NCBI GenBank assembly: GCA_030265395.1
Contig: JARFYF010000094.1
Location: 33,531,913 to 33,595,912 of the forward strand
DNA length: 64,000 nt
Direction: 5' to 3'
DNA from: Rhina ancylostomus
Lineage: Eukaryota
Shown here: in pieces, positions 1 through 64,000 of the stretch
How positions within the stretch are numbered: the first letter of the stretch is position 1
Layout of the letters: each line of letters begins with the position of its first letter
The notes under the pieces: generated by a model
Seen by the model: only the letters and a program-made list of their open reading frames with translations
The model's database searches: none
What the model was told of the DNA's origin: nothing
Program-made: the position numbers and the translations under genes

Positions 1-1789
1 CTTTGTACAATTTCAACATCATAAATGCCACCTTAAGCTCTTTAAATGGTTGTAAGCTGTTAAAATCTACACTTAAAGTGATTTTATTTTCCGATGCAGT
101 ACCGCAAGAATGAAAAATATGGACACAGCAGTAAACATCCAGATCATTGAGTAAAACTGCAGTTTATTTATAATTAGCTGCAAATAACTGTGTAACTCTT
201 AGTTATTTGTTGAATTAAAATGCTCTAAGTATCTTCATGCAAAATTAAACATTCTTGTAATATTTCAGTAATGAAGAGTAATACATCATGTGTGTTTTCC
301 CTAATGTTAAAACTACTAACGCAGAGAAAGTTCCAGGTGCACAAAGATTAACGTAGTCAACAAGCAGCTGAGGGAATAACATGGGTGGACTTCAGTTCTG
401 GCCTTGTGATGAACCTAAAGTCCTATGTATTTAAAATGATTTTTCTGTATTACTGTGTGTTATTTATAAAGCACAAAGAATGACATTGTCATGGCAGCAA
501 AACAAGTAACAACATAGATGTCCTCCAGCAAGGAGTCACTCAATAACTCATTAACCCTCCTTTGGCCAAAACCGCACCTGAAAGCCAGAGCTCCTTTATT
601 ACATTTACAGATTACTTGTACTGATTTACAGAAATAGTTTTTATTCAAGGAGTACTGTGTATACAGCTGGGAGGCATAAAGGAGTCTGTGGCAAGGAAAA
701 AACTCAATTTCTAAAGCTTTGATGATAGCCATTTAAGTTTACAGCCACCACAGTGCAATCTAAAGTAAATACTGTAGTAACAAATGCAGCTCGTAAATTT
801 TATTGAAATAGTATAAAGATTTTGAACAATTCTGAAAATAAAATAACTGCTTAATATATTGTACATAACCACTGGAAATATTTTCTATACCATATCCTAA
901 TACTATAACCTTCATAGGATTTGATAGCTTTCTAAAAGTCTCCAAAACAAATCTTGATAAATAACAATTGCACAAATTCTGAAAGTTGAACAATACAAAA
1001 TACATTTGAACAATGCAATACCAATTGATAGAAAGATGAAATTAACTTTTGAACAATATTTATAAAGGCTGATGCCAACACGAAGGATGATCAATTCACC
1101 TGAGATGCACACACATCACCAAACTGCAAAAAACCCTCCAAAACACATCCCATTATAAGTAACTAAAAAAAAGATTTGTCATTTTTTTTCCTTTAAAAAA
1201 AGAGAACACAGGTTCACACTCATCATTCCACCAGCAAAGGTTGGAAGTCTGGAGGCCTAGGTATGTGCAGGCACAACATAAATACACATTCATTCATTTG
1301 TTCTTTCAAGTGTAACCTTAAACTAATTGGAAAAACAAATACACTCGCATTTAATCACCACAAAAATGGGACCCCCAGTTGCAAAAGCAAGTACTATGAA
1401 CCATAGCAAGTCAGATGTGTACTAGCTTAATCATCATGAAAACAGGACAAATACAACATAAATTATAGATTAACCTTGGCGAAAACAAACACGTAGTCAC
1501 CAAAAAGTTACAATGGGCACCATACCTCAAAAACCAGGCCTATATCCAATAAACCTAGGCAAAGAAACATACCATTGCACATTTGGAAACTCTCACGCAC
1601 TCTCATCTTCGAAACCCAGCTACACTCCAGCTAAGCCTTCCAGACAATTAGATACAACTAAAGCACCTGATAAATCAGACATGCAACTCACTACACCACC
1701 ATGAAAACCAGAAACATGCCCACAAACACCTAGAAGTCTGAAGTATTTTCACTAAACCAACAATAATGACAAACATAAACTATATATGC

Positions 1790-1910
1790 ATGAAAATATC
1801 TGGAATGTCAGAAATGTTCCTACTTAAATCTGCAAAACAAAACTTAATTTCCACCATCAAGAAAAACATAAACATTGTCTTTTTTTGATAAGAATCTGGA
1901 AAATGAATAA
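1790..1910 (+). mobile_element. Possible highly decayed LINE endonuclease N-terminus
   Basis: IWNVR followed, after a frameshift, by LISTIKKNINIVFF, resembling the APE WNVRG...IDIVFLxETW start, within an A/C-skewed tract. Confidence 0.3.
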
Positions 1911-4119
1911 AACTCCAAGAAAATAGGCACCAACCTACTAACCAATTACAAAGGATAAAAATTAGATATTTGCAGTTATATCGAGCCATTAATTTCCCAT
2001 TATGATTATGGTGAACCTACTCAGACATCGCAATATTTTCAGAAAAAAACAGTAGTAATCTAGGGTAGAAATCTTTCAATGATATGTTACACATTTTCTA
2101 AATATCCAGATATTTCAAAAAAATTATTTCATTGACAAAGTAGGGTTGGCTTTCTTGGTCATTGTTAACATTGAAACAGTTAAGACTGTCAATGAATTTT
2201 AGTACTAAAAGTATTTGTTACTTTAGGATAGCTGCATCTTTTGAGCAGTTCTTTAGTTCGCTTGACATCTCTTGACACCATAAAATGCAGCTTTCAAATC
2301 TGCAAAAAAAAATCAGTATTTAATGTTTTTAAGGACAGCTAAAGAAGTGCATATAGTCACAGCTGAAAACCCATTCAGATTTCAATGCTTGAAATGAAAA
2401 CCTCAGTCTACTGCTGTCACTCACACCTCCCATTCATTTTGTAGTTATGTTCCATTAAAAGCAACACCCATTTTTACAACACCGAGGAGCTGAGTAATCA
2501 CTTGTTTCTCCCTAGTTGTTGATTCCAAACAGAAATATTCAGTTACTTCCAAGTGACAAACCTAATACAGATGCACAGCATATAAACTAGGCAAAATGTG
2601 ACAAATAAAATGATACAAAATGAAATATGACTCTTTCTATTGTTACAACCCATCGATAGAAGCTCTGATTGGAAAGAAAAACTAGTATTCGTACTTATTC
2701 AGGAGCTGCAATATGAAAACAATTAACAGAAATAGTCATCAATGGATATAAACAAAATCAAACGGGTGCACAAAGTTTAAAGGCAACAGCCATCTACTTT
2801 CATTAATTGGCAGTTTCACCCAGCATCTGCTTGAAACATGAAACAGACAATTGTGTTTCTGGCTCTGACTCAGGTGTTTGAAACACAGGACAAACAGACT
2901 ACTGTGTATAAACTTTCCTCGAGCAATGTTTTTTTTATTAACTTCCTTGCATTACAAACAGAGTTGCAGAGTGGTTAGTCCCTGTTGAATCATCCAAGAT
3001 TTCAGCTATTTATTAATTCTAGTCACCAAATGCCTTTTGGATGGGCCCAGACTTGTCTGCAATATGTAACCTCACATCTCCATAGGCAAGGGAGGGAAAA
3101 AAAACAAATGGGCTCTGTTTAGTTCATCATCCATACGTGTAAATTCCAAACTGAATACCAGCTTTCTGCACAAATATGTCATTCTTATCCAGGAGGCCCC
3201 TGCCAATGAAAATAAGTCACATAATGTAGGGGTGTACTGTTATAATTAAAACTGAACTCTTCCACTTCATGCATTTCATTAAAAATTTAAGAATTTTTTC
3301 ACAATACAATAGCTGTATTATAAAGATTATCCCAGACAGCATGTCTGATGGTCTTGCAGCACCACAGAAGTACACAAAAAGGAAAGGACAGGAACTTGGA
3401 TTGGTTTACACCTAACAAAGCACAAGGGGGCCCTAATTCCCTATGGTACCCAGTTCATTTTAACAATCGCCACTCAACAGGTTTTTTACTAACTTTTAAC
3501 TCCTATCACTTACCTGAACATTCACATTAAGTACAAAAACATTGCCATGATTAAAGCATTTCCTTTGTTTTATCTGGAGAGTGGGAATGTGATGTGTGTT
3601 TTTCTGGTACATTTGCACCAATTATAAACAAAAACCCATTGTTTGTCACACCTCACTGGGAATTTTTTCAGATGATAAGGAAACAATTATCAGCTATTAC
3701 TGAAGAGACCTGTCCCAAATTGAAACCTATCTTTTACTTTTCTGATACTGTCTACGATTAAATGGACCTTAAAAATAACAAGTCTTGTGTACTTCATATC
3801 ATTTATAATGTGTGCAGCCAAGTTAGGTGGAGGCATTGGACGCAATTTCCTACTACCTTCTCCACCCTCTGAACCACACCCTAACAGAGCCTTATGCATG
3901 AGCTACTTTATACACAACTTCTTCATTGCTCTTTCAAGTGAAAATACATCTATTTCACCTTCCTGAATCTGACTTCTTTTCTTACCTATTGTCCCAAAAA
4001 GAAAATAACCTATAATAAACTATATTTCTAAATGTATATTAAACCCATTTATCATCCAGTTTTTCCTCTACTTGTGTGTAATAAGATTGAAATTTAACTT
4101 TGGCTGCCTGGTACTTAAT

Positions 4120-6850
4120 AGCTGATGATACAGTGATTACGTTACCAGACTAGTAACCTAGAGGACTGGACCAACAATCCAGACACTAATTTAAAATCCC
4201 ACCATAGCAGACGTGGAATTTAAATTCAGCTAAAGGTAATCTACAAATCAAGAAATTTTTTTAAAAATTGTGAATTATGATAAACAAACATCTAGTCCAC
4301 AAATCTTCTTCAGGTGACCTGCTGTCTTTACCGTCACCCAGCTTGGTTTATATGAGACTCCAGACCTCCACTAAGTGTCCTCCAAAATGACGTAGCAAAC
4401 TACTTTATTATATTATAATTGCTGCATTCACAGACAGAACACCCAGTAGCAACCTAGGCATTCAATTTGTCATTACAACTTCCCTCCCAGCCCCAGTGGG
4501 CCTCGTGAAGACATTCTCAAACAATTGGGGACTAATGTCTAAATTGAGAGCTGCCCCACGGACTTGTCAAGCAACAGCTGAATGTAGTCATACCCAAGCA
4601 CACCTTACATTGTGTTATACTCTTCTATAAACATGCCTGGGAACATCCGGTCCCACTCGCAAGATAAACTATTCAGAAATGATGGTGTAGTGATTATAGA
4701 GCTATGACAGAGTGAGCCTAGTTCTCAATAGTCACAGGATCTGATCGGGAAAGAAATCCCCTGCTATTACCATGTACAGTCATACTCAAATCATGCATAT
4801 GTTTCACTTTTAGGTAACAGTTGCTCAAACACTCAAATTAGCAAGAGCACAGAATTTACTTTGGATGGAAGACATCAGTCTCTACTACAAAGAGGGGCTT
4901 TGTAGCAGCACCAGTAGACAAGCTTACTGAGGCTTGAAGGCCGCAGTAAGTAGCCCAACACAAAGGATAAATCTATTTTAACTTGACTTCACTAATCTAC
5001 CTGTTTGAAAAGTATTTGATCATGACAGCAGTGGTAGGAATAGCAACTTCTTATCTTCATAGCAAGGATATGCTCCATCATGTTTTGTGGCACTATCATT
5101 GTATTGAATGGGATAAACTTAGGAAGACCTGTCAACTCAAAACTGGGCATCCATGAAGCACTGTGGACCATTAGCAGCAGTAAAAACAACCATGATTCGT
5201 GACCTCACAACCCAACCTATCATTATCACTCTGTTATAACAGTCAGCCAAAGTATCGACTCTTATGCAATGAAGAATGTTGAAGGGAATACCTGGAATAA
5301 TGCAGGTATCTAAAAGTGAGGTGCCAACCTATTGAAGGTGTAAAACAGGACTACACGCATGCTGAACAACAAGCAAGAAACAGATCCACAACCAATGAAG
5401 CAGAGCAAGCGTCAAACAACTAACACAAAAACAGAAGCTCAAAAGATATCCCTATTTTCAACAATGGTTTGCTCCACATGTCAGTACCAAAGACAAAGGC
5501 TGAAGTATCTGCAACCACATTCAAACAAAATCGTTGAGTGGATGATCCATCTCAGATAGCTCCCCAACATCACAGAAACAAGTCTTCAACCAATTATAGT
5601 CCTATATGATCTGGCTAAAATCACTGGATACTTCGAAGGCTATGGGTCAAGATAACATCTTCCATGTGGCAACGGGGTGGAGCGGGCAAGTGGGATTAGC
5701 TGGATTACTCATATAAACAGTCAATACAGATTTAACTGGCTCAAATGGTCTAACTTATGTGATTCTGTAGTGCAGGGGGATGTGTGTTCTCAGGCTAGCT
5801 CTGTCTCCAGCCAAGCAGTTCTAGTTTCGGTACTGCCCGGGCATCTATCTGACAATGTGGAAAGCTGTCGGACATATATTCTGTCCACTAAAGGGAGGAC
5901 AATCAGAATAATTATTATCCAATCAATTTACTCTTAAACATGCAATCAAGTGGTACTCATGCACAAATAATCTGTTTAACAATGAGTTTGGATTTCACCA
6001 GTAGGGGAGCTATACCTTGAACAAAGGAAAGCACTTGTAGTTGTTAGAAGTCTATCATGCCAGCCCCAGGCCATCAGTGCAGATGTTCCTCAGGGACCTG
6101 CCATCTTCAGCTGCTTCATCAGAGGGCTTGCTTCCACCATAACATGAAGTTCACTATCATTGAACAATGTTTGTTGCGGTTCACAAATCCTTAGCTAATG
6201 AAGCAGTCCATGCCCAGGTACAAATCAGACTTTGACAACCTTTGGGCATGAACTTATAGGAGTTGATTGAAATGGAGACTACAACAAGGTCTGACAATGG
6301 CCATATGAAACAAGAAAATGATTAACCACCATGCAGTGAGCAGATGAGATGATCAACACTGACCAGAAACTTAGAAGCTGGGTATCCTGTGCCAGGTGAC
6401 TTCCTATCAAACATTCCAAAGCCTTTCCACTTGTCAAAGGCATAAGTCAGGAGTTTAATGGAACATTATCCAGAGCTTTAAGACAACTCAGGCAGCTCAA
6501 TACAATCTGGAACAAAGCAAACTGCTTGATTAGCATCCCATTCAACACCCTAAGCATTCCTTCCTTTAACACTGTGGCTGCAGTGTGCGCCATCCACAAN
6601 NNNNNNNNNNNNNNNATGCCTAAGATACGCCAAGAGCAACCCCCAAACCTCTACCACCCAAAATGACAAGGACAGCAGGCACACATCATACTAACTTAGA
6701 AATATATTGTCTGTCCATTCTTTTTTGCAGCATACAAGTCCTACCAACACTTTGTGGAAACATCTTCACCAGAAGGATTACAGTGGTTCAAGAAGCTAGC
6801 TCACCAACACCTTCTCAAGGACATTAGGGATAGGTATTAAATGTTGGCTT
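4120..6850 (+). mobile_element. Decayed CR1/L2-group LINE (EN+RT relics) with a SINE-like 5' head
   Basis: EN-like start at about 4520 (NWGLMSKL...LVKQQ..VVI), RT-like VSADVPQG at about 6075, and a 3' tail CTCACCAACACCTTCTCAAGGACATTAGGGATAGGTATTAAATGTTGG shared with copies at about 29550, 35830 and 53960. Confidence 0.7.
5660..5770 (+). mobile_element. Short CR1 3'-end fragment nested in the LINE
   Basis: GGGCAAGTGGGATTAG...GGCTCAAATGGTCT...GTGATTCTGT resembles the CR1 3' hairpin/tail seen at 36960-37075. Confidence 0.45.
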
Positions 6851-6851
6851 C

Positions 6852-7845
6852 AACATAGAACAGTACAGCACTGGGCAGGCCATTCGGCTCATGATGTTGT
6901 GCTGATCTTGATGCAGATTTATACTAAACTCTTGTTTATCATCCATATCCCTCCATTCCTTTCTTATTCATGTGTCTATCTAAAAGCCTCTTGAACTCCA
7001 CCAGACTGCCTGATTCCACTACCACCCCTTCCACCCATTCCAGGTATCTACCACTCTGCGTAAAAAACTTGCCCCTCACACCGCCTTTAAACTTTCCCCC
7101 TCTAATCTTAAAAGCATGTCCTCTGGTGTTTGACATTTCTACCCCAGGGAACAGATTCTGAGCATCTACCCTATCTATGCCTCTCATAATTTAAAAAGCC
7201 TCCATCAGGTCTCCCCTTAGCCTCTGATGCTCAAATGAGAACAACTTAAGTTTGTTCAACCTATCCTTATAGCTCATATCTTCTAATCCAGGCAGCATTC
7301 TGGTAAACCTCTTCAGCATCTTCTGAATGAATCTACCATAAGGGACCTTGTCAAATACCTTACTAAAGTCCACGTAGATAACATCCACTGCCTCACGCTT
7401 ATCAAGCACCTTTGTCACCTCCTCACAAAACTCATTCAAGTTTGTAAGACGTGACTTGCCCCATACAAAGCCATGCTGACTGTCCCTATGCAGGCCATGT
7501 GCACAAGTCCTATCTATCACCATCTTCTCCAATAGCTTCCCTACCACTGACACAAGGCTCATTGGCTTATAATTACCTGGAATATCCCTATTTTCCTTCT
7601 TGAACAAAGCCACAACATCTGCTACTCTCCAGTCCTCCGGGACCTCGCCTGTTCTAAGTGAGGACACAAAGATCCTTGTCAAAGCTCCAGCAATCTCCTC
7701 ACTTGCTTCCTTCAATATTCTGGAATATATGCCATGAAGCTCTGGTGACTTATCCACCTTAAAGCTTTTCAGAAGACCTAGCAATACCTCCTTCTTAATC
7801 TCCAAATGTCCCAGCACAATAGTATGCCCGACTCTGTTTTCATAG
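6852..7845 (-). mobile_element. CR1 LINE RT fragment, 5'-truncated and internally deleted
   Basis: ORF 7191-7922 contains PEDWRVADVV, PGNYKPMSLVSVVGKLLE, SQHGF..GKS.LTNL and VDVIYVDFSKVFDKVP. ORF 6939-7187 gives TRGH.FKIRG...FFTQ. The 3' tail ends GTACTGTTCTATGTT. Confidence 0.92.
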
Positions 7846-9017
7846 TGCTCATTTAGTTTACTTATCAAAATGTTGTCTGAATTCTCCACTAAAAGTTTAA
7901 AAATTAAATAATGTTTTGGCAATTAAAATTTATTTTGATTTTGTATTTTAAGTCACATAAATGGTATCTACTTATGCAATTTAATTTTGAACAAAAATGT
8001 GAAAGTAATTGAAACAGAACCACCACACATTACCTAGAGTGTTGTTTTGTCAATAGAAATGCCTGCGCTTACTATTTCCCCTTAAGTCTCACGTTCACAG
8101 TCACAGTGCTTTTTTTCCATTTCATTATTTTGATGAACTGCATTTCCATCAGGCCCCAATTCCATGAAGCCCTGTGCTGCCCTCATCCCCGGTATGTTGG
8201 ATTGTGCTGAATGGCACACAGTATTTACAGATATTGTTATCTTTATCTGTGACAAGAAGAATCAATCAATCACACTGCTTCATCTTTCTATATTCAAGGC
8301 ACATCTCTGCTGTTTTAGGCTACTGGATCACAATGTTATCCAATTGAATTTGATCAGCAAATGCACCACAGTGATCTCTGATGAAGACGTTATTAAGTGA
8401 AACTGAGCAAAGTGATGAAGGCAGAACACAAAAAGACAAGCACAGCTGGACATTTATAGTTGTCTGGATATTTTTTCATATTACCAAAGGTCAGCTTTTC
8501 TGTTCCAGAATTTCCTTTATTTGTAGTTCAAGAGCTGTAAGATTACAAACAGCAGGTGTCAAATAAAGAAAGCAAAATACAGGCTTAGAACTAGACGGAA
8601 ACCTCAAAAGTAATAGCTGTAACTGTTTGCCGAAAGAGATATTTTATATAAATTATTGTTTAAACTTCAGTCCACTTCACAATCCTGCAGTGCCAGGAAT
8701 GACAGGAGATATGGATTACTGATGGCATATTGATTTACTCTGCTAATAAAATTCCTGTTAAATTACCATACCCTACAATGATAAAATCCTTTTAAAAGTA
8801 CAATATCTACATATCATTTTAAATATTACAACAAAACAAAGCACAACTTCCCTTGACATTCTATGTGGCTTCCTACTATCGTTCATCCTGCACTCTCTTT
8901 CTTCCAGGTCAGAATGTAAGCTACAGTGCATGAAACTAGTGATTGGTTAATATTTTTATCCCAGAACAAAGGCTTAGCAACCTACTGGCATTTATTTTCC
9001 ATTTATCCTTCTTACAT

Positions 9018-9315
9018 GGCAGCACTGTAGTGTAGCAGTTGGCATAACACTATTACAGCACCAGTGACCCAGGTTCAATTGCGGCCGCTGTCTGTAAGGA
9101 GTTGGTACATTCACCCTGTGTGTCTGCGTGGGTTTCCTCTGGGTGCTCAGACTTCCTCTCACATTCCAAAGATGTGCAAGTTAGGAGCTGTGGGCTTGCT
9201 ATGTTGGCGCCGGAAGAGGGATGACACTTGCAGGCTGCCCCCAGCACATTCTCAGTAATGCAAAAAGACACATTTCACTATGTGTTTCAATGTACATGTG
9301 ACCAATAAATATCTT
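9018..9315 (+). mobile_element. tRNA-derived V-SINE with target-site duplication
   Basis: A/B-box-like head (GGTTCAATT), V-domain GCGTGGGTTTCCTCTGGGTGCTC...CACATTCCAAAGA, tail TGTACATGTGACCAATAAA. TTCTTACAT flanks both ends (9009-9017, 9316-9324). Confidence 0.88.
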
Positions 9316-10461
9316 TTCTTACATGTTAACCTGTAAACACCAGAAGTTGCCTGCAAAATGATATTGTAGAAGGTGCAATGATTCTTTGAAGCAACCTCCC
9401 AGAAATTCAGTGATAAAGATATTACCTGGAAAAGTGCAGGTCTGTTGACCTGCATAGGTAATAGTTCTGACTGCAGCTGTCCAAAAATACATAATGGTCC
9501 AGACTGTGCTGTGGTAGTAACAAAGCAAAAGGCTTTCAACGCTATAATACAAGAGATGGCAAATTTAGGATTACCATGATTGCATTGTTTAATACGAAAT
9601 CCTGATGCTGCTGCTGGTGATTCAGCCCTCCTCCACAGGCTGCACTGTTTGCAATCTTCTCCAGCTGAGTCAAACGAAACTGCTTGAAATGAATTTCAGT
9701 TCTTTAGTCTCAGTGAAAGTATCCTCAAAATTTTACACACTGAGCATGGTATCCTTTGGTGTGCTGCTCCACAACCACTGCTAAGAAAACTCTATGGTCC
9801 TAAAAATGATGGAATTTTAGGCTGTGTAATACCTATGTTTGCTTCAGCATAACTTGAAGGGGACTAGCCTGAGCAGGTCTGAGGCCATCAACTCCAGGGT
9901 CTGTGACGGATCAGGACAGATGAGAAGGATCAATGGAGTCCCTTGGTGATCTCCAATCTGCTGACCTTCCCCTTCCACCTGCCTGCAAATTATAGATTGC
10001 TCAGCAGTCCCTCACCACGGAGATGTGAGTTTAAAATGCCCAGCCTGTGCATTGGCAGGCAGCCTAGACTTTCCCTCTGGTTTTTCTCTGCACCTGGATC
10101 ACTGAGTGAAGACATCAGGAGGGAGTAGGTACTCTGGCTCAGTCTGGGACTCATTTAGGGGGAATGGGGTCTGGGATGGAGGGGTTTCTGGGATGTGGGT
10201 TCTTGAGGGGGTGGGTGCGTCTGGTGGGTGCGAGGGAGAAGGAATAGCATGTTCATGGTAAAGGGTATTGCATTATTTTAAGTGGTAAAACAGGCCACAT
10301 ATTATAATATGTTACAATATACCCTCCTTCCTAGATGATAAGACTTGTAAAACTTTGGTGACATGTCTCAACTATTCTCTTATTTGGGGTGGGGTACAAA
10401 TTAGGACAATTTCCATCCCCTCACCCCCCCCACCAAAAAAAAAGACAGGTGAGAAATTTCA

Positions 10462-11042
10462 NNNNNNNNNNNNNNNNNNNNNNNNNNNNNNNNNNNNNNN
10501 NNNNNNNNNNNNNNNNNNNNNNNNNNNNNNNNNNNNNNNNNNNNNNNNNNNNNNNNNNNNNNNNNNNNNNNNNNNNNNNNNNNNNNNNNNNNNNNNNNNN
10601 NNNNNNNNNNNNNNNNNNNNNNNNNNNNNNNNNNNNNNNNNNNNNNNNNNNNNNNNNNNNNNNNNNNNNNNNNNNNNNNNNNNNNNNNNNNNNNNNNNNN
10701 NNNNNNNNNNNNNNNNNNNNNNNNNNNNNNNNNNNNNNNNNNNNNNNNNNNNNNNNNNNNNNNNNNNNNNNNNNNNNNNNNNNNNNNNNNNNNNNNNNNN
10801 NNNNNNNNNNNNNNNNNNNNNNNNNNNNNNNNNNNNNNNNNNNNNNNNNNNNNNNNNNNNNNNNNNNNNNNNNNNNNNNNNNNNNNNNNNNNNNNNNNNN
10901 NNNNNNNNNNNNNNNNNNNNNNNNNNNNNNNNNNNNNNNNNNNNNNNNNNNNNNNNNNNNNNNNNNNNNNNNNNNNNNNNNNNNNNNNNNNNNNNNNNNN
11001 NNNNNNNNNNNNNNNNNNNNNNNNNNNNNNNNNNNNNNNNNN
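10462..11042. other. Assembly gap
   Basis: Run of N. Other gaps lie at 34043-34142, 38596-38695, 39282-39381 and 53072-53171, plus several of 10-25 N. Confidence 1.
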
Positions 11043-12029
11043 TCACAGCTGAGTGATTAATGGGAGAGTGGTCATGGCTTAGTTGTAGTGGCTTAAGGAG
11101 GGATCAATCTGTCAGGAGTTCCAAGCCCTGAACTGGATGGCCAGAACTGCAGGGCCTCAGAATAATATTGAGCTGATGTTTAACAATGGTTACGGCACAG
11201 ATATTGAGAGATCCTTATCAAGAGTTTTCTTCATGGATGACAGCAGGTGGTTTTGCTTCACTGGTGACTGTAAATTCTGTACCATTTTCTCATTTAATAA
11301 CTAATAGCTCTCCCAAAGAGAACTCTTTGACTCATTTGCAGATGCCACTACAAATTGTATTAATGACTGTGGGAACTGGTTAGTTCTTTGTACTTTCATC
11401 ACAAGAACATAGCTTTAATCCAGCCAGGCTGAAGTTAATACAGTCTTCTCGCCTTAAAGAGCTGAAGTTTTGTGACAGTTTGCGAAACTGAATCCTTTCA
11501 TATGATCTATAACATAAAGCTGATCATAACTTAGTCCTGATGAATAATCTTGACAGATGCCTGAACAAAAGGTGGCATTGTAAATGGAAATGTCACAATA
11601 GGGTAAAAAAGCCTTTCTGCTACTGGAACTAAAGCAGGAAGAAAGGGGACTTTATGCTCCAGCTGGCTTTATTAAACATAACCTATTAGTACTTAGTACT
11701 GATTAGTCAGTTAAAAGATGATAGTAGGTCATAATCATCAACTCATCTACCACCTCTGATGGATCAGCATGTATCCTGGGGCTGTGTTGAAGAAATTGGA
11801 ATGTTGGTTGTAAAGCACAATTCTGTCCCTATGACCATACCAGGTCGTTAGCTGACCAGTTTATGACAGAGTTCTCTCCCAATTTAAACTCCAGTCCCCA
11901 GCTATTTTGTTGAAGAGACCTTGTAAAGTCTTCTGAGCCAGGAGTGACTTTACTGTATCTGAATCCAATTCTTCAACTGATGGCAGGTGTTTTAACAGCG
12001 GTTTTGCTACTAAATAGAATGACTTGTTC

Positions 12030-12230
12030 ATACATTTCAGAGGGAGTTAAGCTCTGGAGTTATACAAAAGGCTAGAATTACTTCCCTGAACTAAGACATT
12101 ACTAAATCTCATGGATTTTTTATGACAATCACTAATTTACTTATTTAGCTAAATTCGGATTCTCCAACTGGTGTGGTGGAATTTAAATTTGTGCCTCTTC
12201 ATCATTAGTCTGGGATAATCACCCTAGCAA
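12030..12230 (-). mobile_element. Decayed copy of the tRNA-headed SINE seen at 4120-4400 and 35470-35885
   Basis: Reverse complement reads CCAGACTAATGATG...TTTAAATTCCACCACACCAGTTGGAGAA...TTAACTCCCTCTGAAATG, similar to the other head copies. Confidence 0.55.
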
Positions 12231-12279
12231 CTAAAAACATTTCCCAGATGGAATGTCTAACTACACTGATGTTCCTACT

Positions 12280-12350
12280 GAAAATCTGAAACAGTAACAG
12301 AAAACACTGGAAAAACTCAGCAGATCAGACAGCATCTGCAGACCCAAAAC
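12280..12350 (+). repeat. One arm of the palindromic interspersed repeat
   Basis: ACAGAAAACACTGGAAAAACTCAGCAGATCAGACAGCATCTG matches the arms at 30713, 35220 and 41960. Confidence 0.7.
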
Positions 12351-25500: not shown

Positions 25501-27185
25501 CCTCCTTTACAAAGGAAGCTTGATGACCTGCATGATTTCAGGTACTGATCATGTGGAGAATTAAAGAGATTAAACATCATCCTATAACTAATCAGATGTT
25601 TGACATAAAATTTAATTTGCATATTACCATTTCTAAAACCACAACACTAAACATTTATTTTGAAAAGCGCCACATAATTTTTATGTTTATTCTCAGGTGC
25701 TCTTTCTTTTTATTTTATATTATAATATACAAATAGTTATAATCAATGTTATAAATTAATGTTATAATCAATCAATTGTGACATATGTTTTACCATGTTT
25801 CCTGTGTGAATACATATGGTAAAAGTCCATAAACATTTACCAGTGCCTAATATTCAAAATTTTAATATGGCATTACATTTAGCTAACTACTATAATTTTT
25901 GCTGATTTTTAATGATAAAGTATTTCACTTAATTTGAAACTTAAATAAAATGCATGTCTCACCATAATCCAGGACTTTTATGGAAGAAATGAAAGTGACT
26001 CAAAATATACTTGAAGGGTGAGCTTTATAAGACCATCACTTGATACTGTTAGCCAAATTAATCTCCCAGGCAAAACATTTGCATGAAAGTTTTGTCCGAT
26101 GAGATGGCTGTTATACACACAACAGCATGCAACACAACTTTTAATTTTGTGAATCCCTGAAGGCTCGGGTGACTCCACCAACTACAAATGGAGATGAGTC
26201 AAATTTGCCAAGATGGTTTAAACAGACTAGCGTACGCTTCTCACACACATTAATTAAAAACTCCCACTGGTCTGTTGAGATAAAGACTTGACAAACAACG
26301 TGCAGCAGCTGCAGTTACGTGCAAGCCTGCTTTAAGTTTGCTTTTGACATTAAAAAAAACTGGCTTAATTGAAGCTTGTAAAAGCCTAGCCCATAGTTGT
26401 TTTTAGAGATGGCATATTTAGCAACTAGACAGAATAAACTTCCCTTGCAGTTATCATCACTACATCACTAAATAAGACAGCAGATTCTTAAGTACCAGTT
26501 TCTAGTTGTTAAAGCCCTGCTCTCAAAGCATGCTTCATATGCAATCCTATGGGAACAATATCTGAAGACAAGCTAATGCAAAGGCAAAAGCATTTCAATA
26601 AACAGTCATCATTTCTTTTTGTTGGTACCTTTGTGCTCCAGCTCAAGGTTCTGTCATCCATTTCCTTCCAGTGCTCTGAAGTTAAAGTAGTATCATCTAT
26701 AATCCAGGCTGTGCATGCACATTATAAATAAGAAATAAAAGAGGCTTTCAGTACACTACTTCTGCATTAGCTGCCTATCCTCTGTTTCTATCTCCATGTC
26801 TGGATTTTGATCATTAATACTTACCTATCTGTGCACAATGTGCCGGCAGTGAAATGCACCTTATATGAAACATAAAAACAAAAACTTAAAGTAGGCAAGG
26901 TCTCAATTTCAATTGTTAAAATTAATTTAGCCTTCAACCATTTTGTCCTGACAAGAAATGAGACCAGTTAGATGTCCTAACATTTTAGTTTAAACAGTGA
27001 TTATTTTGTAGTTTCTTTAGTAGATATTACTTTAGAAAGCAAAAGAGGAAAAAGCAGATTCTAATGCTTTAATTTCAAAAGCAAAGAATTTATGACCATG
27101 AAATTGGAGCCTGTAACACCCATTTCTTAGATGCTACAGGTGTTGATTCAGTTTGAAATTTATGCAGAATGAGAATATGCACATT

Positions 27186-27455
27186 TTAAGATAAGATGTA
27201 GTTCACATCTACATTGAAACGTGTCTTTTTGCGTAGTTTTCTGGGGGCAGCTCGCAAGTGTCGCCTCGCTTCCGGCACCAACATAGTATGCCCACAACTT
27301 CCTAACCCGCATGTCTTTAGAATGTGGGAGGAAAACGGAACACCCGGAGGAAACCCACGCAGACATGGGGAGAACATACAAACTCCTTACAGATAGTGGC
27401 GGGAATAGAACCCGGGTCACTGACGCTGTAATAGCGTTACGCCAACCACTACACA
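27186..27455 (-). mobile_element. V-SINE, same family as 9018-9315
   Basis: Plus strand GGAAAACGGAACACCCGGAGGAAACCCACGCAGAC is the reverse complement of the V-domain. Head GTAGTGGTTGGCGTAACGCTATTACAGCG...CCGGGTTC. Confidence 0.88.
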
Positions 27456-27799
27456 GATGGAAATGCATGTGTTATTTGTGCATGCCAGAAGTATGCAGAG
27501 TAAGCATATCATAGCAACCCGAATGTGATGCTTATTTAATGCCAGCTGCCAAATTAGATCTTGATGATCCAGCTAATACCATGTATTTTAGCACATGTGG
27601 AAAAACAAGGATTTAACAGCAAAAAGAACACTACATGCCCTCATGCCAAAAAGGACCTGTGGAGCTTGGAAGTGTTTAATAGCTGGACTACCCCGTGATA
27701 GACAAGATGTATACAAGAGTTATGGCTGAATGTACTTTGTGCACATAGTCCCAAACTATTGCTGCCTTAGTGCTTTAGTGGTTATTCCTTTGAATCTGC

Positions 27800-28720
27800 A
27801 ATATAACATGGAAGAGAGTGTCCATGGACTAATGACAACTTGCTGGAAAAGGGAGAAGAGGGACAGTAGGGCTCTCAGCAGAAAAACCCATCCACAAAAA
27901 GGAACATTTCTCCTATACCTAGGTAAGCAAGAAGAAAGGAGAGACTCCATCTCAAAGGATGCGCCCACAAAGTTCTGACAGGTACCACACTGCATCTGCA
28001 TTGCAGAGAAGGACCAGGTCCACTCTGCCAATGGAAAGGGAGGCCACTGTGGCAATGAATTGCTGTTTCTTGGTTTTTCCAGGCTGGTACTTGGGACAGC
28101 AGTAAACATTTCTTTACTTGCTGTGCACAAAATTGCTTCGACAGATAATGAGCTTGATTTCATCGACTTTTCCTTGGGGAATGAGCAGGAAGCACTGAAA
28201 CCAAAGAAATCCTTGAGAATTGCAATCTTCCCAATGGACATGGAGTCAACAACTCCACCTATCTTGCCTTGCGGGCACCACATGAGAATCTGGAGATGTA
28301 CAATAAACCAAAGGATCTTGCTCCATGAAAGTATAACTCATCTGCAATCATTCCCAAAAACTCAGAATGGTTAATCCATGATGACCTGACAGCAGTCCTC
28401 ATTCACACATCTTGAAACAGACTGCTGTGCACTATTTTTGAATCAACATGCCAATTCAAAAGGTCTGAGATATGCTCTGGCTCCTCACACCAATCCAGAA
28501 CCCAGCCACCAGATGGAAATGCTCCCAGAATGAAAGATAGGCTGTTGTCAGCACATTACCGAACAAATCACTCTTCCACTACCTGGGTTACTCTGGCCGT
28601 ATCTTTCAGTATACAACAGAGCAACTATCTCCATTCTTCATTACATATTGGAACCTCCACAACCTGGCAATAATGCCAGAAGGGGGACAAGAATCAGCAA
28701 GAGAAAGAAAGGAGTAGGCA
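27800..28720 (+). mobile_element. Decayed PIF/Harbinger transposase (HARBI1-like DDE) relic
   Basis: TLPMEREATVAMNC at about 28022 (cf. LPVAVKVTVALNF), FLGFSR at about 28065, and FHYLGYSGRIFQYTTEQLSPFFITYWNLHNLA at 28574-28669 (cf. FRCLD.SGGALQY.P......IVACCxLHN). Confidence 0.7.
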
Positions 28721-28849
28721 TGGATGGGAGCTCCTTTCTGCTCAGCAGCCAGGGAGAAGCGAAGAGTAAGATTTTAATAAATAAAATCCTAGTTCCATTA
28801 GCAACTCCTCAGGGAATTAAATAATATGCACCTGCATTGCAGAAAGATG

Positions 28850-29610
28850 TACACAACATTCAGACTTTGCCTGATAAATAACATCCAAGTGACAGGCAAT
28901 GAGCGTTTTTAACCAAGACAAAAATCTAATCACTATCCCCTCTCCCAACAGTCATGGATATTCAATGGCATTAACTTAGCAGAATCCAGTATCATTAACA
29001 TCCCTGAAGTTACAACTCACTAGAATGGTGACAAGGTCAGCCATGCAAATATTCTGGGTTTCAAAAGGTCAGTGGTTGTGCATGCTGTAGCAAGGGACTT
29101 GTTTCCTAACATCCCAGAAACATTCTGCAAGCCATATTAAAGTGACAGAACTATCTGCATTTCCAACTAAACTCAAGAAATTACATTTTCCAGGACAGAA
29201 CAATTGGCACACCATCCACCAGCCCGACCATTTCCTCCTTCCATCACCCATGGACCACTTGCATCATCCATGAAACATATTGCAGCAACTCACTTAAGAC
29301 TTCTTTGACAGCATCTCCCAACCACACAAATTCTACCACCTAGAAGGCTGAGGATACTGCAAGTGTATGGGAACACCACTACCTGCAAATTCCCCTCCAA
29401 GTCATAAATCATACCAATTTGGGAATATATCACACCTCCATCGTGACTGGACCAGGTCCAGGAAGTCTCTACTCAGCCAAGAGTGAGCATCTTCACCATA
29501 AAAACTAAAGTAATTCAAAGAAATCTGGCTTACACATCCTTCTCATGGCAATTAAGTATTCACATTAAATGTCGGCCTTGCCAGCAACACCTATATCTAC
29601 TGAGCGAATA
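28850..29610 (+). mobile_element. 3' fragment of the LINE family at 4120-6850
   Basis: Shares CTACCACC.A.AA.GAC.AGG, CATCTTCACCA and the tail CCTTCTCA.GG.AATTA...TAAATGT.GGCCTTGCCAGC with 6620-6850. Confidence 0.7.
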
Positions 29611-29699
29611 CGCTTGTTTAAAAAAAGTGCATTCCAATAGTATTTCCAATTTACCCTTTGTTCCCAATCACCTGAGTGCAATTAATCACAAATATTGAA

Positions 29700-30426
29700 T
29701 ACAAGGCCACAACCCTGTCTTCATCAACAGAGCTGCTGTAAAGCTGGTTGACAGCTTTAAGTTCCTTGGCATCCACATCACTAGAAACCTCACCTAGTCC
29801 CTCCACACTGATGCAATGATCAAGAAAGCATGCAATTTCTTAGGCGAGATGATTCAGCTTGTCACAAGGATTCTCTCGAACTTATACAGATGGATTATAG
29901 GAAGTATCCTGACGGGTCGCATCTCGGCCTGGTATGGCAACTGCTCTGTTCTGGAGTGACAAAACCTGTAGAGAGTGTTAAACACTACCCAGTCCATCGT
30001 CACTGTGCATTGCTTCAGGAAGGCTCATGGTCAAAGATACCTGGCACCCTGGCCATTCCCTTTTCTCTCTTTATCTCTGGGAGAAGATGCAGGAGCTTGA
30101 AAGTCTGGATGACCAGACTTAAGGAAAGCTTCTTGCCCACTGCAAGAAGAGATTTCTGAACTGAACACCTCTTTCACTTCCCCTTCCAGGGGGTGTTGCC
30201 ACATTCTCAGACTCTTAATTCTACCTCCATTATTAATTCCATTATTGTCACTTTAGCATTTCTTTCTGCACTACTTAAGATTGCACCATGTTGTTTTGCA
30301 CTTGTTACTGTATTTATTGTTGTATTTATTATTACCAAGTACACTGCTTACTCTGTGAGCTTCATGCAAGCAAGGAATTTCACTGCACCCTGGTGTACAT
30401 GACAATAAACTAATCTGAATCTGAAC
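29700..30426 (+). mobile_element. Rex1/Babar-type LINE 3' fragment
   Basis: SFKFLGIHITRNLT*SLHTDAMIKKA...FLRR and SGRRCRSLKVWMTRLKESFLP.A are Rex1-type C-terminal motifs. Tail TGTACATGACAATAAACTA(ATCTGA)2. Confidence 0.78.
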
Positions 30427-30712
30427 CATGAACAAACCCAGATTAACAGTCCAAACCATATTTGTATATCCAGCAATGAAATAAAAAACAGAAACAGCAT
30501 AAACTACCTTCATGCATTTTTTCCCCATGGCTTTCCCCAGTGAATAGAACATGACTAGAGGAAGGTTGCCACCTTGAAGTGGAGGAAGTGCCAGACAGCA
30601 CCATCAGGCCCAGCTCCAGACTGCAACTCTCTCAGCACAAGCACCAGTAGTCAGCTGACCAACGCTGACAGACAACACTAAGGGCACTGGCAGAACAGCA
30701 GTGGTATCATCA

Positions 30713-30809
30713 CAAAAACAAATACAGAAAATGCTGGAAATACTCAGCAGGTGAGGCTACATCTGTGGGAAGCAACAGCAGAGTTAACGTTTCAGAACTA
30801 TTCTGATGA
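30713..30809 (+). repeat. Arm of the palindromic interspersed repeat running into a gap
   Basis: ACAGAAAATGCTGGAAATACTCAGCAGGTGAGGCTACATCTGTGGGAAG...GAGTTAACGTTTCAG. Confidence 0.75.
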
Positions 30810-31354
30810 NNNNNNNNNNNNNNNNNNNNNNNNNNNNNNNNNNNNNNNNNNNNNNNNNNNNNNNNNNNNNNNNNNNNNNNNNNNNNNNNNNNNNNNNNNN
30901 NNNNNNNNNNNNNNNNNNNNNNNNNNNNNNNNNNNNNNNNNNNNNNNNNNNNNNNNNNNNNNNNNNNNNNNNNNNNNNNNNNNNNNNNNNNNNNNNNNNN
31001 NNNNNNNNNNNNNNNNNNNNNNNNNNNNNNNNNNNNNNNNNNNNNNNNNNNNNNNNNNNNNNNNNNNNNNNNNNNNNNNNNNNNNNNNNNNNNNNNNNNN
31101 NNNNNNNNNNNNNNNNNNNNNNNNNNNNNNNNNNNNNNNNNNNNNNNNNNNNNNNNNNNNNNNNNNNNNNNNNNNNNNNNNNNNNNNNNNNNNNNNNNNN
31201 NNNNNNNNNNNNNNNNNNNNNNNNNNNNNNNNNNNNNNNNNNNNNNNNNNNNNNNNNNNNNNNNNNNNNNNNNNNNNNNNNNNNNNNNNNNNNNNNNNNN
31301 NNNNNNNNNNNNNNNNNNNNNNNNNNNNNNNNNNNNNNNNNNNNNNNNNNNNNN
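30810..31354. other. Assembly gap
   Basis: Run of N. Confidence 1.
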
Positions 31355-31839
31355 AGACGGTTGGGTTTGCAAATGCTGAAATGGAACTGATCACAACTTC
31401 CATGTTGGAAAGGATAGTCTCCAGGTTCCACATAAAGTCACAAGCAAGACTGGAGCTGAGTTACCCATGCTCATTGATATTTCACATATGCTGTTTGGTA
31501 GCTCAGTCAGTACATCAAAGCATTTTGTTCTGCACCAATGTCAGTATTTTCTGTCAGCTACCTTATTGAATCTCTTATTTGGTTCCTTTGCAGCAGAAAA
31601 GTCTAGGGACTGGGGACCTGGTATCTGAATTACCTTATGTCTACTGTGGCAGATCACTGCTCATACTTGATAACTCACCACATGCAGAGCCCATCTCTAC
31701 ATAGCATGTTAAATGTCAGTGTCTGAACTGGTGACTGCATCTGTCAGATCAAGTTGCTCTGTCACTGGGATCAATGGGACTTCTCAGCTATCTGAAAGGA
31801 GCAAGGCATATGGGTGAAATTCAGAGTGGGGAAGAGGAT

Positions 31840-32100
31840 GGAGTTACCAGGTGAAAGTCCATGCATACACCTTCTGCAGCTTATCAACCGAAAGAGATTT
31901 TGGGATAAGGGATAAGTGGATGAGCAAAACATCACTTTCAATGGTATATGATTTACCGCTGACCAGACACTTTGGAGGCTGCTCAAGACGAATGACCAGC
32001 AGATACGCCTCCAGACAAAAAGCCACTGGACCTAGACTTGACACCTACTGGTTTGATGATCCCCATGCTGATTATTTGTTATCCTCCCCTACAAGAGAGT
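31840..32100 (+). mobile_element. Possible further, very decayed Harbinger transposase fragment
   Basis: Motif order TTACCAGG...GTCCATGCATAC (YPGSVHD-like), GGGATAAGGGATAA (GDKGY-like), QTLWRLLKT (EQTIGLLK-like); needs frameshifts. Confidence 0.3.
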
Positions 32101-33899
32101 GAAACGTACTAATGAATATTTTGCAATGCAAGAGTGGATAACATCCTCTCATGAGTGATTATAATTTATACAGCATGTATAAACTGTGAGATATGGGCTC
32201 AAGACCTGGTGTGTGTGAAGATGTGACATTTAAATGTCAGATATCAGCTCCAATGTTAGATATGGTTTGAAGTTGAGAGACAGGTATATATTGTTTGGAT
32301 CAGTGTACAAGGTTAATTGTGCAATTGATGGGATTTGGTGAGCATTAACTGACCTTGAGCATGCATACATGCCGTGTGGTACTGCTTTCAGGCCTTTGAG
32401 ACTTCATTCTTCATATTGGCCCTGAAAACCATCTCCTCCCCCTGCCACCTGCTCAGAGGACTTGCTGGCTCCATGTGAGAAGAACAGCTCTCTACCCCTT
32501 TATCATGTTGATCAAGGATAAGAAAGCCTCATCAGATAACTTATCTTTCTGCCATCTCATCCATAAAGCTCAAGGCTTCCAAATAACTTCTACCACTAAC
32601 ACACCTCCCTTTTAAGGGGTACAGGGTTGCTGTTAATCACCAGCTAGTTTGAAATAGTGGTAGCTCCTTTTGAAATTGGGTCTATGGATATATGCACTAA
32701 GGTAATAAGCACTGGCTGGCTACTGATTCCATGCTAATGAGGTGGGAACAGGAATTTTGCACGTGTTCTGCACCAAGTCAAATAGGCATCAGTTAACTGT
32801 GCATCACGATCCCAAGGCTCATTTCCTAGCACATTCAAATTTAGCCCCTCATGTTTTTAATCCAGATGTCTAAAAAGAAATCCATAAAGTTACCCAAGGT
32901 ATCAAACTATTATAACTAATGGAGATTAAACTAAAATAATGAGAACTGATAAATCCTTCCTATGAACTGTTCACTGTTTAATGATGCATTAGTGTTTCTA
33001 CACTGGTTGGACGACAAACTCAATGATCACATAGCTTGGAGAGAATGTCTATCTGATGAATCTCTTTAATGGCATTTATATGTCATAACAGAGGGGGAAA
33101 GATCAAGATGTGTATTTGCATAAACCATTGTGAAGTCAGCCAGCCTACTCTGCCGTCAGTCAGAAAAACATTCATTACGTTCCCACACTCACATTTCTAA
33201 AAACCAACGAGATAAACAAAATGCTTAATCTTCAAATACTTTTTACTTTTAAGCTAGAACAAGACAACTTGCTCATGAGTTACAAGGACTGAAAAATGTG
33301 ACATCCATCTCTGCTCTTTTAGAAAATAAAACACTGATATGAAAGTATAAGCATACGTAAAATAAATATATGTATTCAAACCATTTATTCACATTCTAGT
33401 CTTTTATACTTTGTATTCAGTAGTTTTAAGGACAATGGACAAACAAAAAATATACTCGCCACTGTTCTTCCAGGATGTTCAATAGCTTCAGGCCAGGACA
33501 AATATCTTTTCATCTTATTTCTTACACTATTTCCCTTTCTTCCTCCACTCTATTTGGCATACAATTGCTTTTATTTTCCAAGCACTTTAGTAGAATCGAT
33601 AGTTTGTAATCTTAAATCACACTGTTTTAAACGTCAGAGGGGGAGAAACTGAACTGTACAGGAAAATGTATAGTGGGACCATGACTGTTGATTAACCAAT
33701 TTTTCATCTAGCTAAGAATGCACACAAAATATCTGTTCCTGCTTTATTACCAGTGTCCAGGTGCATAAGTCACCTATTTATTGCCTTTTTGTATACCTGT
33801 GGGGTGCTGGCTGTCTGTTCATACTGACTGAAGCCATGGCTGCACATCTTAATGAGATGTTCTTGGATCGTTGTACATCTGGACTATTTTGCATAGATA

Positions 33900-34230
33900 G
33901 GCCCAGCTGCAGGGCTACATAGCGATTTGAACAGAAGAATGAGAATTTTAAACCAAAGACTTTTGCAGACTGGAAGTAGTGAACATGGGTGATACATAAA
34001 CTGAATTTGGTAGCATTTCAGATATGAGGAGCAGAGTTTCAGNNNNNNNNNNNNNNNNNNNNNNNNNNNNNNNNNNNNNNNNNNNNNNNNNNNNNNNNNN
34101 NNNNNNNNNNNNNNNNNNNNNNNNNNNNNNNNNNNNNNNNNNAGGAGCAGAGTTTCAGATAAACTGAACTTTAAAGACCGTGAGGTGGGCCATTAGAAAA
34201 GTTGGGTCCAGAGGGAATGAAAAGTTGGAT
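33900..34230 (-). mobile_element. L2 LINE fragment interrupted by a 100-N gap
   Basis: GATTTGAACAGAAGAATGAGAATTTTAAA is the reverse complement of FKILILLFKS; GCAGAGTTT corresponds to the NSA of QNSAAR. Confidence 0.6.
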
Positions 34231-35194
34231 TTGTTCTTAAATTCTTCATTTGTTTTTGTGCTATTTTTTTTAAAATGCTGTAACTTCTTCCATATCTCCA
34301 GCAGATCCCTTTAAAATAATCACTTGAGTTAATTCTTTTATTGGCATGCCATCATACTTAGCACCTCTTTTTCATACCTCATATGTGGCTCTCCAAGTCT
34401 ATTTGCATTTTTCCATAACAGAGGTTACCAGCAATAGCAGGAACTTGATGGAAAACATGTTTTTCTTAAAAGTCATTGAGTCATTTTCAAAAGAAATAGT
34501 GCACTGAATGGCTGAATTAATGAATTTTCCAACATTTAGCAGCTTGATCATTATTGGGAGTTATTATTGCAGGTGCGTTGTGACTGTCTGCCAGCAACAC
34601 TTCACTAAGCAATTGCATTATTATTGGATATAACACATTTCCAAGCAGGATTTAGTGGCAATATATTTCTCCTAATTTCCATAACTAAAGGAATGTTGGA
34701 GTCAATGAGTATGGTAAAATATTGCTCAAGAAGTTTCACAATAATAAAATGCTTTAACTTAAATGTTTATGGATGTATACACCCATGTTTCCACATCCAT
34801 TTAATTTTAAAGGAAATTGAGAGTTGATGATGGGATATGCCTTATTAAAATGTGCTAAAATGTGATGGGCTCTATACTAACAATGACAACTGATTGATAT
34901 TTTTTCCTTCCACAAGCAAAATAAACAACTACAAGCCAGATACTTTGGTTACATTTGCTAAACATGCAATAACATGGAGGTGCATTTTGGACTATATTGA
35001 AAAAGTCAATGAAGCCACATTTCATAAGCAGAATAACATGCACCCCTTACTAAAACGGTGTATTCATCAAATGAAATCAGGGACAATTTTCTACCCCAGA
35101 TGCGAGTGAGGCAGCAATTGTTGAGGAAAAGTGCCTTACAAAATGTTGCTTCCACAAGGTGGTACTCATCAAGATATGCTACACGAGAATCGAA

Positions 35195-35410
35195 AAATAA
35201 CCGATGCTGGAAATCTTAAAAACAGAATATGCGAGATACCCTCAGCAATCAAGCAGCATCTGTGGAAAGAGGAACAGAGTTAACATTTCAGGTTGAAGAC
35301 CCTTTGTCTTACACAAGTTCTGATGCAGGGTCCTAACCGGAAACATTAATAGTTTCTCTTTCCACAGATCCTGCCCAACCTGCTAAGTGCTTCCAATATC
35401 TTTGGATTTT
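35195..35410. repeat. Complete palindromic (MITE-like or Penelope-associated) element
   Basis: Left arm GCAGCATCTGTGGAAAGAGGAACAGAGTTAACATTTCAGGTTGAAGACCCT pairs with right arm AGGGTCCTAACCGGAAACATTAATAGTTTCTCTTTCCACAGATCCTGC. Confidence 0.8.
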
Positions 35411-35469
35411 AATTAAGATATGCCATGCGCTGCGACCAGAGTGACAAGCATATGGTAGCTTATCCTGTT

Positions 35470-35885
35470 ATGTTACTGCATTCGCTTTCAGAATACGAAA
35501 GGCCAGAATCTTGGGCTAATGACCAGAGTCCCAAGTTCAAATCATACTAGTTATTTAATCAAGTAATTGAATAAGAAGCTAATATCAGTAATGCTATTGA
35601 AACAAATTGGTCCTCATTAAAGAAAAATCGCTTTAGCTCCTTAGTCCCTTTAGAGAAGTAATTTGCCATCTTTAGCATGTAATCTACATATGACACCAAA
35701 CTCATGGCAACATTATAGACTCTTAACTACACTCTGATGCAGCCTAGCAAGCCACTCAGTGGTATCAAAAACAAAACATCAATGTTTATAATTCACAGAA
35801 TCTGTTGTGTTTCATTGCCATCTTCATTAGGACAAATAGGGATGAGCCACAAATGCTGGACTTGTATATCTCATGAATGAATAAA
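35470..35885 (+). mobile_element. tRNA-headed SINE made of the head and tail of the 4120-6850 LINE
   Basis: B-box-like AGTTCAAATC, body GACTCTTAACTACACTCTGA...CCTAGCAAGCCACTCAGT, tail TAGGGATGAGCCACAAATGCTGG...ATGAATGAATAAA. Confidence 0.65.
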
Positions 35886-35899
35886 ACTCCAATTACAGG

Positions 35900-36200
35900 G
35901 CAGGACAGGAACCATGCAGACAGTGGCAATGACAGTGGCCTTGAATTTCTACCCTTCCATGTCTTTCCAGGTTAGTGCTACAGACTCCATCATGTCACAA
36001 GGCTCTGTAGTCCCAAAACACACAAATTCCTTTCCTTCTCCCTGGAGAGCCAGCACCAGGAAGTGCAGTGACATAGATTCACCAGGACTGTGGTCTTCCC
36101 AATAACACTGGGAGTATTTATGATATAGAAGGAATATCATCAATGAGTGTTCAGTTGGACACCTGCGGTATGCAAAAGATCTCAAGATCAACATCTATTA
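35900..36200 (+). mobile_element. PIF/Harbinger transposase relic
   Basis: ORF 35914 reads VAMTVALNFYPSMSFQ (cf. VKVTVALNFYASGSFQ), then RFTRTVVFPITLGVF (GF..IAGFP...G.ID) and AGAAGGAATATCATCAATGAGTGTTCAGTTG (RKGYHSxNVQL-like). Confidence 0.72.
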
Positions 36201-36959
36201 TTAGGGAACAGTCATCTCTAAATCTTCTTGCTATAATCTACCATACCTTGCCTTTGAGCTGCAATACCAAACCACAAAGTTTGGTGCCTGGAGGCTTCTG
36301 GCCACCTGGGTACTTTCTGGTCACCTTGTTTTTAGAGCTACACCAAAAAAAAATCAGAGTCCATTTGCAAATTTCTTCAAGCTAGCTGCTAGGCAAGTTC
36401 CTGGCATGGATCAACCTCACTTTAAAAAGTGCAAGCAAGCCTTTAATCCAAGATAGCTACTTTATTCAAATGCTATTTGGTGAAAATGGACATTTTAGCT
36501 CCAGGCTAAGCCAAAGAACACCAAACAGTGGCTAAAATTATTTTCATGAGTTTGTACCACTAATGATTTTTGTGCTTTCTCTGCGCATGTATTAATGGAC
36601 CTAATGGGCATGTGTTAATCAAGTATTGCAATCCTAGCATTTTTCCAGGATTATCCAATTTAACTCACAAAATGTTAAAACATTTCTCTAACAGAGGCAG
36701 TACCTCCCGTGTTCTCATGTTTCCAATATATCATAATTGGATCAGTGCACTAAGATGCCAAGAGAGTATTGAAGCTTTATCTAAGTTACGCCTTTTTGAG
36801 ATTTCTTAAAAGCACCATTGACAAAAAGAAACAGTCCCTAAAAGAGTGAGAAGTTTTCATGCCTCTGTGCAGCTTTGAGCAGTCTATAACTTCCATTTCC
36901 TCACATTCCCTTTATACTACCAAGTACGGTATAAGACAGTGATTTCTTTAACAAATAAC

Positions 36960-37075
36960 TGAATAGATATAGGCTGCGAGGAAAGAGCAGAAGAGCGAGA
37001 TTTACTGAATGGCTCTTTCAAAGAGGCACAATAGGCTAAATGATCTTCTTCTGTACTGTACGATTCTATGATTCT
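36960..37075 (+). mobile_element. CR1 3' tail fragment
   Basis: GGCACAATAGGCTAAATGATCTTCTTCTGTACTGTACGATTCTATGATTCT shows the CR1 hairpin and ATTCTATG repeat. Confidence 0.7.
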
Positions 37076-39074
37076 GTAAGATATTGGGGGCAAATCTGCA
37101 ATCTGGCACTCGTGGAAGCAAATGTTGGGAAATCAGAGACACAAGATCTGTGATTTATTGTTCATTAATGAGCAGAAAACCATGAACCACTTGAAGAGAT
37201 ACAGTGTCGCTGAGTGCTACTCCTTGCTGTGTGCTCCCAGATCACTGAATCACTCCTGCTGCTAAGTACTGTTCTGTTAAAATGTGACATAGAAAAACGC
37301 ACTTTTCTAACCACTGTGATACATTTATACTCGCATAGAACCTTCTTCAAAGAAGAAAATCAAGTTGGGGTTTGCATTGTTTAAGCTGTTATCCAATCTG
37401 ATGTATTACAAAATATTCATTTGTACCTGGTGTTTTAAATAATGGATCATTTGGCAATTTTTGTTTGAACAGCCAAGCCATTTTCACAGGTGAACAGAGA
37501 TGGTTAAGAAGGTGGATGCACCTAGAACATAGGTAATATCTACACAGAATTACTTAAAGGTTATAACAATAAAAACTTAGTGCTTGATGGATTTATTCTT
37601 GGATGCAAGTGCCCATGTAAAGGAATCCCACTGTAGTAAACTTCAAACAATCCCTAGGTAATTCCAAGTTATTAAATGTGAAAACTGACCACAACCTGGC
37701 AATAGATTTCTTTTACATTTTGTAATTAACAAGGTTTGAGATGCCAGGAGATAGCAAGATGTGAACCTCCTCAAAATGTACATAATAATACCCAGATAGT
37801 CCATAAGCTATTACTGTGGTTTCTTTGAATATTCTGTTTGTGCTATCTATTCACAAATGGCAACACTCCAAAAGGGGATTGCCATTAAATGACTTTTAAA
37901 CCACTTGATAAGGACATAAAAAAGAAAATATTCTACTTTGCTCTCTACCATCTCTCCTTCAGGCAGATATAGTAACCTACAAAGTGGTTACTTTATCCAC
38001 TGGTAAAAGAGGATAGCATCTAAATTAAATGCACTTTTCTCCCCTCCCTACCTACAATTTTATAGGAAAGCAACTATTCCACTGGATTCTTGAATGAATT
38101 GTATTAACTAGCTTGTCTGCAGTCACCCAAATGTGACAACAAAAACCACTAATCATGATAAGAACGAAGCATATAAGTAAATTCATAAACAACAATAACT
38201 GCCAAAGAAGCATCATTCTTCAGAAATACCACTTGAAAAAGATGGAATGAGTGGGACTACGTTTTGGATACCCTGCACTGCTAATGTGAAAAATAGATGA
38301 AGAATTCCTAGAACAGAATAAATCGGAAATATTTTAGTCAAAATATTTCTTGCTGTGAAAGCAGTTCAATAAGCCACACAATACTGAACAAACATACAAA
38401 AGCATTCCCTTAACGTGTCATTCACTGGCAGCTGTTCCACTGCACCTGGATAATGTTTATACTTCATAACTTCAAGTCCCACATACTTATGGATAATGAC
38501 AATAAATAGCAAAGCTTTAAAATGGAAAATGGGCTTCTTCAACTCAGTTTACATTTGTTCCTCAACAACAACTATTGCTACCAGTATTTGCTATTNNNNN
38601 NNNNNNNNNNNNNNNNNNNNNNNNNNNNNNNNNNNNNNNNNNNNNNNNNNNNNNNNNNNNNNNNNNNNNNNNNNNNNNNNNNNNNNNNNNNNNNNTCATC
38701 TGTTGAACACTTATTTCACAAACAAAGATGTAGTTCCTTCTTTAAACATTAAAAGATTTCACCTTTTTTTAGGAAAGCACTAGGAACTTTCTAAAACAAC
38801 ACAGAAGTAACTTTACAAGTCAGTTCTGTGGCATGGATCCTTGCTCAGTAGCAGACCATACTGGAATTTTAGGAGTGCAGTGCCCACATTTTCCAATTAT
38901 TATAATAATATCTGATTAAATGTGTAAAATTTATTATACATTTACTCTAATACACAATTCAACATATTAATAAAAACAGCAAAAAACTTGTATGCCTGTA
39001 ATCCGCTGTTCACTGATCCACTGTAAAGTCTGAATGATTTGAAATTGCCTCAGAGTCTGACTGCTTCAAGATTT

Positions 39075-39935
39075 AGAACCATAGAACAATACAGCACAAT
39101 ACAGGCCCTTCAGCCCACCAGATTGTGCCGACCTTCAAGCCACACGTAAGACTATCTAACCCCTTCCTCCCACATATCCCTCTATCTTAAATTTCTCCAT
39201 ATGCTTATCAAACAATCTCTTGAACTTGACCAACATACCAGCTTGCACTACCACCCCAGGCAGCACATTCCATGCACCAACNNNNNNNNNNNNNNNNNNN
39301 NNNNNNNNNNNNNNNNNNNNNNNNNNNNNNNNNNNNNNNNNNNNNNNNNNNNNNNNNNNNNNNNNNNNNNNNNNNNNNNNNCTTTCTTAACTACCCTATC
39401 CACCTGTGAGGCAACTTTCAGTGATCTGTGGATATGAACCCCCAGATCCTTCTGCTCCACACTACCCAGAATCCTGCCATTAACCTTGGAGTTTGTCTTT
39501 CCAAAGTGTACCACCTCACACTTCTCCAGACTGAACTCCATCTGCCACTCCTCAGCCCAGCTCTGCATCCTATCAATGTCCCTCTGCGATCTTTGAGAGT
39601 CCTCCACACTCTCCACAACACCATCAACCTTTGCGTCATCTGCAAACTTGCCAACCCACCCTTCCACCACCTCATCCAAGTTATTAATAAAAATCATGAA
39701 AAGCAGAGGTCCCAGAACCAATCCCTGTGGGACACCACTAGTCACAGCCCTCCAATCTGAATGCACTCCCTCCACCACAACCCTCTGATTTCTACAGGCA
39801 AGCCAATTCTGAATCCACGCAGTCAAGCCTCCATGGATCCCTTGGCCTCTGACCTTCTGAAGAAGCCTACCATGCGGAACCTTGTCAAACGCCTTACTAA
39901 AATCCACATAGACCACATCCACTGCACTACCCTCA
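39075..39935 (-). mobile_element. Relatively young 5'-truncated CR1 LINE (RT core)
   Basis: Open frame DVVYVDFSKAFDKVPHGRL...SGVPQGLVLGPLLF.IFIN...KFADD...WQMEF...KCEVVHFG; tail GTGCTGTATTGTTCTATGGTTCTA. Contains a 100-N gap. Confidence 0.93.
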
Positions 39936-41229
39936 TGAAATTTGATTTCACTGCAACTCTTAACACCTCAAACTAAATCCAAGTACTAGAACCCGAGCTC
40001 TTTCTTGGAATTCAATTTTTAACCAAAATATTCCCTCTCCATGCACTCTTTACATGTCTCCATCTTCTCCATAGTGCTGTAAAAATCTGGTTTTGTGCTT
40101 TAATGCACAATTTCTCCACTGCTCATCCTACCACCTCTCTTCCATAAAATTCCATTCACGCAAAAAGCTGTGGTCCATATTCTCACCCAAATAAAAACTC
40201 ATTTAACACCCCAAAGACTTGATTTCAAAATCTTTCTCCAGTTTTTCTGTCTTTCCACACCAATACAATACCTTCTTGCTTTCCTTGAAATTTAAATCTC
40301 ACTCAGAAACACTCCTCTTCTCACAACAGGTTTACTCACCATTTCCATTCTTATGGATTGCAACAATCACCCTAAGTCACTGGCAACTGCTTATGGCATA
40401 AAATACCATTTACCTGTGTATTGTTTGCCAAAGAAAATTAACAAACACTGTCTTCTCTGCAAACACTATGTGAAGTATGTTATCCAATTTCATCTCATTT
40501 GTTCATATAGGTCTACATATTCTGTATTCTAAGATCTAAGTCTGTATTCATGACTTAAAATACTGCAATTCAGAAGTAATTTACCAGATCTAAAATGCTT
40601 TCGTACATCTTGAGTTTGTGAAAGGTACTTCATAAAAGCAACCTTCATCTTTATTTCTTCTATGGGATTTATTCACTAAACACATCAAACCTGCCAACTG
40701 CTTTCAGGAACCTGCTCATAAACATCTGCTCAATGGTAATATAGCTCCTTCTGAGCTCTCCTCCACTTCTAACCTTTCTTCATTCCTTGCACTGTTACTT
40801 TTGGTCCTGCATGTAAAATGTCCAAGTACCTTTGTCTCTATTTTCTAAACAGCATTGTTTACCAAGCATTGGTTTGATCATACTAACAGCTTATGTTAAA
40901 TGTCATAAAACACAAACACAAAATACTCGGCTTCTATTCTGACCAAATGAATCCATTCCCAGCTTCACGTCATTCTATGTGATTTGTTTCTCGAGATCAT
41001 TTAAATCAGACCAAATGGTGAATCTGATTAACTATTTCATTGAAAGTGATGACAAAAACATGGGAAGTGACCCACATTTTCATGATCTCTTCATTATCTT
41101 TTATTTTTGGAAGGTTGTGATGCACCATCAGGGCAGATTGGATGAGGACATCTGTTTTGTATATGTTTGGTATAATACTCACTCTCATACACTTCAGTCA
41201 CAAGTTGATAATGACTAGGGGATCAGCAC

Positions 41230-41640
41230 TCAAAAGCAAGCATACACAAGTGTAAACTGTACTCAGTGATCAACATCGGTTCCTGATCCAGCAGCAACTC
41301 AGGTTTTAAAATTCAAGTCTTCATGTTCAAATCCCACCTCTGACTTCACCCCTTCAACATTTCCAATATTCCAGGCCTTCAACCTTCCAAGATCTCTAAT
41401 TCTCCTCGCTTGTGTATTCTCGACTTTTGCTCAGTCTACCAGAAGCAACTTTACCTTAAGCAACACACAAGTCCTAGAAAACACTTTCAAACCTCTCTCC
41501 CCATCTTCTGTTAAGATACTTCTTGAAACCTATCCCTTTGAACAAGTTTTTNNNNNNNNNNATCTCCTTTCCTGGTGTGGGATCTATTTGTATGTATGTT
41601 TTTTTTTGACTATGCGCCAGTAAAATGTTTTGAGACTATT
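41230..41640 (+). mobile_element. Decayed L2 3' end
   Basis: CATCGGTTCCTGATCC...GGTTTTAAAATTCAAGTCTTCATGTTCAAATCC (HWLP...FKI..LVFKS-like) and CTTGAAACCTATCCCTTTGAACAAGTTTTT (LKTxLFxQAF-like). Confidence 0.6.
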
Positions 41641-41759
41641 TGTAACATTTCAACCACTTCTTAAATGAAAGTTGATATTATTCAGTGCAACGAGGTGAGA
41701 ATGGCATACAAAAATCAGGGACGATGTACAAATCAGAGAAGGAAAAGACTGACACTGAA

Positions 41760-42095
41760 GTGAAAAACTGCAGTTACCAGAAATCTGATATACAAGTATA
41801 AAATCCTGAAAATACTCAGCAGGCCAGGCAATGTCTCTGGAAAAAATTGAGCTAGTCATACAGATAGTCTCAAAGAAACACCTTGAGTAAATCTGGACCA
41901 TCTGCTGATCTATTCATTTATTACTTCACAAAAAGTGCACGGACAAGCAGAAAAATGTAATGGAGACACAAGAGACTGCAGGTACTGGATCTGGAGCAAA
42001 AAAACAAACTGCTGGAAGAACTCAGTGGATCAAGCAGCATCTGTGAAGGCAAAAGTATAATCGATGTTTCGGGTCAAGACCCTGCATCAGCAGGG
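41760..42095 (+). repeat. Two arms of the palindromic repeat family
   Basis: GAAAATACTCAGCAGGCCAGGCA at about 41810; CTGCTGGAAGAACTCAGTGGATCAAGCAGCATCTGTG...GATGTTTCGGGTCAAGACCCTGCATCAG at 42009-42090. Confidence 0.7.
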
Positions 42096-45000
42096 AGGGG
42101 AAAAAAAGAACCCAGCAAGGTCAGGTGACACATAAAAAAATTGTAGCCTAAAAGGAAAAGTTGTTCTGGTATTACAGTAAATTAAAATGGAATCATATGA
42201 ACATATCTCTCATTGTTTTAGTGTGTGTTCAAGAAATGGAAGGAATGCTAAGGAAAATAATCAGAGAGAAAGACAGGTTACACACAACAAAATCTGTGAG
42301 AAGGATTAACTTTCTGTGGCTGCTAAAAGAAAGTATCTAAGCAAAAATTACTGAGAATGATTGTAAAAGATTGTGATTATTTGTGTGGAATAATTCAGAG
42401 ATTGTGTATGTATGTATAAATGTTTTTGTGCAAAGTGTAGGTATGCACATGGAAGGCACAGGATAGACTGGGAAAAGGGTAAACAAAGAAAAATGTTATC
42501 ATTCAAGAGTCAGCTGTCAATTCACCAAAAGGCATTCTCATATCCTTAATACCATCAAAGAGCATTTTCATTTACACCATGCTTTAAAATTTATAGTGCA
42601 AAATACAGAGGACAAGATTTCAAAGCATGATTAAAGTTTGATTAAGTTTTCTGTCTATAGGTTTGCCTAACACCATCTACAATAATGGTTGTGATTCAAC
42701 CAGGTAACTGATGCCTCACACCAAGATTCAGTGAGTCTTTGTGCTGGATTTTGCATTCACTGACAAAAAAAGGCAGCACTCATTAATTAGACATACTTGC
42801 CCACACACTCCGGTTGGGTGAGTGGGAGGGGAAGGGGCAGGGGCTGAAGATTCTCTTGAAGTTGGTGTAATTAAAGCCATATCAGCATGGCTTTAAGGGG
42901 TTAAGGGATCTATCTGTATGTGCAGGACAAGTAACTGTACAAATAGGTCAAAAACTATTAGGGCAATATGCATTTTATGAAGCAGGAAAGAACAACTTAG
43001 AATGGTTAATTCAATGCCAAAACATGATCAGAAATGTCAATAAAGAAGAGGAAGAAAAGATGATTAAGGCTTAGATAGAAAAACAAAAAAGTTTTTTTCC
43101 CCATTTTTCTGAGTCTTTAACAATACAAAATCATATAGAACTTTATATTTGTACAAGTTAAATTTCAGTGCCAGAAAAATCACTTAATAGTAATTGACTC
43201 TTCACGTTGCTTCTACTGAAAAAAGACAAACCCCAACATTTTCTGGTGAATTTGGTTAGTATCATAAATACCATAACTTCATGCCATTTCAGATGATTCA
43301 ATGTGGGGTTGCTCAGGAAGGTACAATGTTAGTAAATCTTCTAAGCAAGCAGGAATACTCTGACAACAATGTGGACATTTAACACGCGATTGCTGCAAAT
43401 TGGTGGCCAATTTACATTTAATAACAGTGAACGTTGTTAATAAAGTCCAGGCCAGTGTTTATACTGAAATATTCAAGATGTGTGTTCAATTCAGTGAGCA
43501 GGGATTTATTCCATTCATGATGGATGCTTTTAAATAGTACCTCCAAGTTCACATTTGGATAATATCTGATTTTTAGGGGAAGAATTCATCTTTGGTCAGC
43601 AACACAAAACTGGTTGCACCACTTGCAGACTTTGAAGTCAACTGAATTAAAAGTGTGGGGATGAGTACAACAGGGGTTGTTAGTCTTGCATACATTTCTC
43701 CTACTTAGTTCCTTAATTTTTAAGTTTCCAGGCAAGTAGTGATAACAGAGGAGGTGTTCATAGTATGATCCACCTTATCCAGGCTTAAGAAAAAAAATGT
43801 AGTAGTTATGGTGTAAAAAATAAAACTAATGTCCAAAGTAAAGTGCCAGAGAAAGTTCAGAGAAATAGTAAGATGCTATAGTTAGAAAAGAATCCCCAAA
43901 TCCATGCTACCAAATCAATATACATTTTCAAATGGATTCTGACACAAGACTTCTACAGGATATTCAAATTTAGCTTTGTTTTATTTCTAATGATAAGGTG
44001 ATACAAACGTCTCAGAATACCTTTGTTGCATTGTTCCAGCTATCAAACTGCACTGCATTGTTTTTGCTTATCAAACCTGAGGTTTACCCTCTTTCAAAGC
44101 AACACAATTGTTCCATTGATGTTTAGGACCAGTGACCAAATAAAGTAAAATATAAACCATGCTCTCCATCAGGTGCCAGCAAAGCAAACTACTAAAAAAA
44201 GTGCAGCTGAACAAACCTAATAAAGACACCACCATGCTTCTTTTGTCAGAAGGAGACAATTTGAAAGTGTCTGATAACCAGAATTACTCCAAAAGCTTAC
44301 CAACTGAATAAAGCATGAGCCTTCAAAAATGAATATTCATGTACCTAGAAAATAGTGATGGCCTTTTGAGATTCTGTTTCTGTATCAATTTGTCTCTATT
44401 AATAATACAAAGATTCAAACAAGATCCTTACAAAGACTGTGCACTAACTCACTAAATCAGATGAAAGCAATCAGATTATGAAGGAGAATGTGTAAGTTAT
44501 CGGGTTCTCATTTACACTTTGGGGTAAATTTGAATTAATTCAAGATTCACAGCTGTTTTAAATCAAACGCACTATTTATACTTGAGCTTCAAATTCACAT
44601 TTGTTTTGAATTGCCAGCCGAATCCAGCAGTGTGGTTAAATAATGGTGCTCAGCTGTTTACTCTGATCATATTTTGAAGTAAAATCTCCCACCTCTTGAC
44701 CTCAGAGCTGACCTGAATTGTGAACAGGAGATTGACACCGGGCTGGTATAAATGACTAATACAAATCTCCTGCAGGAAAGCAATCCTCAGCGCATGCACA
44801 GTACTGGTAATTGAATACCACCGAACACTGCTCCAATGAATGCAGCAAGTCCACTCAAATATTCCCTGCCTTTATCCAAACGGTACTTTTGAATATTATT
44901 CAACATTTCCAATGTCTTGACTTTAAGTGCTGTTTTGAAAAGTTTCTTCTAAAAGAATAAATTAAGCTAATAAACTAACAAGTTTACAAAACTTCCACAT

Positions 45001-47741
45001 GGATTCTATGTAATTGGTTGCACATAAGTGGTTCAGCAAATTTGTATTTTTCCTCAGGTCCCAACCACTGATGTCATGCATGATTGAAATTTCAAAAAAA
45101 AGAAAACTGAAAACTCTGAACGGGCACACGTTCACCCAGCTTTGTGCAACCATTGCTCAACCACCAAATAAATCTATTTACTTATTTGTCCAGGAGTGTG
45201 GTATGTTTGATCTGCAATAGTACTGGCTAGCACATTGATGTTGAGACTAGAAGGGACTTTTTTTAAAAATATTGGGGCTGTGCATTCGCTTCAGATTAAT
45301 TGACTCAGAAGTTGTCCTGACTCACAAAATCCTCTAGCACTTAGGAGCTCATACGTACTTGTTTTCTTCTGCCCAGTAAATAAACACCAGTGAAAACTGG
45401 TATGCACAATATCAGCATTATACTGTTATATTGAGAAAAACAGTCATCCTTTAACCTTTTATTAATAAATCACTGCACCAGCTCAAGTACACTTCAGATC
45501 CATCAGGCAGCCTGTAAATGCACTTTACCTATGTTTAAATTCTGTCTGCTCAGCTCTATTTATCAATAAATGCTAGCAATTGCAAAATACCCGTGTTTAT
45601 TTTTCCTAGAACACCGATATGAGCAAGGTGCAATATGCAAGCACTGCAGAACAAATTCACAGCAATCTTCAGCACCAATCTGAATTAAGAGGCCAGGATC
45701 TAAACCATACCTTTTATGCAGTCAGGTAGTCTCAAAGAGAGATATCTACAATTTTGCCTTATGTGACTGGCTGGTGGCATTTCCAGAAAAGAATTTAGTG
45801 ACAGTGTCTACCTTGCTTTTGGAACAGAATGAAGTCCTTTCTCTGTGGCCCTCTTGTGGCAGGTTTCACAGGTAGTACCTTGGCATTATGCAGAATAACC
45901 TGGCAGGCTTCATGCAACAAGTTTTGTTCTTTCTTCCTTTTTTTTGAGAAAATGTGATTGGTCACTTGAAGACTAATAATGTAACTCAGATTAATTCAAT
46001 TTAGAAGTACTGATCAACATTCATGCGCAAGAGTTTTAGGAGTCCTTTCAATGTCCCTAACCAATGACTCCTTGCATTTCATCCACAATTGAGTAGTCCG
46101 AAGTGCTGACCTTTCTCAATCTTAATCTCAAAAGGCCAGGTGTAAAGCAAAGTTTCAGATAAATTGTAGCAATTTTAAGTTTGTACTCNNNNNNNNNNCA
46201 AAAGACATCCATGAATTTGTAGGTAATATAAAATTGCTGTAGCATTGTTAAGATATAAGATTTCATTGGACCTTTGGTCCCTTTACTAAATTAAAATGGC
46301 AGCATTCACCTGTCCCCCAAAAGCTTTATAGACACCATCAGTCAAAATCTGTTTGGATTACATGCTGATCTGATCATTCTGAACAAACCAAACCTAATTA
46401 CAATTTACAGTATTATTACTGAAACCAAAGACATCTACCAAAACATATCCAATTACTAGTCAAATCTGTGCTTATGGGTAGAGTATAACATGGCATAGAG
46501 TTATTTTTTCCGTGCAGTGCAAACGGGTACAATTTGATACACAACCCAAATAACTCAACTTCTAGATGTCTTTGGCCCAAATTTAAATTTTGCAGTAGCA
46601 GTGCCAGGTAGTCATTAGCTCCTCCTAAACTCATGCTGGATTTATCAGTCTGTGCGCTTAAACCAGAGAACTACATGCTGATTGAGCTCAGCATCACAGT
46701 TATACAGGCTGCTATCAGCATGCAGCTTCAGGCGTTCAAAACATTCCTCTCAAAATACACATCCACTGTGGTCGCAGCATTTTCACAAGTCAGATACAGG
46801 AGACCACCATCTGACCTAGATTAGCTCAATCATGTGGAAAGACATTGTCTTCCAAAATGACGTTTGGTGGTTCTTAGATGTTTCACCCCGTGTAATACAT
46901 GGAAGTTCCTTCCATGTGTTGACCACTCTGAAAGAGGAACTTCCTGACAGAAGTGACAAATTTGATCTTTGTTTTTACCTATGACTTTAAAGATTTGATT
47001 TGAAGCAACATTGCAGATCTATTGTTTACGATTTTAAACACTTCAAGTTCTTTTCTAATATTCTAATGTACACTCAAAGCTTCTCCTATGATAATAAAAG
47101 ATTCGCTTCTTTTGAACTCAAGCCCATATTTTTGGAAAAACTGCAAAGTGCCTTTACTGTATGGCTAAGTAAAATGTGATTATTATGCCTGGTATCAAGC
47201 AACTAATCAATATAATTAACCAAATGATAAATGTTGTTAAAGGAGGAAATTCTTAATACTTTGACCTTAAGAAAACAGTGAATAGTAGAAATTGAACTGA
47301 TGATAATTTGGGAGACACAATTCACCAACTCAGTCATATTTTTATTTGTTCTCATTTTAAAAAGCAGAGCTCATATTTTTTTTAAAAAACTACAAAGCAA
47401 ATGTTTTAAATCCTTTTTGAACAATTCTGATTTTGTTTTTATGTTACACATTAATCGAAGATATACTTTGTTGTTTTTGCACAGCATATCAGAATCTGCC
47501 CCTGGCAAAGAATGGGGAAAAGTCAACAGGAATTAAGTTTCAGTGCAACTGTTTACTCAACTGTGGCCTGCAGTTATTGAAATTTTATCCATGGTTTTGT
47601 GTGACTACAGCAATAATGAATTCAGCATGACTGCAGTTCTCTAAGTAATGGCACATTTACTTCAAGCATCAACCTGCATATGTACACTGAGGTAAAAACT
47701 GGAATCTGCAGCAAAAGAAAAACCTATGGCACAATATATAC

Positions 47742-47912
47742 CTGCTGTTGCTGGAGATGAACCAATTCAGCAGCGGTCACTTCAATCGCGGATATATCGC
47801 CGTTTGATCTCCCCTCCCTTGTGCTACTGTCTGGATAGTGGTTACCACTGCTAGCTCCGTTCTGATTGGCTGAAACGTTGCTTGCTGCCTCAGTTCCAGA
47901 TTCTTGCATCAT
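47742..47912 (-). CDS. foxp1: Forkhead box P1, first coding exon (57 aa, N-terminus up to the poly-Q)
   Basis: Translates as MMQESGTEAASNVSANQNGASSGNHYPDSSTREGRSNGDISAIEVTAAELVHLQQQQ, matching the FOXP1 N-terminus (MMQESGTE...NH...REGRSNG...AA). It ends in phase 0 at CAG|GTATAT. SGTE, NH and REGRSNG favour FOXP1 over FOXP2. Confidence 0.9.
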
Positions 47913-47940
47913 GACTTAAAAACCTGAAAAGTAATTCAAA
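47913..47940 (-). other. foxp1: Splice acceptor and 11-nt 5'UTR part of the exon (exon starts at 47923)
   Basis: Minus strand reads TTTGAATTACTTTTCAG|GTTTTTAAGTC-ATGATG: pyrimidine tract, AG, 11 nt, then tandem ATG with G at -3. This layout agrees with my recollection of the tetrapod FOXP1 first coding exon. Confidence 0.85.
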
Positions 47941-50809
47941 ACAACAGTTGAAAAAAGTAATTTTAGATTTTTATCCTTATTTTCCAAGTTGTCAAAATGG
48001 TGAATGTGTAGCATCAAAAGATCTATTTATTTTGAAGTGCCATACACATGCTTTGTATTTACTTAATTTCCAACACTATGTTTTAGTACAAATATAAATA
48101 GCACACATTGTTATTTTCTATTCACTGGATTGTACTGCTTTCGTGGTAATTAGTTTCACTGGTGGTGTTAAAATAAAGTGCCTGTAAAACTAAATGCCTT
48201 TGAAATTTTTGAAGGATTTAATTGAGCCTTATTTTGTATCAGTACTGTGAGACACAATTAAAATCCAACAAAAGGCCAAAAGAAGACAATTAAGCTCATT
48301 TTCCTCCAGTAACTGCTATGAACAAAAATGCAGCAACCCATTACATACTCGCATTAACTTTTTCTCATTCTTATTGGAGACTGAGAAAAAAATATTCTGG
48401 TTAATGGATATCTGCCTTAAAAGCAGCATTTTAGATCAGTCTAATTAGTTGTAAAGTAATAGTAGTCATATTCAAAATTTGCCACACAATTCTATTTTTA
48501 AGTTTTTTTTGTCAGGACCAGCACAGAGTCAGAAGTGATCCTGTCACTCATTATAGATTCACCATGTGGATAAAGTACACAAGTCAGCTAGTGCCTGTGA
48601 AACTGCACTCCAGCAGAGAGTCAGTGCCTTCAAGAGACAAAGGGAAAAGGTGAAACTAGGGAAAAAATAAACCAGACCAGCTATTGGTCCATATTAATAT
48701 CTGTAATCTGCAAACAAAGATCTGTCTGTAGTTATGCTGGACGAACTGTAAAACAGGCTGATTAGCTGGATTCATTGCATGCTTTTTGGACAACACCATG
48801 ATGAACTATTAATCCTTACATGACAATTAATCTGAAGCTAAGAATAGCAACTAAAAATATCCATGCAACTGGATTAACAATGTAGTATCTTATTGATATT
48901 TATGAAAAGAAAGATTTCCTTAAAAACTTATGACTGCTCGACATCAAGTTCAATTACAGAACAACAATAAAGTTAAGCTAATTTTTATTGGCTCAATGCA
49001 TCTGTATTTCAAAATAAACCAGAGTACTTTGCAAAGATGGTGTGTGAAAAACATGTTCTGGAAAATATAAGTTTATATCTCCTGATGGTTAGGAAATAAA
49101 ATCTCAACAGTCTGACGCAAGAAGCACTGCCTCCTTAACTTTGGTTTGCCTTTGGCAGCTGGCAGGCTTTTAATTCACTTCGCACCTTGATAGTGATGTA
49201 CTTCTGTGATCTAAACCCAACCATAACTCTGTACTTTGATGAATTAACCTTTTAAGAAAAGTTGCTCAGCTAACAAGAAGAGGCTTTATTCCTGGACAGT
49301 TAATGAAGGTTGACCAAGTCAGGCTGAAATGAATTAACTTAACTGATCAATTATTTATATGAAGCAGAAAAAATGCCCTTAAAACACTCTGCCTAATCAT
49401 CAAAGGAAGTGAAAATTGAACTAAACACAGATTTATAATATCACATGCTTACTCCTGTGGGAAGCTCAGTCACTGGAACCACAATGGCACTAATAAAAGC
49501 CGACTCACAAAGGTTCTAAATTAAAACAATTCCAAATGCTGTATGACAGTAAGTGTGAAATAGTAAAGAATATTACCAAATCTGTAAACTAGAAACAAAA
49601 TTATCCAAACACAATGTGTTGAAAATGCAGTTTAAAAACACAACATACCATTCTGCTGATATTATGCATGCACTGTCGCTCCATAATGAATTTTCACAAT
49701 TATAAAAGGGAAGGAGTAAATTTTCTAATGCACAGCAGCTAAAAAGTAATCAAGAGAATGAGCCTAAAGGCTATTTCAATGTATGCAAAATTACTGACCC
49801 ACAGTAAACCAAAGGTAGCCCACAATGAATGTAGAATAATGCCCAAATGCTAAGTACCTATTCTGATGAGGAACAGCTAAAATTAACACTCAATTAATTT
49901 TTTGAATCGACAAACAAATGAAACTCATAAATCTATCTTCTCATTAATTTTACTGTAGTGTAATACCATTCTCCAATATCGAGAAGAAATCTTAAGTGTT
50001 ATCCATCATGAATATCAAAAAAGGGTAGCACTAAAACAGCATAAATTATGTATATTACCTGTTGGTAAAAATGATAAATGTTTTATCATTTCCAATGCAT
50101 AATGTGAGTTTCAGCATTATTGAAGATAAAAATGTGATTTTCTTTGAATACTCATCCAGAGCAAAAGTGTATTAATTAAAAGGGGAAAAGGCCCTGCTTC
50201 ACAAACACACAATTTGTCAAGGTCACTGTGCCTGTATTCTTTTCCCTTATCTTTGACCTGTCCCAGCATTCTGTTGTCAATATTAACAGGTTTTGTCAGG
50301 TTTAAATGCACAACAAATATTCTAAAACAACAACAACATTCAAAGCAATAACACAGGCAGTCCTTATGAAGGTTTTGAACTTGTTTACCAAACACCGCGA
50401 GAAACAAACTAAGCATACGGTCACCTGCAACCACCTCCCAAGCCTGCAGCATAACACTGCACTTCTGACAGAGGCCTGTTAAGACAGCATTTGTTGGACA
50501 AAGAACTTTCTGTCCATCTCTGATGCGCACAGTAAGCCCGTATTCTTCTGTACAGCTTTGCCTTCTCTTTTGGTCGAGGCGTAGGGGGAAGGAAGAGAAA
50601 GCAAACAACTGCATAGATACCATTCCATTCTAAGGAAATCTAGTGGAGAATGAAACAGCTTGATAATCTGCTGCCCACTTCATTGAAGTCTCTGATAAGA
50701 AAAGCAAACCCAAGTCTGCTTGAGCTGCATTCCATGGACAAGTTCCCTTCTTCTTTATCAAAACACAGCATTAAGTTTTGTCCAACCATACAGGATAAAC
50801 TGTTGCTCA

Positions 50810-51250
50810 CACCCGTAAACAGGGGTATATTTGTTTAATAACTGATTGCTGCCATAGCTACTGTAAACAAGGTGCCTGCATTTGTGCTCATGAACAAACA
50901 CATCATCTTGCAAGACCAATTTAACATTAACCAGGTGAAATAATCAACAGATTTTGTAGGTGACACTCAGCCAAGACAATGTAAACAGATTGGAGGAGGA
51001 GAAAGGGGCCCCGTACTTAGGGAATCAAGGTCGAGGCAATGCATTGTGGCTTGAGTAAACAGTGGAAAGAACTTAAAGACAAACAACTAGTTAGTCTTCA
51101 TTCATCCATTGACATTTATACAAGTGGTGATTTTTGTATATTAAGGTATAGCAGCTGCAGCCCCAAATCATGATATCAGCCCAGTGAGAAACCAGGACAA
51201 CTTGTTTATACAAGGTTCTGTTTACTCACAAACAGCAATTGTTTGCATCA
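50810..51250. promoter_or_regulatory. Homotypic forkhead-site cluster (candidate enhancer)
   Basis: GTAAACA at 50815, 50863, 50981 and 51055; TGTTTAC at 51219; RYAAAYA variants at 50894, 51079, 51203, 51228 and 51240. Confidence 0.55.
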
Positions 51251-52339
51251 GCAGGTTAGCCCCATCCATCATTTGTAAACCACACAAAACTTGCCCTATT
51301 TTGTTCAGTTAGTTGGCTTTTTCTGCTGAAATCAAATCTTACAATCTCCTTTTGTTCCAGTTCAAATGTACTTTCTGCAGCCCTATTACGGATGGCACAA
51401 CCACAAAGGATGAAGAATCACAGCAGAAATTATTCTATTTAATATAGAATTTTTTTTAGTTGTCTGACACAGGAAAATGATTTAAGTGTGTATTTAAACT
51501 GGTTTGAAATAAACACACTCACAGAGAAGCAATGTGCTCCGGGCAAAACTGAATAATTTCATCAAATGTCAACATGTGGGAAAATGGTCTTTCTGAGCAC
51601 ATGTAGTTCAAAGTGTTACAACACTTGAGCAATTTTGAAGTGCCACAGGAGGGTGGATTTGAGGAAAATGGATGCAATTTACTGGTGTTCCGCAAGATAA
51701 CATTTTCAGGCTCAGCGTTACAAATAATAGTTGCAATTGGTTTGTCGATAAACATGGAAAAACTTATATTATTTCCATGAAGCATTTATCTCTTCAAAAA
51801 GTTGTTCTAGCCTGTTCCTAATTTACGTTGCAAAACCTTTTTATTTACATAACTTAGGCAAAGTTCTGCATATGAGACTCTGCAGTGAGCATGCCTGGGT
51901 ATTCAGATCATCATCAGATTTTTGAATGACCATCCATCCCAAATATTCTCAACATTGCTGTGTGAATTTTTAGATTTACACAAAACCATAAGAAACAGAA
52001 GCACCTCAAGTCTGCTTCACATTTAGGATGTAACAGCTGATCTGATCTTAGCTTCAGATCTAGCTTGTCTTTAATATTCACGTAGCCCAGAAATCGGCCC
52101 ACCCTAGATTTGAATAAAAGCTTCCATAGCCCTCTTCTACTATGAATTCCAAAGACTCATAACCCTCTAAGAGAAATTCCTCCCTGTTGCCATTTAAATG
52201 AGCAGTGTCTTATTCTGAAGCAAGAAGATTGAAGTAAATGTGTAATACAGCCTCTGATGCTTCCCTGTTTTTTCAGCACATATACAATCATGCTCACATA
52301 AACACACTTACACTCACGCATACAATGTGTACATGTCCC

Positions 52340-53071
52340 AATTCTGGGAGCTGCAAATAAGGCCAAAGAGATCTTCTACAGCAACCTTGCCTAAATCCTA
52401 GTAGGACACAAACCGATACTCTAGGGTAACTTCAAAGCTGAGGTGGATAAGACGTGGTCTACAATGAGGGAGTAGAGGAGGCCAACTCCAATGGGGTCCT
52501 CCTCCAGACAAAACGTCCAGAGTACAGACTTACATTAACCAACGCCCTGGTTCATCAGCGAACACAAGACCTTACAACAACTCCCAGGTCAAGGTATTGG
52601 CACCCATTAGATTACATCATCCTTCAGGCAATAGGCTGCAAGAACAGTTACATCATCCATGCCATGGCATATACCATTGACTGTCAACTGACTTCTACCT
52701 GTTCCATTCTGTTATCTTCATCATCTTGGCCCCCGAAAACAAGCAGCAACAGAAGCACTCCCACAAGAAAACCAAAGTCAAAACATACAAAGACCTCACA
52801 AAAGGTATCTTTGAGACAGTGCTTCACAGTCAGTCTGTTGACTCACAGCCAACAGGAGCTACAGAATGTCTGCAGCACATGGACTCCTCTGGTCTACTAT
52901 AATTAACACCTGTGAAGAGATTCTTGGTTTCTCTACCAGGACTGATTTGATGAGAATGACCAGGAGGTTGAAGAGGAAGTAATTACAAACACAAAGCCTT
53001 CCTGGACTGGATGCTCCACCATGCCTAGGAAAAAAGAACTAGCTCTACAAGTACCTGATGGTTGAGGTCTT
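52340..53071 (+). mobile_element. RTE-clade LINE endonuclease relic
   Basis: KEIFYSNL...LGNFKA.V, then in ORF 52454 NSNGVLL...LTLTNAL...PRSRYWHPLDYII, typical RTE APE motifs. Confidence 0.8.
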
Positions 53072-53594
53072 NNNNNNNNNNNNNNNNNNNNNNNNNNNNN
53101 NNNNNNNNNNNNNNNNNNNNNNNNNNNNNNNNNNNNNNNNNNNNNNNNNNNNNNNNNNNNNNNNNNNNNNNGATTTTTTTTTTCCCCCTCCCCCCCCCCC
53201 CCCCCCAACAACAATCCTGAGCATTTCATTACTGCATTTTAGATAACTGGTAAGAGTTCTTTAAACAACTTAAATGAATACAAACTTCTTATTATTCCAA
53301 CAATCTGAGATGGTTGTTTCCTTTTTTCATCAAAATGTCACTCGCATGGAATAGAACAACAAATTTGGTAATACCCAATAATTTTAATCACATAATCCAA
53401 GTAGACATGGGTTAGCATGGCTTCCCTGACAGTTTCACAAATGCAGCTTAAGATCAAAAGGCTATCCCATGTGCCCTCATATCATAAAAAATAACTATTT
53501 TATAATGATATTCAACATCTTGATCCATTATAAAATTAATCAAGCACTTTCCTTACCAACAAAGAGCAGCTGAATGGATCCAACTCAGTGGGCT

Positions 53595-53915
53595 AGCAAT
53601 GGCTCAGTTGGTACTACACTTGCCTCAGCATTAGAAACCTTTAGGCTTCAAATTCTGCTCCCAAAGTATAGGCTGATATTTCAATGCAGTTTGAAGGAAA
53701 TACCACAGTGTCAGAGTTTCAGTCTTTCAGTTCAGAAATAAAACTGAGATTTGATCTTTCCTCTCAGTTGGACAGGAAAGATTCCATGGCATTATAAGAA
53801 ATGATTTTTTTTCTTCAGTGACATATCTAATATGTATCCCTTAACCAAGATTATTAAAACAGATGCACTGGTCATCATCACATTACTGTGTATAAATAAG
53901 CTGCTGCATTTCATG
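53595..53915 (+). mobile_element. DeuSINE (SacSINE1/AmnSINE1-related), tRNA head
   Basis: Head TGGCTCAGTTGGTA...TTCAAAT; Deu-domain-like CTCTCAGTTGGACAGGAAAGATTCCATGGCATTAT...TATCCCTTAACCAA...TAAAACAGAT...CTGGTCATCATCACATT. Confidence 0.78.
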
Positions 53916-53944
53916 CTTTTCTAATTTTTTGTTGGGATATAGAT

Positions 53945-54800
53945 ATCACTGGCAAGGCCAATATTCATTGTGCATCACAATTTGCCCTTTAGGATGTAGT
54001 CTCATGCCTTGTACATGCTGGAAAAGCTTTTGTTTTCCAAGAGGTGATTAACTCACTGCTACGTATCCAATTTTAACCTGCTGTTTTAGCAAAGTATTTA
54101 AATAGCTAATTCAAATAAAAATTTCTGTTCGGTGGAGACCCTCTGAGATCCTGATCATGAGTATCCTAGTAATAGTAATCTCATGTCATGGATAGATGGT
54201 TAGACTTTCTTGTTGAAGGTAATAATTTACTGACCCTTGCATTCATGACTATTACTTACCACATCAGCCCCCACCTGAATATTGTCTGGATCTTGTTGCA
54301 TGCCATATGGGCGACATTATTTTTTTAAAATAAAGAAATAGCAAATGTGTTTCAACATTCAGCAACTATTAGTGAACATCCTTGTTTCTGATCTTTTGGT
54401 AAAATGAAAATATTAATGAAGCAGCTAAAGATAATTGGGCTTAATACACTCCCCTCAGCAGCAATACCCTGGAGCTAAGTGACGATCACAACACATTCCC
54501 TTATGCAAGATATGTCTCCAATCAGTGCATTATTTTCCCTCTGATTACCATTTACCTCAATTTTACCAGTGCTTCTGGTTACCAGACTCAGTCAAGTTTT
54601 ACCTTGACAATTGCAGTCACTTTTTATTTGTGTCTGGAACTTCGCTTGTTTGTCCACTCTTAAGCCAAAGCTGCAATTAAGACTGAAGCCAAGTGGTCCT
54701 GACAAAACCCAGAGAATGGACCAATATCCAGGTTATTGATGTCTAAGTGCGACATGCAACTGCAACTAGAAGATTGGTCTGGAAAAGATCAAGTAGGATT
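53945..54800 (-). mobile_element. Decayed minus-strand copy of the 4120-6850 LINE family
   Basis: TCACTGGCAAGGCCAATATTCATTG...ATTTGCCCTT is the reverse complement of the shared tail; RT-like relics follow. Confidence 0.65.
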
Positions 54801-55074
54801 ATCACTCTTGTTGGTCACTCACCATCTGCAAAGGACTCAGTCTTGTAAATATATCCCTCAGGATTTGGCCAGCTCAGTTAGCAGTGATACTATTGAGCCA
54901 CACATGGAAATGGACATTGAACTCCCAACCTAGTACATTTTGTGCCCCTGCTACTTCTCAGTGTTTCTTCCAAATAGTGTTCAATATAAAGGAGTACATG
55001 GAGAGATTCCTCAGCTGAGGGAGGACAGGTACCGGCTCCCAAATATTTATGAGGAGAACTCTGCAACATTGAGA

Positions 55075-55160
55075 ACAACCTTGCTATGTCTGAATATTGT
55101 TTCTCTTTCCACAAAATTTGCCTGACCGGTGGAGTGTTTCAAACATCTTCTGTTTGTATT
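55075..55160 (-). repeat. Reverse arm of the palindromic repeat
   Basis: TGTTTCTCTTTCCACAAAATTTGCCTGACCGGTGGAGTGTTTCAAACATCTTCTGTTT. Confidence 0.7.
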
Positions 55161-55759
55161 TGCCATTTCTGATTGGTTTATCCCAGGCACTCTCACCAGT
55201 TTTATTCTTTTGTATTTTAATGTGGCTATTTGACCTAAATGAATGGTTTGGATGGCTATTTGGAAGGGCATTTAAAACAAAATAAAATCAAATAGTAGTT
55301 AGGGGGGGGAATTTGAGGCATCTCGTCATTGTGAGTAACACTAGATAAATGAAAACTTTCATACTAATATAAACTAGCAACTAGACTACCAAATGTACAT
55401 NNNNNNNNNNTTTCCCTGTATTCAGGCATTTGGTTCTTGGAATCAACTTCTCTTGTCAGCTAGTCAAAAGATGGGAAGCTCAGGTGATTTTGACAGCTGA
55501 CTTGCTCATTTGGGCATGAGACATTCCCCAAGATCTGCAATAATTGAGGGGTGAATTTACCAGTAAAGAAAGAAGTTATAGTACTTTGAGAAGTGTTTTC
55601 TCTTGCGAAATTCACTGTGATTCTGAGAATTGCTTCTCCATCTGATTACAAAATTGGCATGCTATTGAAGACCAGAGCTCCAAAATTCAGTAAAGTTGTG
55701 ATCCAAGTGAAATACCAAATGGAAGCAAAAGCAGGTCTAGAGTCTGCTCCACCATCCAG

Positions 55760-57930
55760 ATTGTGAGATTGTGGTTGTACGTCAACATCACATCCTCTCC
55801 CTATCCCCTCAATTCACACAATGTTCAAAAACCTTTCAATCTCAGTCCTGAAAATGCACAGCAACTAAGCATCATAAGAGAACATCGAAGAGTCACATTC
55901 ATTAAGTGAAAAATAACTCTCTCCCCATTTCCAAATGGCTGACCACATCACAAGTTGGACGTATACAAGTTGGACATCCATAAACTGCAGAGAACCTGTA
56001 ACAATCTGGCATTCTACTGTGAAGACACAAAATATTTGTTTAAAATGCCTTCCACTTCTTTGCTCTCCATTGTAATTTCTCCTCTCCCGGCAACTAAGGG
56101 TCCCTGTATTTTCCTCTAATCTTTTTTTAGTTACCTCTTCCTAGTTAGGCACTTATAATTTCTTTATGTATTTCCTGCTAGTCTACTTTGAGGTTCTAGT
56201 TTCTCACTCTTTATCAAAGCTTTGCTGAATTTTAAAATGATGCTAATCCTCGGGTTTTCTGTTCTTTCTGGCAATATTGCATGACTCTTCTTTTAATCTA
56301 ATACAACTCTTATCTTCTCTCATTAGCTATGAATAGACCACTTTTCCAGTGGATTTCTTCTTCCTCAGGGGAATGTTTATTCAATAAGAATTATAAATTA
56401 TTTCTTTAAACATTTGCCATTATTTATCTAAAATCACTTCGGTTAATCTAATTTTTCAACCTTCCTTAGCCAACTTGCCAGTCACAACTCCTTAAATGTA
56501 TTTAAATTTAAGACACTGGCTTCAGACTAAAGCACACCCTCAAATTTGAAATGAAATGATACAATTTCATAATTATTCTTCCCCAACAGTTCCTTTAGTA
56601 CAAGATTACTAATTAATGCTACCCCACTAGAATTAAGATTGTCTGTTCCCAAATTGTTTTTTTTACAACAAACAGTTCTACAAAAGTGCCCTCAATGCAT
56701 TCTAGGAACATATTCCAACCCACTTCTGCCAGCTTGGTTTGCTCATTCTTCATGAAGATTAAGGACACCCAGTATTACTGCATTATCCTTGCCACATGAT
56801 CCTCTAAATTCCTGACTTATACATTAGGTATTTTATAAACCACTCCCACAGTATTTGCTGTTAGTTTTTAAACTTACTCACACGGACTCTGGATCCCGAT
56901 TTTATGGGCTAAGATCTTTTCTACCTACATACTTAGGTCATTGTTCATCATCAAGGCTACCCCAACTTCTGTTCCATTGCCTATACATTGTTCAAAAGTC
57001 AGGAATCCTGCCATATTCAGTTCCTAGCCTTGGTCATCTTGGAAACACAAATCAGTAATGGTTACTAAATCAAACACATTTATCTCTATTTGTCCAATTG
57101 ATTCATTTAAGTTCATACAAATTCCTTGTGCATTCAGATGCATTGCTTTCATTTTGACAATTTATTCTTTTCTCCTGATCTGGCCTTAATCACTAATGCT
57201 CTATTACAGTCTGTGACACAGTCAACTTGATTTTACTTGAATTGTTCCACATTCTAAAGTCTTCACTTTTATCTTCAGATTTTTGAATTTACCCTTACCT
57301 AAATCTTTCCTACCCCAACTAATTTCACAATGTTTCAAACACCCATATTATTTGATTTGAGAGGGTTAGTGGTCACGAGTAGTTTTAAGTGGTGTCTGTC
57401 CCAACAGAACAGCTCCCTTCATGCTCGGTAATGCTCCACTGCATTTACTTTTTCCTTAAATTCCTTGTTCTATCTGTCTCAATGCCAATTTGCTCAGAGG
57501 TAGTAATCAAGAGATTGTTACCTTTTAAGACCTGCTTTTCAATTTACAACTAGTTCTTAAACTGCCTCAACAAAATCTCATTTCTCATTCTAATTATGTC
57601 ACTGGCTCTAACTCAATCCTCCTTTTCTTTCCCCAACCTCTTTTTTAGCTCGGGAATTAGCAAGACAACACAGCAGGACACTGAGTCATGGCTGCTGAAG
57701 ATAGAAATTTATCCTCCTGTCTTTATAACCCATTATCTCTTCCATTTTTTAAAAATCATTCTCACAACTTGCAGCTTCCTGTACCACAGGGGTGCAGTTC
57801 AACTGTCCTCCCTCCTTTGTTAGGCTTTGTTCTCAGCCACACCAGTAGCAAGTATTTTGAAATTCTTGGACAATGGAACAGGTTCACATTTTNNNNNNNN
57901 NNNNNNNNNNNNNNNNNCTGCCTGAGTCAA
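55760..57930 (-). mobile_element. Old decayed CR1 LINE (ORF2 and ORF1 relics)
   Basis: Reverse complement parallels the plus-strand CR1 copies, e.g. GGGTGTCCTTAATCTTCATGAAGAATG (GDFNLH.DW-like) at about 56745-56770 and GGTAACAATCTCTTGATTACTACC (VIISGLLP-like) at about 57500. Confidence 0.65.
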
Positions 57931-58949
57931 GGTCATGGATTCCTATCTGTGACTTTAATGAAGTACAAACTGCTAACCAACCAGAAGTATAACTGCTCGA
58001 ATCAAAATGTGCAGGTAACCCTCCAGCTCCCTGAAGCATCAGAATATTTGCACTTCAAATTCTGAATCAATGACTCCAAGCCAGGTTTCTTGAGTTGCAA
58101 AAGTGAAGATATAGTTGATTGGCAGTATGTTGCTCTCCACTAAGTTCAACATGCTGTGAATGTGGCAAACTTCTGGCATTCTTATCTCTATCAAACCTTG
58201 TTTTACATATTATATAAATAGCATGATTCATATTTAACTTGGTTTATTGTTAGTTTTTAAAAACTAATTGAACTGGTTTAAATTTTTATTTTAATAAAGA
58301 GTTAATGGCTCCTGATTTTAATACCAAGTGCCTCAAGTTTACACAAACTATTTTAAAACATGAAAAGCAGAACCACCTTCCCTTTCTGCATGTTTTGGTC
58401 CATGATAATGCTGTATCAAATCAGGAAAAATCACAGTACCCTTGCTAGCATCAGAACATGGGGCCAATTGATATTAATTAGCAGTAACTGATCAATTTCA
58501 GAAAGGGTAATTCATGAATCCATTGCTCTGTGGGAGTCATGCCCAAAGGAAGGGTTGGTCAGATTTATTGATGCAACATTGCTGTACCAATTCACTATCA
58601 GTGTTTCTAGCAAGGTTGCCACTGGGAGCATGGAACAATGAAATTTATCTCAAAGATTCCTTCATACTTAATGTGCGGTCAAAAACTAACATTCTATATA
58701 GTTTGGACATTGTATGAACAGAGTAGAAGAGGCCTAAATTTTATATTTAGTTCATATTACTTAACCAGGAATATCTAATCTCAAATAGTTCAATTTTTCT
58801 CAAATCACAAAAGCAAAATTCGAAAGATTAGTAAGTTTTGGCTTGATGTAATAGGGCAAAAGAAAAAGCAGTCATGGGAGGAAGTGAGAATGGGAAAACA
58901 AAACTACGCACAGACGACCCACAGTGGATCTGTCCAGAAAAATAAGAAG

Positions 58950-59180
58950 GGCACCTTGACTCCAACTTGCAGCAGATTGTAGTGTAAACGAGAGCACGCA
59001 ATTAGTGCTGAATTATGGGCAGTTCTGTGATGCAGGCTCACTGGGCTGAAACTGTCCAAAGTCAATTCACTCAGGGCTTTCCAGCTAATAGATAATGGAA
59101 ACTTCCACTCAATCAGCCTTCATTGGATTTGAACCGAGGTCCCAAAGGTGAAAGAAAAGTGTGCTAACGTACTGCACCTC
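58950..59180 (-). mobile_element. LF-SINE-like tRNA-derived SINE
   Basis: Minus strand CTTTCACCTTTGGGACCTCGGTTCAAATCCA...GTGAATTGAC...TCAGCCCAGT...CATCACAGAAC...GCACTAATTG follows the block order of the LF-SINE consensus as I recall it. Confidence 0.65.
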
Positions 59181-60329
59181 CCGTTTCTTTCAACTTAAAA
59201 TGTAAATTAGATTTAGAGAGAAATCACGGGGATTGTGGTGACCTTGGCTACCCTGCTAATGGGCATATTCTTATCCAGATTTGATTGCCATGCTGTCTGT
59301 ACTTTCTGCCTAATTGGAATAACTGGACATCTCACTTACCACAGGGGTGTTATACTATCACAACTGGGTTCCCATTGCTGTCCTATAATTATTTTTTTCC
59401 GACCTACAATGTAGAACTAAGATGTTATGTTGTTTCTGCAAGGATATTTGAGACTTTGCAAAGTTGATCAATTTCATGAAAACTGCCCTTCTAGTCAGAC
59501 CACTGATCGCTAACCTTCACCCTTGGATTCTGACCAATAATTAAACCAATGCAACATCCATGTACCCATGATATTAAATTCCACTAAGAAAATCAGAACA
59601 ACCCCACAGCAAATAAAACTTTTTTTGTCTCTTCCTCTCTTAAATGTATGTTTTGTTTAAGTGGGTTCAACTCAATGTTACTCTTATAGTCACTCTTGGA
59701 GACCTTCCCAAAAATGCTTAGCATTCATATAATATTCAACAATTAGTACTGGTTGTGTAGAAAACATCAATGAAAAACACATCAGATTCAATCATAAGAT
59801 ATTACAGCGAGGAAGGAAGCTATTCAGTTTATCAAAACTCTGCCAGCTCTACAGTGGAGCATCTTATTCAATGGTGTACAAAATACAGCTTGGTCCACCC
59901 CATCTCAGTGAGTGGTGAGCTGGCCACACTCACCCCTCCCATACCTACACCCACCTAACATGAGCTCTGAAGCTGGTTCCTGATCAACGAGGCCCTGTAA
60001 AGCACAGAGCCTTGCCATGGAAAATGCTTGGCTTCAAAATGATTTGATAGCTGGCTAAGTTGCACCTCCAACCTTAATAACGGTCATATGTCTGACACTC
60101 AGAAACAGTTAAAAATATTCAGAAATATTAAACATTAATTGTAGTGTTTAAAAAATTAAAAATGAAAGCTAATTTAAAAATATTAGAATTAAAACACAAA
60201 TGCCAAAACAGAAACAATGTTCAAATACATTTAACAATTAAATGTATTTAAATTAACCATTAATTCAAATAATATGAATTAATTAAAATTCACCTACTTC
60301 CCTCAAAATTATTCTAATCATCAATTTCA

Positions 60330-61420
60330 TATCTGATCCAACTGAGCGGCCTTTAGAAATTATTCAGATTGTCACTCTAGCCCATCCCACAAAATATTTG
60401 TGGAGTACTGTTCCAGTTAGTCCTTCTTACCCTCTCTAACCATACGTTCTGATAATTTGTTCCTTCGAGTATTATCTCACCCTCTCTTAGATCCACAACC
60501 ATTCAGGCAAAGCTTTCCGAATTCCAACCACTCATTGTTGCATTCATTTCTTTTGCTGATGATCAACCTGTGTTCTCTTGGTAATGACCTTTCAGCTAAT
60601 GGAACATGCTTTATTGTACTTCCTCAAATGATTTAAAATTATTTCCATGAACCCCGCCTCCCCATCTTAGCCTTCTGTGATCAACAGTCTCTCCATATAA
60701 CCACAATCTCTTCTACCTGAAACGATTTTACAAATTTTTTTTTGTTATTTTCTCAAGATATTATCCTTCCTGAAATATCATATTTAGGTGAGAGCCACCA
60801 GTACATATACAGGTTTTGCATAATTTTGTGGCTTTTAGATTTCATGTCCTAAAAATCTCAAGATGCCATGTGCTTCATTAACTGCTTTGTTAACCTGCCC
60901 AGTCACGCTCACTATTGCCCCTAAAATTCTCCTGTCTTATAGCACCTTTAGAATTGTGTCATTTAGTATTATGTTTAATCTCATCGCATTTTTCCTAGCA
61001 AAATGTATGATCTCCCAAGTTTTCTCACTGAATTTCATCAGCCATACAGTTGTTCATTCCACTCGCTTCTCTTGCATCTTTTTGGAACCTGTCACCATCC
61101 TCCTCACCACTTCCTGCAATTCCAGGTTTTGTGTCATCGATAGTTTTTTTTAAATTGTGCTCCATAACACCAATCTAACTTAATAACACCTTCCAACACA
61201 CACTCAAGTGAAGACTCTTGGCAAGTTCCACTGTAAAATTAATAGCCAGAAGCCTCTCCTTTCTACCTCTTCTATCTAATTGGCCTCAATTTTGTTAGCA
61301 GGCCTGACATATGGTACTTATTGAATACCTTTTAAACATTCATACACATTAGCTGTAGAGCCTTCATAAACCATTTCTGTTACTTCATCAAAACAAAATC
61401 AATGCAATGTTTTCATAAAT
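60330..61420 (-). mobile_element. Old CR1-like RT fragment
   Basis: GTGTCATCGATAG (ADDT-like), AAATGTATGATCTCCCA (CE.IHF-like) and ATGGTACTTATTGAATACCTTT (KAFxKVP-like) read on the minus strand. Confidence 0.55.
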
Positions 61421-63399
61421 GCATTGAGCCACATGTATATACACTGAGATATGGTTTATTTGTAAGGCAGAGCATATACATAGTGAGCCTTCAAGGGCCT
61501 GCTGCAGACTGTTTGGCAGCATTATTGCTACATTGTTACATAGCTTCTTTCCAACATTCCAACAGGAATGAAATATGTCCCTGAAGATGGATATACTTCA
61601 CTAATTCTGCATACGGATGACACTAGTTTTTAATTAAAAAAGACATTTTTGTCTATACCCTTTTACACTCTCAACATTGAGATACAAGTAATTTAATGCC
61701 CATTTTTAACAAGTAACAACTGTAAATGTAATCTAGTAAACATTTTTTTGAAAGTTCTTAATCTCCTGTAAGGTTTTGGTGTTTAATTAACTTTTGGATT
61801 GTTTGGCTCTGGATTTGAACTCAGAAGATTGTTTCTTTGTCAGACTTCTTTGGATTCGGTCCTTCACATCTTCAAATCTACACTGGATCAAACTCAGACA
61901 CAACTTCATGACTGAGTAGTTCAACACCTAAACTTGGTTCATCTCTAGCTGTGATCGATTTAGATTTTAATCACTAATTTAAATTAAATGTCTTTTGATT
62001 TCACAAGTCACTAATGTTTTCCATCTCTCTCTACTGCAAGTTCAACTTGTTGGGAAGACTAAGAAACAAGTTGCTTTTGCTTGAAACTGTGTTTCTCCTG
62101 ATTAAGTGGCACAGGGACATTTTTGACTCAACTGTTTCTGTGCAATTCAGGAAGTAAATTCAATTGAACAAGGCTTAAGTGTGTTTAGAAGATTCTCTTC
62201 AACAAGAGTTTGTGCCTTTTCCTTTCAACTAAACATCTGGCTGTTCCACTCTGTCAAACTTTGGTTAGTGATGGCCATTGCTTTGAGAGCAACTGCCTAA
62301 ACGGACCAATCATACCCAATGCTGCAGGTGATCATACGTCCCCATGATCAATGACAGCATTGGGACCACATATTGAGGGATCTGTGAACTGCACTTATCA
62401 ATTCACAGAACTGTTGATATGTTGTTAGATCTGCCAGTAATGTAGTTTTATAGAAATAAAAATTACAGCACATAAAAACAATATCCCATGGGGACATCTT
62501 AAATCAAGCAGGTTCACTACTTTCAGCGTAACATACTTCAGTTGAACTGCGTGTTAATAATGTAAGCTCTAAATTATAAGCGTTTGATCAATTTCTGCCA
62601 TAAAGTAAATAATACCCACTAAACACATTGACGATGTGATTATGTGTGCAAAATAACAAAGAGGAAATAACTTTAGGTGAACAGGAAAAAGGTACCAGAA
62701 AGTCCCTGGTCCAAGTACCTGACACGCAAGATTTCACTGGAAAATGTGTGTAAACATTGCAAAGTATTCCCAAAATTGCATGTTAATGTACTATTTCCAC
62801 ACAGAAAACTGACAAATGGATTTTTTCTCTTCCAACTTCAAGACTAACATCTTTAAATAAAACATCTTTCACCTTACATGAGAAGATTCATCGGTGTGTT
62901 TGTGTACTTCTGGCCCAGGAGAAATATTGCTATCGTTACACTCACATACCATTTTTTTGGGGGGCTCTCACGTTCTCTTTCAACCTCCACGATACTGTTC
63001 ACCTTAAATAACAGCCCTTAAATATGCAAGATGAATGATTCTGGAGTTCAGTCATACATACCAATCTCCCAATATTGATTTGGCGGTCTTACTGTCCAAT
63101 TCCACTGAACTGTGACCCAGCTGAACTTGCTGCATGCAATAACTCAGTCACAAGTCAAAGTTGCTGACCCTTGGCACTCTGGTACAATTGACAATACATG
63201 CAAAAACCTCAGACAAACAATATTACATCCAAGTGGTCACGGAAGAATACCATGAAAAATCAGTTTTAGTGTTACAAACTCAGCCAGAACTTGCCAAGCA
63301 AGAGTCACCAATTTCTTTCAGCAATCCTAAAGATCCCATTAATTTATAAAAAATATCTTTGCAAACATGTTAAGACACAGCATCTATACAGATCCAAGA

Positions 63400-63900
63400 T
63401 ATTTATTTGCAAGATAGAAAACTTAACTTATAAATATGTTGAGTCTTCAGGCTCCTGTTACAATCTGCTTGTTCCAGTCAGTGTAATCACTACAAAGCAT
63501 GTGCACCACAGGACTTTCCTGTCCTCCAGGATCACTCTATGTTCCAGCATATAGATCCACTACATCAAGTTCATCAAACATTCCTCATTAATAAACCTTG
63601 GTCCTCCTTTCTTTCTGGACTGTTTGTTCTAAGGGCTATTCATTTTCTGCTGGTCTGTTTCAAAAATTTCCCCACCATCAATATTAAATTAATAGTTTCC
63701 AGGTTCATCCCTTTCTCTTTCTTTGAACAATGGTGCAACATTTGTAGTCCTCTAGTCTTTTTGGAACCACCTTATATTTTAGAAGGATGAGAAGATCATT
63801 GCCAGTATATCTCCAGTTTCTAATTTCATGACCCAAACATTTCCCTTTACCTTCTTAATCAACATCCACAAACACACATCATTAAGTCTAGGAGCTAATC
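63400..63900 (-). mobile_element. CR1 RT fragment
   Basis: Reverse complement gives PKRLEDYKCCTIVQRKEKGMNLETIN, resembling VPxDWxxANV.PLFKKG...PGNY, plus DQGLL (QHGF-like). Confidence 0.5.
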
Positions 63901-64000
63901 TGTGGCCAATTGTAAACCAACTCAGATCAGTAGTCTGGGAATCAAACCCAATCTGTGTGGATTGAAGATGGCATCTTCCCCTTGATTGAGTTGCTAATTC

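Follow-up and report, generated by a model that had tools for sequence, protein, structure and literature searches.

What does a dense group of forkhead sites do when it lies in the intron just ahead of the first protein-coding exon in FOXP1, itself a forkhead gene, and how old is it? The window analysed, a stretch of 64,000 nucleotides from the batoid fish Rhina ancylostomus, carries such a group, and an initial annotation drawn from its letters proposed that it is a homotypic cluster for FOXP1 itself or for FOXO/FOXA factors, a feedback module possibly ancient in jawed vertebrates. We have compared the cluster with the surrounding locus, with the paralogous FOXP2 and FOXP4 loci and with published FOXP elements, and consider below which parts of that proposal the comparisons favor and which proteins might read the sites.

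The FOXP1 locus and its forkhead cluster

From the ATG onward (47739-47912, minus strand), the start exon is 98% identical to FOXP1 of Pristis, and 24 of its 26 matches are named FOXP1, the other two being unnamed. The cluster lies 2.9-3.3 kb 5' of this ATG, in agreement with the first estimate of about 3 kb, and it is intronic because an AG splice acceptor stands 11 nt before the ATG in FOXP1 and FOXP2 alike. Two other FoxP start exons are present in the genome, on contigs C29 and C53, which we take to be FOXP2-like and FOXP4-like, respectively, from the known human sequences and by exclusion. Coordinates are collected in Table 1.

Table 1. Positions of FOXP1 features in the window and of related segments elsewhere in the genome.
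Feature	Position	Strand	Remarks
First coding exon of FOXP1	47739..47923	-	ATG at 47912; 11 nt 5' of it, AG splice acceptor
Third, weak block	49892..49931	-	FOXP1 -2019..-1980 vs FOXP2 -826..-787
Second block	50001..50102	-	FOXP1 -2190..-2089 vs FOXP2 -969..-871
Sixth exact GTAAACA	50382..50388	-	430 bp proximal to the cluster; absent from the initial annotation
Dense forkhead cluster	50810..51250	.	motif counts and background/locus scans
Exact GTAAACA	50815..50821	+	outside the FOXP2-aligned block
Further RYAAAYA sites	50828, 50894, 51079, 51203, 51228, 51240		motif search
Core block	50842..50931	-	FOXP1 -3019..-2930 vs FOXP2 -1638..-1549 from the ATG (C29)
Exact GTAAACA	50863..50869	+	retained in FOXP2; TTGTTTAC on the gene strand of both genes
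ACAAACA	50894..50900	+	retained in FOXP2
Exact GTAAACA, distal part	50981..50987	+	no FOXP2 counterpart found
Exact GTAAACA, distal part	51055..51061	+	no FOXP2 counterpart found
Tight distal four-site group	51203..51246	mixed	51203 -, 51219 - (exact), 51228 +, 51240 -
FOXP2/FOXP4 match	C29 -13141..-13096 from the FOXP2 ATG; C53 -9531..-9486 from the FOXP4 ATG		
Prokineticin-family genes	C94:33968773-33977381 and C53:15890684-15894413		kept paralogous neighbourhood

Other features of the locus and its paralogues can be noted in passing. CpG-island-like tiles at C94:33781413-33782162 and 33859413-33860412, at 202 and 280 kb 5' of the FOXP1 ATG, are candidate distal promoters of the gene and contain no exact GTAAACA. 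FOXP1 and FOXP4 alike have a prokineticin-family gene about 390-460 kb to their 5' side, on the strand of the FOXP gene in either case, and a fourth FOXP zinc-finger exon (C122:32570-32641, on a 50-kb contig) probably belongs to FOXP3. Within the window, open frames at 7191-7922 and 39248-39967 (both on the minus strand) overlap repeat-covered segments and resemble fragments of LINE reverse transcriptase. At 27730-28374, in sequence free of background repeat matches, several long open frames overlap one another on the two strands and are possibly a decayed retrocopy.

All five of the exact GTAAACA sites first reported are in place, within a span of 411 bp. The further RYAAAYA sites had been counted as five and number six, giving 11 in 50810-51250; five of the six conform to RYAAACA, for a total of 10 RYAAACA sites, half of them the exact TGTTTAC consensus. 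Two variants carry A-rich letters, ACAAATA at 50828 and ATAAACA at 51203. The sites occur in both orientations at spacings of 9-124 bp, with intervals of 16, 9 and 12 bp in the tight distal group, and the exact motif continues as GTAAACAR at all six copies when the proximal one is included. The cluster has a GC content of 0.38 and a CpG observed/expected ratio of 0.23, and is without a CpG island. On the transcribed strand, UGUUUAC is what four of the five exact sites spell, as they might if this were an intronic RNA element governing splicing of the ATG exon and not a DNA element at all; with sites in both orientations, 2.9 kb from the acceptor and exactly matching a known DNA consensus, we find this reading far-fetched.

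The rarity of the cluster was gauged against a background of 353,673 non-N bases in 40 stretches of 10 kb from three contigs. Exact sites occur there at 0.156 per kb, or 0.069 per 441 bp (the rough initial expectation was about 0.1); none of 717 tiles contains more than two, and the sliding maximum is three. For RYAAACA, the 10 observed compare with 0.41 expected. When the window's own 19 exact sites are placed at random, five fall within 411 bp with a probability of 1.15e-4, and GTAAACA ranks first among 2265 7-mer classes for clustering, with a scan value of 1.4e-4 that a blind correction over all 2265 classes raises to about 0.3 (hand calculation), at which level the clustering is not significant. 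The non-exact RYAAACA sites are enriched independently (5 versus 0.34-0.46 expected, P 3e-5 to 1e-4; within the strict 411-bp span, 3 versus 0.32-0.43, P 0.004-0.01). We regard the cluster as significant because the motif is the expected one, because the secondary sites are independently enriched, and because of a density scan of the whole 564-kb locus (534,630 non-N bases), in which it is the top 441-bp window, with 5 exact and 10 RYAAACA sites against 2 exact or 5 RYAAACA in the next best. The forkhead cluster is real, and unique within 564 kb of the FOXP1 locus.

Its description as non-repetitive also stands: the cluster contains no tandem array, is present in a single genomic copy and has no background-repeat matches, and an origin from a tandem repeat or a transposon was rejected on these grounds. 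The flanks of the six exact sites are mutually unrelated. The genome does contain a minisatellite family with units of 31-33 bp, dispersed on contigs C54, C56, C63, C67, C69, C70 and C72; each unit has one exact GTAAACA, so artificial forkhead clusters are to be expected in motif scans of the same genome.

Blocks in common with FOXP2

The intron 5' of the FOXP1 ATG was compared with the matching regions of FOXP2 and FOXP4. Three colinear, same-strand (plus/plus) matches connect FOXP1 with FOXP2, and their order is kept in the two genes (-3019/-1638, -2190/-969, -2019/-826, then the ATG), the core block lying about 740 bp further 5' than the second block in FOXP1 and about 580 bp further in FOXP2. 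The core is identical at 64 of 87 aligned bases and includes TGTTTGT and TTGTTTAC, two forkhead 7-mers that are 31 bp apart in both genes and 100% identical in the alignment. Its score against FOXP2 is 50, whereas the maximum in 300 dinucleotide shuffles of the 6 kb is 41 (0 of 300 reach it) and the maxima in real sequence are 37 (168 pieces of 2 kb) and 32 (46 pieces of 6 kb). To cancel the advantage of a shared motif, the cluster was also compared with 101 real windows centred on TGTTTAC, among which the FOXP2 window scores 50 and the other 100 score at most 37. In a search of 116 kb against 29 kb, the core match taken alone has an E value of 0.12, so its support depends on the local, colinear context, and the two-motif pattern of the core is matched four times genome-wide, FOXP1 and FOXP2 included, versus three times for the reversed control.

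The second block is identical at 80 of 106 positions (E 6e-17); it is non-coding, and its FOXP2 copy lies at about 25372999-25373097 of C29. Both copies contain TATGCA, a GATA-like word and a palindrome-like CATAATTTATG, words that are POU/homeodomain-like. The third block has 70% identity over 40 bp (E 0.29) and is not significant alone. An inverted 93-bp match (71%) was also seen between FOXP1 at about -72.3 kb (L025:6113-6312) and FOXP2 at about -8.7 kb (L012:703-778); it recurs at a background locus, L071, and is thus probably an old repeat. For the distal part of the cluster we found no counterpart in FOXP2 (its score is equalled in 191 of 200 shuffles), nor for the stretch between the core and the second block (157 of 200), and the 6 kb upstream of the FOXP4 ATG yielded no counterpart of the cluster (66 of 300).

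Retention of the core in two paralogues argues for a pre-duplication origin and long selection, the simplest object of which would be forkhead binding; the core is likely to be older than the early-vertebrate duplication that separated FOXP1 from FOXP2, and to have been kept by selection. The idea of a possibly ancient homotypic cluster is thereby upheld and made stronger: the core is common to FOXP2, but only two of the ten RYAAACA sites, and one of the five exact ones, can be traced that far back. One exact and one variant site would be old and the remaining sites, as far as can be seen, specific to FOXP1, the non-core sites presumably having been either gained in FOXP1 or lost from FOXP2.

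In another reading, the two-site core alone is functional and the other sites are chance occurrences or the decayed remains of a minisatellite. Tight GTAAACA triplets do occur elsewhere in the genome (75 matches, against 55 for a reversed control) and are mostly visible minisatellites, a Poisson estimate gives 0.2-5 clusters of such density per genome, and the distal sites are without paralogous support. Against this are the lack of a tandem array, the unrelated flanks of the six sites, the presence of both orientations, and the overlap of the cluster, inside a forkhead gene, with a paralogous block that was detected independently, and we judge neutrality of the non-core sites to be quite improbable.

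A survey of sequencing runs for words of the segment 50760-51300 covered 24 runs, 20 of them with some of the words; they come from 13 studies and 11 organism labels, and the first-ranked one may be the source itself. Seven labels contain the words at shares of at least 0.2, so the segment is genuine and relatives have it too; four others (H-K), with small shares of 0.04-0.11, were left out of the comparison, and no RNA run is among those listed. Contigs from four of the 24 runs (organisms D-G) were compared over 49800-50905, and the pieces obtained covered the flanks and none of the five exact sites. Organism E, the one DNA organism with long pieces, differs by 6 other letters and 5 gap bases in 49800-50242 and by 6 letters and 2 gap bases in 50292-50574. 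Its flanks are thus about 98% identical, and neither the 106-bp block nor the exact site at 50382 has a listed substitution. Organism D yielded one unrelated partial piece and organism F none on 49800-50905; such gaps in coverage are no evidence of absence. In organism G, 12 of 166 positions differ in 50588-50753 (93% identity); by hand calculation this predicts a word survival of about 0.10 and the shares in the cluster are 0.24 and 0.21, an excess over the flank prediction that we take as a weak hint only.

Candidate readers of the cluster

Homotypic clusters, in which many sites for one family of transcription factors lie at irregular spacing within a few hundred bases, are a feature of developmental regulator genes; the FOXP1 cluster differs in two respects, since its host gene itself encodes one of the proteins that bind such sites and one part of it recurs in a paralogue. 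The motif TGTTTAC is the core bound by FOXO proteins. It is equally the FOXP2 consensus, so the cluster holds the consensus of its own product five times, and the broader RYMAAYA theme is common to most forkhead subfamilies (PMC3695516). That the sequence forms a functional forkhead-bound element of some kind seems to us highly probable. Our best explanation, on which belief and doubt are evenly balanced, is that the cluster is a FOXP1 enhancer that reads forkhead levels through competition between FOXO-type activators and FOXP products. FOXO-type activators would switch FOXP1 on through the cluster, and the FOXP1, FOXP2 and FOXP4 products would compete for the same sites and so set the level of FOXP1 by feedback. 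We are doubtful that FOXP1 itself is the main reader, and the autoregulatory role first proposed for the sites stays putative, because TGTTTAC does not separate FOXP from FOXO, FOXK, FOXA and other proteins.

Published work bears on such a circuit. In human cells FOXP2 occupies a place 100 bp away from the main FOXP1 start, and autoregulation has been proposed (PMC3695516); FOXP1 and FOXP2 raise the activity of reporters driven by the FOXP2 promoter and by two enhancers (PMC5826363). These cases resemble the present one in having a forkhead consensus in a FOXP gene that is read by FOXP proteins. They differ in location, being FOXP2 TSS1, enhancers -37 and 815 and the peak at the main FOXP1 start, not the intron before the ATG exon, and in the accessible parts of those reports none is described as a dense or duplicated cluster. 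It counts against the competition enhancer that, as far as the accessible parts go, the FOXP binding reported for FOXP1 falls on the distant main promoter and not on the intron cluster. FOXO3 is reported to induce Foxp1, which then represses FOXO3 targets (PMC5688236, citing van Boxtel 2013); this loop follows the same logic, and its cis-element may or may not be orthologous to the cluster.

The initial suggestion that FOXP dimers can bridge sites finds no support in the geometry of the cluster. Runs of TnG, or inverted forkhead pairs with a gap of 3-4 nt, are absent from it; at 51219 there is one inverted pair, with a gap of 2 nt. FoxP1 binds isolated forkhead motifs in vitro, and does so as a monomer; it does not form the head-to-head dimer (10.1101/2025.09.16.676304). 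The head-to-head and TnG sites of FoxP3 described in the same source share with the cluster the closeness of several forkhead motifs, but they use TnG runs or inverted pairs 3-4 nt apart and the FOXP1 cluster has neither, so that a FoxP3-type dimer, multimer or bridging site was rejected. Independent binding to single sites, with effects that add up, would suit the cluster better than a fixed dimer site because the spacing is irregular, both orientations occur and dimer geometry is lacking.

The cluster could also be a tissue enhancer for lineage forkheads of the FOXA, FOXC, FOXF, FOXG or FOXK type, free of FOXP feedback. The two A-rich variants count in favour of this, as does a homeodomain/POU-like block that adjoins the cluster. 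Since one motif serves most forkhead subfamilies (PMC3695516), the letters leave room for them. Yet half of the RYAAACA sites are the exact TGTTTAC consensus, and FOXP proteins would presumably be present wherever the enhancer is active; we hold a purely lineage-forkhead enhancer to be possible and on the unlikely side.

A different view of the blocks takes them as upstream elements of an internal promoter near the ATG exon, comparable to FOXP2 TSS4, instead of a long-range enhancer acting on a distal promoter. One start site of human FOXP2 lies at exon 2 and shows enrichment of Pol II with primer pair 9 (PMC5826363). The reverse primer of that pair matches FOXP2 here at 19 of 23 bases, 64 bases before the ATG, which places the shared blocks about 0.9 and 1.6 kb upstream of the amplicon. 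Three other primers that were tried matched no better than background, however, the splice acceptor of the FOXP1 ATG exon is an ordinary one, the cluster has no CpG island, and CpG-island-like stretches are found 202 and 280 kb upstream. An internal promoter is improbable on this evidence, and is in any case not mutually exclusive with the competition enhancer.

Published FOXP elements and implications

A 46-bp non-repeat match between FOXP2 and FOXP4 (78%, E 1e-4) is probably the catalogued pair SB31SB44DP1. The 106-bp block at 50001-50102 is probably the catalogued pair SB18SB44DP4, which we map to the human sequence by position, because the distance to the FOXP2/FOXP4 pair is 12.9 kb in human versus 12.2 kb here; the human ATG coordinates agree with this. 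SB18SB44DP4, which joins chr3:71254138-71254558 to chr7:114065464-114066000, is one of six human FOXP1/FOXP2 paralogous non-coding pairs (PMC3595034). Its FOXP1 copy is VISTA element1160, negative in the mouse assay at e11.5, and every brain ChIP column listed for the human element reads zero (supplementary table 2 of PMC3595034). This negative result for a neighbouring, probably corresponding human element counts against the enhancer reading. The tabulated coordinates fit hg19, as the rows for element218 overlap enhancer 330, and the methods name NCBI36 as the assembly (PMC3595034).

The catalogued pairs resemble the present blocks in their non-coding, colinear similarity between the two loci, and in the accessible parts of PMC3595034 their motif content is not given, whereas the core block here is a forkhead pair. 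Judged by position relative to the human ATGs, the core seems to be absent from the six pairs listed in the accessible parts of PMC3595034, and the McEwen 2006 list may include it. A comparison of FOXP1 -116 kb to 0 with FOXP2 -29 kb to 0, with repeats masked, did not bring up the human pairs 464 and 465. Assembly gaps at FOXP2 -9.6 kb and at FOXP1 -30.5 and -33.1 kb may hide them. In zebrafish, foxP2 enhancer A is a 9.7-kb fragment 5' of the first coding exon that drives brain expression (PMC2579431). Among the titles and abstract openings searched, none describes a forkhead cluster 5' of the FOXP1 ATG exon; the accessible parts of PMC13227211 and PMC8339667 contain nothing on a FOXP1 intron element, and the supplementary files of PMC3695516 that were searched contain no chr3 coordinates, though other peak lists may bear on binding. 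What is new is the forkhead core and cluster as an element, and what is known is FOXP auto- and cross-regulation and the existence of FOXP1/FOXP2 paralogous elements. The gain is accordingly a new element and not a new principle, since both cross-regulation and duplicated elements are already in print.

Both FOXP1 and FOXP2 are sensitive to dosage and underlie disorders of neurodevelopment and speech, and an input has been named for few of the elements that control them. The present element is short and testable and has a defined motif grammar; kept in both paralogues, it offers a specific place to seek FOXO and FOXP binding as well as non-coding variants in human FOXP1 and FOXP2. As a speculation that we think rather unlikely to hold in full, the ancestral FoxP gene may, ahead of the genome duplications of vertebrates, have had just 5' of its first coding exon a forkhead-sensing feedback enhancer, of which FOXP1 and FOXP2 would have kept the two-site core and FOXP1 a ten-site version, leaving a shared cross-regulatory circuit of differing strength; mouse reporter screens at e11.5 would then have missed it because the fragment tested stopped short of the sites. 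If this is true, forkhead feedback on FoxP genes would date from before the split of the paralogues.
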